Positions 1 to 64,000 of a stretch of DNA of 64,000 nucleotides are shown one piece after another; position 1 is the first letter of the stretch, and every line of letters starts with the position of its first letter. A model generated the notes under the pieces. It saw nothing but the letters and a program-made list of their open reading frames with translations, was not told where the DNA came from and did no database searches. Source of the stretch: Pseudomonadota bacterium (GTDB lineage: Bacteria; Pseudomonadota; Gammaproteobacteria; Burkholderiales; Burkholderiaceae_D); NCBI GenBank assembly GCA_040385645.1, contig JAZKGZ010000016.1, forward strand, positions 36,935 through 100,934. Reading direction: 5' to 3'. A program made the position numbers and the translations under genes.

Positions 1-2570
1 AACGATTCGCCGACGATAAATTCTGCCTGCATCGCATGAATGATTTTGTTCGCCACCACCGCGCTCTCTTCTTCGGCTTGCAACCCTTCCAGGATGATGG
101 TGAATTCGTCTCCCGCCAGGCGAGCGACCGTATCGGTTTTGCGTACGCAACGTTGTAGCCGCAATGCGACTTCTCGCAGCACGATGTCGCCGCTATGATG
201 ACCCATGGTGTCGTTGATGCTTTTAAAGTGGTCGACATCGAGGAACATGACTGCCATCATCCGCTGATTACGGCTGCTGCGTGCCATCGCCTCTAGCAAT
301 TTGTCTTCGAAGTGACTGCGGTTCGGCAGCCCGGTAAGCGAATCGAAGCGCGCCAGGACACGTAACTGGTTTTCGACTTTTTTTAATGCAGTGATATCGC
401 TGATCATGCTACAAACGCCGCTGGTACGACCATCGTCGTCGATCTGCGGTGCGTAGGCGGCACGAAAGAAATGCTGTTCGCCATTGCGCGTCGCTTGGAA
501 CTCGAACTCGACCTTCGAGCCTTTCAATGCCCGGTCGAAATGCGGTTTGTAGACCTGATAATCCTGCTCGCTGTAGACCTCGCGCATCCGGCGGCCGGTA
601 ATTGCCGACAAGGGTTTGTCGAGCCACTCTGCATAACGCTGATTATTGAATTGAAAGCGCTCTTCATGATCGATGTAGCCGACCAATGCCGGCAGATTGT
701 CGGTCAGTGCACGCAACAGCTTTTGTCCGGCTGCCTGTTTTAACTCGGCATTTTTGCGCGCCGTAATATCCAGCACCATCGAATAGAATCCGATGACGCC
801 ATTGTCGGTACCGAAATCTGGAATGTAGTCGTACAAAAAATGCCGGTCCAGACCGGGCCCGACCGCATGGCGCTCGAAGCTCACACGCTCGCCTTGCCAT
901 ACCCGTTCGATGTGTATCGCAATGGCTTGATAACTTTCCCAACCGATGATCTCCGCAACTTTGCAGCCGAGTATTTTTTCCGGTTTTAGCCCAAGGATGG
1001 TTTCGTAATAGCCGTTGCAAAAGCGATAGCGTTCATCACGGTCGATGTAGGCGATCAGCGCCGGCAGATTGTCGGTGATCATGCGCAGACGCATTTCACT
1101 CTTGGCAAAGGTATGTTGCGCCTGCTTCAATTCGGTGATGTCTTCCACCAATGAAAAAAACCCGGCAGTACATTGCTGCTCGTCGATGTCCGGGACATAA
1201 CTCACCCGTTCCCAACGCAGTTGCCCGACGTGCGTAACCAGCCGCTCGAAGGTTGCTGCAGCACCACGCAGCGCCCCTTCGATGTAAGGCAGGCTTTGCG
1301 CATACACATCCGTGCCGAGCACGTTCGAGGCCGACATACCGGCCGGGCCACCCGTCGGCAAATCGAATGCGGCTTGGTAACCGCGATTGGCGAAGTCGAA
1401 ACGCTGGTCCGGTGTAACGTAGGCGATCAGTGCCGGAATATTGTCGGTGATTAGACGTAGCCGTTGTTCGCTGGCGCGCAGCGCACGTTCGGCTTCGAGA
1501 CGCGCGGTTATATCCTCGACACTGCCGACATACCCGCTCACCACCTGATCGACCAGTAGTGGTACGGCTTTGAAGGAACCCCATAACGGTTGATTATCCG
1601 GCCGCAAAACGCGATGCACGTTTTGATAGGGCTCGCGCCGTCCGATCGCCGCTACCCAGGCTTCGATGGCTGCTTCCTGATCGGCCGGGTGTAGGCAGCG
1701 AAACCAGGTGTCGCCGACCAGTTGCTGGGCAGTAGAACCGGAAATCGCCTCGTAGGTCTTATTGATGTAGGTGAAATTGCCGGCCACATCCGTCATAAAC
1801 AGGGCCAGCGGCAGCGAATCGTTGAGCGCCTGGAGTTGTGCCTGACTGGTTCGCAAACCCTGCTGTTGCCTGCGCCGCTCAGTGACGTCTTCGCCAACAC
1901 CGATGATGTATGTCGCATCATCGACCGCACCCTCGGCTCGGAGGCGCAGCGGTACCGACAGAAACCGCATATAGTGCACCGTCCCGTCCGGACGTGGGAA
2001 ACGCACTTCTGGCAGCTCTACCGGTGCGGCATTGAGAAAAATGTGGCGGTCATGTGCGTCGTTGCCTTCATACAGTACACCGGCGAACGCTTCACGATCG
2101 GTTTTTCCGATGACATCCTGGGCGCGAAAGCCGGTCATCTGCTCCGCCATTTTGTTCCACACCACCAGCCTGGCGTGGCCGTCGCTTTCCACGCACTTGG
2201 CGTAAAACAATATAGGCAGATGATCGATCAAGGATTGCAGAAAAGTGCAACGGTCGCGCAGCAGGTTTTCCTGCCGCTCGAGTTCTGCATTATCGTGCTC
2301 CGCGAGCAGGCGCTCTTGCACGAGGCTTTCGGCAGCAGCCGAAAGTTGTATCACTTGCCGCCGAACCAAAAGCCAAGCCGATGTCGCGCCGATGGTTGCC
2401 ACGCCGGCCGTGGCCAAGGACATGATCATCAAGCCGTTAAGTGACGCTACCGTACCGAAACCGGACCACATCATCACGACCGAAACGATTGTTGCGAACC
2501 ATGCCGCGATCGTGATCGTTGCGATTATCACTAAAGGAAAACGGGCTTTAAGACGAAAATGTTTCAGCAA
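1..2570 (-). CDS. Membrane-anchored multi-PAS GGDEF diguanylate cyclase. The 3' end lies beyond the window, so further domains are possible.
   Basis: Not in the ORF track because the stop is off-window, but the minus-strand frame stays open. My reverse translation gives three elements: an N-terminal hydrophobic segment (FPLVIIATITIAAWFATIVSVVMMW), repeated PAS-type blocks (MITDNLPALIAYIDRDERYRF; LTDNLPALVGYIDHEERFQF), and a GGDEF domain (DSLTGLPNR; FLDVDHFKSINDTMGHHSGD; ARLAGDEF). The probable start is a TTG near 2570. Confidence 0.8.
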   Translation of the reverse strand, partial: MLKHFRLKARFPLVIIATITIAAWFATIVSVVMMWSGFGTVASLNGLMIMSLATAGVATIGATSAWLLVRRQVIQLSAAAESLVQERLLAEHDNAELERQENLLRDRCTFLQSLIDHLPILFYAKCVESDGHARLVVWNKMAEQMTGFRAQDVIGKTDREAFAGVLYEGNDAHDRHIFLNAAPVELPEVRFPRPDGTVHYMRFLSVPLRLRAEGAVDDATYIIGVGEDVTERRRQQQGLRTSQAQLQALNDSLPLALFMTDVAGNFTYINKTYEAISGSTAQQLVGDTWFRCLHPADQEAAIEAWVAAIGRREPYQNVHRVLRPDNQPLWGSFKAVPLLVDQVVSGYVGSVEDITARLEAERALRASEQRLRLITDNIPALIAYVTPDQRFDFANRGYQAAFDLPTGGPAGMSASNVLGTDVYAQSLPYIEGALRGAAATFERLVTHVGQLRWERVSYVPDIDEQQCTAGFFSLVEDITELKQAQHTFAKSEMRLRMITDNLPALIAYIDRDERYRFCNGYYETILGLKPEKILGCKVAEIIGWESYQAIAIHIERVWQGERVSFERHAVGPGLDRHFLYDYIPDFGTDNGVIGFYSMVLDITARKNAELKQAAGQKLLRALTDNLPALVGYIDHEERFQFNNQRYAEWLDKPLSAITGRRMREVYSEQDYQVYKPHFDRALKGSKVEFEFQATRNGEQHFFRAAYAPQIDDDGRTSGVCSMISDITALKKVENQLRVLARFDSLTGLPNRSHFEDKLLEAMARSSRNQRMMAVMFLDVDHFKSINDTMGHHSGDIVLREVALRLQRCVRKTDTVARLAGDEFTIILEGLQAEEESAVVANKIIHAMQAEFIVGES

Positions 2571-2713
2571 AGTCGTTTTCTGAGTAAGAGATAGCAGATA
2601 CGGGTTAGCGAGCGCGCAATGCCCGACTAACCTAGACGTTTCTGCTTTTTACAAAGATTACGCGAAGCAATATGGTTTGTATAGCGCCATCGAAAACGCG
2701 CCGGCCGTCTCGC

Positions 2714-4342
2714 TTACTCGTCCCTGGCACCATCGATGCCTAATTCTTGGATTTTGCGGGTGATGGTATTGCGCCCGATACCAAGTCTGATCGCTGCATC
2801 GTTTTTGCGCCCGTGGGTATGGCGTAGTGCGGTTTTAATTAAGGTGGATTCGAAAATTTTGCCGAGCGCGTCCATGACTTCAGGCCGGCCCGACGCCAGC
2901 ATCTGCGCCGCCTCCGCCTCCAGCATGACGATCCAGTTCGATTTTTCGCCGTTGGGCATAGTCGGCGCGGTCAGCCCAACGCCATCCATACTGCCCACAC
3001 CGGCCATGCCGTTTGCAGGGCTGGTTCCGTTCGTGCCGCTGCCATATCGCATCGGCGTCGCGCCCGAGAGCGCGGTTGCCACCGGCATACCGGATGAAAT
3101 ATTTGTTACCGGGCTCATAGCTTGCGTAGCGGGCCCGTGGCCGATCTGCGCGAAACTGCTTCCGTCGATCAGGTCTTGCGGCAAATCCTTGATTTCCACC
3201 GTCTGACCCGGTGCCATGACGGTGATCCAATTGCAGAGATTTTCCAGCTGGCGCACGTTACCCGGCAAATCCAGCCCCGAGAGAAATTGCATCGCTGCGT
3301 CGGACATGCGTTTGACGTCGGCACCGAGTTGCCTGGCGCTTTGCGCGAGAAAGTGCCGGGTGAGAATCGGAATATCTTCGCGCCGCTCGCGCAGGCTCGG
3401 CAAACGCAACCGGATGACATTCAAGCGGTGGTACAAATCTTCTCTGAACAAGCCTTCACGTACCCGATGTTCAAGGTTTTGGTGGGTCGCAGCGATTACC
3501 CTGACATTTGCCTTCAGCGGCTGATGGCCGCCGACACGATAGAAATGGCCGTCCGACAGCACCCGCAACAAGCGGGTTTGTAAATCGAACGGCATGTCGC
3601 CGATTTCATCGAGAAATAGTGTGCCACCCTCGGCCTGCTCGAAACGCCCGCGCCGTGTCGCCTGGGCACCGGTAAATGCACCGCGCTCATGACCGAACAG
3701 CTCGGACTCCAACAAATCTTTGGGAATAGCAGCGGTATTGAGCGCAATGAACGGCTGCGCTGCCCGAGGGCTGTGCTTGTGCAGCGCTTGCGCCACCAGC
3801 TCCTTGCCAGTGCCGGATTCACCGGTAATAAGCACCGTGACATTCGATTGCGACAACCGGCCGATGGCACGGAACACATCCTGCATGGCCGGTGCCTGAC
3901 CCAATATTTCAGGTGCTTGTGCCAGGATTTGCTCGACACTCGCTTCGCGCAGGCTTTCCTCGAGCGCGCGCCGGATCAAAGCAACCGCTTTATCGACATC
4001 GAAAGGCTTGGCCAGGTATTCGAAGGCACCGCCTTGAAAAGAAGCCACTGCGGAATCGAGATCGGAAAACGCTGTGATGATAATGACCGGCAATCCAGGA
4101 TGCTGCGCCTTGACGGCCTGCAACAGCACCAGCCCGGATTCGCCGGGCATCCGGATGTCCGATACCAGCACTTGCGGCGTACCGGTTTTCAGCGCTTCCA
4201 TGGCATCCCGCGCATTTGAAAAACTTCGCGTGGCAAGGTTCTCGCGGGCCAGAGCTTTTTCCAATACCCAGCGAATCGATTCGTCGTCGTCAACAATCCA
4301 GATCGGCTTCATGTTCTTCGAGTTCTCCGCGCCTGTCGGCAA
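2714..4342 (-). CDS. ntrC: Nitrogen regulation response regulator NtrC (NR-I), a sigma-54 enhancer-binding protein
   Basis: 542-aa ORF. It has a receiver domain ([21 protein letters not shown]), a sigma-54 AAA+ core ([23 protein letters not shown]) and a C-terminal Fis-type HTH. It lies directly downstream of ntrB in the glnA cluster. Confidence 0.9.
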
Positions 4343-4365
4343 TGTTTATTACACGATCCTGCAAT

Positions 4366-5427
4366 TCAAGGTAACGGGATCAGGATTCTGAAATCCGTGC
4401 ATCCCGGCACGCTTTCACATTCGATTACGCCCTGATGCTGCTGCACGAATGTCTGCGCCAGTGTCAGCCCTAGACCACTACCACCGTCACGTCCCGATAC
4501 CAGCGGATAAAAAATGCGGTCCTGTATTTCTATTGGAATACCCGGCCCGTTATCGACGATATGCAAGTCTAGTGCCAGCCTGTAACGCACTTTGGCCAAG
4601 GTTACTTGCCGCGCCACCCGCGTGCGCATGACGAGCCGCGCATCGTTCGTTTCACGGCGCGCCGACAATGCTTGGGCGGCGTTATGCGTGATATTCAGTA
4701 CGGCCTGGATCAACTGCTCTTGATCGCCGCGAAATTCCGGTACCGAGAGATCGTAATCGCGCACCATCGTCAAGCCATGCGGAAACTCCGCCATGATCAG
4801 GCTACGCACCCGTTCGCACACCTCGTGAATATTGACATCGCCGACGATGTGGGGGCGTCGGTGCGGTGCCAGCAGCCGATCGACCAGAGTCTGCAACCGA
4901 TCGGCCTCTTTGATGATCACCTGGGTGTATTCGCGTAACTCCTTGACATGCCGTTCCGGCAACTCCAGTTCCAGCAATTGCGCCGCACCACGGATGCCCC
5001 CCAACGGATTCTTGATTTCATGCGCCAGATTGCGCAGCAACTCCTTGTTCGCCTGGCTTTGATCCAGCAACCGCTCTTCACGGTCGAGCTTGAGTTGCTG
5101 GACGTTTTCCCGAAGCTCCACCAGCACCGGCGTTGCCGGGTCGTCCAGCGCGGTAACGACGACATGTACGTGTAGCGCATCGCGCCCAACGCGTTCCAAT
5201 CGCAAATCCTGGCGTTTGTCGTCGAATTTATGTGCGCAGGCTTGCAGAAAATCTGCATCCAGGGCTTCGGTGTTGAGAAACAGATCGGCGAGCTTTTGCC
5301 CGCATAGCGCCCGCGCACCGGTTTCGAAAAGGTTTTCCGCAGCGGCATTCGCGTAGACGATCGAGCCTTGCCGATCGAGAATGAGCACTGCCGAAGCCAG
5401 CAGTTCGAGACCATCGCGTGAAGTCAT
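4366..5427 (-). CDS. ntrB: Nitrogen regulation sensor histidine kinase NtrB (NR-II)
   Basis: It has a PAS-like N-terminus (AVLILDRQGSIVYANAAAENLF), an H-box (LAHEIKNPLGGIRGAAQLL) and an HATPase region (DNGPGIP, GSGLGL). I prefer the internal ATG at 5427 (MTSRDGLELL). The extra N-terminus of the track ORF (start 5478) is hydrophobic junk-like. Confidence 0.85.
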   Translation of the reverse strand: MTSRDGLELLASAVLILDRQGSIVYANAAAENLFETGARALCGQKLADLFLNTEALDADFLQACAHKFDDKRQDLRLERVGRDALHVHVVVTALDDPATPVLVELRENVQQLKLDREERLLDQSQANKELLRNLAHEIKNPLGGIRGAAQLLELELPERHVKELREYTQVIIKEADRLQTLVDRLLAPHRRPHIVGDVNIHEVCERVRSLIMAEFPHGLTMVRDYDLSVPEFRGDQEQLIQAVLNITHNAAQALSARRETNDARLVMRTRVARQVTLAKVRYRLALDLHIVDNGPGIPIEIQDRIFYPLVSGRDGGSGLGLTLAQTFVQQHQGVIECESVPGCTDFRILIPLP

Positions 5428-5493
5428 GAGAATGTAGTTGGAGAAAAAATAAAAGGACAGGTAATCGATCAGGGCCATGGCAGGAAACGGCGC

Positions 5494-5524
5494 AATAAAA
5501 ACAAAGGCCGCATCAGCGACCTTT
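5494..5524 (-). terminator. Rho-independent terminator downstream of the DUF4124-like gene
   Basis: The minus-strand sequence reads AAAGGTCGC-TGAT-GCGGCCTTT followed by GTTTTTATT. Confidence 0.55.
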
Positions 5525-5560
5525 ATTATGTGTTGCGCAGAAAACCTGCGTTATATATGC

Positions 5561-6076
5561 CTATTTAAGATTACCAATTTCCCGCTTCAATGCATCGATA
5601 TTCTTTTCAGTTCGGCCTAGTTCGTCTTTCATCCCGGCTACACGATCCTGATATTTTGCATAGTTACGCTCGTCGCCGCGGCGTTCAGGCTCGCCATTGT
5701 TGAATTCACGCCTTAATGTAGATAGTTTCTGCTCTTCGTTACGCATTTCATCGAGCAATATCTGACGGCGATCGTTGTCGCGCGATTTTTGCGTGTTGCT
5801 ATCGACTTTAGGAAAATCCGCAGGCGAACTTACCGAACTGGCTGGACGTACATTCGTCGTAGTAACGGCAGATGCCGGTTTGCGCGGCAAGCCGGGAATC
5901 GTCGTGATGCCTGGCAGATCGATGCGCTTGCAACCTTTGGTAGTGCCGGTGTTTTTGTATTCCTTGCCGCCTCGGCCATCGTCGCATAGGAAAATTTCGC
6001 TTTGCGCGAATGCCTGGGGCGATACCAGCCCCAGAATCGATGACAGCAGCAATAATGCAGAGAGTTGGCGCTTCAT
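5561..6076 (-). CDS. Secreted DUF4124-like protein with a charged coiled-coil-like C-terminus
   Basis: The internal start gives MKRQLSALLLLSSILGLVSPQAFAQ (signal peptide) followed by IFLCDDGRGGKEYKNTG. In my recollection this family commonly sits between glnA and ntrB in Burkholderiales. The longer track ORF (to 6259) would run through the glnA terminator. Confidence 0.6.
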   Translation of the reverse strand: MKRQLSALLLLSSILGLVSPQAFAQSEIFLCDDGRGGKEYKNTGTTKGCKRIDLPGITTIPGLPRKPASAVTTTNVRPASSVSSPADFPKVDSNTQKSRDNDRRQILLDEMRNEEQKLSTLRREFNNGEPERRGDERNYAKYQDRVAGMKDELGRTEKNIDALKREIGNLK

Positions 6077-6215
6077 AAACTTTCTCAATAGAAACTGTTG
6101 TGCTGGCCCCAAGTGTAGGATAAGAACTGCATCTATACAAATGTTAGCAAGAAGTTTCCAAACTTCTCGCAACAATTCTGGCAGTAATGCCGCACGTCGT
6201 GCAATCAAAATTACG

Positions 6216-6254
6216 CAAAAAAAAGCGGGAAACGCACTGGCGCTTCCCGCTTTT
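6216..6254 (-). terminator. Rho-independent terminator after glnA
   Basis: Hairpin AGCGGGAA...TTCCCGCT. It is flanked by A8 on the plus strand, which reads as T8 after the hairpin on the minus strand. Confidence 0.7.
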
Positions 6255-6332
6255 TGCAACCAAATGTTACTGTGTTGTAATTAAATCAATCTAGATTGGT
6301 GATACGACATCATAGTTAAAGAATCAATTGGC

Positions 6333-7748
6333 CTATTGCGAATAATACATATCAAACTCGACCGGATGGGTGGTCATGCGGAATCTCGTAACTTCCTGCA
6401 TTTTCAAATCGATATAAGCATCGATCATGGTGTCGGAAAACACACCGCCGCGCGTTAGAAATTCACGGTCTTTGTCGAGATATTCCAATGCCTGTTCCAG
6501 CGAGGAGCAGACGGTAGGAATTTGCGCATCTTCTTCCGGCGGTAGATGGTACAGATCCTTAGAGGCCGCTTCGCCCGGATGAATCTTGTTTTGCACACCG
6601 TCCAGACCTGCCATCAACAGCGCTGCGAAACATAAGTACGGGTTAGCCAGTGGATCGGGAAACCTGGTTTCGATGCGACGGCCTTTTGGATTCGACACGT
6701 GTGGAATGCGGATGGATGCGGAGCGATTACGCGCCGAGTACGCGAGCTTGACCGGTGCCTCGAAGCCCGGCACCAACCGTTTGTATGAATTGGTGCCTGG
6801 ATTAGTAATGGCGTTGAGTGCCCGCGCATGCTTGATGATGCCGCCGATGTAAAACAGGGCAAACTCGGACAAGCCGGCATAGCCGTCACCGGCGAACAGA
6901 TTCTTGCCATCCTTCCAGACCGATTGATGCACGTGCATGCCCGAACCATTGTCGCCGACGATCGGCTTGGGCATGAAAGTCGCCGTTTTGCCATAGGTGT
7001 GCGCGACATTGAGCACGACATACTTCAGATTTTGGGTCCAATCGGCGCGCTCGACCAGGGTTGAAAACTTGGTGCCGATTTCATTCTGGCCGGCACCTGC
7101 GACTTCATGATGATGTACCTCGACCGGAATGCCCAGCGCTTCCAGAATCAGGCACATTTCCGAACGCATGTCTTGGAAGCTGTCGACTGGCGGCACAGGA
7201 AAATATCCACCCTTGACCGCCGGGCGATGGCCAGTATTGCCACCTTCGAGCTTTTCACCGGTGCTCCAGGAAGCTTCTTCCGAGCCGATCTTGACGAAAC
7301 AGCCGTCCATGCCGACGTTCCAGCGCACGCTGTCGAAAATAAAAAATTCTGGCTCGGGGCCGAAGTAAGCCGTGTCGCCCATACCCGAGGATTTCAGGTA
7401 AGCCTCGGCACGCTTGGCGATCGAACGCGGATCGCGATCGTAACCTTTGCCATCGGACGGCTCGATCACGTCGCACTGCATGAATAGCGTCGTTTCTTCC
7501 ATGAACGGATCGATGTTGGCAGTATTCGGGTCTGGCATGAGCAGCATGTCGGAGGCTTCGATACCTTTCCAGCCGGCGATCGAAGAGCCGTCGAACGCGT
7601 GGCCGGACTCGAATTTATCCATGTCGAAGTGGGAAACCGGCACGGTTACATGCTGCTCTTTGCCTCGTGTGTCGGCGAAACGAAAATCGACGAACTTTAC
7701 TTCGTTGTCCTTCACCATCTTCAAGACTTCTGCGGCCGTCATGGTCAT
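6333..7748 (-). CDS. glnA: Glutamine synthetase type I
   Basis: 471-aa ORF with classic GSI blocks ([22 protein letters not shown]) and an adenylylation-region-like [10 protein letters not shown]. Confidence 0.95.
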
Positions 7749-7884
7749 GCAACTCTCCTAGGTAAAAACGATTTTGCGACATCGCACATGTTGTGCGAGA
7801 GCGATGGTGGAAACTTTCAATGCACGGATTTTATGCCGAACCAGATGCTGCGAAAAACCAGCACAAAATGATAGCAGACTCATC

Positions 7885-7900
7885 AGCAGGTTCTGTGCCA
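7885..7900 (-). promoter_or_regulatory. Sigma-54 promoter (glnAp2-like)
   Basis: The minus strand reads TGGCAC-agaac-CTGCT, with GG and GC in the canonical -24/-12 spacing. It lies about 140 nt upstream of the glnA ATG. Confidence 0.6.
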
Positions 7901-7961
7901 CCGAGCTACGGCCACCTAAACTTATTTCTGCATACATGTTGCAACACGATTTACACGCTGG

Positions 7962-7978
7962 TGCACCACACTAGTGCC
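7962..7978. promoter_or_regulatory. NtrC-type enhancer dyad 1
   Basis: TGCACC-acact-AGTGCC compared with the consensus TGCACC-N5-GGTGCA. It is centred about 95-100 nt upstream of the inferred glnA sigma-54 transcription start. Confidence 0.5.
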
Positions 7979-8000
7979 GTATGAACCAAATACCAAATAA

Positions 8001-8017
8001 TGCTACATATTGGTGCA
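8001..8017. promoter_or_regulatory. NtrC-type enhancer dyad 2
   Basis: TGCTAC-atatt-GGTGCA. The centre-to-centre distance from dyad 1 is 39 nt, similar to the spacing of the two strong NtrC sites at enteric glnAp2. Confidence 0.45.
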
Positions 8018-8053
8018 ACATTGACCGAATCGGTGCCGGATGTCGCAATTTCG

Positions 8054-8069
8054 TGGCAAATCGCTGGCA
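8054..8069 (+). promoter_or_regulatory. Possible plus-strand sigma-54-type promoter upstream of the rhodanese gene
   Basis: TGGCAA-atcgc-TGGCA with GG/GC at the correct spacing. It lies about 57 nt upstream of the ATG at 8126. Confidence 0.3.
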
Positions 8070-8125
8070 TTTGTTAGAGTGACGACCTATTCTCACTCTC
8101 CTTTTCCATTTTCTTGGAGGTTTGC

Positions 8126-8596
8126 ATGTCATCGAGCAGCGCCGATACTTTATTTGCCATCGCTAGGCAACGCGCAAGTGCATGGTCGCTGCCCTACGCC
8201 GGTGCTTTGACACCAACGGAAGCTTTCACACTGCTGCAATCGTCGAATCAGGCATTGTTGGTAGATGTGCGCACCCGCGCCGAGCGCGATTGGGTGGGAC
8301 GGGTCGCGCTGCCGGAATCTCAGCATGCCGCTGTCGAATGGAGCGTTTATCCGGGCGGCGCGCGAAACATGCAGTTTTTGGAACAATTGGCAGAGTTGGC
8401 TGCGCCGGAGCAGGTAATACTGTTTTTATGTCGGTCGGGCGTGCGCTCCCGCCATGCGGCCACCCTAGCCACCGACAACGGTTACCAGCAATGTTTCGAC
8501 ATATTGGAGGGGTTCGAAGGCGACAAAGACGATGCCGGTCATCGACGCACGACCGGTGGCTGGTGTGCTGCGAACCTGCCTTGGGTCGGTGCTTGA
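8126..8596 (+). CDS. Rhodanese-like domain protein
   Basis: LVDVRTRAERDWVG and the active-site loop FLCRSGVRS. GGAGG at 8116-8120 serves the ATG at 8126, so I trimmed the TTG start of the track ORF. Confidence 0.75.
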   Translation: MSSSSADTLFAIARQRASAWSLPYAGALTPTEAFTLLQSSNQALLVDVRTRAERDWVGRVALPESQHAAVEWSVYPGGARNMQFLEQLAELAAPEQVILFLCRSGVRSRHAATLATDNGYQQCFDILEGFEGDKDDAGHRRTTGGWCAANLPWVGA

Positions 8597-8623
8597 TATT
8601 GCATGCGCCGGATCGATCAAATC

Positions 8624-10318
8624 TTAGGAAAGCCGGACAGCATGTTCCCGGGTAGCATGAAACGTCACTTGCGGCCAACGCTCCTGGGTCAACTTCAGGT
8701 TGACACCTGAACTAGCCAGATATGCCATATTGCCTGCTGCGTCATGGGCAATATTAAAACCTGCCGAAGATTTTTCGAATTCGGCTAGAATTTTTTTGTC
8801 ATCGCAGGAAATCCAGCGAGCGCTGCTGATGCTGGTGCCATCGAAAGCCGCATCGACGCCGTACTCGTTGAGCAAGCGGCTGGCAACCACTTCGAACTGC
8901 AGGACACCCACCGCACCGAGTACCAATTCACCGCTATTGACAGGCTTGAAAACCTGCACTGCGCCCTCCTCGCCCAATTGCTGCAAGCCCTTATGCAATT
9001 GCTTGATCTTTAAAGGGTTGCGAATACGGACGGACCGAAAAAAGTCGGGGGCAAAATACGGAATGCCGGTAAATTGCAGCAACTCACCTTCTGAAAAGCT
9101 GTCGCCGATCTGCATGTTGCCGTGGTTCGGCAAACCGATGATGTCGCCGGCGTAGGCCTCTTCTACCTGCTCGCGACTGGCGGCCATGAAAGTAACGACG
9201 CTGGAAACTTTGATGTCGCGCCCAAGGCGCAAATGCTTGATTTTCATGCCGCGCTCGAAGCGGCCGGAGCATACCCGTAGAAATGCGATGCGATCCCGAT
9301 GCGCTGGGTCCATGTTGGCCTGGATTTTGAACACGAAACCGGAAAACGGTGTTTCGCTGGGCTGCACCGCGCGGATCGTGGCATCGCGCTCGCGCGGCGG
9401 TTGCGCCCAATCGAGCAAGGCATTCAAAATCTCCCGCACGCCGAAGTTGTTGATGGCAGAACCGAAAAATACCGGCGTCTGTACGCCACTGAGAAATGCA
9501 TCGAGATCGAACGGGTGGGAAGCGCCGTGCACCAGCTCGACTTCCATTTTCAATTGCTCTATTTCAAGCGGAAACATCTCCACTAAACGCGGATTGTCGA
9601 TACCCTTGATGACCTCGAACGTTTGATCGGCTTTCTCGCTACCGGCGGCAAACAGCATGATCTCGTCGTTGAGCAGGTGATATACCCCGCGGAAGGATTT
9701 ACCCATGCCGATCGGCCAGGTAACCGGCGCGCACTGTATAGCCAATACCGATTCGAGCTCGTCTAGCAACTCCAGCGGATCGCGGGTTTCCCGATCCATC
9801 TTATTCATGAAGGTGATGATAGGCGTATTGCGCATGCGGCAGACGTTCAATAGTTTGATCGTCTGTGCCTCGACGCCCTTGGCAGCGTCGATGACCATTA
9901 AGGCCGAGTCGACAGCGGTGAGCACACGATAGGTATCTTCGGAAAAATCCTGGTGACCGGGGGTATCCAGCAGATTCACGACATGATCGCGGTATTCGAA
10001 CTGCATCACCGAACTCGCTACCGAAATGCCGCGCTGTTTCTCGATTTCCATCCAGTCGGAGGTGGCGTGACGACCGCTCTTGCGTGCCTTGACGGTGCCG
10101 GCGAGTTGAATGGCGCCGGAAAAAAGCAGCAGTTTTTCAGTCAGCGTGGTTTTGCCGGCATCTGGGTGGGAGATGATGCCGAAAGTTCGACGCCGCGCGA
10201 CTTCCCGAGCGATCTGCTCCGCAGGTACGTTGCGTGTGACCGGCTCGTCTACAAGGTTTGTCGGTATTGGTTGTGGAGCTAAATGTTCTTGTTCGGGACG
10301 ATCGGTGATGCTGGCCAT
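8624..10318 (-). CDS. prfC: Peptide chain release factor 3
   Basis: [31 protein letters not shown], and the NKMD motif (FMNKMDRE). Confidence 0.93.
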
Positions 10319-10456
10319 GGTCGGTGCTTAAAAGAAAATACTGGAAACACAGGAAGGTGCAAGAAAACGCGGAAAAGCCGCAAAGTCTACCGTCTCCTGG
10401 CCCCAAAGTCTAATTACCCGCTCAGACTCAAACTCTTCGTTCGACAAAACCTTTGC

Positions 10457-12460
10457 TCACTCGTCGTCGTGAACTTGCTGCTCCGGATACACTTGACCTG
10501 GCACTTTGAGACGCGTGCTAGTGGTCGCGGCGAAAATCTGCTCCATCGGCAATTTCGGCGTGCGATCTTCGCAAAGCAAACCGTTCGCCTCTTGGAAGGT
10601 ATCGGCGAACTGGGTATAGCAAAAACCGCTGAACATGGACGTGTCATTGACTACTTGCAACAGCTTCTGATAACGACTAAAAAAATCGGCGTCGGTCGTC
10701 ACGCTGGAATAACCCCAGTTTTTCTTGCTGGCTTCGCTTGGAAATTTGTCGAAAGCGATGCCACCGAACTCGGTCAACACGATCGGCTGGCCACGATGTG
10801 GGTAGCCATCCAGCGTCAGAATCCTGCCGCCAGGGCGCCTACGATCGAACAGGTCCTGCGCCTGCGACGTGCCGTAGCGCGCCTGGATATGATCGGGATT
10901 ATCGTCGTAATCATGTATGCCCAGCACATCGGTGGCCGAAGCTTCCCAACCATCATTGCCGATCACCGGACGGGTGGCATCGAGCGTCTTGGTCAGGTGG
11001 TAAAGCGCTTCCACCGCATTCCGGTGCGCCTGAGTCGAGGTCAGATTCGGCACCCCCCATGATTCGTTGAAAGGTACCCAGGTGATGATGCAAGGATGGC
11101 TGTAATCCCGCTCGATCACTTCGCCCCACTCCTTGACCATGCGCCGAATCGCCAACGGGCTGAAGCGATAGGCCGACGGCATCTCCTCCCACACCAGCAG
11201 ACCCAACTTATCGGCCCAGTAGAGATAACGCGGGTCTTCGATCTTCTGATGTTTGCGTACCCCATTGAAGCCCATCGCCTTGGCCAGTTCGACATCGCGC
11301 CGCAGGGCATCGTCGGACGGTGCGGTCAGTAGCGTATCGGGCCAGTAGCCCTGGTCCAGCACCATACGCAAGGGATACGGCCGGCCGTTGAGCATGAAAC
11401 GATCGCGATTGACATGCGCCGAGCGCAGCGCTGTGTAGGACCGGATGCGATCGAGCACTACATCGCCATGGCGCAAAATAATCTCCGCATCCAGCAGTGT
11501 CGGGCGTTCCGGGCTCCACAGCAATTCATTGCGCGAATCGTCGATACCGGGGTCGGAAAGACTGATCTTGCGATGCGCTTCACCGCCGATGATCTTATAG
11601 CGATCGTCGGCCAGTACCTTATCGCCATGCAAAATACGCGCCTCGACCGTCAAGCCATCTTGCAGATCGCCGACGATGAAGGTTTCACAACCGATTTCAA
11701 AGCCGTCGAAATGCGGCGTCCAGCGCACCTTGCTGATATACGTATGCGATACCTGTTCCAGCCAGACCGATTGCCAGATACCGGTAGTGCGTGGGTACCA
11801 GATCGAATGCGGCTCGAGTTGCCAGTCCTGCTTGCCACGGGGTTTGGCCAGATCGAGCGGGTCGTCTTCGACCCAAACCGTTACCACCTGCTGCCCATCG
11901 TGCTTCAAGGCGCGTGAGATATCGGCAGAAAACGGCGTGTGACCACCCTCGTGTTCCGCCACCAACTGGCCATTGACCCAGACCTTGGCGCGATAATCTA
12001 CCGCTCCGAAGTGCAGCAGGGTGCGGCCCGATGTCGGCGCAATATGAAAATCACGTTGATACCAGCAGCAGCGATGAAAACCACGGTCACCGATGCCGCT
12101 GGCTTGCGACTCTGGCGGGTATGGCACCAAAATTTCAGCAGACCAGGGAATCGGGTCGCTCGGCTCTTCAAAGCGTCGTTCGTTGTCGAAGGTGAAGCGC
12201 CAAGGCCCATTGAGCGACATCCACTGCTCGCGCACCAGTTGCGGACGCGGATACGCGAATGCAGAGATCGGGTCGCCCTGTGTGCCAGGAGTTGGACTAT
12301 TACCGGCACCGTGATGAACCGATTTAGGCTTCGCGGCGGAGCTGGACGAGTCAAAAGCAGATGTAGCGGAGAGGTGAACGGAGACGTCAGCGGAATTGTC
12401 GGCGGAATTATTATTCATAGTGTAGTCGCGAGCAGGCTTGTCATCACGGGTCGCCGGCAT
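10457..12460 (-). CDS. Glycoside hydrolase family 2 protein
   Basis: 667-aa ORF with a sugar-binding/Ig-like/TIM-barrel layout. Recognisable blocks are VWVNGQLVAEHEGGHTPF, GFNGVRKHQKIEDPRYLYWADKLGLLVWEEMP and FNESWG. Confidence 0.75.
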   Translation of the reverse strand: MPATRDDKPARDYTMNNNSADNSADVSVHLSATSAFDSSSSAAKPKSVHHGAGNSPTPGTQGDPISAFAYPRPQLVREQWMSLNGPWRFTFDNERRFEEPSDPIPWSAEILVPYPPESQASGIGDRGFHRCCWYQRDFHIAPTSGRTLLHFGAVDYRAKVWVNGQLVAEHEGGHTPFSADISRALKHDGQQVVTVWVEDDPLDLAKPRGKQDWQLEPHSIWYPRTTGIWQSVWLEQVSHTYISKVRWTPHFDGFEIGCETFIVGDLQDGLTVEARILHGDKVLADDRYKIIGGEAHRKISLSDPGIDDSRNELLWSPERPTLLDAEIILRHGDVVLDRIRSYTALRSAHVNRDRFMLNGRPYPLRMVLDQGYWPDTLLTAPSDDALRRDVELAKAMGFNGVRKHQKIEDPRYLYWADKLGLLVWEEMPSAYRFSPLAIRRMVKEWGEVIERDYSHPCIITWVPFNESWGVPNLTSTQAHRNAVEALYHLTKTLDATRPVIGNDGWEASATDVLGIHDYDDNPDHIQARYGTSQAQDLFDRRRPGGRILTLDGYPHRGQPIVLTEFGGIAFDKFPSEASKKNWGYSSVTTDADFFSRYQKLLQVVNDTSMFSGFCYTQFADTFQEANGLLCEDRTPKLPMEQIFAATTSTRLKVPGQVYPEQQVHDDE

Positions 12461-12579
12461 TGATACCGACTACAAATGAACGCGCTGCCTTTATCATAAA
12501 GAATGCAATTGGAGCACATTCAGCGCGCGCTGTTCCCTTTGATGCAAAAGAAATGTTCCTGTGTCATCTTTCCTGCGGT

Positions 12580-14778
12580 CTAGGCGATCTGTCTGAAGGC
12601 TTCGACGTCCCGAACGTAGCGCTGGATCGCTTCATCGAGTGGCGGCAAAATCAAGCCACGCTCGCTGGTCAACGCCGTGACGCAGTGTTCGCCGTGATCC
12701 GCACGCACCAAGCCACCAACATCGACGCGTGCGGCATCGGCCACCTGCAGCGCCAGTTCGTGCCACGAAACCAATCCTTGGTTGGCGAGGTGCCAGACAC
12801 CGCTGGCACCGTCGATCAACAGATCGAGCGCCGCGTGTACCAAGTCGGGCACGTAAGTTGGTGAAACCATCGTGCGGGCATTGGCTTCCACCGTGCGGCC
12901 GGCGCTGAGATTTTCAACGACGCCGTGGACGAAATTATAGCGATCCCATGGCCCGAAAAAGGCACTGGTGCGAATCACCAAGGCATGTGGCCAGGCATCT
13001 GCCACCAGGCGTTCCGCGGCGGCTTTGCTGCTGCCATAGATACCGGTCGGGCAAACCAGATCGCTTTCGACATACGCGCGACCGAGCGAGCCGTCGAACA
13101 CCAGATCCGACGAAAAGGTTACATAGGGAATGCCCAGCCGCGCGCATGCCCGGGCCAGGGTTTCGGCACCGGTGGCATTTTCACGATAACAGCGGTCGGC
13201 TTCCCGCTCGGCCTGATCTACCCGTACATAGCCGGCCGCATTGACGACCGCCCACGGTCGATAACGTGCCAGCGCTGCCTCGACCGAGGCGGTATCGGTG
13301 ATGTCCATATCGGACCGGGTGAACAGGTCGTAATCCAAGCCGCGGTGGCTGCAAAGACGGGCGAACGCTTGGCCCAATGTGCCGGTCGCACCAGCAATGG
13401 CGATACGACGGGGTGCGGCGGACTTCACTGTCGCCGGTAAAGCTGGCGCATGATAATACCGCGCATCGCGGTGCCACCAACCCAGGCGATCCAACACCGG
13501 ATGATCGAATTCTCCGGTAGAAGCGAGTGCTTGAGCGGCGGTGGCCAGCGCCGTCGGCCGTGGGGGCTGGCAACGTGCATCGAAAACGCCGCTTTCGTAA
13601 AAATTGTTTTGCCGCGTCAGCAGCGTGTTCCAATCCACACATCCGAACAACGACCACACCGTCACCGCCCGTACATCCGCGCCCTGCTCGCGCACGGCTT
13701 TCGCCGCCTGCCATACTTCCACCAGCCAGCGCAGTTGTTCATCCCGGCTGCAACCATGGTGCGCTTCGGTCACGGCCAGCGGCAAACCGTACCGCTCCCA
13801 CGCTTCCATCAAACGGGCCTGGGGGCCGGTGCACGGTTCGGGGAAATCGATGCGTACCGCTTCGACATCGGCATAGGCATCACGATCGTTATTCGCCTGA
13901 TGCTGCTCGGGATACTTTTCGTAACGATGGTCGAGGAAACGTTCGCTCGTTAGATAGTGATTGATGCCGATGACATCCGGTGGGCAAGCATTTTCTTGAA
14001 AAAATCTTAGGATTGCCGGATCGATTCCGGCTTTCAAGAAGCGGCGGTACCAGGGATGGTCTTCATCGACCCGGCCACATAAAAGATCGAAACCGAGCCA
14101 CCGTCGCTGGTTTTCATGCTCGGCCTGATATTGCATAGCCGGCGTGCTGAATGTTTTTCCCAAATCCTCGGTTTGAATTAGCTGTGCGCCGGGGGTTACG
14201 TTTCTAATCGCCTGCATTGACAATACGATCGCGCGGCATTGAACGATCAATGCCTGTAAAAATGTAGCGATGCTGCGCCCGTGCGGATACCAATGCCCAT
14301 ATAGCCCGGAAAAGCGTGCCGTGGTCAATGGTTCGTTGACCGGTGTGAATTGCGTCAGCCAGGGATACCTTACGGCAACGCGCCGCGCATGTTGGGCCAG
14401 CATTTCCGGAAAACGCGGATCGAGGAGACTGGTATAACGTGGGCCGCTGCCGTGATGTACCAGACCGGCGATGGGGGTGATGTCTAATTCACGTAGGCGC
14501 TGCAACCGGGCATCGTGCCATGCCCATTCGGCCTGGTCAGGATCGTCGGGCGAGATGGTTTCCCACAGAACCGGGTACCGCACCGTCCGAATCCCGAGTC
14601 CGGCAATCGTGTCGAGATCTTCAATACGACCAACATGTCCGGTTTCCTCGGCCTGATTACGAAAGACATCGCCAACGCGCGCGACAGTGCATTCGATACC
14701 GCCCCACAGCGCAAGCGGCGGCTGGGAGAAAGATCGAGACTCTGTCGACTCAGGAAATGGGAGGATATGTGCATTCAT
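12580..14778 (-). CDS. Fusion protein with an N-terminal GH1-like TIM-barrel domain and a C-terminal RmlD-type (dTDP-4-dehydrorhamnose reductase-like) NAD(P)-binding domain
   Basis: The N-terminal half has WGGIECTVARVGD and RYPVLWETISP. The C-terminal half has IAIAGATGTLGQAF, VVNAAGYVRVDQAE and YGSSKAAAE (Rossmann fold plus YxxxK). Confidence 0.7.
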   Translation of the reverse strand: MNAHILPFPESTESRSFSQPPLALWGGIECTVARVGDVFRNQAEETGHVGRIEDLDTIAGLGIRTVRYPVLWETISPDDPDQAEWAWHDARLQRLRELDITPIAGLVHHGSGPRYTSLLDPRFPEMLAQHARRVAVRYPWLTQFTPVNEPLTTARFSGLYGHWYPHGRSIATFLQALIVQCRAIVLSMQAIRNVTPGAQLIQTEDLGKTFSTPAMQYQAEHENQRRWLGFDLLCGRVDEDHPWYRRFLKAGIDPAILRFFQENACPPDVIGINHYLTSERFLDHRYEKYPEQHQANNDRDAYADVEAVRIDFPEPCTGPQARLMEAWERYGLPLAVTEAHHGCSRDEQLRWLVEVWQAAKAVREQGADVRAVTVWSLFGCVDWNTLLTRQNNFYESGVFDARCQPPRPTALATAAQALASTGEFDHPVLDRLGWWHRDARYYHAPALPATVKSAAPRRIAIAGATGTLGQAFARLCSHRGLDYDLFTRSDMDITDTASVEAALARYRPWAVVNAAGYVRVDQAEREADRCYRENATGAETLARACARLGIPYVTFSSDLVFDGSLGRAYVESDLVCPTGIYGSSKAAAERLVADAWPHALVIRTSAFFGPWDRYNFVHGVVENLSAGRTVEANARTMVSPTYVPDLVHAALDLLIDGASGVWHLANQGLVSWHELALQVADAARVDVGGLVRADHGEHCVTALTSERGLILPPLDEAIQRYVRDVEAFRQIA

Positions 14779-14943
14779 GTCGTTTGATCACCGTAGGTTC
14801 GAAAGAAATGCGCAGGATGGCTAGGCAAAAAATATATCGATATTGTTAATAAACTTATAACTAATCAGACGTAACGATTCGTTATTAGTTTGATCAATCC
14901 CTTGAAACCGACGAGCTTAAAATTGGATTTTCACGCAGGTTTA

Positions 14944-15243
14944 TTAAGCCTCAGATTCTTGCGAACCTTCCAGTACATGCTCGACATTATCCGAGCCGTC
15001 GCCGATCAAACTTTTCCAGGCGCGATGAAAATATGCGCTCTCCGGCATGGTCGGCGCAGAGCGCCAGATCACTCTGAGCACACCTTTGTGATCATGCAGG
15101 TGTACCAGTTTAGTGATGCATTGCCGGTTTTCATCCACATCCGCCAGCGCAATCGCATAGCCGTAAACCCGGTTCAAACGTTCGATGCGGTCGAATTCGA
15201 CCTCGCTATTGGTCGCGCTGATGCGTGGATGATCAAGATACAT
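14944..15243 (-). CDS. Hypothetical protein (99 aa)
   Basis: Its composition is protein-like, and its start overlaps the stop of the upstream methyltransferase gene by 11 nt. Confidence 0.45.
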   Translation of the reverse strand: MYLDHPRISATNSEVEFDRIERLNRVYGYAIALADVDENRQCITKLVHLHDHKGVLRVIWRSAPTMPESAYFHRAWKSLIGDGSDNVEHVLEGSQESEA

Positions 15244-16099
15244 GGCATTCCCGGGAGGCGGTTTTTGTGGTCACCGATACCAGCGGCGGGAAAAACCGCG
15301 TACGCATTTCCTGCAACCCCAGTTTTTCCAACACATCATGCAGGCGCTGGACCGGTTCAGCCCGTGGGGCATGCAATCGCTTGGCAATAATCAGTTCATT
15401 TTTCATCGAGTGCTCCCAACCTACGAGTTCCGTAACGCTTACTTGATATCCATGCGCCTCCAGTTGCAGGCAACGCAGAACATTAGTCACTTGACTACCG
15501 AATTCGCGCGTATGCAGGGGATGCCGCCAAAGTTCTGACAGTGGCTCTTTTTTTTCGGCGACGGATTTGTTCTTCTTCAACACCGCTGCCACCTCTGCCT
15601 GACAACACGGCACCAGAACGATAAAACGCGCCTGGCGCCGCAAAGCGAAATCGATGGCATCGTCGGTAGCGGTATCGCACGCATGAAGTGCCGTGACAAC
15701 ATCGATTTTTGGAGGAAGCAATGAGGAATTTATCGATTGAGCAACGCTTAAATTAAGGAACGTCATTCGAGAAAAGTGCAGGTCGGCTGCTAGCTGGGCG
15801 GATTTGTGTACCAAGTCGGGACGCGATTCGATGCCATAGATATGCGAAGAATCATCGCGCGCCTTAAAAAATAAATCGTAAAGCAGAAAACCGAGATAAG
15901 ACTTGCCGGCACCATGGTCGACCAGTGAAATTGCCGTCTGGGTCTTGAGCGTTTCAAGTAATAAAGGCTCGATGAATTGCACCAGATGATTTACCTGCTT
16001 TAATTTACGGCGGCTATCTTGGTTCATTTTGCCGTCACGCGTAAGGATATGCAATTCCTTGAGCAGCGCCACTGACTGACCGGGCAGTACTTCATGCAT
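15233..16099 (-). CDS. SAM-dependent methyltransferase (Methyltransf_32-like)
   Basis: Motif I-like LVDHGAGKSYLG and ALHACDTATD. Confidence 0.65.
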   Translation of the reverse strand: MHEVLPGQSVALLKELHILTRDGKMNQDSRRKLKQVNHLVQFIEPLLLETLKTQTAISLVDHGAGKSYLGFLLYDLFFKARDDSSHIYGIESRPDLVHKSAQLAADLHFSRMTFLNLSVAQSINSSLLPPKIDVVTALHACDTATDDAIDFALRRQARFIVLVPCCQAEVAAVLKKNKSVAEKKEPLSELWRHPLHTREFGSQVTNVLRCLQLEAHGYQVSVTELVGWEHSMKNELIIAKRLHAPRAEPVQRLHDVLEKLGLQEMRTRFFPPLVSVTTKTASRECHVS

Positions 16100-16137
16100 C
16101 GTTAGTCACCGTCGGCAAAAAATTAATCAAGCAGACC

Positions 16138-16341
16138 TCAAAGCATGCCAGCGACGACTTGTGGCGGCGGTGCTTCGCCTGGCTCGCGTACGACAGGGTC
16201 TGGATCGGGAATCGGGTCTTCATCCGGACTCGGCGAATCGCCTGGGAGGGGTTCATCTTCAGGCAGCGGCGCGCGGTGTGCGGTCAAAGCTGCGGTAGGG
16301 TGCACATCAAAATGTGCAACGTGATGATCGATCAGATACAT
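16138..16341 (-). CDS. Small Pro/Asp/Glu-rich hypothetical protein (67 aa)
   Basis: Strong SD (AGGAG) 6 nt upstream of the ATG. Same strand as the methyltransferase gene and just upstream of it. Confidence 0.45.
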   Translation of the reverse strand: MYLIDHHVAHFDVHPTAALTAHRAPLPEDEPLPGDSPSPDEDPIPDPDPVVREPGEAPPPQVVAGML

Positions 16342-16509
16342 GCCTTACTCCTAAATCATGGCAACGAATCGGGCGGACGAGCCCCTCGTACCTTCCTGCA
16401 TCTTAGGAGGGCAATAACGAAAGCAGCGTTAGCTGGATCACACACACAAGAAAATACCCAGCGGTTCTAGAAGATATGGGCAGCGTGCGAAGAGCGATCG
16501 GGTGGCATT

Positions 16510-16761
16510 TTATTCTGCAGGAATACTACGCAGACGGGCCATCAATTGGTCGGTTTCAAGGCTGGAATCGTACTGCTTTCCACCTTTACGATAGATCGTC
16601 GCGCCCACGGTTGCTAAAAAGGCAAAATCTTGCTCGGAAACGCTTGGCCGTATGTGTACGAGAAATTCGGCAAATGCGGATACCAAATCTTCCATTGCCA
16701 GAACATCTTCCAGTTTGGAGGCAAGCTTGCTCATAATCACGATTGCATCGTCTTTGTCCAT
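16510..16761 (-). CDS. Hypothetical protein (83 aa)
   Basis: The internal ATG (MDKDDAIVIM) is preceded by GAGGT. The longer N-terminus in the track ORF looks non-coding. Confidence 0.45.
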   Translation of the reverse strand: MDKDDAIVIMSKLASKLEDVLAMEDLVSAFAEFLVHIRPSVSEQDFAFLATVGATIYRKGGKQYDSSLETDQLMARLRSIPAE

Positions 16762-16909
16762 GCTTACCTCACAAACGTCAGGAGAATTTATTCTGGCGGG
16801 AGGGCTTGACAAAAGAAATAGCAGAAAGGAAAAACCATCCAATACAGGGACTTATATAGACTTAGCGTCGCTACGGCACCACAAATTCACGCCTAGGCTT
16901 GATCTTTTG

Positions 16910-17203
16910 TTACGGCCAAGGTGCCGGTGTGACAGGTAAATACTGATTTGCATCATTTTCTCCACCAGTGGCAGACACATTTGCGGCAGGCTGGCCATGT
17001 TCGCCGCTTGCATGAAGCTTGGCTCCAAGCAACAGATCCATTTCTCGCCGGCCGGCGCTAAAATCGGCATTTGTCAGAGGGTCGCTGTGCTGCGGCCATT
17101 GGCTTATCATCCACGAGGTAAATGCCTCGTAACGCTCGAGCGCTTCAGTAGCAAATCGATCGACGCGTTCGTGATTGGTTTGTTCTCGATCGGTATCGGA
17201 CAT
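16910..17203 (-). CDS. Hypothetical protein (about 97 aa)
   Basis: ORF with protein-like composition. The start is uncertain (MSDTDREQ preferred). Confidence 0.4.
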   Translation of the reverse strand: MSDTDREQTNHERVDRFATEALERYEAFTSWMISQWPQHSDPLTNADFSAGRREMDLLLGAKLHASGEHGQPAANVSATGGENDANQYLPVTPAPWP

Positions 17204-17366
17204 AGCAAAACTTTCGGCGAGAGAAAACAGGTAACTCTTAGAGGTAACGTTCGCTGCATTTGATTGGTGCACGATTCAATAAAAAGCCAAATGCGTAGCC
17301 GAACGACGGTTTGTCCAGATGATAATTGGTGTTTGCCGATGATCTAAGTCACCCGGCGCACTTTCG

Positions 17367-18575
17367 ATGCATGATATTCTCTACGTCCAGCAAGTAGGCA
17401 GACAAACCATGTTTTGCCGGCACGCATCGATAAAGGAACGCAAAATTAACCGACTTAAACAACTCGCCCAGTTGCTGGAGACCGAAGGGCAAGTATTGCT
17501 AGCGACTTGGCGCACGTTGCTCAAGCAATTGCCATCGGCTAAAAACCTCGATACGCCGACGCTCAACGATCATATTCCAGGCCTGTTGCTCGAATTGATT
17601 ACCGAGCTTCGCACGAACCCCTCGGCATCTGTTTCTTCGGTACTTCCAGGAAACACCCCGCCTGCGCACGGTCTACAACGTCTTGAAGATGGGTTCGAGA
17701 TTGAAGAAGTCGTTACTGAATACAACATCCTACGCGGCTGTATTCACGATTTGGCGTTGGCGCATCAAATCGATTTACAAGGAGCACCGTTCCATGTGGT
17801 GAACCGCGTACTCGATATGGCGATCGGTTCGGCAGTGCAGACTTTTGCCACGCAACAAGCCCGCAAGATTCAGTTGCGTCGTGAAGAATACCTGGCATTC
17901 GTCGCGCACGACCTGCGCACACCATTAAATGCGATCGGGCTGGCCGCACGTGTGATCGAATTGGCGTTGGCCGACGAACAGCGGCGCACGAAGCCAGTGC
18001 AGATGATTAAGACTCTGAACCGCAACGTGCACCAGCTATCGGCACTGGTCGACAAAATCTTGCATGAAAATCTTAACCTGGAAACGGAATCGGGTATCAA
18101 GCTCGAGCGCCGTCACCTCGACCTGTGGCCACTGGTTGAAGGGCTGATTCATGATCTGCATCCGGTTGCGGGTACTGGAAGTACCCAGTTGATCAACGAC
18201 GTGCCGGACGATCTGGTGGTGTACGCAGATGCCAATCTCTTGCGTCGCGTCTTTCAGAACCTGATCGCTAATGCGATTAATTACACACCGCGTGGCAAGG
18301 TCATCATCAATGCCCGAGAAAACATTGAAGCCGACGAGGTGGAGTGTTGCGTTATAGATAACGGTGAAGGCATCGCCAAAGACCAGCTATCAAAGATTTT
18401 TACGAAATACGAAAGCGACCCGGATCAATCACGCGGATATGGCTTGGGGCTGGCCATTTCCAAGACGTTCATCGATGCGCACGGCGGGATCGTCGGTGTA
18501 GAGAGCGTTATCGGTGTCGGCTCGACTTTTCGCTTTACTTTACCCGGAGAAAAAATCGCAGGTCAACCGGGATAG
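17367..18575 (+). CDS. Cytoplasmic sensor histidine kinase with no cognate regulator adjacent
   Basis: HisKA H-box FVAHDLRTPLNAI. HATPase blocks NLIANAINYTPRG, DNGEGI and GYGLGLAISK. No TM segment. Confidence 0.8.
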   Translation: MHDILYVQQVGRQTMFCRHASIKERKINRLKQLAQLLETEGQVLLATWRTLLKQLPSAKNLDTPTLNDHIPGLLLELITELRTNPSASVSSVLPGNTPPAHGLQRLEDGFEIEEVVTEYNILRGCIHDLALAHQIDLQGAPFHVVNRVLDMAIGSAVQTFATQQARKIQLRREEYLAFVAHDLRTPLNAIGLAARVIELALADEQRRTKPVQMIKTLNRNVHQLSALVDKILHENLNLETESGIKLERRHLDLWPLVEGLIHDLHPVAGTGSTQLINDVPDDLVVYADANLLRRVFQNLIANAINYTPRGKVIINARENIEADEVECCVIDNGEGIAKDQLSKIFTKYESDPDQSRGYGLGLAISKTFIDAHGGIVGVESVIGVGSTFRFTLPGEKIAGQPG

Positions 18576-19060
18576 CCGCAGTCTCTCGGCGAAAAAGCAA
18601 GCTTTCCTATGTCTTCGCCATCGTTCCCGCGATACGCATAGGCTAACGTGATGCGGTTCCGGAAAAATATTTTCAGGTCTTCTGCAGCGCATACGCGTTT
18701 TTGCAAAACCGGTCGCAGTGTCTGATAAAAACTTGCCGTCTCGATTTCATTGCTGCGCGAATTCACTAGCGTGTAGTAATAGGCGAACTGCTGACCGGGC
18801 TCGGCACTGACCTTTTCCAGTCTGGTGCTGGTATCGACTGTCTGCGGTAATTGGCGATTCATCTTCTGGCTCATTCTGACCAGCGTTTCGTCCAGATTAA
18901 CTTTTTCGCTACCGGTTTGGCCGAGCAAAGAATTGAAAAGCCCACCGATGTTTGCAGCATGGACTGGCACAGCTGAGGCTACCGACAAACACAACGCAGC
19001 ATTTAAAGTAAAACCTTTGAAAAGCTTTGCAGAGGTCGCTGAAATACCAGATTTAGCCAT
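18563..19060 (-). CDS. Secreted hypothetical protein
   Basis: Signal-peptide-like N-terminus (FTLNAALCLSVASAVPVHA). Confidence 0.5.
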   Translation of the reverse strand: MAKSGISATSAKLFKGFTLNAALCLSVASAVPVHAANIGGLFNSLLGQTGSEKVNLDETLVRMSQKMNRQLPQTVDTSTRLEKVSAEPGQQFAYYYTLVNSRSNEIETASFYQTLRPVLQKRVCAAEDLKIFFRNRITLAYAYRGNDGEDIGKLAFSPRDCGYPG

Positions 19061-19167
19061 GCGAATACCTCGTCGAGTCAATACCGGAGCGGCAGGCTTT
19101 TAGTCTAGCACCGAAGCCAGATCACATTGCTATTAATTACTGCAAGCAAATATTGCCAACAACCTCG

Positions 19168-19443
19168 TTAAAATTCATGATTTTCCAAAGCGCGGATGGC
19201 ACGTTCCTCAGCAGCTTTCCAGGCGGCCTCTTCGCTGCCGTACATACCTACCGGTATATAAGTTTCCGCAATTTCCGGCTCCCGCGTCAAACGGACGAAC
19301 ACCTGCGCTTCAAACATGTCTTCGGCGGCCGCAACAGCGACAATTCGTGCAATGTGCGAGCCACTTTGTAAAATTCGGCCTTCCGGCTGCGAAGGCGGTG
19401 TATCAGATGAGGACTTTATTGGTTCCATTGGATGAGCTTTCAT
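19168..19443 (-). CDS. Hypothetical protein (91 aa)
   Basis: ORF only; composition is plausible. Confidence 0.4.
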   Translation of the reverse strand: MKAHPMEPIKSSSDTPPSQPEGRILQSGSHIARIVAVAAAEDMFEAQVFVRLTREPEIAETYIPVGMYGSEEAAWKAAEERAIRALENHEF

Positions 19444-19589
19444 CAGGCATTGTTTTTCGGGTGTGCATTGCCCGGCATTTTACGAAAGAACCCGGCGAAA
19501 TATTCGGTAACTCACAACATCGATACCGATTTTAAACCCGCTTTTGAATTGGTTCCAGTCCATGTGCTGCAACGACCAAAACAGCGACG

Positions 19590-21020
19590 TCAAACCGCAG
19601 ACCCGGCAAGGGTACAGGGGCCGCCGGGTGTCGTGGTGCCGTTTCCCGTATCGCCAGGTTCTAAACCGCCGGGTTCCAAAATAACCGGTTCGGAACCGCC
19701 CGGTGCCGGAGGTACCGGCGCTGCAGGGCCGACAACTTCTGGTTCAGGTAGCACCGGGCCACCGATCGATTCTCCTTCGCCAACCGGGTTGCCACATGAA
19801 ACGCTCGTGCACGCCGGCGGCGGGTTTTGTGTACGTGGCGGGTTGCCGGCGTTCGTTGCCACGCCTTGATTGCCAGGCCCGGGGGTTGAGACGGTCGCGC
19901 CCTCGATGGCATCCGACTGCATCTGCATGGTGACATTGGATACCATGGGGATTAAACCGTTTTTGATGCTTTGCGTATGAAACGCGCTGGTACCGGGGTC
20001 GAGCCATTGCAGATAACGACGATACAGAGAACCCACCAGCGGTACCTGCGGCGCGTAGCCGTGGGTGATACGTAATTTCAGTAAATTGGCATCCTGAACG
20101 TTCTGCCCGGAATTTGCCTGCACGATTGCAACTTTTTTGAATGCCAACCCACCGTTCGGAATCACCCGCTGTTCGACCAGGCCCAATTTTTTCTGCAATG
20201 CCGGATCGTTGAAATCCGCAAAACTTTCAGCAGTCGGATTGAGCATGACGATCTCTGTGTTGCCTGCCACGGCCTGTTTGGCTTTTAGATACGATGCTGC
20301 CAGGGCAGCCGCGCTGGTGCCGCCGCCGTAGAGCGGCACCAGCGCTCGAGTGTAGGCCTCGGTAATGCTATCCAAATTCGCATTTTCCACAGAGCCAGCC
20401 CGGGCCGCCATGAACGCAGCATGGTTGTACTGATTTTTTGCAAAAAATATCAACCCGTACTGAAGAGTGGCCAGACCGAGCAGCGTGATGATCGGTGCGA
20501 CGACGGCGAATTCGATCATGGCCGAGCCTTTTTGTCGGCCTACCACCCGAACCGTTTCAGCCTTGGCCGAATAAGATTGATCTGTGGAGCGGGTACGCAA
20601 ACCCGTCGTTTCCCGTGTTGGATCGTCGGACGAGAACGCCGCGTGTCGCAAGCGGTCGCCGATTCTTATGCCCAATAGCCCAATGGTACCTGCTGCCAGT
20701 TCCAGTACGTGTGTAGCCCGCGTATAGGCTTTGCCGGCGGCATCTTTTCCACGCCAGGAGCTGGTGCGCCAGGGCCGCAAATTAGCGACACAGCGGGTGA
20801 CGCTACCCTGCGCATCGAGGTAGAGCAAATCCAGTGGCTGACGCATGAAACACGTATGTACGCTGCAGCAATCGGTCAACAGCATGCCGTAATGTGGATG
20901 CAGCGGCGGTGCCAGCATCAACCCGCTTAATCGACTTAGAAAATTATCAGCCATACGAATATGCAACCGATGCTCGCCTGTAGCAGTCGTCAACGCCGAC
21001 CAATTCGTAGAGGGCCTCAT
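19590..21020 (-). CDS. DUF192 domain fused in frame to a TadE-like pseudopilin with a Pro/Gly-rich C-terminal tail
   Basis: This is a single open frame. The N-terminal part matches DUF192 (COG1430) features as I recall them (SGLM, YGMLL, PLDLLYLDAQGSV, HVLELAAG, IGDRL). About 170 residues in comes a prepilin-like motif plus hydrophobic helix (RQKG/SAMIEFAVVAPIITLLGLATL). The start at MRPSTNW abuts the tadC stop. Confidence 0.7.
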   Translation of the reverse strand: MRPSTNWSALTTATGEHRLHIRMADNFLSRLSGLMLAPPLHPHYGMLLTDCCSVHTCFMRQPLDLLYLDAQGSVTRCVANLRPWRTSSWRGKDAAGKAYTRATHVLELAAGTIGLLGIRIGDRLRHAAFSSDDPTRETTGLRTRSTDQSYSAKAETVRVVGRQKGSAMIEFAVVAPIITLLGLATLQYGLIFFAKNQYNHAAFMAARAGSVENANLDSITEAYTRALVPLYGGGTSAAALAASYLKAKQAVAGNTEIVMLNPTAESFADFNDPALQKKLGLVEQRVIPNGGLAFKKVAIVQANSGQNVQDANLLKLRITHGYAPQVPLVGSLYRRYLQWLDPGTSAFHTQSIKNGLIPMVSNVTMQMQSDAIEGATVSTPGPGNQGVATNAGNPPRTQNPPPACTSVSCGNPVGEGESIGGPVLPEPEVVGPAAPVPPAPGGSEPVILEPGGLEPGDTGNGTTTPGGPCTLAGSAV

Positions 21021-21022
21021 TG

Positions 21023-21955
21023 TCACAACCCGGAATCCATAAATTTCATCACGATCGGAAAAAACAGGACAAGAAAAGTACAAGGAAAAATGAAGGCGAT
21101 CAGTGGGAACAGCATTTTTACCGGCGCTTCCATGGCGAGCTTCTCGGCCCGGAGGAATCGCTCGCTGCGCCGTTGGTCTGCCTGCGCGCGCAGTATCGGG
21201 CCGAGATTCATCCCCATGCTCTCGGCCTGGATGACACCGGTGGTGAAATTGGTGATACTCGGCTCGTTCAGGCGTTGCGCCATGTCGCGCAAGGCGGTCG
21301 CCCGGCTTTTTCCAGCACGGATATCACGGATCGTGCGCTGCATTTCTTCGCGCAGCACACCCTTGGGCCCCTTGGCGACTGCCTGAGCGATCGCACCCTG
21401 AATGTTCAAGCCAGCCTCGACGCACAATGTGATGATGTCCAGAAAAAACGGCAACGTTTTGAGTAGCTCGCTACGACGCGCGGCAAGCCGGTCCCTCAGC
21501 CAAATCGCTGGAAAAGTCCAGCCGAACACTGCGCACACTGCTGCCATTTGCAAATAGGACGCAAGGGAAAAATCCGGGCTCTGTGGACGTGCCGAAGCGA
21601 GAGAACCGAGTATCCAATACCCGATCGTCATCAACACCACGGCGCACAACAACCGGCTGGCAATGAATTGAACGGGATTCAGACAATAATCCAGACCTGC
21701 CTTGCGCAAGCGAATACGTACCGCTTCGTAAGTACGATTTGGCACAATTGGTGCGATGTAGTGGCTGATCCATTGCAGCAGCCACCACGACCAGCGAAAT
21801 CCCAGCGGTGGCGGATCTTTATAGACACGGTCTTCGGGCGGCACGTCGATCGCGGAGCGGCTGAGCAACCACACCACCAGTGCCGCAGCGAGGCCTGCCG
21901 CCAGCGCGATCAAATAGGTAACCAATGTGACGTTTCGAATAAAAAATTCAGACAA
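21023..21955 (-). CDS. tadC: Tad pilus inner-membrane platform protein TadC (T2SS F family)
   Basis: 310 aa with TM segments and a GspF-like cytoplasmic domain. Its position follows tadB. Confidence 0.85.
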   Translation of the reverse strand: MSEFFIRNVTLVTYLIALAAGLAAALVVWLLSRSAIDVPPEDRVYKDPPPLGFRWSWWLLQWISHYIAPIVPNRTYEAVRIRLRKAGLDYCLNPVQFIASRLLCAVVLMTIGYWILGSLASARPQSPDFSLASYLQMAAVCAVFGWTFPAIWLRDRLAARRSELLKTLPFFLDIITLCVEAGLNIQGAIAQAVAKGPKGVLREEMQRTIRDIRAGKSRATALRDMAQRLNEPSITNFTTGVIQAESMGMNLGPILRAQADQRRSERFLRAEKLAMEAPVKMLFPLIAFIFPCTFLVLFFPIVMKFMDSGL

Positions 21956-21982
21956 ATGCCTGCTCCCAATGTCAGACGTCGA

Positions 21983-22843
21983 TCAAACGTCGATAGCGAT
22001 GATTTTTCGAATCACATACACACCAAGGCATTCCAAAAAACCGACGATTGCCAACGTCGCCCAGCCGAGACGGCTGTGCCATAGCAATGCCATGGCTTCA
22101 GGCTCCATGTGATTAAGTACCAGCATCAACACCAGCGGCAACAGGCCGACGACCCAAGCCTGTAGTTTTCCCTGAGCCGTAAGCGCGCCGATCTTGCCTT
22201 CCATTTGCATGCGGCTACGGATGGTTTGCGCGGTACGTTCCAGTGTTTCAGCAAGCCCGCCACCGGTTTCGGTAGCGATACGCATCGCGCACACAACCAG
22301 CGCCGTGGTTTGGGTGGGAACGCGCCGCGCCAGATTGGAAAGGCTCTGCTCGAGGGTCACGCCCAGACGCTGCTCACGCAGCACCAGCGAAAATTCCTGC
22401 GCCAGCGGTGCCTGCGCTTCGGCTACCAGTTGCTGCAGTGCCGACGAAAAGCCGGCACCTGCACGCAAACCGCCGCACAGCATCATGAGCGCATCGGGCA
22501 GCTGCTGTTCGAATTTTTGAAATCGGCGCTTACGCATCGTTGCATAGAGCAAACGGGGTAACAGTGCGAACGCCGAGCCGACCCCCAACGCCAGTAAAAT
22601 CGACCCGCTCAGCAACCAAGCTAGCAAACCACCGAGTATCATGATGGCAAGATTGACGATGAATAGCCGTGAGGGATCGATGAACAGGAAAAACTCCTGC
22701 ACCTGAAATTTTGCCCGCTCGGTGAAATTTTCCCGATAACGCGACAATGTGACGGTACCGACATCGATAACGAACCAGGTCAGCAACGCCACCGACATCG
22801 CCACGACGAGTGAAATCAAGATCAGAAGCTGCGTGCCACTCAT
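21983..22843 (-). CDS. tadB: Tad pilus inner-membrane platform protein TadB
   Basis: 286 aa with T2SS F-type layout. Its start overlaps the ATPase stop by 4 nt. Confidence 0.85.
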   Translation of the reverse strand: MSGTQLLILISLVVAMSVALLTWFVIDVGTVTLSRYRENFTERAKFQVQEFFLFIDPSRLFIVNLAIMILGGLLAWLLSGSILLALGVGSAFALLPRLLYATMRKRRFQKFEQQLPDALMMLCGGLRAGAGFSSALQQLVAEAQAPLAQEFSLVLREQRLGVTLEQSLSNLARRVPTQTTALVVCAMRIATETGGGLAETLERTAQTIRSRMQMEGKIGALTAQGKLQAWVVGLLPLVLMLVLNHMEPEAMALLWHSRLGWATLAIVGFLECLGVYVIRKIIAIDV

Positions 22844-24723
22844 GACTTGGCACCGAACCCGTGATCGACATCGGCGTTGAAGCCGGCGTTGAAATCACCA
22901 TCGAGACCGTCCTCGCGTACCGTGCGGTTGAGCTTGAAAATTCCTAAGTCGAGGTCGTTACCGAAGGCACGCAACTCTTCATAAAAACTCGGTACCAGAT
23001 CGCAGCCGGTGAAGTAGCCCTGGACTTTTCCACCAGTACCCGTGTAGCCCTGATTGACGAATTTAAACAATTCTTGTAACTGAATTTTTCCGCTTTCCAT
23101 ACCGGTGATTTCGCTAATTCCGGTCACCTTGCGTGAGCCGCAGGAAAAGCGTGTTTGCTGCACCACGATATGCACGGCACTGGCAATTTGTTCACGGATG
23201 GCTTGCAGCGGCAGATCCATACCGGCCATCAGCACCATCGTTTCCAGGCGTGCCAAACCGTCTCGGGCGGAGTTCGCATGCAAAGTCGTGAGGGAACCTT
23301 CATGGCCGGTATTCATCGCCTGCAGCATGTCGAGCGCTTCGGCACCGCGACATTCGCCGACCACGATCCGATCCGGGCGCATGCGCAGCGTATTGCGCAC
23401 CAGTTCCCGGATCATGACGCCGCCCTTGCCTTCAGCATTCGGCGGGCGCGACTCCAGGCTGATCAGATGCTCGTGATGAAGCTTGAGTTCGGCAGCATCT
23501 TCGACGGTGACCACCCGCTCGCCCATCGGAATGAAATTGGACAAAATATTGAGCAGCGTGGTTTTGCCCGAACCCGTGCCGCCGGAAACGATGATGTTTT
23601 TGCGCGCCGTAACGCACAATTCAAGAAACGTCGCCATCTCGGCGCTGATGGCGTTAAACGCCACCAGGTCATCGACGCCGAGCTTGCGTTTGGCAAATTT
23701 ACGGATCGTCAGGCATGGGCCTTTCAAGGCCAGCGGCGGAATGATGGCATTGACACGGGAACCGTCTTTGAGCCGAGCATCGACCATCGGCGACGATTCG
23801 TCGATACGACGCCCCAACGGTGCGACGATGCGCTCGATGACGCCCATCACTGCACGATCATCGGTAAAGGTCATGGGATGCCGAAGCAGGCGACCCGCCC
23901 GTTCGACATATATTTCGTCGAAGCGATTGACCATGATTTCAGTCACGCTGTCGTCGGCCAGCAATTCTTCGAGCGGCCCCAGGCCGATTGCCTCATCGAG
24001 TACCTGGCGGCATAAGAGATGCCGATCGAGCTCGGCAGGCAGTGCGTCGCCGGCACCGTCGAGAAGCTGCTGAATCAGACGTTCGGTTTCCACACGCAAC
24101 TGTTCGTCGGACATGCCATGCGTGTCGTGGCGACGCAAATCCATGGTTTCGAGTAACGACGCATGTAGCTGTTTGCGCCATTTGAATTCGAGCTCTCGCC
24201 GGCCAGGCTCAGGCGTGACAATCAAAGAAAAATTGGCACTTTCTCCAGCCTGCAGCGAGATGGTTTGCGCACGTTCTGCAGCAAGCCGTGATTCGCGAAT
24301 CTCTTCGGCTGCCCGTTGTGTGCGATGGGCCGTTGCGCTGGAGCGCGAACGGGGATGCGCCACAGGCATTCCGTGAGAGCTGCTGGCAATAGCGGCCGGA
24401 TGTTCCAGCAACCGCAGTTTATAGGGACCGATTTCAATGATATCGGTGGCTTTGAGCGGTCCGAATTGCATATCGATCTTGCGACCGTTGACACTCACGC
24501 CAGAAAAGGCGCCCATATCTTCCAGCAACACGCCGGCAGGCGTGCGAAAAAGCCGCGCATGCTCTTTACTGACACGCCAGCTATCCAGACGAATCTCGTT
24601 ACGAGCACCCTTGCCGATGACGACTTCGTCCGGCACTTCCATCTGACTGGCACTGCCCTGCGGATCCTGAATCTCAACGGTCAACATGGTTTTATTGATT
24701 CCCGAAATCCAAGCCCGCGCCAT
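22840..24723 (-). CDS. tadA: CpaF/TadA secretion ATPase with an N-terminal FHA domain
   Basis: FHA region (VVIGKGARNEIRLDSWRVSKEHARLF...SGVSVNGRKI), then a CpaF core (Walker A GGTGSGKTT, Asp box, GHEGSLTTLHANS). Confidence 0.9.
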   Translation of the reverse strand: MARAWISGINKTMLTVEIQDPQGSASQMEVPDEVVIGKGARNEIRLDSWRVSKEHARLFRTPAGVLLEDMGAFSGVSVNGRKIDMQFGPLKATDIIEIGPYKLRLLEHPAAIASSSHGMPVAHPRSRSSATAHRTQRAAEEIRESRLAAERAQTISLQAGESANFSLIVTPEPGRRELEFKWRKQLHASLLETMDLRRHDTHGMSDEQLRVETERLIQQLLDGAGDALPAELDRHLLCRQVLDEAIGLGPLEELLADDSVTEIMVNRFDEIYVERAGRLLRHPMTFTDDRAVMGVIERIVAPLGRRIDESSPMVDARLKDGSRVNAIIPPLALKGPCLTIRKFAKRKLGVDDLVAFNAISAEMATFLELCVTARKNIIVSGGTGSGKTTLLNILSNFIPMGERVVTVEDAAELKLHHEHLISLESRPPNAEGKGGVMIRELVRNTLRMRPDRIVVGECRGAEALDMLQAMNTGHEGSLTTLHANSARDGLARLETMVLMAGMDLPLQAIREQIASAVHIVVQQTRFSCGSRKVTGISEITGMESGKIQLQELFKFVNQGYTGTGGKVQGYFTGCDLVPSFYEELRAFGNDLDLGIFKLNRTVREDGLDGDFNAGFNADVDHGFGAKS

Positions 24724-26395
24724 CGAACGGTTTCGTCGCCGGACGGCCGGATGCAGCGGGTACAGTCACTTTCTCTGGTGCGCGATTGAATTCGGCTGCC
24801 GGCATATTGGGCTGCAGCGGATCGCTCAGGTACGGAGGGCGACCGAGTTGCTGTTCCAATCGCTGCGTGGCACGGCCGACGCGGTCGACCAGGCCGGGCG
24901 ATTTGCTATCGACCACGCTCGGTGTGACGAATACCACCAGTTCGGTTTCTTTATTCTGGAATCGTTTCGAGCGAAACAGTGCACCTAAAACCGGTATATC
25001 GCCCAGCAGCGGCACTTTATCGATGTCGGTGCTGGTATTACGCTGCAGCAGGCCGGACAAAATAATGGTTTCTCCGCTACGAACATTGAATTCCGTATCG
25101 GTCTTGCGTGTCAGTAGTGCCGGGCCGGCAGGCGAACTGACCGACGCATCGATCGAGCTGACTTCGGCTTGAATGGTTGCGCGAATGACGCCATTGCGAT
25201 CGACCTTCGGGCTGATATCGAGCTTGATACCGTATGGTTTGAAAACGACCGTCACGCCGCTGACGCTGGCGACCGAATAGGGAAATTCACCGCCGGCTAG
25301 AAAGCTCGCTTTGGCGCCGTTACGCGCCGATAGCTGAGGCTCGGCCAGAATGGTCGCACGGCCTTCTTGCTCCAGAAGATTGAGTTGCGCGCTCAAGCCG
25401 AGGTTCAAGCCACCGAGGATATTCAGCGAACTCGGCAACGGCACGCCATTCGTCGTATCCGCGGTGGTCAAAGGTAGCCCACCCTGATCGGATGGAATAT
25501 TTAAGGTGTATTGCGTTCCGCGCGGCGGATTACCGGCACGGATCGGCAACCAGGTGGCAGCAAGCGTACTGCCACCCACTGCACGCCACTTCAAACCCAC
25601 TTCGCGTAATTCCGATTTAGGAAATTCGACGACCTTCACATCCATCATGACCATCTGTTCCCAACCGATGCGGTTGGTAAAATTCACCAACTGTGCATAG
25701 CGCTTTTCCAATTGGTCGATTTTCGCCATGTCTGCGTCCGACAGATTGTCGCCTTCGACAATCACCTTGTCGCCCACGACCGATGTTTTGGCATTTGGAA
25801 TTCCTCCCAGGAACAACGCAATTTCACGCGCGACACGCGCCGTATCGGCGGTGATGATGTTGATCCGGATACGCTGGTAGCGGCCATCCTCGTTCCAGAC
25901 GAACAGCGACGAGGTACCGGCCGCATTGGCAAAAACGATGACTTCTTTTTTATCGAGCGCGGCCGCGGTCATGATCTGGCCATTACCCACTGCGATACGT
26001 CCGACGTTCGGTGCCGGAAAAACTCTGGATTCACCGACGAACATCTCGATTTCCGGCACGTTCGCCGGCTCGTCCTGCTTTTTGATCGGCGCATAGGGTT
26101 TGGCATTCGCACCTGCTTTGCGGCGCACGAGCGGCTGCAAATTTTCGGCATAGCCGTTACGCACATCGGTCGGTGCTGTGGTTGCAGACGAGTTTGTTAG
26201 AGACGAGTTTGTTGCAGGCGGCACCGTTGCCGAAGGTGCATTCACATTCGGCGCGGGATTCGCTGGCGGCGTAGCGATCACCTGCGCTTGCCCGACACTA
26301 CATCCTAGAGCTGCTATTCCAGCGAAAGCGAACCCAAGCACTGCGCGCATTGATGCAAAAAAGGCAAGTGGCCGACGACGACTGTTGATGCTCAT
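24692..26395 (-). CDS. cpaC: Tad secretin RcpA/CpaC
   Basis: Signal peptide after the internal start MSINSRRRPLAFF. BON/pilus N-domain and secretin C-domain (GETIILSGLL, VPLLGDIPVLGALFRS). Confidence 0.88.
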   Translation of the reverse strand: MSINSRRRPLAFFASMRAVLGFAFAGIAALGCSVGQAQVIATPPANPAPNVNAPSATVPPATNSSLTNSSATTAPTDVRNGYAENLQPLVRRKAGANAKPYAPIKKQDEPANVPEIEMFVGESRVFPAPNVGRIAVGNGQIMTAAALDKKEVIVFANAAGTSSLFVWNEDGRYQRIRINIITADTARVAREIALFLGGIPNAKTSVVGDKVIVEGDNLSDADMAKIDQLEKRYAQLVNFTNRIGWEQMVMMDVKVVEFPKSELREVGLKWRAVGGSTLAATWLPIRAGNPPRGTQYTLNIPSDQGGLPLTTADTTNGVPLPSSLNILGGLNLGLSAQLNLLEQEGRATILAEPQLSARNGAKASFLAGGEFPYSVASVSGVTVVFKPYGIKLDISPKVDRNGVIRATIQAEVSSIDASVSSPAGPALLTRKTDTEFNVRSGETIILSGLLQRNTSTDIDKVPLLGDIPVLGALFRSKRFQNKETELVVFVTPSVVDSKSPGLVDRVGRATQRLEQQLGRPPYLSDPLQPNMPAAEFNRAPEKVTVPAASGRPATKPFDGAGLDFGNQ

Positions 26396-26438
26396 GGCGT
26401 TATTTCTTAAAAAGAGGGAAAGCGGTGAAATGTCGCGG

Positions 26439-27395
26439 TCAACGCGCAACGGATGAATTTTGTGAAATCCGACCGGCACCGCCCGGCGGCAACGCCTGTA
26501 TCGAAGAAGGCGCGCCACGCATGGCTGAAGAAAGTGCCGTTTCGAACTCGCTCACAACCGCTTTAGCCGGCCTGGACCGCGCCATCGAGAGCGCCTCGGG
26601 TGTCATCGTCGCGTTTCCGCCGTAGAGCACCGGAATGCCTTCTTCCGGCGTCGCGCTTTGGTGCGTGGCACTACCCAGCAATTCGGCCATGTTGACATTG
26701 GCACCGGCGATACGGCTTTTATCTTCGGGATTGCGTAACAATGCGGTGATCCTGCCGGCGTCACGCGCCATGATGACGTTTTGCGCTTCGGCAGGTGTCG
26801 TATCGATGGTCACCGTGGAATACTGGCGGCGCTCGCCGTCCCGCGGGCTGTCGGACGCCTGTTGCCCGGTCGCCATGACTTGCACGCTCTGTAATAACGG
26901 GCGCGTGATTTTTTTCCCTCTACTATCGACCGTTACCAGCAAATCGATCAGGTCGCCAGGCTCGAGCATGCCGGAAATTGAATTGATTTCATCGACCGCG
27001 ACCGTCATGGCCCGATGTCCGGACTCGACTTTTGCAGAAAAAGTCGGCGAGCGTTTGGTTTCCATCAAACCCCACAGAATCATTTCTCCTGCGCGAACCG
27101 GATAAGCCAGGGCTTGTCCGTCCACCCGATCGAAGGTATCCGGTGAGATGGCTGCCGAATGCGCGTAGTCGATCGGAATGGCGCGCACGGCGACGGTGTC
27201 GGAAGTGATCTTGTCACCCCGCTTGAGTTCGCGGCTGGCGACGACGACGTTGACCGTCTTGCTTTTGCCTCGCGCTTCGATCGCTTGCACCTGGGTAGAA
27301 AGGTAGGTACGAGCCGCCAGCGCTGCCATGGCTCCGATTACCAGCGCGATACCGAGAATGATCCAGGTTTTGTTGAGTTTGAATCGAGTTTTCAC
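26439..27395 (-). CDS. cpaB: Flp pilus assembly protein CpaB/RcpC
   Basis: GTG start (VKTRFKLNKTWIILGIALVIGAMAALAA), SAF-like domain (VVVASRELKRGDKI). Its position is upstream of the secretin gene. Confidence 0.8.
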   Translation of the reverse strand: MKTRFKLNKTWIILGIALVIGAMAALAARTYLSTQVQAIEARGKSKTVNVVVASRELKRGDKITSDTVAVRAIPIDYAHSAAISPDTFDRVDGQALAYPVRAGEMILWGLMETKRSPTFSAKVESGHRAMTVAVDEINSISGMLEPGDLIDLLVTVDSRGKKITRPLLQSVQVMATGQQASDSPRDGERRQYSTVTIDTTPAEAQNVIMARDAGRITALLRNPEDKSRIAGANVNMAELLGSATHQSATPEEGIPVLYGGNATMTPEALSMARSRPAKAVVSEFETALSSAMRGAPSSIQALPPGGAGRISQNSSVAR

Positions 27396-27408
27396 GCTGC
27401 TCTCTTGA

Positions 27409-27600
27409 TTAGGTCGGAAGGGAAATTGCGTAGCTAAAGTTACGATAGCTATCTTGGAACGCATTAACGAGCTGCCACAAAACACTTTCCTGGTCGATCA
27501 TGCCGATGCCCAATGCAAGCACCAGCACGCCGCAAACTACGACATACTCGACCATCGATTGGCCGCCCTCGTGGCGAGGGTGCTGACAGCGTCGTTTCAT
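27409..27600 (-). CDS. Small Flp-type prepilin-like protein (63 aa)
   Basis: GG/QSMVEYVVVCGVLVLALGIG fits the G/XXXXEY motif followed by a hydrophobic helix. ATGA overlap with the upstream gene. Confidence 0.6.
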   Translation of the reverse strand: MKRRCQHPRHEGGQSMVEYVVVCGVLVLALGIGMIDQESVLWQLVNAFQDSYRNFSYAISLPT

Positions 27601-28409
27601 TTGTAAGCCTGTAAAGTCGCTACGGTGTTGAGCACGATTGCCGTACGCTCGCCGGTACGCGTGATGACTGCCATCGCTTCCTTGCCGGCTGCTTTGAAGT
27701 AAAGCGTCGAGGCACCAGCCATTTGTGGCGGCAGACTGCGTGAGGCACTTGCGTCTGCATGCACCTCACGTTCCAGCACGTAGCCGTCTTTGCCGAGCAT
27801 TGCGACGACTGCTTCCCGATTGCGCTGCTGGCCATGTGTATTGACAATGACGATATGCCGCGCGGACTTGCCCTGGTCGTCCGAAGCCATGTCGCTGGCA
27901 ATGCTCGAACCCGCAGGAAGGCGGTCGAGCAGACGTAGCCTGTCGACACGCTGCTGTTCATGATTTTTAGATACGGATTCCATATCAACCACTGCGATCG
28001 TGCCCTGACTACCCGTCGTTCTATCTGTGCTGCGCGCCTCGATCTGCACCGTTACATAAAACCCTTCCAGCGCCCTACCTAACACTTGTTTATTGCCACT
28101 GACGTTCTCGACCACCGGTTCGCCCAGGCTACGGCGAAAGGCCGATGTCAGGGCTTTTGGTGGTAGCGGCGATACGAATCCGGTCAACCGCATCGGCATG
28201 CCGCTTATTACCATTCGCTCACCGATGGCGTAGGTCGACACCCCTTCTGGCAAACCCACCGAAGGCCAGCGTTGCGTTGCCAGAGCCGGAAGCGCCCAAA
28301 CCAGGAGGCCGATCACTAACACGACACTGGCGCAACTGGCACGCACCGACTGCTTCAGGCGACCACCGCTACAGGTGCATATAAGCCTCATCGAAAGCTC
28401 ACTGACCAT
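27597..28409 (-). CDS. Hypothetical exported protein of the tad locus (270 aa)
   Basis: N-terminal hydrophobic segment (VVLVIGLLVWALPALA). Translationally coupled on both sides. No motif recognised. Confidence 0.5.
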   Translation of the reverse strand: MVSELSMRLICTCSGGRLKQSVRASCASVVLVIGLLVWALPALATQRWPSVGLPEGVSTYAIGERMVISGMPMRLTGFVSPLPPKALTSAFRRSLGEPVVENVSGNKQVLGRALEGFYVTVQIEARSTDRTTGSQGTIAVVDMESVSKNHEQQRVDRLRLLDRLPAGSSIASDMASDDQGKSARHIVIVNTHGQQRNREAVVAMLGKDGYVLEREVHADASASRSLPPQMAGASTLYFKAAGKEAMAVITRTGERTAIVLNTVATLQAYK

Positions 28410-29232
28410 TTTGCGGCGATGCGGGGGGTGTTGTAGATACCAGTCGGTCTGCGGGCACCACGTCGCGCCAGGCTTTCAAATTGCCAAATTTCGGCGCATC
28501 GACCTTACCCATATCGAGGAAGAACACCGCCAAATCGATCACCGGCGATACGGCAGACAAGGCTGCGTTCAATGGTGCCAGCCGCTCTACCCGGTCTTCG
28601 GTGCGTTCGGTATCGGGCGCGCTCCACGGATCGAACAACAAACTGGTGTGACGTCGGATGGAAAGATCGAGCGTGTCGAAAGGCTCGATACTGTTGATGC
28701 CCGACGGAAGGTTCGCCAACCCTACCGAAACATTCGCGGTGTACACCCCAGGTGCAGGCAGACCGATTTTGCTAGCAGTGGCGAGCGGAATCGCATTGAA
28801 AGGCTTGCCATCGGCGGCACCTTCGAAACCACTTGCCTGCGTAGCTGCATTGTTGCCAAAAGATACGGCCACATCACCAAAATTTCGAATCAACGCGTTA
28901 CCGTAAGGGTCACGCCAGGCCAGGTTGCGGTCCGCATCGAATTCCCCGGCGACATCGCCGGTTTTAACGGGTGCATTGGCATTGCCGTAATAGCGTCGGC
29001 GAATTTCGTCGGCCAATTGTGCCGGGGGCTTCCAGGGGTTGTAGCCGACCGTGTTACCAAAGATAGTGGCATCGAATGCGGCATAGCGACTCGCCATCTG
29101 CGTTGCATGAGCGAGATCCTGATATTTGCCGATCATTGGTAAAAGCAGAAACAACGGCACCATCGCCACGGCGATTACCAGAAACTCGGTGAGCGCCTGG
29201 CCGCTTTGCTTGGAAACATCGATCGATTTCAT
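28399..29232 (-). CDS. TadE-like pseudopilin
   Basis: KQSG/QALTEFLVIAVAMVPLFLLL, then KYQDLAHATQMASRYAAF, which is typical of TadE-like proteins. Confidence 0.7.
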   Translation of the reverse strand: MKSIDVSKQSGQALTEFLVIAVAMVPLFLLLPMIGKYQDLAHATQMASRYAAFDATIFGNTVGYNPWKPPAQLADEIRRRYYGNANAPVKTGDVAGEFDADRNLAWRDPYGNALIRNFGDVAVSFGNNAATQASGFEGAADGKPFNAIPLATASKIGLPAPGVYTANVSVGLANLPSGINSIEPFDTLDLSIRRHTSLLFDPWSAPDTERTEDRVERLAPLNAALSAVSPVIDLAVFFLDMGKVDAPKFGNLKAWRDVVPADRLVSTTPPASPQNGQ

Positions 29233-30764
29233 GGCGCAATCACCGATCCTTGCGCCGCCTGCTGGGCGACGATATCGACTGCATTATTCGCCGCCAGCCG
29301 TACATGCCAGTAAGGATTGAAAAGGCTACCGATTTCCCGTGTTTCGGGGGCAGTGTCGGGCAACGACTGATTGCGCGTGACGCGGTAGCTGGTGACACCG
29401 CTTGTGTAGGAATCGTTGCCATGATTAAACCAGGGCCGTTCGAAATACACTTCGCTGGTTGCCATCGCCGACATCACACCGCCTGCAAGATCGGTCGAAA
29501 ACTTGTTAAGCCTCGGGGACGCCGGGATCGTGGATGCGCCGTCGGATGTACGCACCGCCGTTGCGTTACGTGTCAGCCGCACGGTGAAGCGCAGGCGCGG
29601 ATCGCTATCGTTTTGCATTGCTGGCGAAAGGTCATAAAACGCCGGCATGCCGGTGTAATTTTCCCAGGCATTGGACGATGCTTGTCCATGGGCCTTCGGG
29701 TTGTCCGTAGGCGAGCCGCCTAACTTCGCGCCCGACGCATCTTCCTCCTGGCCAGACGGATAATCTCGTTGCTCGCCCCAGGAAACCTCGTCTTCCTCGT
29801 GCTTGCATTTAAAAGACAAAAAACCGCTTTTTTTCTTCCACTGCCATGCCGATTCGGTATCTTCAGATTTCCACTGATCGAGGCCAACCAAGCTGGTACC
29901 ACCGCGACGCTCAACGGAATTTTTCTTGCCGAAACAAAGGCTTGTTGTAAGCGGCAACACTGCCTTCGACGTCCACTTTCGGCTATCCACGAATTTATCC
30001 GACGCTGCTGCAACGGCCGATACTTCGGCAATACGCGTACGCTCGTCGCCGGTATAGCGCTTCACGAAATTGTTGAACGGATCACCTAGCGCGCCGCCAT
30101 TCGATGTAACAACCGCGTGTACGGCGACCGCCCCATCGCCAGCATAGTTGCGATCGGCCACCTGTTGCATGACGTCGGCTCGCGCCTTCGTGAAATTGTC
30201 CGCGCTATGCAACCACGATTCGGCCGCCTTGATCGCACCCTTGTTTATCTCGACCGCCGATACCGCCGCCTGCGCAACCGGCGGCACGTAGTTGCCGATC
30301 TGCTGAACGATCGGCACGATGGGGTTTTGTGGATAGCTGATGATGTAGCACATCACCGCGTAGAGAGGATCGTAGTTGAGCAGCGCGCCTGCAGCGGCAC
30401 CATAATAATTTTGGCACTCTGGAAATTTGTTCGGCACTTCCTCCACATGCATCTTGGCGTATTGCGCCCACGAAGATAGGCTCACCATTTGCGCTACCAG
30501 CACTTCGTTTGCCACCAGCGCGCGATTGTTGTAAGCATCGAAATTCAGCGCGCGTGCATGCATGACGCCGGCGCTATAAGCGACAGCGTCGGCGGTATTG
30601 ACGAGCTTGGTTTTTTCACCGACGAGTTGGCCGGTATTGAACAGAAAAAACAGCCCGACCAGGCTGCTGACCAACATGAAAATGCCGTAGATCAGTGCCT
30701 GGCCGCGTTGCCGTTTTATATTCCGCGATAATGACCGGCCTGACACGACGCGGGCGGGCTGCAT
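29229..30764 (-). CDS. TadG-like pilus assembly protein (Tad_N domain)
   Basis: RQRG/QALIYGIFMLVSSLVGLFFL followed by NTADAVAYSAGVMHARALN. Confidence 0.7.
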   Translation of the reverse strand: MQPARVVSGRSLSRNIKRQRGQALIYGIFMLVSSLVGLFFLFNTGQLVGEKTKLVNTADAVAYSAGVMHARALNFDAYNNRALVANEVLVAQMVSLSSWAQYAKMHVEEVPNKFPECQNYYGAAAGALLNYDPLYAVMCYIISYPQNPIVPIVQQIGNYVPPVAQAAVSAVEINKGAIKAAESWLHSADNFTKARADVMQQVADRNYAGDGAVAVHAVVTSNGGALGDPFNNFVKRYTGDERTRIAEVSAVAAASDKFVDSRKWTSKAVLPLTTSLCFGKKNSVERRGGTSLVGLDQWKSEDTESAWQWKKKSGFLSFKCKHEEDEVSWGEQRDYPSGQEEDASGAKLGGSPTDNPKAHGQASSNAWENYTGMPAFYDLSPAMQNDSDPRLRFTVRLTRNATAVRTSDGASTIPASPRLNKFSTDLAGGVMSAMATSEVYFERPWFNHGNDSYTSGVTSYRVTRNQSLPDTAPETREIGSLFNPYWHVRLAANNAVDIVAQQAAQGSVIAP

Positions 30765-30799
30765 TGGTGGAAGCCGTGAGTTCGCTAAAACTGCGTCGA

Positions 30800-31138
30800 T
30801 TACTGCGCGCCGGCTGCTGCGCCGGCTGTTTTTGCGGCACCCGTGTAATTATCTAAACCCTTTTTTGCACGTTGTGCATTGGCAAGCGTTGCTGCTTCTT
30901 TAGCTGTCTTCTGCGAATCCGCACCGTCTACACCCCCAACCTCATTCGCGATCGCAGCGGTCTGACTACGCACGACCTGACCAAAAATCTGATACACCGC
31001 AATTGCCGCAACCGCAATGAGCGCCACGATGATGATGTATTCAGTCATGCCTTGGCCCCGCTGAGCACCGGATTGGCGAACTGCGCCAACATATTTTTTA
31101 ATGGAAGCGAGATTTAGCGCGCGCTTGGTCCGGGTCAT
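30800..31138 (-). CDS. flp: Flp-family type IVc pilin with a long leader and an extended C-terminus
   Basis: QRG/QGMTEYIIIVALIAVAAIAVYQIF. It is the first gene of the locus and has a GGAGAG SD. Confidence 0.75.
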   Translation of the reverse strand: MTRTKRALNLASIKKYVGAVRQSGAQRGQGMTEYIIIVALIAVAAIAVYQIFGQVVRSQTAAIANEVGGVDGADSQKTAKEAATLANAQRAKKGLDNYTGAAKTAGAAAGAQ

Positions 31139-31214
31139 TGGTACTCTCCAATTTTTTGTAAAAAACAGCAGGAATTGCTGCTTTATTGATCGGAGAAATA
31201 TACGTATCGCGGCG

Positions 31215-31230
31215 TGCTACCACAACGCCA
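31215..31230 (-). promoter_or_regulatory. Possible sigma-54-type promoter upstream of flp
   Basis: The minus strand reads TGGCGT-tgtgg-TAGCA with GG/GC at the canonical spacing. It lies about 80-90 nt upstream of the flp ATG. Confidence 0.3.
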
Positions 31231-31425
31231 TGCAGTAAGCGTTGAGGAAAAGAAGAGTATTTCTGAGCTTGTTTCCTTGATTAAATTTCTTAAATGTATT
31301 AGTGATCTGTGGATACTAAATCGGCGACGCGGTGATAGTAAGCATGTACACTCTTTCAACCGCTATAATCACGTAAAATTTAGCGCGATAAAAACTAGTT
31401 AAGTTGAAAAATATTGCGTGACAGT

Positions 31426-31752
31426 ATGACAATATACGCGGCGTCGGATTTTATGGTCTCCCATATGTTTTCGGAAAATTCTACGCGGTTGTTAAAAGCC
31501 TTCAAATTTCAAGTGGATCAAGACATGACAGATAAATCAGCCTCGACCGAGCAAATCAGCGATGGTTGGCAGCATGCCGCAGCACGCCTGGATTGGACGA
31601 GCGCGCGTTTCGTGGAGGAAGGCATTCAGTTACAACCGGTGTACGGAACGCGCTATGCAGCCGACTTTATGAAAAATCGTATGATCGATATCGATATCGC
31701 GTTGCGCGTGTTACTGAATCCTGCGCAGCGCCGCAGTTATTCGAACTCTTGA
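31426..31752 (+). CDS. Hypothetical protein
   Basis: ORF in an AT-rich spacer. The start is uncertain. Confidence 0.35.
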   Translation: MTIYAASDFMVSHMFSENSTRLLKAFKFQVDQDMTDKSASTEQISDGWQHAAARLDWTSARFVEEGIQLQPVYGTRYAADFMKNRMIDIDIALRVLLNPAQRRSYSNS

Positions 31753-31816
31753 GCACTCGGGTTACCCGTAGCTTATTTGGGGCGATAGGTGGGATCGATG
31801 TCTGTTTTATATGCCG

Positions 31817-32047
31817 TTACTCGGCTTGAAATTCTGCCGCCGCTTTCGCTGTCCATAACGCTTTTTGATAACTTTCGAACGCTACGTCGTAGCTTTCCAA
31901 CAACCCTTCGTCATTGACGAAACGCGTCCACCAACCGCTTTCGTCTTGCTCAAGAACGATGTCGCCAGGTTGATAAACCGCACCAATTGGATCGCTTGCC
32001 TCCATTGTCACAATATTGACGCCATGATGATTGATGATGGTAGCCAT
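31817..32047 (-). CDS. Hypothetical protein (76 aa)
   Basis: ORF with acidic, protein-like composition. Confidence 0.4.
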   Translation of the reverse strand: MATIINHHGVNIVTMEASDPIGAVYQPGDIVLEQDESGWWTRFVNDEGLLESYDVAFESYQKALWTAKAAAEFQAE

Positions 32048-32152
32048 TCAATACCTGCCTGCAGGAAATTGTTGAAGGCCAATAATACAGCGGGGAACCC
32101 GATTGGACAAATCGGTTCCAGGTTTCGGTCAGATACTTAGTCGGTCACGCAT

Positions 32153-32863
32153 TTAGTTACCTACCTCGAACACATGCCCCTTGTATCGCAACACCGCACC
32201 TTTCTGCAAAATTCTCTCGAGTATCAGGCCAGGCGCAATTTCATCCCCCTCGCGTAGCATGCGTTTATCCACTAGCAACAAGCGCTCTTTCGGATCGGAG
32301 GAATAGATCGAGCCGCTGATGGCAACAGGCGGTACTTCGCTTCGAACCTGCGTTGGTAACTGCGACAATTTCATGGTCTGAGGCTTGGCAACTAAAGGTG
32401 TTGAATCAGGCAGCGTTACGGCAGATGGCAATCGAGCAATCGGGGCAGGCACTGGTAACTGCGACGTTGTAATAACCGTTTCAGGAGCCGGCACCGCCCT
32501 GCCGACTGTTTCGGAAATTGGTGCTGAAATGGCAGGCAGCCTTGGCTCGGTCATAGGTTCGGTCGTAGGTTTTGTCGTAAGCTTAGTTGTAGGCTCCGCA
32601 AAAGGCTTGACCGACCCCAAAGATTTCGAATCGGTTACCGGCACGATTCGAACCACTTGCGTCCACCACACAATTCCCGCTGCTGCGAGGATAGTGAAGA
32701 CAATCGATAACAACCACTTGGCCCAGCACTTGCGCCAATGGCTTTGTCGTGCGATCGACGAAGACGCCACCGAATGAGAGTCACCTTCTGGCAAGTGCTT
32801 GCGTGTCTGACCGGCGTGGCGCTCGGCCTCCGCCTTGTTAAGCGCATCGAGAATGAGCGACAT
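32153..32863 (-). CDS. GspB/ExeB-like protein
   Basis: MSLILDALNKAEAER N-terminus, single TM, Pro/Thr-rich linker, and a C-terminal block SGSIYSSDPKERLLLVDKRMLREGDEIAPGL. Immediately downstream of the ExeA-like gene. Confidence 0.65.
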   Translation of the reverse strand: MSLILDALNKAEAERHAGQTRKHLPEGDSHSVASSSIARQSHWRKCWAKWLLSIVFTILAAAGIVWWTQVVRIVPVTDSKSLGSVKPFAEPTTKLTTKPTTEPMTEPRLPAISAPISETVGRAVPAPETVITTSQLPVPAPIARLPSAVTLPDSTPLVAKPQTMKLSQLPTQVRSEVPPVAISGSIYSSDPKERLLLVDKRMLREGDEIAPGLILERILQKGAVLRYKGHVFEVGN

Positions 32864-32867
32864 GATT

Positions 32868-34649
32868 TTATTTTCTAAACGGTGTTGCCTGCGTGATTGC
32901 TGGCATGGCCGGCATAGCTGATAAATTAGTTGCGATGTCGTCGCCTGTCTGCAGCGTCGGCTCGGCGTCTCCTGCCGCTGCTGCCAAACGCATCAGTGTC
33001 TGAGGCCGGGCAACACCATCTGGAGTCAGACCTTGGGCAACCTGGAACTGTCGTAGGCGTACGTCTAGTATGCGATCGGCGACTGCCTCGGACGGTGGTA
33101 GCAACCCGACTTTTGCGAGCCGGCTCGCGATCCATACGCTGGTAGCGCCTCGCGCAGCTTTCGCGCTGACCGGCGCATACCCGGGCGGCCCACGCCATAG
33201 CGTGGTGAAGCCACCTCGCCAGCGGGTAGCCAACGTATCCAACGCTACCGTCTCGCTTCTTGCGCCCAACTGAATTGTTGCAGTACTGCTGCTCAACCCG
33301 GTCAGCACGGCGTAATACTTTTGACCCTGGTCATCGTAGAGAGTGAGGATACCGGGGCGATTCAATTGGCGAATCTCGGTCAGGCCATTTTTACCGATGT
33401 AGCAGTAGGTATCCTGGCGCTGTGCGGCTGAGCAAGAGCCGCCATCGCCGAGTTGTAACGACCAGAATTTTCCCAATTGACGAAAGGCATTTTGTAGATC
33501 GCGCACGTCGCTGGCAATCGTTACCGGTAGCGGCGACAACGGCGGTGGCGATGGCGAAACCACTGGTAGCGAATTTTGAGACGGGCGTGTCTGCGTCTCA
33601 GTACCCATGCTGTCGAGCGTGCTGCCGGCCGTAGAAAGTTCGGTCGTCATTTCCGAGCGTATCTGAGCCGTATTCGTCAAAGGAAAATTCAGCGAAGGAA
33701 AATTTATAAAAGACAACGTAACTGGCATCGACACCATCACGGCTGCGACACTCCCGAAACCTAGCAACGACCACGCAGCGATGCCGTACCAGAATCTCGA
33801 TCCCGACCTGCGAAGCCGCTCTGGGCCAAATATTTCATGCGCTGCAAGCGTGAGTATCTTCGCATCGACTTGCTGTTTTCCCCGCGCGTAGGCACCGAGT
33901 AGTGCCCGGTCGCTCAAAAGGTTGATGCGCCTCGGGATTCCGGCGGCGAGCCGATGAATGCGCCGCATAATCGATGCACTGAAAGGCCGGCTTCTTGCCC
34001 CACCGGCCACCATCAGCCGGTGAGCGATGTACTGCGCGGTTTCTTTTGCGGACAGCGCTTCCAAGTGAAACCTCGCGATGATCCGCTGCGCCAGTTGTTC
34101 CAGTTCCGGGCGAGCAAGCATCATCCTCAGTTCGGGCTGGCCGATGAGCACGATCTGCAGCAGCTTGCGCTCGTTTGTTTCCAGATTCGTTAGCAAACGC
34201 AGTTGTTCCAGGACATCGAGAGATAGATTCTGCGCTTCGTCGATGATCAAAATATTGTTTTGTTGTGAGGCGTGCGAACGCAATAAAAAAACATTCAACG
34301 CATCGACGTATTTCTTGGCAGTCGTCGCATCAGTGCTAGCAACGTTATCCCCCGAAACAACGATACCGAACTCGTCGCAAATGGATTGCAACAACTCCAC
34401 TGCCGTTTGCTTGGGATTAAAAATGTAAGCAACGTTGCATGTTGCAGGAATCTGTTCCAAAAAAAGACGGCAAACCGTCGTCTTGCCGGCACCGACCTCG
34501 CCCGTCAACAACACGAAGCCGCCACCGCCATCGAGCCCATACAACAGATGCGCCAACGCCTCGCGATGCCGCTGGCTCATAAACAGATAGCGGGGATCGG
34601 GGGCGATCGAGAATGGTTGCTGGTGCAGACCAAAAAAACGCGTGTACAT
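32868..34649 (-). CDS. ExeA/GspA-like AAA ATPase with a C-terminal peptidoglycan-binding domain
   Basis: FFGLHQQPFSIAPDPRYLF, Walker A GEVGAGKTT, and a PG_binding_1-like LRQFQVAQGLTPDGVARPQTLMRL. Confidence 0.85.
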   Translation of the reverse strand: MYTRFFGLHQQPFSIAPDPRYLFMSQRHREALAHLLYGLDGGGGFVLLTGEVGAGKTTVCRLFLEQIPATCNVAYIFNPKQTAVELLQSICDEFGIVVSGDNVASTDATTAKKYVDALNVFLLRSHASQQNNILIIDEAQNLSLDVLEQLRLLTNLETNERKLLQIVLIGQPELRMMLARPELEQLAQRIIARFHLEALSAKETAQYIAHRLMVAGGARSRPFSASIMRRIHRLAAGIPRRINLLSDRALLGAYARGKQQVDAKILTLAAHEIFGPERLRRSGSRFWYGIAAWSLLGFGSVAAVMVSMPVTLSFINFPSLNFPLTNTAQIRSEMTTELSTAGSTLDSMGTETQTRPSQNSLPVVSPSPPPLSPLPVTIASDVRDLQNAFRQLGKFWSLQLGDGGSCSAAQRQDTYCYIGKNGLTEIRQLNRPGILTLYDDQGQKYYAVLTGLSSSTATIQLGARSETVALDTLATRWRGGFTTLWRGPPGYAPVSAKAARGATSVWIASRLAKVGLLPPSEAVADRILDVRLRQFQVAQGLTPDGVARPQTLMRLAAAAGDAEPTLQTGDDIATNLSAMPAMPAITQATPFRK

Positions 34650-34901
34650 GCGCGAAGGCTAGCACGAGGTTGCACAAATGCGCTCTAGATCGGGCACGTC
34701 TTAGGCAGTGATCAAACGGCTATCCGCAACAGGGCCCTTTAACCATACAAAAACTCAATGAGTTTCAACTACGAAAGCGGGTAGACGTTTTCCCATACGA
34801 CTCTTCGCAAGAAAAATTACTAATTCAACAACATCTTTTAAAGTTCGCCCGCTTCGATAAGGTTGCCACCCGGCAGTCCAGCTATTAAAAGAGATGTTCC
34901 G

Positions 34902-35750
34902 ATGTCACCATCAAAGATCGGCGTTGTGCAAAATTTGTGCAGCGCTGTGCATCAGACAATCGTTCCGGCAGTTACGTCACCCGCATTGGCAGTTGCCAGT
35001 GAACTAGGCAGCTTGCCAAACTTGCGAAATTTTATGCAACGCCTGCGGTTTGCCAAACCAAAGGTTCAGGAGTGCGACAATATTAAAATCTTACGTCAGT
35101 ACATGAACATAGATTTGGCGCGGCAAATTCTTGAAGACAATCGCGCTTGCATTTTGCCGCGGGACGCAAATCTTCCGCCGCCAAACTGCGGCATGCTGGC
35201 AATCGTTGCTTACACCGCCGGCCATTTGGACCGACAAATCGCACACATGGAGCAAGTTTCCGCCAACGGCATCAATCGTCCCGAGTTTCGTCAACTTGCT
35301 TCAACCAAGGCGTTAATCGCCGGCACAATTTCAAGAATTCAAAAAACGGATGTTTCCATCGTTCGTCGTAACGTCCAATTTACAAAAGAGACCATTGCCG
35401 GCTATACCCCTGGAAAAACAATTCAATTCGATCGCCTCACCAGTGTCACCTACCACCCGCAACAAGTTTTTACAGGGGGTAATGTAGATTTTGTCATTCA
35501 TACCGCGAACGGCGTCGTATCCATCGACCCTTTGTCACATTTTAAAAGTACCGGATTGCAAACCAACGGCGGCGAAGCGGAGGGCATGCTCGATATCGAT
35601 AGCCGCTACAGTGTGATTGCCATTAATAGCGGCAAAGAAAACGGTAATCCATCGATTGATGAGAATTGTTATCCAACTAAAACGATCGTCTTGCAAGAAA
35701 TCGATACAAGCCAGCACGGTGCCATTTTTGAAGAAACGGCCCACTGCTAA
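34902..35750 (+). CDS. Putative mono-ADP-ribosyltransferase-like protein (R-S-ExE type)
   Basis: Ordered motifs IVRR, then GKTIQFDRLTSVT, then GGEAEGMLDIDSRYSVIAI. They have C3/VIP2/HopU1-like spacing and beta-strand context. No signal peptide. Confidence 0.55.
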   Translation: MSPSKIGVVQNLCSAVHQTIVPAVTSPALAVASELGSLPNLRNFMQRLRFAKPKVQECDNIKILRQYMNIDLARQILEDNRACILPRDANLPPPNCGMLAIVAYTAGHLDRQIAHMEQVSANGINRPEFRQLASTKALIAGTISRIQKTDVSIVRRNVQFTKETIAGYTPGKTIQFDRLTSVTYHPQQVFTGGNVDFVIHTANGVVSIDPLSHFKSTGLQTNGGEAEGMLDIDSRYSVIAINSGKENGNPSIDENCYPTKTIVLQEIDTSQHGAIFEETAHC

Positions 35751-35831
35751 CAAAAACTTACTTCAGTTTTGCAACAATGCTTGCCACAAAAAAGTGCGAT
35801 AGTGGGGCATCGACGCACCGGAGGCATATTC

Positions 35832-36074
35832 GTGAAATATTTTTTCATTCTGATTTGTACATATTTCTGCATCAATTCGGCAGCGCAAGCCCAAGTTTAT
35901 TTCAACTCAGGCAGTGCCAAACCGCAAAACCCGGAAAGCATGAAACGCGAGATCGGGCAAGACCACGCGACAAAACGTAAAGAGCGCGCGAAACGGTTGC
36001 TGGTGCGTTGCCAGGATGGGTCGCGCCATACCACCCGGGTATGCGCCCGTCATGGTGGCGTAGCCGGCCGCTAG
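35832..36074 (+). CDS. Small secreted DUF3761-like protein
   Basis: GGAGG followed by a GTG start. Signal peptide VKYFFILICTYFCINSAAQA. C-terminal CQDGSRHTTRVCARHGGV resembles the DUF3761 C-x-DG...C-x-x-HGGV signature. Confidence 0.55.
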   Translation: MKYFFILICTYFCINSAAQAQVYFNSGSAKPQNPESMKREIGQDHATKRKERAKRLLVRCQDGSRHTTRVCARHGGVAGR

Positions 36075-36151
36075 CACAAAGCTGCCGTCAGGCAAAATGC
36101 GCGTATAGTTGGAGGTCATTTTTTTACCGGTCAGATTTGATCGCTCCGTGC

Positions 36152-36805
36152 ATGCCGCTTGCCACGTCTTCTGTAATCACTTCTGCAATTGAGCGCTCAG
36201 GCCTGTCGGTCGTAGCCATATTCTTGCTCGCAATACCCGGTCTGAGCTATCTACAATGGCTGCAAGACCCTTCGCTCGCACAGGAAAATGGTGTGCTCGA
36301 ATGGCTTCAAGTCAGCATGATCCTGTTCGCCTGCGTCATGCATTCAGGGCGTGCAGGCCAGCTTGACAGATCGTCGCTGCTGTTTGTAACGCACGCCGGT
36401 TTGGCCCTGCTGACTTACTCCTTCGCATTGCGCGAACTCGACTTCGAACAGTTTGGCAGCTCCCCGCTCTGGTTATTGCTGGAAAAAAGCTTGCGCCTAA
36501 TACGCACCGTATTGTGGCTTGGATTTTTCATGTTGATGTATTTTCGAATGAAAGTGATCTTTTCCCAGCGGGCTTTCCTGTTCCGACTCCCGGTCGTATG
36601 GATGAGCCTCATCGGCGGGTTATTTTTGATTGCGGGTGGTCTTTTCGACAGGCAGGTTTTCTCCAACATTGCGCAACCTAGCTCGCGCTTTGCGGAGGAA
36701 GTGCTCGAGCTGAACGGTTATTTCATGATTCTCGCCGCGACTTTTTTTAGAAGTGCGACAAAACCGACTGCGGCACGTGTTGCGCATGTCGGACATGTTG
36801 AATAG
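36152..36805 (+). CDS. Integral membrane hypothetical protein
   Basis: Several hydrophobic helices. I trimmed the start to the first ATG after the upstream stop. Confidence 0.5.
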   Translation: MPLATSSVITSAIERSGLSVVAIFLLAIPGLSYLQWLQDPSLAQENGVLEWLQVSMILFACVMHSGRAGQLDRSSLLFVTHAGLALLTYSFALRELDFEQFGSSPLWLLLEKSLRLIRTVLWLGFFMLMYFRMKVIFSQRAFLFRLPVVWMSLIGGLFLIAGGLFDRQVFSNIAQPSSRFAEEVLELNGYFMILAATFFRSATKPTAARVAHVGHVE

Positions 36806-36935
36806 GTATTGAAGCTAAGTATCTGCGCTCTGTGGCACACATAACTATCGCATGTGCATATCCGCCACAGATTCCACCGGATACATAGGTCTGGCAATAT
36901 AATTTGCCAGCACAAACTCGATCCGGTTCATTGAC

Positions 36936-38240
36936 ATGTCTTCGCTGCCCGTTGCAACGCCTTCTCGTCACATTCCATTTGCAGCGCCGCGTGCAGAAAA
37001 ATTTGCCACAACATTTGCAAAAGTCTCACGCAAACGTTCGGCTTTCAACACGTTGCCATTGATATGCGTCGTGGTGGCAGCAGGTTGCGCTACACCACAG
37101 CGCCCGCCGACCGTTGGCGTGAAGGCACCCTTGCCTGTTTTGGCACCAGTGGTTGCGCCCGCAACTTTGCCGACGCCGACCTTGCCGCCTTTAACGAATC
37201 AGAGCCCGATCGGCGTCGGCGTCAATCCGCCGTCACCAGCCGCGACTTCTGCTACGTCACCGCCTGATACACCACAGCCTGCAACATCAACGGTAGCCAC
37301 GCCGGTGCCGGCCACAGCACTCGATGCTAAAGCCGCATTGCTGCAAGCCTGGGTGAACCAGCAACAGCGCCTGTATCAGGTTGCCGCGCCGCTGTTACTA
37401 AAAAATACCGACTTATGCCCGGCACAGTCGCGCCGCATTCTCGGCTTTACCGCAAAAAACCGGTTTTCTTATTCGAACGATTTCGCGGATGTGGCCCGGC
37501 AGGTGCTGGGTCTGGACGATCAGCTTCAAATAACCAGCGTACTACCTGGTAGCGGCGCGATGCTGGCTGGCATAAAACCGGGCGACATTCTTCTGGCGGC
37601 TGGCGGCAAAAACTTGCCGACAGGGCCGAACGCCGAGCGTGCATCCAGCAGCATCATTGCCGAATCGATCCAGGGTAATGCCCCGATCGAGCTGACCGTA
37701 CTCAACGGCAGCGACACCACCATCGTCGAAGTCGTGCTCACGCGCGCGTGTGCGGTCGCAATCGATCTCGGCAACAGCGATGATGTCAATAGCCATGCCG
37801 ATGGCCGCCGCGTGATGGTAACTCGAGGAATGCTTGGGTTTGTACGCTCGGACGAAGAACTGGCGTATGTGCTGGCGCGGGAAATTGCTGCCAATATCAT
37901 TTCGCCAACGCCTAGACCTGCGGTCAGTACCGTGATCGATCGCTTGCATACGCTCAGCATCAACACCGCACCGACGCCAGACGAAGCGCCCATTCCATCG
38001 ACGACCTCACCTACCGACGCATCCGTTGAAAAGCTTGCGCTATATATGCTGGCCCGGGCCGGATATGGCATCGACGGCGTGGCAGCTTTCTGGGAGCGGC
38101 TCAATGCAGCATTCCCTGCCGATATCCGTAACAGCCATGCTGCAACGCATTCGCTGCTGTCCGAGCGCTTGAATGTCATTGCCCAAACGACGCAAGCTAT
38201 CAAAAATAAGCAAAAAAGTGGCGTGCCGCTGCGACCTTGA
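36936..38240 (+). CDS. Lipoprotein with a PDZ domain and an M48-peptidase-like region that lacks the HExxH histidines
   Basis: Lipobox VVAAGC, PDZ-like ITSVLPGSGAMLAGIKPGDILL, and ELAYVLAREIAANI where M48 enzymes have ELAxVLxHEIxHV. Confidence 0.6.
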   Translation: MSSLPVATPSRHIPFAAPRAEKFATTFAKVSRKRSAFNTLPLICVVVAAGCATPQRPPTVGVKAPLPVLAPVVAPATLPTPTLPPLTNQSPIGVGVNPPSPAATSATSPPDTPQPATSTVATPVPATALDAKAALLQAWVNQQQRLYQVAAPLLLKNTDLCPAQSRRILGFTAKNRFSYSNDFADVARQVLGLDDQLQITSVLPGSGAMLAGIKPGDILLAAGGKNLPTGPNAERASSSIIAESIQGNAPIELTVLNGSDTTIVEVVLTRACAVAIDLGNSDDVNSHADGRRVMVTRGMLGFVRSDEELAYVLAREIAANIISPTPRPAVSTVIDRLHTLSINTAPTPDEAPIPSTTSPTDASVEKLALYMLARAGYGIDGVAAFWERLNAAFPADIRNSHAATHSLLSERLNVIAQTTQAIKNKQKSGVPLRP

Positions 38241-38297
38241 CCTAAAGAATCGCAAAAACCTGGCGTTAACGAGGTACAGATCACCAGGGAGGCGGCA

Positions 38298-38495
38298 ATG
38301 AATCTCACAGGCGTTGCAAATCTTGCAACCAGTATGTCCGATACCGGTACCGATCAAGCAGTCGGTATGGCAGTGTTAAAAAAAGCGCTGGATAGTGAAA
38401 CCCAAACGGCTGCCGCCCTGCTGCAGGCGCTGCCGCCCGTTCCCAGCACCCGTTTGCCGCCAAATCTAGGGCAAAACATCAACACGAAGGCTTGA
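38298..38495 (+). CDS. YjfB-like putative motility protein
   Basis: A 65-aa protein: SMSDTGTDQAVGMAVLKKALDSETQTAAALLQAL....NLGQNINTKA. Confidence 0.6.
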   Translation: MNLTGVANLATSMSDTGTDQAVGMAVLKKALDSETQTAAALLQALPPVPSTRLPPNLGQNINTKA

Positions 38496-38650
38496 TCCAC
38501 GGTCATTGGAAAAGTCGCAGATCCACTGTCAACACCGAATTTTAAGAAAGATTTCGGGAAGTAACTAAGTTGTTCGCGGGATGCATATTGATCGCGAACA
38601 ACTACTCCTAACATGGGGTCTCACGAATCCTCCCGGAAGTGAGTTCAACC

Positions 38651-39334
38651 ATGAAACTGTCTCTCCCAAGTTTAACCAACTGCTTTGAAAGCGCGCCCAA
38701 GCCGTTTGATGAAATGAAGCTGAGTAAAGCTGAAGTCAAACAAAAAGTGGCGGAACTGAAAACCAACGGATTTTTCAGTATTCCCATCTCTGAAACGACT
38801 CAAAGATATCTTCACAATACAAACCAAGGCAAAGGCAATTCGGAAAGTCAGTGGGAGGCTAAATCGACTGGGACAGAATTAAAGCTGCCTAAGTCCTATA
38901 ACGAGATTGCCACGCGCATGGCAACGGCAGTGATATCCAAAGTGGCGGATCAGAAAGTTCATCTCGAGACGCAGGAATTTCAAATTCGGCGGCCTGGACT
39001 CACTCCCGCCGACAGATGGCATCAGGATAGAAACCCCAAGGTACTTACCTGCCTAGCTACCCTCGAGGGCCGTGGCACGGAATATGTCACACCAGCGCTA
39101 GCGAGAGCAACATTCAAGCATATCGATGACAAGATCACACCGATCGAAATGCGTAAGGGTCGCATACTGTGCAAGGAAGACATCAAAACCTTCAAAAAAG
39201 ACAATTTTTACTTTATCGCCTCACGCTCAGACGTCACCGAATCAATACCAAAATTAGTGCACAGAGCGCCGGCATATGACCATAAAGAGCTAAGCGAACG
39301 GGCGATATTTTTGTCACGTTGGCGGCCAGTTTAA
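38651..39334 (+). CDS. Hypothetical protein with an HxD...H cupin-like motif, possibly DUF1826-like
   Basis: ADRWHQDRNPKVLTCLATLEGRGTEYV and KLVHRAP...RAIFLSRW. The assignment is tentative and from memory of the family signature. Confidence 0.45.
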   Translation: MKLSLPSLTNCFESAPKPFDEMKLSKAEVKQKVAELKTNGFFSIPISETTQRYLHNTNQGKGNSESQWEAKSTGTELKLPKSYNEIATRMATAVISKVADQKVHLETQEFQIRRPGLTPADRWHQDRNPKVLTCLATLEGRGTEYVTPALARATFKHIDDKITPIEMRKGRILCKEDIKTFKKDNFYFIASRSDVTESIPKLVHRAPAYDHKELSERAIFLSRWRPV

Positions 39335-39354
39335 TTGGATCAAGAAAGCGCAGC

Positions 39355-39480
39355 ATGTCCAGCGAGCATATTCCCAAACTGGTCCATCGGGCACCGTCAT
39401 TTGCACTTGGAGAACAATCTGACCGCTCGATTTTTATCGCTCGGTGGAGCGCGCATCCGCTGAGTGATCCGTTGTTTTGA
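39355..39480 (+). pseudogene. Orphan 41-codon fragment paralogous to the C-terminus of the preceding gene
   Basis: My translation is MSSEHIPKLVHRAPSFALGEQSDRSIFIARWSAHPLSDPLF*. It aligns with ESIPKLVHRAPAYDHKELSERAIFLSRWRPV* at the end of 38651-39334. Confidence 0.45.
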
Positions 39481-39558
39481 GTGGAGTTTGCGGCTTGTCG
39501 TCGTCCAAAGACACTTGCAAGAAAACCCAATCTGTAGCTTATAAGTTACAATACGCCG

Positions 39559-39882
39559 ATGATCGAAATCTTTCGGTACGTACATGAAAATGGGCAAGAG
39601 CCTTTTACAAAATGGCTTTCAAGTCTTCGTGACAATGTTGCGCAAGCCAGAATTCGCGTTCGGATACGCCAAATCGAGTCAGGTAATTTTGGTGATTGTG
39701 AAGTAATAGGAGAAGGGGTATCGGAACTGCGAGTGCATGTCGGCGCAGGATATAGAATTTATTTCGGGCGGCATGGCAAAGCGGTCGTACTTTTGTTGAT
39801 GGGTGGTGACAAACGTACGCAACAGGCTGATATTAAACAAGCAAAGAAATGCTGGGCTGAGTGGAAACGGAGCCAGAAATGA
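39559..39882 (+). CDS. Type II toxin, RelE/ParE superfamily (addiction module killer type)
   Basis: FTKWLSSLRD..ARIRVRIRQIESGNFGD.EVIGEGVSELRVHVGAGYRIYF....VVLLLMGGDKRTQQADI. Confidence 0.85.
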   Translation: MIEIFRYVHENGQEPFTKWLSSLRDNVAQARIRVRIRQIESGNFGDCEVIGEGVSELRVHVGAGYRIYFGRHGKAVVLLLMGGDKRTQQADIKQAKKCWAEWKRSQK

Positions 39883-40208
39883 CGAAACTCAAGAATATGG
39901 TGTCGCACCACGAACAAGAAATTGCCGAATTGCAGGCCGACAAAGATATGGCGGTGGAGTATTTGAAAGCTGCCATGGAATCGTTAGACGACCCAAATAA
40001 CCGAGCCGGTGGTCTATTGGCCTTGCGCACGATTGCTGAAGCTTACGGCGGTTTGGCAGTCGTTGCTGCCGAGGCTGGCATTAGTAGAGAATCGCTGTAT
40101 CGGGCTCTATCAGCAAAGGGAAATCCGACTTTGAAAACGTTACTAGCGGTTTTGAAAACAGTTGGCATGCGCTTATCGGTAGAGGCAGAACTGCCGGTGA
40201 CTGCTTAG
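39879..40208 (+). CDS. Cognate antitoxin (addiction module antidote, HTH)
   Basis: ATGA overlap with the toxin gene. YLKAAME...LLALRTIAEAYGGLAVVAAEAGISRESLYRALSAKGNPTLKTLLAVL. Confidence 0.85.
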   Translation: MTKLKNMVSHHEQEIAELQADKDMAVEYLKAAMESLDDPNNRAGGLLALRTIAEAYGGLAVVAAEAGISRESLYRALSAKGNPTLKTLLAVLKTVGMRLSVEAELPVTA

Positions 40209-40444
40209 AAGTTCAATGTATAACGTCTGGAGGGCAGTTTTAATCCGGGGCGCTTCACAGCAACAACTTTCCTATTCTCAGGAAGCGCCCCGCGAACCCA
40301 TGGGGCTAACGTTTCCCAACCGGCGGAGCCCACCGCCCTCACGGTGGCGGCAACGCATCGATCGTGAGCGAGGTAGTGCTCAAAAGCTGCGCCCTTCCGC
40401 TCCAGCGAGTAGTTGGGTTCCTGGCCTGCATAGCTTGCAGGCAA
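40205..40444 (-). mobile_element. Probable remnant of an IS3-family transposase OrfA (HTH region)
   Basis: The 79-aa ORF contains YSLERKGAAFEHYLAHDRCVAATVRAVGSAGWETLAPWVR. This resembles the YSxEFKxxA...SVAxVARxxG....L..WV pattern. No OrfB or inverted repeats were seen. Confidence 0.35.
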
Positions 40445-40518
40445 GTCGAGCCGTCGTTCATATTCACTGTATCAGCCCTCAAGGGAATCCTTGCTTGGCC
40501 AATTCGCACAGCAAACCG

Positions 40519-40830
40519 TTAAACCGCTTCTAATTCCACATGCACACGTTGCCCCATCATTGTCGCAATGTTTACCAAAGCATCGAGAGAAAATCTTGAT
40601 ATGCGCCCTCTTAACAAATCGTTTATGCGAGGCTGGGTTACGCCGCACCGCTTCGCCGCTTCTGCTTGTGTCCATTCGGTTGTTCTGACAATGGCAATAA
40701 TTTTCCGCATCAATTCAGCACGGGTTTGCATGTTGGCTGCCTGCTCTGGCGTATCAGCAATGGCATCCCATACGTTGTCATAGGTTTCTGTATTGCTCAC
40801 GATTTGGCTTTCGTTATTTGCAATAGTCAA
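40519..40830 (-). CDS. XRE-family HTH antitoxin-like protein
   Basis: VWDAIADTPEQAANMQTRAELMRKI...WTQAEAAKRCGVTQPRINDLLRGRISRFSLDAL. Confidence 0.75.
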   Translation of the reverse strand: MTIANNESQIVSNTETYDNVWDAIADTPEQAANMQTRAELMRKIIAIVRTTEWTQAEAAKRCGVTQPRINDLLRGRISRFSLDALVNIATMMGQRVHVELEAV

Positions 40831-41041
40831 GTTTCAGCGATCTCTAAATCTTGCTTCGATGTCGTTTGCGTTTTTTTGGAAAACGCACTTGCCAATCGAA
40901 CGTAACGGTTTTTTGTTGTTTCCTGGCGAGACCGTAGGCCAATCGTCCCAGGAAAGCCTTATACAAACAGGACAATCACTGCGCGATTTTCTTCGAAGCC
41001 TTGGAAAATTTGTCCGTTGACACTTTTCCGTGGATTGACAT
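40831..41041 (-). pseudogene. Degraded RelE/HigB-superfamily toxin gene upstream of the XRE antitoxin
   Basis: One frame gives MSIHGKVSTDKFSKASKKIAQ*. A shifted frame continues SDCPVC...KCVFQKNANDIEARFRDR*. These match the N-terminal (K.FSK.A.K.GI) and C-terminal (FAKNE.ANI..EL..FR) signatures of the toxin family usually paired with this antitoxin type. The gene is interrupted by a stop and frameshifts and is much shortened. Confidence 0.4.
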
Positions 41042-41042
41042 G

Positions 41043-41978
41043 CTAACTTGCGTATGGACCGCGTCCGATCGTCGCCTCAATTCGAACCTGTAGCGCTTGC
41101 CGAAAGTCGTTTATCTTAGTCTCGTTCCAAGTTGTGAACCGGTACTGACGGTTGTCAAAATGGACTTCTTTTAATTCATCTTCTTTGACAGTCCAGATTA
41201 CCGGTCGTCCAAGGCCAAGGGCAAACCCGGCTTCAAAGTAAACTCCGCCACGGTGGCCTGTGAAATCGGCGATGACAAATCGGGAGCGCCGAATATTCGC
41301 CAAAATTTCATCATCAATTTTATTGTTGTGCTCGACATTGTCGATTCGGATCGGTTTGTACCCCGCACCTCTTATCGCAGGCTCTATCGCATCAACCCAT
41401 AGAAACGTTATTTCGCTCGAAAACCACATCGCGCAAAAACCTGAATCGAGTTCGGTGCCGCCTTTCGATCTTTCGTCCAGATGGTTATGCCCATCGGGAG
41501 TGATCACCACACCAAGGCCGCTATTGGTGCTGTTATCTTCGAGCCATTTCTTGCTCTTGGCTAAATATTCCCGGGCTAGATACCAAATTTCACCGAAGTT
41601 TGCGGACCAAGTCAACGCTTGGACTCGCCGGCCCTCGTCTGAATCTTCCTTTAAATTAAACTGCGCTGCGACTCCTGGTGATGCGTCCACGATGATACGC
41701 AGCAGTCTTTCGGCCCGCTCTCCGACGCTTGGTGGTTTTGCGGTGCGGATGCTGAGTACATCGTCAGATCCTACAAGCATTTCTTGGTTTTCTCGCATCC
41801 ATCCACGAGCGTTCGCTAAATCTCTTCCAAGAACAATTGGGTGGCTTATAAACATCTGCTCAGCAGTCCCGACAATCCTGTATTTCCCGCAAAATGCGCA
41901 ATTTATCTCTGAAAGGTCTCCGGCACTGAAGCCGGTTTTAATGTCATAACGACAGACTGGACAGGTGCTTTTTGCCAT
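41043..41978 (-). CDS. Zn-ribbon protein with a C-terminal nucleoside 2-deoxyribosyltransferase-like (NDT/TIR-like fold) domain
   Basis: N-terminal CPVC-x17-CAFC. The C-terminal domain reads FCAMWFSSE...IEPAIRGAGYKPIRID....IDDEILANIRRSRFVIADFTGHRGGVYFEAGFALGLGRPVIW. This matches the hallmark D-x-T/G...V-x-x-E-x-G-x-A-x-x-x-G-K/R-P-V of the NDT superfamily. Strong GAGGAG SD. Confidence 0.65.
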   Translation of the reverse strand: MAKSTCPVCRYDIKTGFSAGDLSEINCAFCGKYRIVGTAEQMFISHPIVLGRDLANARGWMRENQEMLVGSDDVLSIRTAKPPSVGERAERLLRIIVDASPGVAAQFNLKEDSDEGRRVQALTWSANFGEIWYLAREYLAKSKKWLEDNSTNSGLGVVITPDGHNHLDERSKGGTELDSGFCAMWFSSEITFLWVDAIEPAIRGAGYKPIRIDNVEHNNKIDDEILANIRRSRFVIADFTGHRGGVYFEAGFALGLGRPVIWTVKEDELKEVHFDNRQYRFTTWNETKINDFRQALQVRIEATIGRGPYAS

Positions 41979-42072
41979 ACAACTCCTCGTTGCAGTTAAA
42001 CGTCAAACTGACAGTATATGGAGAATGTTGCCGGCGGCGTTTTCCAGATCATCCGAATGGCCTCGCAGCTCC

Positions 42073-42083
42073 GGGGGGGGGGG
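42073..42083. repeat. Homopolymeric G11 tract (C11 on the minus strand)
   Basis: Read directly: ccGGGGGGGGGGGaaatc. It lies about 95-105 nt upstream of the ATG of the minus-strand gene 41043-41978. Confidence 0.95.
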
Positions 42084-42225
42084 AAATCGTCGAGCGGGCC
42101 GCATGTTGACGATCACCCAGAACTGATCCACTTTGGGCAGTAAATTTCATCCAAATTTGACCCACGTGATTGAATCGCCTGCTTAATGGTTAAGCAGAGC
42201 AAAAAGGAGTGATCACAGTGGGCAT

Positions 42226-42315
42226 ATTAGCCAACATCGGCTACAGAGTGACCGCGCTCGGTCACTTGATTGATTGCTTCTACTTTAAATTCCGGTGAAT
42301 ATCTTGGGGAGCTCA
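42226..42315 (-). mobile_element. N-terminal remnant of an IS3-family transposase OrfA
   Basis: AGGAGG SD followed by MSSPRYSPEFKVEAINQVTERGHSVADVG*. This is the typical IS3/IS911 OrfA N-terminus, truncated after 29 codons. Confidence 0.55.
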
Positions 42316-42483
42316 TCGACTTCCTCCTATGGCTAAATCGTAGGGCAGGATTGTCTACCTGAGTGGGGAAAGTCCACTCATGGCATAGTTGCGGTTTTAC
42401 TGCTTCATTCTTTACTCGCGATCACCTAGCCTCACCGCCTACTGCCGGGCAATGCATATCTAATTTTAAATTTTGGATTAACA

Positions 42484-43350
42484 TTGAAAAAAATACGTTT
42501 CCACTACTTTACAATCACCAAGACCGGGACACCGAAAACGCTTGCAGACGTGTTCGCAACGTTAGCCGCGGCAGATATTGGTACAAAAGTAAAAGAATGC
42601 AATTACTCTAAAATTGCACTGGATCACATTGAGCAGATCGGCCCGTTGCCTAGTCCGATATGGGTGATGCGGTTTTCGCGATTGCGGGAAGATAACTGGC
42701 CTGGCGTAACGACGTTAAATGATGTTTCAAAGGATCTTGACCTTGATCAAGATTCCTTCTTGTCCGAAGATACTTATGTTCTTTTCGACACGGAGCAAAA
42801 TAAAGTTGTTGTTCAATATAACCACATCGGTGTTCGGCCAGGAAAAATACAGGAGTACCTCTCTCAATGGGTTGACTTCTCTTCAGGCGGTTATCGTTTG
42901 TTGCCAGTGTTCACAAATGACACTATGGCTAAGTATAAAGCGAAGCAAATCGTAACTTCGGTCGAAGTTGCAATCGACGGAATAACTCCAGAGGACCTTA
43001 CGTATTTCAACGGCGGTGGGCTCATGGCGGCTGTGAGTGGTGCCGTCAATTCAGATGCAGTGAAGATGAAAGTAGTATTTTCGGTTGACGCACGTATTAA
43101 AACCACCCGTTTAAAGCGAAGTTTCGTAACTGATTTGGTGGAAAAAGTAATGGGCCGCGGCGGTGAAGATGACAAAATAATCGTCCACGCTAAAGAAGAA
43201 GAGTCTGATGCTGTCGAGTTGTTAAACTTACTGGAGTCCAGAAAGTGCGTTGAATATGATGGCGATAGTGTCCCTCGCACTTCTGGTCGCCGTCTTGATC
43301 CAGACACAATGTTTCAGATGCTTAGGCAGGCATACAGGGAATGGGTTTGA
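42484..43350 (+). CDS. Hypothetical soluble protein (288 aa), family unknown
   Basis: A long ORF in AT-rich DNA with a TTG start. No catalytic or binding motif recognised. Its stop overlaps the next gene's start. Confidence 0.6.
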   Translation: MKKIRFHYFTITKTGTPKTLADVFATLAAADIGTKVKECNYSKIALDHIEQIGPLPSPIWVMRFSRLREDNWPGVTTLNDVSKDLDLDQDSFLSEDTYVLFDTEQNKVVVQYNHIGVRPGKIQEYLSQWVDFSSGGYRLLPVFTNDTMAKYKAKQIVTSVEVAIDGITPEDLTYFNGGGLMAAVSGAVNSDAVKMKVVFSVDARIKTTRLKRSFVTDLVEKVMGRGGEDDKIIVHAKEEESDAVELLNLLESRKCVEYDGDSVPRTSGRRLDPDTMFQMLRQAYREWV

Positions 43351-43811
43351 TTGCATTAAATAGATTTTGGGAACGAAGGTATCCAACGCTTATTAGCGTT
43401 GCCGTGGCAGCCATTGCCTGGTATTTCGGACTTAGGTTTGATGTTTCTCGAATATCAAATCAGCTGTCGTCAACGATCAACATTTCAGCTATTTTGATGG
43501 GGTTCACTGGCACTGCAAATGCGATGCTTTTATCATTTAATTCGAAAAAATTTCTGGCAATACGTGCAAATAAGAATCTTTGGTACCTCCTTTTGACATA
43601 CTTTCGGTCGTCGCTATGGGCCGCAATGTTTGTTTGTTTCTACTCTCTTTTGCTGTTTTCGATCGATATTACAAAAATTCCCCTGAGTATTAATTATGGC
43701 GCGCAGGTAGAGCCATTTCTGATGCCTGTTTGGATAGGCAGCGTCGTCTTTGCCCTTTTGAGTTTCTTCCGACTTTTACGCGCGGTATTCGGGATATTGA
43801 AGGCCGAATAG
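43341..43811 (+). CDS. Small four-TM membrane protein (156 aa), family unknown
   Basis: Four hydrophobic helices: TLISVAVAAIAWYFGL, INISAILMGFTGTANAMLLSF, LWAAMFVCFYSLLLFSI and FLMPVWIGSVVFALLSFF. 10-nt overlap (ATGGGTTTGA) with the upstream ORF. Confidence 0.6.
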   Translation: MGLIALNRFWERRYPTLISVAVAAIAWYFGLRFDVSRISNQLSSTINISAILMGFTGTANAMLLSFNSKKFLAIRANKNLWYLLLTYFRSSLWAAMFVCFYSLLLFSIDITKIPLSINYGAQVEPFLMPVWIGSVVFALLSFFRLLRAVFGILKAE

Positions 43812-44172
43812 ATTCCAACCAATTTTCTAAATTTTTACGAATGCGACCAATCTTTTGGGGCATTTTTCAGTTTTTAGGAAATATTTTTTGCAGTAGGGTG
43901 GTTCTACAGCTTGTATCACGTCCACCTCGAACAGCAAGCCTGGCGGCACTTCAATTAATGAGACCCTAAATATCAGGATTGAAAGCCTCGCCGACCGTCA
44001 AAAAGTGGCTGCTGATGTGGAGCGGCCAGTCAAGCCAGGTAATGCTGTGTTAGTCGATGAGCTACAGACACAGGGCAAAATATATGCTATCAGCATCTAA
44101 ACCGGATTTTAAATGGCACAGGCTACCAGTGCCGGCGCATCTTATAACCGTTTTAGGATGTGCCGCGAACCG

Positions 44173-44196
44173 TATCTTGTGATCGATCACAAGATA
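44173..44196. repeat. 24-bp perfect palindrome
   Basis: TATCTTGTGATC|GATCACAAGATA, read directly. It lies 14 nt beyond the stop of the minus-strand 93-aa gene. Confidence 0.9.
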
Positions 44197-44209
44197 AAGG
44201 CCAATTCAT

Positions 44210-44491
44210 TCAAACGTAAACTGTTTTGATATTATTTTTAATCATCTCGCCAATGCTCGCCACGCAGTTACCGTTACGCGCTCTGTTAGCGTAGAGCCGC
44301 AGGTAATATTTTATGCCGACCCCATTGCTAGGCGTCGTCGCAATAGATTTCATTCCCTCAGCCGAGATTTGATAGTCGCCGCAATCCGGTTTTGAGCATC
44401 TAAACAGCTGGTTGCTATGGGATATAAATTCTTGAAACGTTTTAGATTTGCTACACAGAAAGCAATTTTCTGTATTACCTGTGTTAGTCAT
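44210..44491 (-). CDS. Small Zn-ribbon protein (93 aa)
   Basis: GGAGTG SD. CFLC-x18-CSKPDCGDYQISAEGM resembles the N-terminal Zn-ribbon of 41043-41978 (CPVC-x17-CAFCGKYRIVGTAEQM). Confidence 0.55.
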   Translation of the reverse strand: MTNTGNTENCFLCSKSKTFQEFISHSNQLFRCSKPDCGDYQISAEGMKSIATTPSNGVGIKYYLRLYANRARNGNCVASIGEMIKNNIKTVYV

Positions 44492-44622
44492 TTTTCACTC
44501 CAATGAAGATGAAGTTATAAATGCTATTCCAGAAAAGCATAGCCGTGTGTCACTGTTTTGAAGGTGTCTCAGATTTGTGGAAATTGGCCAGCTAATAGCT
44601 ATGATTTTAAAATCGTTGGCAG

Positions 44623-44647
44623 AAAAAAACGCGCCCAAAGGCGCGCA
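44623..44647 (-). terminator. Rho-independent terminator after tRNA-Ser
   Basis: The minus strand reads GCGCGCC-TTTG-GGCGCGT followed by T7. Confidence 0.7.
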
Positions 44648-44660
44648 TTTACTTATTTCC

Positions 44661-44751
44661 TGGCGGAGAGACGGGGATTCGAACCCCGGATAGGCTATGA
44701 ACCTATACACGCTTTCCAGGCGTGCGACTTCAACCACTCATCCATCTCTCC
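44661..44751 (-). tRNA. tRNA-Ser (anticodon GGA)
   Basis: The 91-nt minus-strand sequence is GGAGAGATGGATGAGTGGTTGAAGTCGCACGCCTGGAAAGCGTGTATAGGTTCATAGCCTATCCGGGGTTCGAATCCCCGTCTCTCCGCCA. It folds with a 7-bp acceptor stem, anticodon stem CACGC/GCGTG, loop CTGGAAA, a long variable arm, a GGTTCGAATCC T-loop and an encoded CCA. Confidence 0.95.
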
Positions 44752-44825
44752 TGATTTCGCTTGCGCGCCAGTCGGCGTTTTGCGAAGCCGTGGAGTATAG
44801 CAAAACTTTGGCTGTTGCCGACGGT

Positions 44826-46808
44826 TTACTGTGCTTCCTTCAGTTGCTCCAGAATCGCCGGGTTTTCCAGTGTGGAGATATCCTGCGTGATGGTTTCGCC
44901 CTTGGCCAGCACCCGTAGCAGGCGCCGCATGATCTTGCCGGAACGGGTTTTCGGCAGATTGTCGCCGAAGCGGATTTCCTTGGGCTTGGCGATCGGGCCA
45001 ATCTCTTTGGCTACCCAGTCGCGCAGTTCCTTGGCAAGCGCTTTTGCCTCCTCGCCTGTCGGCCGGCTGCGTTTGAGTACGACGAAGGCGCAGATCGATT
45101 CGCCCGTGGTGGCATCCGGCCGGCCGACGACAGCCGCTTCGGCGACCATCGGGTTGGCAACCAATGCCGATTCGATTTCCATGGTGCCCATTCGGTGACC
45201 GGAGACGTTGAGCACGTCGTCGATACGGCCGGTGATGGTGAAATAACCGGTGGACTCGTTACGAATCGCACCGTCGCCTGCCAGGTATAGCTTGCCACCT
45301 AGCTCACTGGGAAAGTAGCTTTTTTTAAAGCGCTCGGGGTCGTTCCAGATGGTACGGATCATCGACGGCCACGGGCGCTTGATCACCAGCAAACCACCCT
45401 GCCCGTTCGGTAATTCATTGCCGGATTCGTCGACGATCGCAGCAGCGATGCCGGGCAACGGCAGCGTGCACGAGCCAGGCACTAATGGCGTTGCACCCGG
45501 TAGTGGCGTGATCATGTGGCCACCGGTTTCGGTCTGCCAGAAGGTGTCGACGATCGGACAGTTTCCGCGGCCGATCTGTTGGTAGTACCACATCCAGGCC
45601 TCGGGATTGATCGGCTCGCCGACGGTGCCTAGCAGACGCAGGCTGGTCAGGTCGTAACGGTCCGGATGGATCGCCGGATCAGCGTCGGCCGCTTTGATCA
45701 GCGAGCGGATCGCCGTCGGTGCGGTGTAAAACACATTGACCTTGTGCTTGGCGATGGTTTGCCAAAACCTGCCACCGTTGGGATAGCTGGGCACGCCCTC
45801 GAAGATCACCTGGGTAGCGCCGACTGCAAGAGGCCCGTATGCGATGTAGGTATGGCCGGTGATCCAGCCGATGTCGGCGGTGCACCAATAAGTGTCCGTC
45901 GGCTTGATGTCGAACGACCACTTCATCGTCAGGGCAGCCCACAGTAGGTAGCCACCCGAACCGTGCTGTACGCCCTTGGGGGTGCCGGTCGAGCCGGAGG
46001 TGTAGAGAATAAACAGCGGATGCTCGGCACTGACCCATTCGGGGTCGCATTGGTCGCTCTGCTTGGCGACGAGCTCGTGCAGCCAGAGGTCGCGCTCTAC
46101 ATGAAAGGCGACGTCGTTGCCGGTACGCTGGTAGACCACTACGTTTTTGACGGCCTCGCAGCCACCCATCGCCAGTGCCTCGTCGACGATTGCTTTGAGT
46201 GGCAGTTGCTTGCCGCCACGCACCTGCTGATCGGCCGTGATGACGACGATGGCTCCAGCGTCGATGATGCGCTCCTGCAGCGACTTTGCCGAAAAGCCGC
46301 CGAACACAACGGAATGCGTCGCACCCAATCGTGCGCAGGCCTGCATGGCGACCACGCCTTCGATCGACATCGGCATATAGATCACGACCCGATCGCCTTT
46401 TTTTACGCCGAGCGATTTAAGCCCGTTGGCAAGCTGGCAAACCCGGCTGTGCAACGCCGCATAAGTCACGTGGGTGACGTCGCCGTTATCGGCTTCGAAA
46501 ATCAATGCAGTTTTGCCGGCATTACCATTGGCCAGATGCACATCGAGGCAATTATGGGAAACGTTCAGCAGCCCGTCTTCGAACCATTTATAAAAAGGCG
46601 CTTGCGATTCGTCCAGCACCTTAGTGAAAGGCTTGTGCCAAGAAAGCGTCTCGCGGGCAAGCTTCGACCAGAACGCATCGCTATCGTGCTCGGCCTCCGC
46701 GCACAACGCCCGGTAGGCATCCATGCCGGAGATGGCAGCGCTACCGGCAAAGCCGGCAGGCGGCTGAAAAATACGGGTTTCCGGCTTGATGGTTTCGATC
46801 TCGGCCAT
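44826..46808 (-). CDS. acs: Acetyl-CoA synthetase
   Basis: 660 aa. AMP-binding motif [12 protein letters not shown], and C-terminal [11 protein letters not shown]. Confidence 0.95.
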
Positions 46809-46984
46809 GCTTGTCTCCTGTTTTAATTGTGTGCTCGATCGATGGTGCTACGGCCGATTCTAGAGTAATTCAGGCTGGGGAGAAAGCAGTCGGCCGGCAC
46901 CGTTCGACACAGATCGGCCGGTGGCTTAGCCAATATACTGCCCGTGTAAAATATGACACCTTTCATCGTTCATCAATTTATTCA

Positions 46985-47671
46985 ATGAATTATTCTTCCA
47001 GCCCTGCCACCACCTCCGCTCATGCTCCGGCGCAAGCGATCAAAACCCTGCCACGGTTCGTGTTCATGGCCCGCTGGCTACAGTTGCCACTGTATTTAGG
47101 CCTGATCCTGGCACAGTGCGTCTATGTCTATCATTTTTATGTCGAATTGTCCGATCTGATCGGTGCAGCGTTCGGTAACGCCGCCTCTTTACAGCACATC
47201 CTGGATGCAGTCAGCATGGATGGAGCAGTCAGGCCTACCAGACTGACAGAGACCACCATCATGCTGGTGGTGCTGGGGCTGATCGACGTCGTCATGATTT
47301 CCAATCTGTTGATCATGGTGATCATCGGCGGCTATGAAACCTTCGTTTCGCGCATGCACCTGCAGAACCACCCGGATCAACCGGAATGGCTTTCTCACGT
47401 CAATGCATCGGTACTGAAAGTGAAGTTGGCGATGGCGATCATCGGCATTTCGTCGATCCACCTTTTAAAAACTTTTATCAACGCCAGTGCCTACGATGCA
47501 AAAACATTGATGGCGCAAACCGGCATCCACATCACGTTTCTGCTCTCTGCGGTCGCGATCGCTTACTGCGACCGTATCATGAGTGAAACACAGCATCGCA
47601 ATACACCCGGCCCGGCGAATCCGCCGAACCCTGCGAACGCCGCCGGTTCCACCGTTCCTTCTTCGCTTTAA
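46985..47671 (+). CDS. YqhA/UPF0114 family membrane protein
   Basis: [25 protein letters not shown] and following TM helices. Start trimmed to MNYSSSPA. Confidence 0.7.
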
Positions 47672-47723
47672 TTGCAAAAATAATTGCAAATTAACCGCAA
47701 AAATAACCGTTAAAAAGCCGACC

Positions 47724-49262
47724 ATGACCATCATCCAGCAGGAAGACCTGATCGAATCCGTTGCTGCAGCGCTGCAATACATCAGCTACTACCACCCGGC
47801 CGATTACATCACCCACCTGGCACGCGCCTACGAGATCGAGCAAAGCCCTGCAGCCAAGGATGCAATCGCCCAGATTCTGACCAATTCGCGTATGTGCGCC
47901 GAAGGCAAACGCCCGCTGTGCCAGGATACCGGCATCGTCAACGTGTTTTTGAAGATCGGCATGGACGTACGCTTCGAGGGGTTTGCTGGCTCGATTACCG
48001 ATGCGGTCAATGAAGGCGTGCGCCGGGGCTATAACCACCCGGACAACAAGCTGCGTGCCTCGATCGTGGCCGACCCTCAGTTCGCGCGTAAGAACACCGG
48101 CGACAACACGCCGGCAGTGGTGCACATGGAGCTGGTGCCGGGCAACACCGTGGATGTGCAAGTTGCAGCCAAGGGTGGCGGCTCCGAAAACAAGTCGAAG
48201 TTCGTCATGCTCAACCCGTCGGATTCGATCGTCGACTGGGTGATGAAAACGGTGCCGACCATGGGCGCCGGCTGGTGCCCCCCGGGCATGCTCGGCATCG
48301 GCATCGGTGGTACGGCGGAACGGGCGATGCTGATGGCTAAACAAGTGCTGATGGACGACATCGACATGTTCGAGCTAAAGCTGCGTGGGCCGCAAAACAA
48401 GACCGAGGAATTGCGCATCGAACTGTGCGACAAAATCAACGCACTCGGCATCGGTGCACAAGGGTTGGGTGGCCTGACAACGGTGCTGGATGTGAAGATC
48501 ATGATGCACCCGACGCATGCCGCGTCCAAGCCCGTAGCAATGATCCCGAACTGTGCCGCGACGCGCCACGCACACTTCGTGCTGGACGGCTCCGGTGCTG
48601 CCTACCTGACCCCGCCAGCTTTATCGACCTGGCCGGATGTGCAGTGGCGACCCGATACGGAGCGCTCGACCCAAGTTAATCTCGATACTTTAACCCGTGA
48701 GGAAGTCGCATCGTGGAAGCCAGGGCAGACGTTGCTGTTAAGCGGCAAGATGCTCACGGGGCGCGATGCCGCGCATAAGCGTATCCAAGACATGTTGGCA
48801 GCCGGCGAGCCGTTGCCGGTAGATTTTACCAACCGCGTTATTTATTACGTCGGGCCAGTGGACCCGGTGCGCGACGAAGCAGTCGGCCCAGCGGGCCCAA
48901 CCACGGCGACGCGTATGGATAAATTTACCGATCTGATGCTGGAAAAAACCGGGCTCATTTCCATGATCGGCAAGGCCGAGCGTGGGCCGATAGCAATCGA
49001 CGCTATCAGAAAACACCAATCGGCTTATCTCATGGCCGTAGGTGGCGCTGCCTACCTGGTATCGAAAGCGATCAAGACTGCGCGGGTGGTCGGCTTTGCC
49101 GATCTCGGCATGGAGGCGATCTATGAATTCGACGTTCAAGACATGCCGGTAACGGTAGCAGTCGATTCGAGCGGTGTCTCCGTTCATAACACCGGCCCCG
49201 CGCACTGGCGGGAACGCATCGCTGCAACGTCCTTGAGCCAGATTCCGGTGACGGCGATCTGA
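47724..49262 (+). CDS. Class I (Fe-S) fumarate hydratase
   Basis: Start trimmed to MTIIQQEDL. CQDTGIVNVF, GGGSENKS, and a fused beta-domain (GPTTATRMD). Confidence 0.9.
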   Translation: MTIIQQEDLIESVAAALQYISYYHPADYITHLARAYEIEQSPAAKDAIAQILTNSRMCAEGKRPLCQDTGIVNVFLKIGMDVRFEGFAGSITDAVNEGVRRGYNHPDNKLRASIVADPQFARKNTGDNTPAVVHMELVPGNTVDVQVAAKGGGSENKSKFVMLNPSDSIVDWVMKTVPTMGAGWCPPGMLGIGIGGTAERAMLMAKQVLMDDIDMFELKLRGPQNKTEELRIELCDKINALGIGAQGLGGLTTVLDVKIMMHPTHAASKPVAMIPNCAATRHAHFVLDGSGAAYLTPPALSTWPDVQWRPDTERSTQVNLDTLTREEVASWKPGQTLLLSGKMLTGRDAAHKRIQDMLAAGEPLPVDFTNRVIYYVGPVDPVRDEAVGPAGPTTATRMDKFTDLMLEKTGLISMIGKAERGPIAIDAIRKHQSAYLMAVGGAAYLVSKAIKTARVVGFADLGMEAIYEFDVQDMPVTVAVDSSGVSVHNTGPAHWRERIAATSLSQIPVTAI

Positions 49263-49332
49263 GCACAAGCCTAAGTACAGAGAACTTAAGCAGAGGCATT
49301 CAACAAGAAAATCCGACACATGAAATCCAGGT

Positions 49333-49361
49333 TTGCCAGCGGACGCAGGATTTCGTATAAT
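49333..49361 (+). promoter_or_regulatory. Sigma-70 promoter for tRNA-His
   Basis: TTGCCA-N17-TATAAT, about 60 nt upstream of the tRNA. Confidence 0.55.
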
Positions 49362-49421
49362 GCGCAGCTGTCCGATCAGTACCAACATTGGGTTTTAGTA
49401 TGTTGGTGATTCGGGCACAGT

Positions 49422-49498
49422 GGCGGCTGTAGCTCAGCTGGTAGAGTCCCAGATTGTGATTCTGGTTGTCGCGGGTTCGAGCCCCGTCGGTCGCCCCA
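49422..49498 (+). tRNA. tRNA-His (anticodon GTG) with G-1
   Basis: GGCGGCTGTAGCTCAGCTGGTAGAGTCCCAGATTGTGATTCTGGTTGTCGCGGGTTCGAGCCCCGTCGGTCGCCCCA preceded by the extra G. Anticodon stem CCAGA/TCTGG, loop TTGTGAT, encoded CCA. Confidence 0.93.
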
Positions 49499-49598
49499 CT
49501 GATTTTGCATCGATCGATGCACCGGGTATCGAAGCCTGGAAGCTTGGAAGCATCAGAGCAATACTTCAATGTCGTAATAATTTAATGCCGTAACAACA

Positions 49599-49654
49599 GC
49601 GGGCCGGTAAAACATTTCATTTTTAGGAAATGTTTTACCGGCCCGCTTGTTTTT
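49599..49654. terminator. Strong terminator hairpin between tRNA-His and the convergent BON gene
   Basis: 20-bp perfect stem GCGGGCCGGTAAAACATTTC / GAAATGTTTTACCGGCCCGC with an 8-nt loop, followed by TTGTTTTT. Confidence 0.7.
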
Positions 49655-49692
49655 AAAACGTCTATCTAAAGACGTTTATATTTTGAGAACGC

Positions 49693-50229
49693 TTACTTGG
49701 GTGCTGCGGCAAGCTTGTTGTCAACGCTCTTTACGCCTTCTAAGGCTTGAGCAATTTTCGCAGCATGATCTTTTTGCGCATCATTGACCACTGACCCGGT
49801 TAATGCAACCGTGCCATTCTTTGTGTCGACAGAAATGTTGCTGTCCTTTAAGGTTGTGTCAGCAAGGATGGCTGTCTTGAGTTTTGCTGTAATTACACTG
49901 TCTTCCACCACAGTGCCGACGGAGTTAGCAGCGCTAGCAACTGCTGCACCGGTAGAGGTCGCCGCCTCTGTAGTGGCCGCTCCCATCGTCGTATCCGGCA
50001 TACCTGCCGTTGAGCCACCTGGCGCCATCGACGACGATGGCGGCGTTGATGCTGCGGGGTCTGTCCCTGGGGTGGTGGCAGTACTCGGGGCAGTGCTCGA
50101 GCTAGTGCTCGAGTCAGTACCAGCAGTACCCGACGTTTGATCTGCCGGACGCTTTTCACAGCCGCTGACGACAATGCTCAGTACGGCGGTAGCCAAAACG
50201 ATTTTCGATGTGTCCAATAATGTTTTCAT
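49693..50229 (-). CDS. BON-domain lipoprotein (OsmY-like)
   Basis: MKTLLDTSKIVLATAVLSIVVSGC lipobox, Ser/Thr/Ala/Pro-rich linker, and BON block ITAKLKTAILADTTLKDSNISVDTKNGTVALTGSV. Confidence 0.7.
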   Translation of the reverse strand: MKTLLDTSKIVLATAVLSIVVSGCEKRPADQTSGTAGTDSSTSSSTAPSTATTPGTDPAASTPPSSSMAPGGSTAGMPDTTMGAATTEAATSTGAAVASAANSVGTVVEDSVITAKLKTAILADTTLKDSNISVDTKNGTVALTGSVVNDAQKDHAAKIAQALEGVKSVDNKLAAAPK

Positions 50230-50392
50230 AGGTGTTCTCCTGTAAGTAAATACCTTAGTCAATGTCAAGGCCACATGCTATTGAATGCTTTTGCCGGTAT
50301 TAGTTGCAATTTTCATCAGAAAAATTTTGGAAAAGCTGTTTTACGCTGTTGTCATAGAAAGTAGAGAATCAAGCTAGGCACTGAGCAGAGCA

Positions 50393-51376
50393 TCAAATTG
50401 TGGGGTTTTGCACACTTTTCAACGCGCGTAGCAACAGATCAGGGTCGTTTTTTGCTAACGCCGCCGAATCCGACAATGCCTGACGGAAAGCGCGTGCATG
50501 CGGTATGCCGAACATCAGGCCTAACATGTGCCTTGTGATGTTATTTAGTCGCAAATTCGATGCAAGCTGAGATTTAATATAAGGCAACATTGCGTGAATG
50601 ATTTCGCTACGAGAATTCGCTAGCGGCATCGCACCATAGTATCTAGCGTCGAAATCGGCCATGAGATAAGGATTTTGGTAAGCCTCCCGGCCGAGCATTA
50701 CGCCGTCTACATGCGCCAAATGTCGATCAATCTCGGCCACCGTTTTAATGCCACCATTGACGATAATTTCCAGCGCAGGAAAATCGCGTTTTAAGCGATA
50801 AGCATCGTCATACCGCAATGGTGGCACTTCCCGATTTTCCTTCGGGCTCAGCCCTTTCAGGATGGCATTGCGGGCATGGACGATGAACGTGAGGCATCCT
50901 GCATCGGCAACGGTTCCCACAAAATCTCGCAGAAATTCGTAAGATTCGCTATCGTTCAAGCCGATCCGATGCTTGACCGTGACATCGATCGAGACCGCGT
51001 CGCGCATCGCCTTGACGCAGTCGGCAACGAGTTGTGGCTCAGCCATCAGACACGCTCCGAACGCGCCCTTTTGTACCCGCTCCGATGGGCAGCCGCAATT
51101 AAGATTGATTTCGTCATACCCCCACTGCTGCCCAAGCTTCGCGCTAGCCGCCAGATCGGCAGGCTCGCTACCGCCTAGCTGCAACGCCACTGGGTGTTCT
51201 TCCGTGTTGAAGTCCAGGTGACGTGCGACGTCCCCGTGCAGTAAGGCACCGGTCGTAACCATTTCAGTGTAAAGCCAGGTATGGCGTGTGATTTGACGGT
51301 GAAACATCCGGCAATGCCGGTCGGTCCAATCCATCATTGGAGCGATGCAAATACGGCGTCCGGCAAGATTCGTCAT
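50393..51376 (-). CDS. dusA: tRNA dihydrouridine(20/20a) synthase
   Basis: ICIAPMMDWTDRHCRMFHR, INLNCGCPS. Confidence 0.9.
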   Translation of the reverse strand: MTNLAGRRICIAPMMDWTDRHCRMFHRQITRHTWLYTEMVTTGALLHGDVARHLDFNTEEHPVALQLGGSEPADLAASAKLGQQWGYDEINLNCGCPSERVQKGAFGACLMAEPQLVADCVKAMRDAVSIDVTVKHRIGLNDSESYEFLRDFVGTVADAGCLTFIVHARNAILKGLSPKENREVPPLRYDDAYRLKRDFPALEIIVNGGIKTVAEIDRHLAHVDGVMLGREAYQNPYLMADFDARYYGAMPLANSRSEIIHAMLPYIKSQLASNLRLNNITRHMLGLMFGIPHARAFRQALSDSAALAKNDPDLLLRALKSVQNPTI

Positions 51377-51605
51377 AGCAGCTGGGTAATAGACTATTTA
51401 TACACAACGCAAGATTGTAATGAAAGTCAATATACAGCCGCTTTTTTTGTAATGAATGGGGAGGGGTAACAAGCTGAGAGAATGCTTTGACCGGTCCTCG
51501 TTTGGGGTGAGGCAACAGCGAAATACGCAAGACATTTACAACTTGTCAATGCAACGCAGCGCTGATACAAAGCATTACTTCCAGCTACGTTGCCAGCAAA
51601 AATTG

Positions 51606-52745
51606 CTAGATCTGCGACTCGATCGAAACATTACCACCCTGGCCTGGCTCGATGATCGATGGATCCTTGATCGCTTTTTGTACGTTGGCATAAGCCGACA
51701 TCACACCCTCGTAATACCCGGCATAGCCATGTGCAAAGCCTTTTTCGCTCGGATCGAGATTACCGGTGTTGTAGGCGTTGAGACCACGTTTCAGGTCACC
51801 GTCGGCGCGGTTGATGTAATCCTTCATCACGAAGGCGCCGGTGAAGAGATTGGTCGCAGCGTTCGCGGTTGTAGGCCACACGCCAGGGGCGGTCTGGATC
51901 GGGTTAATGTTATTTGGTACGAGCACACGACTGTGAAGATTGTCGCCTGTCTCGACCTGGGCATCGGCATATAGCAACACCGGGTCGATGCCTGTCGCTT
52001 TACCCGCAGCTTCGAACATTTTTCCGTATGGAAGGTCTTTCAACTTCCCTTCGCCTTTTTGGGAAGGATCGGTCAGCAGTGAAGGATCGATGTCTTTAAT
52101 GACGGCATTGATGTCTGCCAGGGTGGTAGGCGCTTCGCTTAATTCTCCGCCATTTTGCGGCACAGGACGCAGTTCGTGCGTTCCTTTAGTCACCATTCCC
52201 TTGGTATTGGCACCACCACTTACATTGCTGTAGCCAGGGTCGACCGAACTAGGCGTCTGAGCAGAAGCTAATTTCGCAACCGAACCTTCGAATTTGGAAG
52301 ATCCACTTAGTGGGTCGGCCTTACCGCCAGCCTCTGGCAGCGCATCTGATTGTGAAGAACGATGTTGCGATGAACTATCGGCAGCCGCGGCGCTATCGGA
52401 GGCACCAGGCGCAGGTTCGCCATGTTCTTTCGCCTCACGCTCCTGCTGCTCTTGCCGGGCTTTCTTATGCCCCTCAGCTTCCCGCTTTTCCTGTTCATTA
52501 CGGGCCAGCTCGTGTCCTTTTGCTTCCCTTATCTGCTGCGCTTCCCGGGTTTCATTGGCGGGAATAGCTTCAGACTGCTGACCATTTGCGCCCTCTTTCT
52601 TATTTCCTACTCCTAACTGTTCCTTTAGCTGCCCGATCATTGCTTTTAAACCATCGATCGCTTTGGAATGATCCGCTGGCTTTTGCGCTTCGACCCCATG
52701 AGATATGGCACTTTGCGCGCTGCTTACAGGAGATATGCTGGACAT
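51606..52745 (-). CDS. Lytic transglycosylase (SLT) domain protein with a Ser-rich N-terminus and charged repeats
   Basis: C-terminal AQVETG, NPIQT and AYNTGN match the E-S/GLMQ/AYNAG blocks of family 1 lytic transglycosylases. The N-terminal 200 aa are low complexity (REAKGHELARNEQEKREAEGHKKARQEQQEREAKEH). No Sec signal peptide. Confidence 0.65.
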   Translation of the reverse strand: MSSISPVSSAQSAISHGVEAQKPADHSKAIDGLKAMIGQLKEQLGVGNKKEGANGQQSEAIPANETREAQQIREAKGHELARNEQEKREAEGHKKARQEQQEREAKEHGEPAPGASDSAAAADSSSQHRSSQSDALPEAGGKADPLSGSSKFEGSVAKLASAQTPSSVDPGYSNVSGGANTKGMVTKGTHELRPVPQNGGELSEAPTTLADINAVIKDIDPSLLTDPSQKGEGKLKDLPYGKMFEAAGKATGIDPVLLYADAQVETGDNLHSRVLVPNNINPIQTAPGVWPTTANAATNLFTGAFVMKDYINRADGDLKRGLNAYNTGNLDPSEKGFAHGYAGYYEGVMSAYANVQKAIKDPSIIEPGQGGNVSIESQI

Positions 52746-53029
52746 CGGTCGCTTTCGTCGAGGAGCGCGTTAATTAGCTACCAAACCAAATCTGTGAGAT
52801 CGACAATCTTATTGGTAACTAGCAAGGTGAGTAAAGTGTAGAAGCAGAAAGGGGGCATTGATAGACAGAATACGAATCGGCGCGCTCAATACCGAAGGTA
52901 GATTGGAATTGCCGCTCGACAATCTTGATATTTTCGATAACCGGACGGTTTTTAACCGGAAACGGGAGCGCCGGGCAAAAAAATCGCACCAAACGGTGCG
53001 ATTTTTACTATAGAAGTTCGAACAACGAA

Positions 53030-54865
53030 CTACGCCGCATCGCGCGATGCTTTTTTGCGTTCGTGTTCTTTCAAAAACCGTTTGCGCAGCCGAATACTCT
53101 TCGGCGTGATTTCCACCAACTCGTCGTCGTCGATGAATTCGACGGCATATTCCAGCGACATTTGCACCGGCGGCACCAAACGTACCGCTTCGTCTGTGCC
53201 GGAAGAGCGCACGTTGGTGAGTTGCTTACCCTTGATCGGATTGACGACCAGATCATTGTCGCGGGAATGGATGCCGATGATCATGCCTTCGTACACCGGA
53301 TCGTTGTGTACAACGAACATACGACCACGGTCTTGCAGTTTCCAGATTGCGTAGGCGACTGCTGCGCCGTCATCTTGGGAAATCAGCACGCCATTACGAC
53401 GGGCAGCCATCTCACCCTTGCTATTGTCGACCGGTGCATATTCATCAAAAATATGGCTCATCAGGCCAGTGCCGCGTGTAAGCGTCATGAACTCGCCCTG
53501 AAAACCGATCAGGCCACGCGCCGGGATGCGATATTCCAGGCGGACTCTACCCTTGCCATCGGATTCCATGTTTTGCAGATCGCCACGACGCCGGCCGAGC
53601 TCCTCCATCACGCCGCCTTGGTTGACTTCTTCCACATCCACCGATAGCAACTCAAACGGCTCGTGGCGTACGCCATCGACCATCTTGAACACCACCCGAG
53701 GACGCGACACAGCCAACTCGAAACCTTCGCGACGCATGTTTTCGATCAGAATCGTCAGGTGCAGCTCGCCGCGGCCGGACACCTCGAAAATCGTGTCGTC
53801 GTCGGTCGGTGCCACGCGCAGGGCGACATTGGCCTTCAGTTCCCGATCCAGGCGCTCGCGCAACTGGCGGCTGGTGACGAACTTGCCTTCCCGACCGGCC
53901 AGCGGGGAATTGTTGACCATGAAATTCATTGTCAGGGTTGGCTCGTCGACGGTCAGCATCGGCAATGCATCCGGCATTTCCGGTGCGCAAACCGTGGTGC
54001 CGATGCCCAGATCCTCGATCCCGTTGATGAGCACGATGTCGCCGGCAACCGCCTCATCGACCAGAACCCTATCCAGGCCTTTGAAATTGAGTACCTGATT
54101 AATCCGTGCCCTGACCGGCGTCGAATCCGGGCCATTCATGATGATGACGTCCTGCAGGCCGCGCACGCGCCCGCGGGTGATACGGCCGATGCCGATTTTG
54201 CCGACATAGGAGGAATAATCGAGCGAAGAAATCTGTAGTTGAAGCGGGCCGTCCTGGTCGTCCTCCCGGGCGGGAACGTGTTCCAGGATTGCGTCGAACA
54301 ACGGCTTCATGTCGCCTTCGCGTACGTTGGCGTCGAGGCTGGAGTAGCCATTCAGCGCAGACGCATATACCACCGGAAAATCCAGTTGTTCTTCGGTGGC
54401 ACCGAGTTTGTCGAACAGTTCGAAGGTGGCATTAATCGCCCATTCTGCACGCGCACCCGGACGATCGATCTTATTGACCACGACGATCGGCTTCAGGCCC
54501 AGCGCCAGCGCCTTGCGGGTCACGAAGCGGGTCTGCGGCATCGGCCCTTCCTGCGCATCGACTAGCAGCAATACGCTATCGACCATCGACAGCACCCGCT
54601 CGACCTCGCCACCGAAATCGGCATGGCCTGGGGTATCGACGATATTGATGTGAGTACCTTCGTATTCGACCGCGCAGTTTTTCGACAGAATCGTGATGCC
54701 GCGTTCTTTTTCCAGATCGTTCGAATCCATGACGCGCGCATCGACTTGCTGGTTGTCGCGGAAGGTGCCGGACTGACGCAGCAGCTTATCGACAAGGGTG
54801 GTTTTGCCGTGATCGACGTGGGCAATGATGGCGATGTTACGGATGGCGCGTTTTGGATTTGACAT
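53030..54865 (-). CDS. typA: Translational GTPase TypA/BipA
   Basis: [38 protein letters not shown]. Confidence 0.95.
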
Positions 54866-55166
54866 GATCTTGGGTACAGTAAAAGTGCGGGTGGTGCTGC
54901 AAATAAGAGTGCGTGGACGGGAACACGATGGCAGTGGCTCAGTCCATCATGTAACCCGTGATCATAACATGGTGCAATGCATTATCTTTTAAAGTCTTGT
55001 GCATTTTCAACGGGTTGCCGGATCTGATCTACAAAAGTGTTCGGATCTGGAGAACTGGTTCAATTCCGGTATTCCATACTAAGATATATCGCAATCTTTT
55101 GATTTTTTCGATATTACCTTCTAGGTGGGATGCCATAATCACCACTCAATTTTTGGGAGAAATTCA

Positions 55167-55532
55167 ATGGGTAGCTGTATGTCGTCACAATCTATAGTGG
55201 GTACTCGAGTACCGGTTGTCAAAGAACATTTGTCTGATGCAAACGGCTCAGGCCACTTTTATTTCGGCCCAGATAAAATTAGTGCCACCTACGCATTGAA
55301 GCAACCATCTTCACCAGACGCTCACGCCAAACTAGCTAAACTCGAGCGAGAACTGTTCAAAGTCGCTTGCGAGAACAAAAAATTGGACTTTAAACCGCGA
55401 GAAAACATCCAGAAACATTTTCTTCAACACAACACGATAGCTGATCACGGTCGAATTCCTACGCCTCCACCCCGGATCACAATGAATGATTTTTATCAAT
55501 ACAATATCAACAAAGGCAACGCACGCGTCTGA
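55167..55532 (+). CDS. Hypothetical small protein (121 aa) with an MGxCxS N-terminus
   Basis: GGGAGA SD 7 nt upstream of the ATG. The protein starts MGSCMSSQSIVG. It lies in an AT-rich spacer between typA and truB. Confidence 0.5.
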   Translation: MGSCMSSQSIVGTRVPVVKEHLSDANGSGHFYFGPDKISATYALKQPSSPDAHAKLAKLERELFKVACENKKLDFKPRENIQKHFLQHNTIADHGRIPTPPPRITMNDFYQYNINKGNARV

Positions 55533-55550
55533 TCTACATCGCTATTATTT

Positions 55551-56552
55551 CTAAGATGAAATAATCAATCGCTCCGGGGCTAGCACTGAAAAAGGCTGCA
55601 TCTGCCCCGTACCGAGTAATTGCCAATCGCTGGCGCGATAAACCCGCAAACGGGTTGCTCCTTCTACAGCCGGGATATCTTCTTTGCCAAGTGACAAACG
55701 CTGGCCGTGCAGGAATCGCTGCGACAAATTATCGCTTAATCCAATAGCCGGGACCGATTGCAACAGTGCGTCCACCGGTGCCAGGTATGCCGTCCGTGTG
55801 AACTCGTCGGCTGCTGCCAATTGTTCGAGCGTCATTGCGCTGGCAAGTGAAAGATTGCCGACATGGGTGCGGCGCAAGGCTTGGAGGTGTCCGCCGCAGC
55901 CGAGTGCCGCACCGATATCTTCACCTAGTACGCGAATGTAAGTGCCCTTGCTGCAGGTAACGCGTAGCTGCAGCAAAGGCGACTCGTAATTGACCAGCTC
56001 CAAGGTATGAATCGTCAATGCCCGCGCTTCACGTTCCAGCGTAATTCCGGCACGAGCGTATTCATAAAGTGGTTTTCCATCGCGTTTCAATGCCGAATGC
56101 ATCGGGGGCGTCTGCAGGATCGGACCACGAAAGGCAGCAAGTGTGGCCTCGATCTGCATCAAACTTATCTCGACCGGCGCAGTACGCACTACAGTACCTT
56201 CGGTATCGCCCGTAGTGGTGGTAACACCCAGATGCACGATGGTCTCGTAGGTCTTATCGGCTTCAAGCAGGTCTTGCGCGAATTTGGTGGCTTCGCCGAA
56301 ACATAGCGGCAGGAGCCCTGTAGCGAAGGGGTCTAGCGTGCCGGTATGACCGGCTTTTTCAGCGTTGAGGAGGCGCTTTGCTTTGATCAAAGCGTCGTTG
56401 CTGGAGTGCCCCGCTGCCTTGTCCAACAGTAAGACACCATGTACCGCAACCCGCCGTTTCTTTGCGGCGGGCTCTGCTGCAAGTGTGGTAGATGCAGACG
56501 CGCCCACAACCGTTTCTTCAGGCTTGATCGTCATCCCTGGCGCGGGTCGCAT
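55551..56552 (-). CDS. truB: tRNA pseudouridine(55) synthase
   Basis: [30 protein letters not shown]. The start is uncertain (56552 or 56534). Confidence 0.9.

Positions 56553-64000: not shown

Follow-up and report, generated by a model that had tools for sequence, protein, structure and literature searches.

The window analysed here, meaning the whole 64-kb stretch of DNA, encodes a 311-aa protein in which an N-terminal zinc-ribbon and winged-helix-like module (the N-module, residues 1–177) is joined to a C-terminal domain (residues 178–306) that is predicted, from profile matches and a structural model, to be a Rossmannoid N-glycosidase domain of the NDT/DNPH1 type (the 'DrHyd' superfamily). 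On this basis, and by analogy with known effectors, we favour with moderate confidence the interpretation that sensor and effector are combined here in one self-contained, horizontally mobile protein of a kind that serves phage defence or abortive infection.

The ORF listing and translation place the gene on the minus strand (41043..41978) with an ATG start. Public data include an identical protein, P0001 of a Pseudomonadota MAG, and approximately 3,922 clusters at 90% identity match it at E ≤ 1e-3, showing that this is a genuine conserved gene rather than a chance ORF. The AF2 model of the protein had a pLDDT of 90.5, falling to 72 at residues 171–180, whilst its pTM of 0.65 leaves the inter-domain arrangement uncertain. 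The features of the gene, with the basis for each in brackets, are as follows.

41983..41987, minus strand: Shine-Dalgarno sequence AGGAG, 4 nt 5′ of the ATG (sequence inspection)
41043..41978, minus strand: complete ORF, comprising zinc ribbon, helical region, winged-helix-like domain and NDT-like domain (translation, homologues, AF2 model)
41871..41978, minus strand: zinc ribbon, residues 1–36, with C6, C9, C27 and C30 (Cys conservation, model)
41733..41870, minus strand: helical region, residues 37–82, with a conserved GW[IML]RE[NH] motif (W60) (alignment, model)
41499..41732, minus strand: winged-helix-like domain, residues 83–160 (weak Foldseek matches)
41448..41498, minus strand: linker helix, residues 161–177, from N-module to enzyme domain (both models)
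41061..41447, minus strand: NDT/DNPH1-like (DrHyd-superfamily) Rossmannoid domain, residues 178–306 (PF05014, Foldseek, profile matches)
41232..41234, minus strand: Glu249 codon; the residue is predicted to act as catalytic nucleophile or acid (conservation, alignment to the DNPH1/NDT Glu)

A preliminary description of this DNA had proposed a four-cysteine ribbon, a helical middle region with a winged-helix-like ending and a C-terminal NDT-superfamily Rossmannoid domain, and both conservation and the model bear this architecture out. The translation has the four cysteines at C6, C9, C27 and C30; the motif GVVITPDGHNHL, said to close the middle region, is present and makes up, in the AlphaFold model, a β-hairpin wing and the first part of the helix after it; and the core FVIADFTGHRGGVYFEAGFALGLGRPVIW occupies residues 234–262, with the invariant Glu249 inside it.

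The NDT assignment of the enzyme domain was checked by HMM search. The window protein matched PF05014 at E = 2.5e-5 (24.8 bits, under the Pfam gathering score of 28.8), all 48 aligned homologues matched it at E ≤ 0.01, and the gathering score was passed by two relatives, a full-length homologue from B. mycoides (33.9 bits) and a domain relative from Hymenobacter (29.3 bits). The domain is marked by the motifs GFCAMWF, RID..EHNNKIDDEI, ADFTGHRGGVYFEAGFALGLGRPVIW, HFDNRQY and RIEATIGRG. Glu249, which had been singled out as the hallmark acidic residue, was invariant in the 48 homologues and in 8/8 divergent relatives from plasmids and phages. As expected for the NDT superfamily, in which the catalytic Glu stands at the N-terminus of the helix after strand 4 (G-x-x-x-E-x-G), it falls on the catalytic Glu of Rcl/DNPH1 (GVGYELG) and of the T. 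brucei NDT (GTAFEVG) in alignments; Asp213, Asp238 and Asp275 were also invariant. Using the model, which has the three-layer α/β Rossmannoid fold of NDT and DNPH1, Foldseek recovered NDT, DNPH1 and BcmB with TMt values of 0.59–0.73 (NDT 8qc0, E = 1e-3; DNPH1, TMt 0.65–0.72; the CMP N-glycosidase BcmB, TMt 0.73), and the best match in BFVD was a viral 'CMP/hydroxymethyl-CMP hydrolase' (E = 7e-6, rmsd 2.4). A single-sequence search for solved relatives gave no match, and the matches of a full-length profile to solved structures (GINS Psf1 and eL43, E ≥ 0.18) were discarded as noise. Only when the profile was broadened with the plasmid and phage relatives did it reach NDT and DNPH1 structures (2a0k, 2klh and 4fyh; E = 2e-5 to 6e-5). 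The suggestion that the domain is also TIR-like stands at the level of fold and superfamily, since Foldseek matched SPARTA TIR-APAZ, SARM1, RPP1 and RUN1 (E = 6e-3 to 1e-2, weaker than NDT/DNPH1), but fails by sequence: the window protein gave no match at E ≤ 10 to any of the TIR-family Pfam models searched (PF13676, PF01582, PF08937, PF10137 and PF13271), one of the 48 homologues matched TIR_2 (E = 0.008), and TIR sequences in the PDB matched the broadened profile at E = 0.26–0.7, compared with ~2e-5 for NDT/DNPH1.

Within the N-module C9, C27 and C30 were invariant and C6 was at least 90% conserved across the 48 aligned homologues. The modelled zinc ribbon consists of three short β-hairpin strands, and the homologues gave sporadic matches to the Zn-ribbon families Lar_restr_allev, Zn_Ribbon_TF and Zn_ribbon_3. 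Three helices follow in the helical region (H37-45, H52-63 and H71-78, with pLDDT above 93), then a winged-helix-like domain with the conserved features PSVxERAxKLL, SWS, E130, Y133, L134 and a wing carrying VVITPDG, and a linker helix spanning residues 160–170 or 161–173 in the two models. A Foldseek search with the N-module gave no significant match. In an all-vs-all comparison its regions were 33–38% identical across members compared with 69.5% for the enzyme domain, and the N-module thus evolves much faster than the strongly constrained enzyme domain. It is from this rate, and from the position of the module, that we infer a putative sensor role.

The N-module is also found on other C-termini. 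In P0172 a family N-module (E = 1e-31 to the N-module profile) is joined to a bona fide TIR_2 domain, whilst P0222, present on two independent contigs, and P0265 join it to two further C-termini of no assigned family. The P0172 fusion is a single representative of a 50%-identity cluster, and it is rare, since the N-module was absent from 119 other P0172 homologues among the matches listed, which share just the TIR domain. Several further candidates were rejected. The P0265 C-terminus contains a HEPN-like RSYRNLVH motif yet had no Pfam or PDB support as HEPN; P0198 is a canonical copy disrupted by a frameshift; P0158 results from a gene call that starts in lysS and continues into the family gene; and the ~180-aa N-module matches P0123, P0133, P0163 and P0202 were taken as partial genes because they stop at the conserved G-F with which the enzyme domain begins, or shortly beyond it.

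The family comprises ~2,350 clusters at 50% identity and is spread patchily over at least 10 phyla, with at least 253 relatives in 185,579 species genomes (the pattern-limited genome scan sets a minimum). Members occur on plasmids. The GC content of the gene was more than 3 points under that of its flanks in 53/62 loci, and its GC3 was a median of 15.5 points under that of neighbouring ORFs and the lowest of the locus in 35/63 loci; this extended to copies lying within core regions, for example folB-[gene]-xerD. The family gene is therefore horizontally mobile and compositionally foreign almost everywhere.

All-vs-all clustering of the ORFs from 72 homologous loci revealed no conserved partner gene. 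No neighbours with a role in nucleotide salvage or metabolism were seen at these loci, no CD-NTase or other CBASS gene was conserved, and immediate neighbours, mostly housekeeping genes, showed no enrichment in defence genes. The neighbours that recur are housekeeping genes particular to individual lineages (gshA/apbE, class II aaRS, folB/xerD and malate synthase G), and three lineages have the family gene directly adjoining or overlapping an upstream gene of this type (folB, gshA or class II aaRS), a tight coupling that is compatible with an ordinary physiological role too. A tRNA lay within ~8 kb in 21/60 loci, to which we give little weight as many loci are syntenic and hence not independent. 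A mobile or defence context is thus not the norm for homologues, the gene standing alone between housekeeping genes at most loci, and the case for a conflict role consequently draws on the gene's foreign composition, its patchy distribution and the swapping of domains, and not on defence-island statistics. The claim that this is no ordinary salvage NDT fared better, given the missing salvage neighbours, and the preliminary interpretation is further supported by the foreign composition, the plasmid members and prophage domain relatives, and a match to a CBASS effector model (see below).

In a different interpretation the protein is a non-suicidal nucleotide-pool enzyme, a DNPH1/MilB/BcmB-like hydrolase of a non-canonical or phage-specific nucleotide such as 5-hydroxymethyl-dUMP or -dCMP or some other modified (d)NMP, acting in sanitation or in direct, non-abortive anti-phage activity with the N-module in a regulatory or oligomerising role. 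The closest sequence relatives of known function are indeed Rcl/DNPH1 and NDT (at the E values of 2e-5 to 6e-5 given above), the best viral structural match is annotated as a CMP/hydroxymethyl-CMP hydrolase and BcmB is a CMP N-glycosidase, and many loci lie amid housekeeping genes, coupled to folB, gshA or aaRS. We nevertheless consider this interpretation unlikely: nucleotide-metabolism neighbours are absent, and the gene is rare, patchy and foreign in composition. Furthermore, mammalian DNPH1 carries a Gly-rich 5′-phosphate-binding loop, GSIRGG, after strand 1, which is absent from the family, where the invariant GFCAMWF followed by S/D stands in its place; the Rcl alignments of the broadened profile begin after strand 1. 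Finally, that the N-module carries TIR in place of the usual C-domain in P0172 points to a toxic effector slot. Should the sanitation role prove correct, the protein would represent a bacterial equivalent of DNPH1 that is under regulation.

The surroundings of the window gene match the earlier account of a TA- and IS-littered tRNA island. GC falls to 0.43–0.50 from ~38.1 kb to 44.66 kb, compared with 0.57–0.61 in the flanks, and this low-GC region adjoins the 3′ end of tRNA-Ser(GGA). The neighbours of the window gene are a DUF6731 gene, which matches the PADLOC candidate defence gene PDC-M67A, a TM protein, an HTH_37 gene, which has no toxin gene beside it and lies on the same strand 212 nt downstream, and a HigBA-like pair (a Gp49/HigB-like toxin and its antidote). 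Two further features lie upstream of the gene.

42073..42083, minus strand: C11 homopolymer, ~95 nt upstream of the start codon (sequence inspection)
42227..42316, minus strand: N-terminal remnant of an IS3-family OrfA, 29 aa (weak PF01527 HTH_Tnp_1 match)

The C11 tract is the sole C/G run of at least 10 nt in the 64-kb window, where 0.04 would be expected; its length is identical in an independent Logan assembly, and it might act as a phase-variable spacer. A search for a direct repeat derived from the tRNA-Ser at the far end of the island found none, an Rfam scan of the window returned two tRNAs only, and the window gene is chromosomal and outside any prophage. A 93-aa Cys-rich ORF near the tRNA was considered as a relative of the zinc ribbon and rejected, the similarity being marginal (hhalign probability 18%).

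Such surroundings raise the prospect of a toxin belonging to a selfish addiction or TA-like element, with no dedicated defence role. The NDT-like domain would be the toxic part, restrained either internally, through the N-module, or by an HTH antitoxin encoded alongside, for which HTH_37 is a candidate. Consistent with this, HTH_37 lies downstream in the window and directly upstream at a second locus (L060), in 5 loci the family gene directly adjoins a small wHTH (HVO_A0114) or Bro-N gene, the window and L093 are TA-rich mini-islands, and the family occurs on plasmids. Adjacency of HTH_37 is, however, confined to 2/72 loci and to opposite sides of the gene, rather than being conserved as in a type II TA pair with an HTH_37 (HigA-like) antitoxin, no other small partner is conserved, and the HTH_37 gene of L060 is already preceded by a small-toxin-like ORF of its own. 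We regard an addiction toxin as distinctly unlikely.

It is more doubtful still that the protein is a nucleotide-sensing regulator, in which DNA is bound through the winged helix and zinc ribbon while the NDT-like domain is a non-catalytic ligand sensor. Non-catalytic sensor versions of SLOG/TIR/DrHyd-class domains have been described (PMC9503650), and the N-module does have a winged-helix-like fold, with weak Foldseek matches to F93 of STIV, eS10, MarR, TubR and PadR (E 0.14–0.5). The proposed winged-helix-like ending is thus tentative, and the region is acidic (median net charge −3.5 across homologues), a conserved basic recognition helix is absent across the homologues, and it is therefore not an obvious DNA binder. 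A regulatory role is also opposed by the catalytic-type Glu and the three Asp residues, invariant even in distant relatives, by the lack of a conserved target operon beside the gene and by the pairing of the N-module with TIR elsewhere.

A connection to known effectors comes from PADLOC, in which the C-domain matched the CBASS effector model PDLC00733, labelled 'TIR', at E = 1.3e-14. The match covers the C-terminal 110 positions of the model, leaving the N-terminal 255 unmatched, and is the gene's one link to CBASS; no single-gene system model in PADLOC covers the 311-aa protein. Phage domain relatives match PDLC00733 too; in temperate phages of Staphylococcus, Streptococcus and Latilactobacillus they lie within the early region but on the opposite strand, and the plasmid relatives adjoin a NACHT protein and a MAP3K_TRAF_bd/TPR-S protein. 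Although such relatives in temperate phages and plasmids would also suit a counter-defence enzyme of mobile elements that destroys immune signals (cADPR isomers, other ADPR or cyclic-nucleotide signals), we judge this highly improbable because transcription opposite the early genes is the usual layout of lysogeny-expressed host-benefit genes, the window gene is chromosomal and not in a prophage, and the family matches an effector model rather than an anti-defence one.

For the favoured sensor-effector protein we envisage that the N-module would keep the enzyme off until a trigger, either a phage protein or some other infection cue, is encountered; DNA would be a less likely trigger given the acidic winged helix. 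As with NDTs, TIRs and the NDT-like effector of Retron-Eco1, activation would probably proceed via oligomerisation, and the activated enzyme would attack an abundant metabolite, NAD+ or a (deoxy)nucleotide, at its N-glycosidic bond, depletion of the metabolite stopping phage replication at a cost to host growth. More tentatively, and with rather less than even confidence, we propose that the N-module is a portable infection sensor that directly recognises a phage component and switches on interchangeable toxic outputs, usually NDT-like and occasionally TIR or others, in a widespread new single-gene defence family that forms a lone cassette even in core regions. On this view the substrate of the NDT-like domain could differ from the NAD+ used by TIRs as well as from the dNMPs used by DNPH1. 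Defence-island statistics would miss such a family, since the cassette stands alone among core genes and yet is strongly foreign in composition. If the defence interpretation is true, the 311-aa protein would be a compact, partner-free immune protein combining a new sensor module with an NDT-type effector, with thousands of members across many phyla, and would provide a second, independent case of an NDT-fold immune effector after that of Retron-Eco1. It would also offer a tractable system for how a small zinc-ribbon/winged-helix module senses infection, and would reveal the metabolite destroyed by an NDT-type effector.

Literature searches on PF05014 in defence, on NDT in abortive infection or prophages and on DUF6731 returned no description of the N-module–NDT architecture. 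The closest known systems share parts of it. The NDT, DNPH1 (Rcl) and MilB-BcmB N-glycosidases (PF05014, clan Nribosyltransf; 'DrHyd' of Burroughs and Aravind) share the Rossmannoid fold and gave significant profile matches, and the window protein has in common with NDT/DNPH1 the pattern [VI]-A-D-x-T...G-V-x-x-E-x-G-x-A-x-x-x-G-x-P-V, with Glu249 on the catalytic Glu. It differs from these small enzymes in its extra 177-residue N-module, in the invariant family-specific motifs GFCAMWF, EHNN[KR]IDDEI and HFDNRQY, and in being encoded by a mobile, compositionally foreign gene that has no salvage context.

The toxic effector of Retron-Eco1 (Ec86) likewise relies on an NDT-like domain that has a catalytic Glu; it stays inactive until triggered and works as a dimer or filament (bioRxiv 10.1101/2023.08.16.553469; PMC13276650). 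Its targets are NAD+ or adenine nucleotides, which it depletes (bioRxiv 10.1101/2023.08.16.553469; Carabias 2024 via PMC13276650). There the NDT-like domain is in the N-lobe, whereas it is C-terminal in the window protein, and the retron effector needs a reverse transcriptase and msDNA, whereas neither a reverse transcriptase nor an ncRNA was found near the window gene. Single-sequence, full-length-profile and broadened-profile searches found no sequence match of the window protein to retron structures. Swarozyc, a single-protein DUF4062 TIR-like NADase with an auxiliary sensing domain and a patchy, HGT-like spread (bioRxiv 10.64898/2026.05.01.722283), is similar in uniting a catalytic domain of the TIR/NDT superfamily and a candidate sensing domain in one patchily distributed polypeptide. 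The window protein, however, has no DUF4062 (PF13271) match even at E ≤ 10, its sensor module is different and N-terminal, reversing the domain order, and NADase activity has been shown for Swarozyc whilst for the window protein it is one candidate activity.

DrHyd domains have been predicted to be NADase effectors (PMC9503650), and the CBASS effector of PDLC00733 has a homologous C-domain, although in contrast to CBASS no CD-NTase or other CBASS gene lies beside the window gene. TIR_2 effectors (TIR-STAND/NLR-like and SPARTA TIR-APAZ) differ in carrying a TIR Pfam match, which the window protein lacks, but belong to the same fold class (Foldseek E ~6e-3 to SPARTA, SARM1 and RPP1). The joining of the N-module to TIR_2 in P0172 suggests that TIR and NDT-like domains are equivalent in role.

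ORF listing and translation placed the focal gene on the minus strand at 41043..41978, where an ATG start, preceded at 4 nt by the Shine-Dalgarno sequence AGGAG, opens a 311-aa reading frame. The four cysteines (C6, C9, C27 and C30), the GVVITPDGHNHL segment and the core FVIADFTGHRGGVYFEAGFALGLGRPVIW listed in the preliminary description were all found in the protein, with Glu249 encoded at 41232-41234. An identical protein from a Pseudomonadota MAG is already on record and, of 5.8 billion clustered proteins searched, 3,922 clusters matched at E ≤ 1e-3, so that the ORF is a real and conserved gene. The best 120 of these clusters were 43-59% identical to the focal protein and all but five covered at least 94% of the query, the five being shorter proteins of 220-307 aa. 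No description of this architecture was found in the literature searched, and the family is large and uncharacterised, joining an effector known at superfamily level to a new putative sensor module.

A full-length AlphaFold2 model, using an alignment of 48 homologues (A1) as input, was confident (mean pLDDT 90.5, pTM 0.65), and residues 1-174 modelled separately reached a pLDDT of 94.4 and a pTM of 0.87. The model comprises:

residues 1-36, three-stranded zinc ribbon
residues 37-82, helices
residues 83-160, helix-strand-helix-helix-hairpin unit
residues 161-177, linker helix
residues 178-306, five-stranded alpha/beta domain

Across A1, three of the four ribbon cysteines (C9, C27 and C30) and G31 never vary and the fourth, C6, is conserved in at least 90%, whilst invariant residues are dense in the C-terminal third (GFCAMWF, R211, D213, H217, N219, D222, E224, D238-F-T, R243, G245-V, F248-E249, G251, H273-F-D275, R277-Q-Y and R299-I-x-A).

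The C-terminal domain had been described as NDT/TIR-like. PF05014 (Nuc_deoxyrib_tr) was the sole Pfam match of the focal protein (E = 2.5e-5), borderline at 24.8 bits against a gathering score of 28.8 that the B. mycoides and Hymenobacter relatives exceed, and it was matched at E ≤ 0.01 by 48/48 homologues, only one of which matched TIR_2 (E = 0.008). The predicted structure is of Rossmannoid type and in Foldseek searches of the PDB resembled the NDT 8qc0 (E = 1e-3), DNPH1 (TMt 0.65-0.72) and the CMP N-glycosidase BcmB (TMt 0.73), followed by the TIR domains of SPARTA, SARM1, RPP1 and RUN1 (E = 6e-3 to 1e-2); the best BFVD match was a siphovirus 'CMP/hydroxymethyl CMP hydrolase' (E = 7e-6, rmsd 2.4 Å). 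Searches of PDB sequences with the single protein and then with the family profile gave no useful match. A profile widened by plasmid and phage relatives (A3) matched the T. brucei NDT (E = 2.2e-5) and Rcl/DNPH1 (E = 2.3e-5 to 6e-5), with TIR structures no better than E = 0.26-0.7. In the A3 alignments the catalytic Glu of both DNPH1 and NDT falls on Glu249, the Asp of the NDT 'IADLS' motif on D238 and the DNPH1 'IHEQD' segment on the IDDEI segment, and D213, I221, D238, E249, G251 and D275 were invariant in 8/8 divergent relatives. Together, the PF05014, Foldseek and profile matches and the invariant residues assign the domain, at the level of sequence and predicted fold, to the NDT ('DrHyd') superfamily, with a catalytic-type site that is intact and strongly constrained. 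The NDT part of the earlier label thus stands, whilst the domain is TIR-like in fold class only and lies outside the TIR sequence family.

On balance, the focal protein is probably a single-chain sensor-effector, a glycosidase gated by its N-terminal module (residues 1-177, the N-module) that destroys NAD+ or a nucleotide upon an infection cue. The N-module would hold the glycosidase inactive until that cue, whereupon the released enzyme would destroy its substrate. This reading draws on three precedents: the NDT-like effector of Retron-Eco1/Ec86, to the extent described in 10.1101/2023.08.16.553469 and in Carabias 2024 as cited in PMC13276650; Swarozyc, a single-protein TIR-like NADase (10.64898/2026.05.01.722283); and DrHyd domains, with a predicted NADase role in conflict systems (PMC9503650). 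The enzyme domain is also homologous to the CBASS effector model PDLC00733 of PADLOC (E = 1.3e-14). A non-suicidal hydrolase of DNPH1/MilB type, acting on modified nucleotides, would suit the DNPH1, BcmB and siphovirus resemblances and is an unlikely though credible alternative. DNPH1 has a Gly-rich phosphate loop, whereas the focal domain carries GFCAMWF after strand 1 instead, and since that loop is absent the domain is not a DNPH1 orthologue.

The surroundings of the gene in the window agree with the claim of a tRNA island littered with toxin-antitoxin and IS elements. A low-GC stretch (0.43-0.50, flanks 0.57-0.61) extends from tRNA-Ser(GGA), whose 3' end is at 44661, back to ~38.1 kb and contains:

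38639-39334, plus strand, 231-aa ORF at the island edge, best family match DUF1826 (E = 0.033, not significant)
39559-40208, plus strand, Gp49/HigB-like toxin (107 aa) and dnstrm_HI1420 antidote (115 aa) pair, downstream of the focal gene
40519-40830, minus strand, HTH_37 (HigA-like) gene, downstream of the focal gene
42073-42083, minus strand, C11 homopolymer ~95 nt upstream of the focal start codon, between the DUF6731 and focal genes
42227-42316, minus strand, 29-aa IS3-family OrfA remnant (MSSPRYSPEFKVEAINQVTERGHSVADVG*), between the same two genes
42484-43350, plus strand, 288-aa DUF6731 protein (Pfam E = 2e-23), upstream of and divergent from the focal gene
43341-43811, plus strand, 156-aa predicted membrane protein with several hydrophobic segments, overlapping the DUF6731 gene by 10 nt
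44210-44491, minus strand, 93-aa Cys-rich ORF adjoining tRNA-Ser

No tRNA-derived repeat was found at the far end of the island, and Rfam detected two tRNAs in the window and nothing else. The DUF6731 protein matched the PADLOC candidate defence model PDC-M67A (E = 4e-7), its membrane-protein neighbour had no Pfam match, and together they look like a separate two-gene candidate system; no mention of DUF6731 was found in the literature searched. The C11 tract is the sole C/G run of ≥10 nt in the 64 kb (expected 0.04) and has the same length where the locus was assembled independently (Logan); it may serve as a phase-variable spacer in the promoter or be functionless. The 231-aa ORF contains an 18-nt direct repeat at 38744 and 38939. 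The 93-aa ORF has a CxxC...C-x4-CGDYQIS pattern recalling the focal ribbon (CxxC...CxxCGKYRIV), a marginal likeness (hhalign probability 18%).

One genome from each of 185,579 species was also scanned, and at least 253 relatives were found, a lower bound since the scan relied on two peptide patterns, in Alpha-, Beta-, Gamma- and Deltaproteobacteria, Verrucomicrobiota, Acidobacteria, Nitrospirota, Ignavibacteriales, Neomarinimicrobiota, Eisenbacteria, Hydrogenedentota and others. ORFs were called and clustered in 80 retrieved loci plus the window (81 sequences), and among the 72 in which the focal gene was recovered no conserved partner gene was found. Recurrent neighbours were lineage-specific housekeeping genes: gshA upstream (4 loci, with apbE downstream in two), a class II aaRS upstream (4), folB upstream with an integrase-family (XerC/XerD-like) gene one or two genes downstream (4) and malate synthase G (5-6), as in the core-region order rpoD-dnaG-tsaD-plsY-folB-[gene]-xerD-ogt-rplS. 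Other neighbours were Bro-N (3 loci), integrase, resolvase and HVO_A0114 (2 each) and HTH_37 (1 locus and the window). Homologues in these 72 loci are not mainly in nucleotide-salvage operons, which the preliminary description gave as grounds for refutation, but neither are they mainly in the defence or mobile contexts that it led one to expect. An addiction toxin seems distinctly improbable, HTH_37 being adjacent in only 2/72 loci. Another locus reads polA-[gene]-DUF2281-HicAB. In the window the HTH_37 gene is not accompanied by an adjacent toxin gene, and a 43-aa ORF (40844-40975) is all that fills the 212 nt separating it from the focal gene.

In Verrucomicrobiota-type genomes (L008, L011, L016 and L031) the family gene closely follows the class II aaRS (lysS-like), one public gene call (P0158, 405 aa) merges the aaRS C-terminus with it, and elsewhere folB and gshA overlap it by 1-14 nt. 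Expression of the cassette may thus depend on read-through from, or coupling to, the housekeeping gene. Intact folB directly precedes the gene in Methylophilaceae-type genomes. In L093, a JGI contig with homologue P0036, the mini-island that holds the family gene downstream of polA also contains a 35-aa FolB fragment (9550-9657), perhaps a remnant of the donor context that was transferred with the gene.

The N-module evolves fast, its four segments showing all-vs-all identities of 33-38% against 69.5% for the enzyme domain. Its model gave no significant Foldseek match; the best (E = 0.14-0.5) were the winged-helix proteins F93 of STIV, eS10, MarR, TubR and PadR, leaving the proposed winged-helix-like middle plausible on weak matches. 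That region is acidic, with a median net charge of -3.5, and conservation in it falls on aromatic, hydrophobic or acidic residues, which argues against a classical DNA-binding role. A nucleotide-sensing regulator, for which such a fold might be invoked, is accordingly given little credence. When 1.84 billion proteins were searched with an N-module profile, 2,356 representatives of 50%-identity clusters matched at E ≤ 1e-3, and nearly all of the best 150 had the canonical ~300-340 aa. The module is occasionally joined to other outputs: a true TIR_2 domain (PF13676, 45 bits, E = 1.8e-11) in P0172 (586 aa, N-module at residues 5-201), an unassigned helical region in P0222 (459 aa, on two independent contigs) and a different, likewise unassigned domain of ~140 aa in P0265. 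The TIR fusion is rare, since the N-module was absent from all 119 other P0172 homologues listed (TIR-STAND/TPR proteins and similar). The P0265 C-terminal domain (residues ~155-297), without a match in Pfam and PDB sequence searches, contains RSYRNLVH, an Rx6H pattern recalling HEPN RNases. Other odd-length matches examined proved to be a frameshifted copy, a lysS run-on gene call and partial genes, the latter ending where the enzyme domain would start.

The family gene is horizontally mobile. Its GC lay more than 3 points below the ±8 kb flanks in 53/62 loci (median -7.9) and more than 3 points above them in 0/62; its GC3 lay below that of neighbouring ORFs by a median of 15.5 points and was the locus minimum in 35/63 loci and within the two lowest in 45/63. 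By these measures the gene is foreign at almost every locus, including those where it is wedged between core genes. Megaplasmids of B. mycoides carry full-length copies, with an integrase and ArpU as neighbours, as do plasmids of Bradyrhizobium, Leptospira and Hydrogenimonas; a Hymenobacter plasmid relative adjoins a NACHT protein gene, and an Aliarcobacter one the gene of a MAP3K_TRAF_bd/TPR-S protein, near which a TIR protein is encoded. Temperate phages of Staphylococcus, Streptococcus and Latilactobacillus encode shorter proteins sharing the enzyme domain, which fall in PHROG families annotated as of unknown function and match the same model PDLC00733; an anti-defence enzyme might be imagined from such carriage, but the phage copies are oriented against the early genes and we consider it the least probable reading. 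In Streptococcus phage SM1 (L084), gp14, gp11 and gp7 (2834-3511, 3911-4570 and 5152-5832; 219-226 aa) all face against the early-gene direction, and gp11 carries the NDT-like domain. Firmicute-phage 'TIR' genes are reported to adjoin SLATT genes (PMC9503650), and these may be the same loci.

The focal protein differs from the systems that it most recalls. It is not a member of DUF4062/Swarozyc, nor is its gene part of CBASS (there is no CD-NTase), of a retron system (no RT or ncRNA) or of a conserved toxin-antitoxin pair. The sensor-effector concept is already established; the family, with its putative defence role, is a good and testable candidate that would add a new single-gene defence family.
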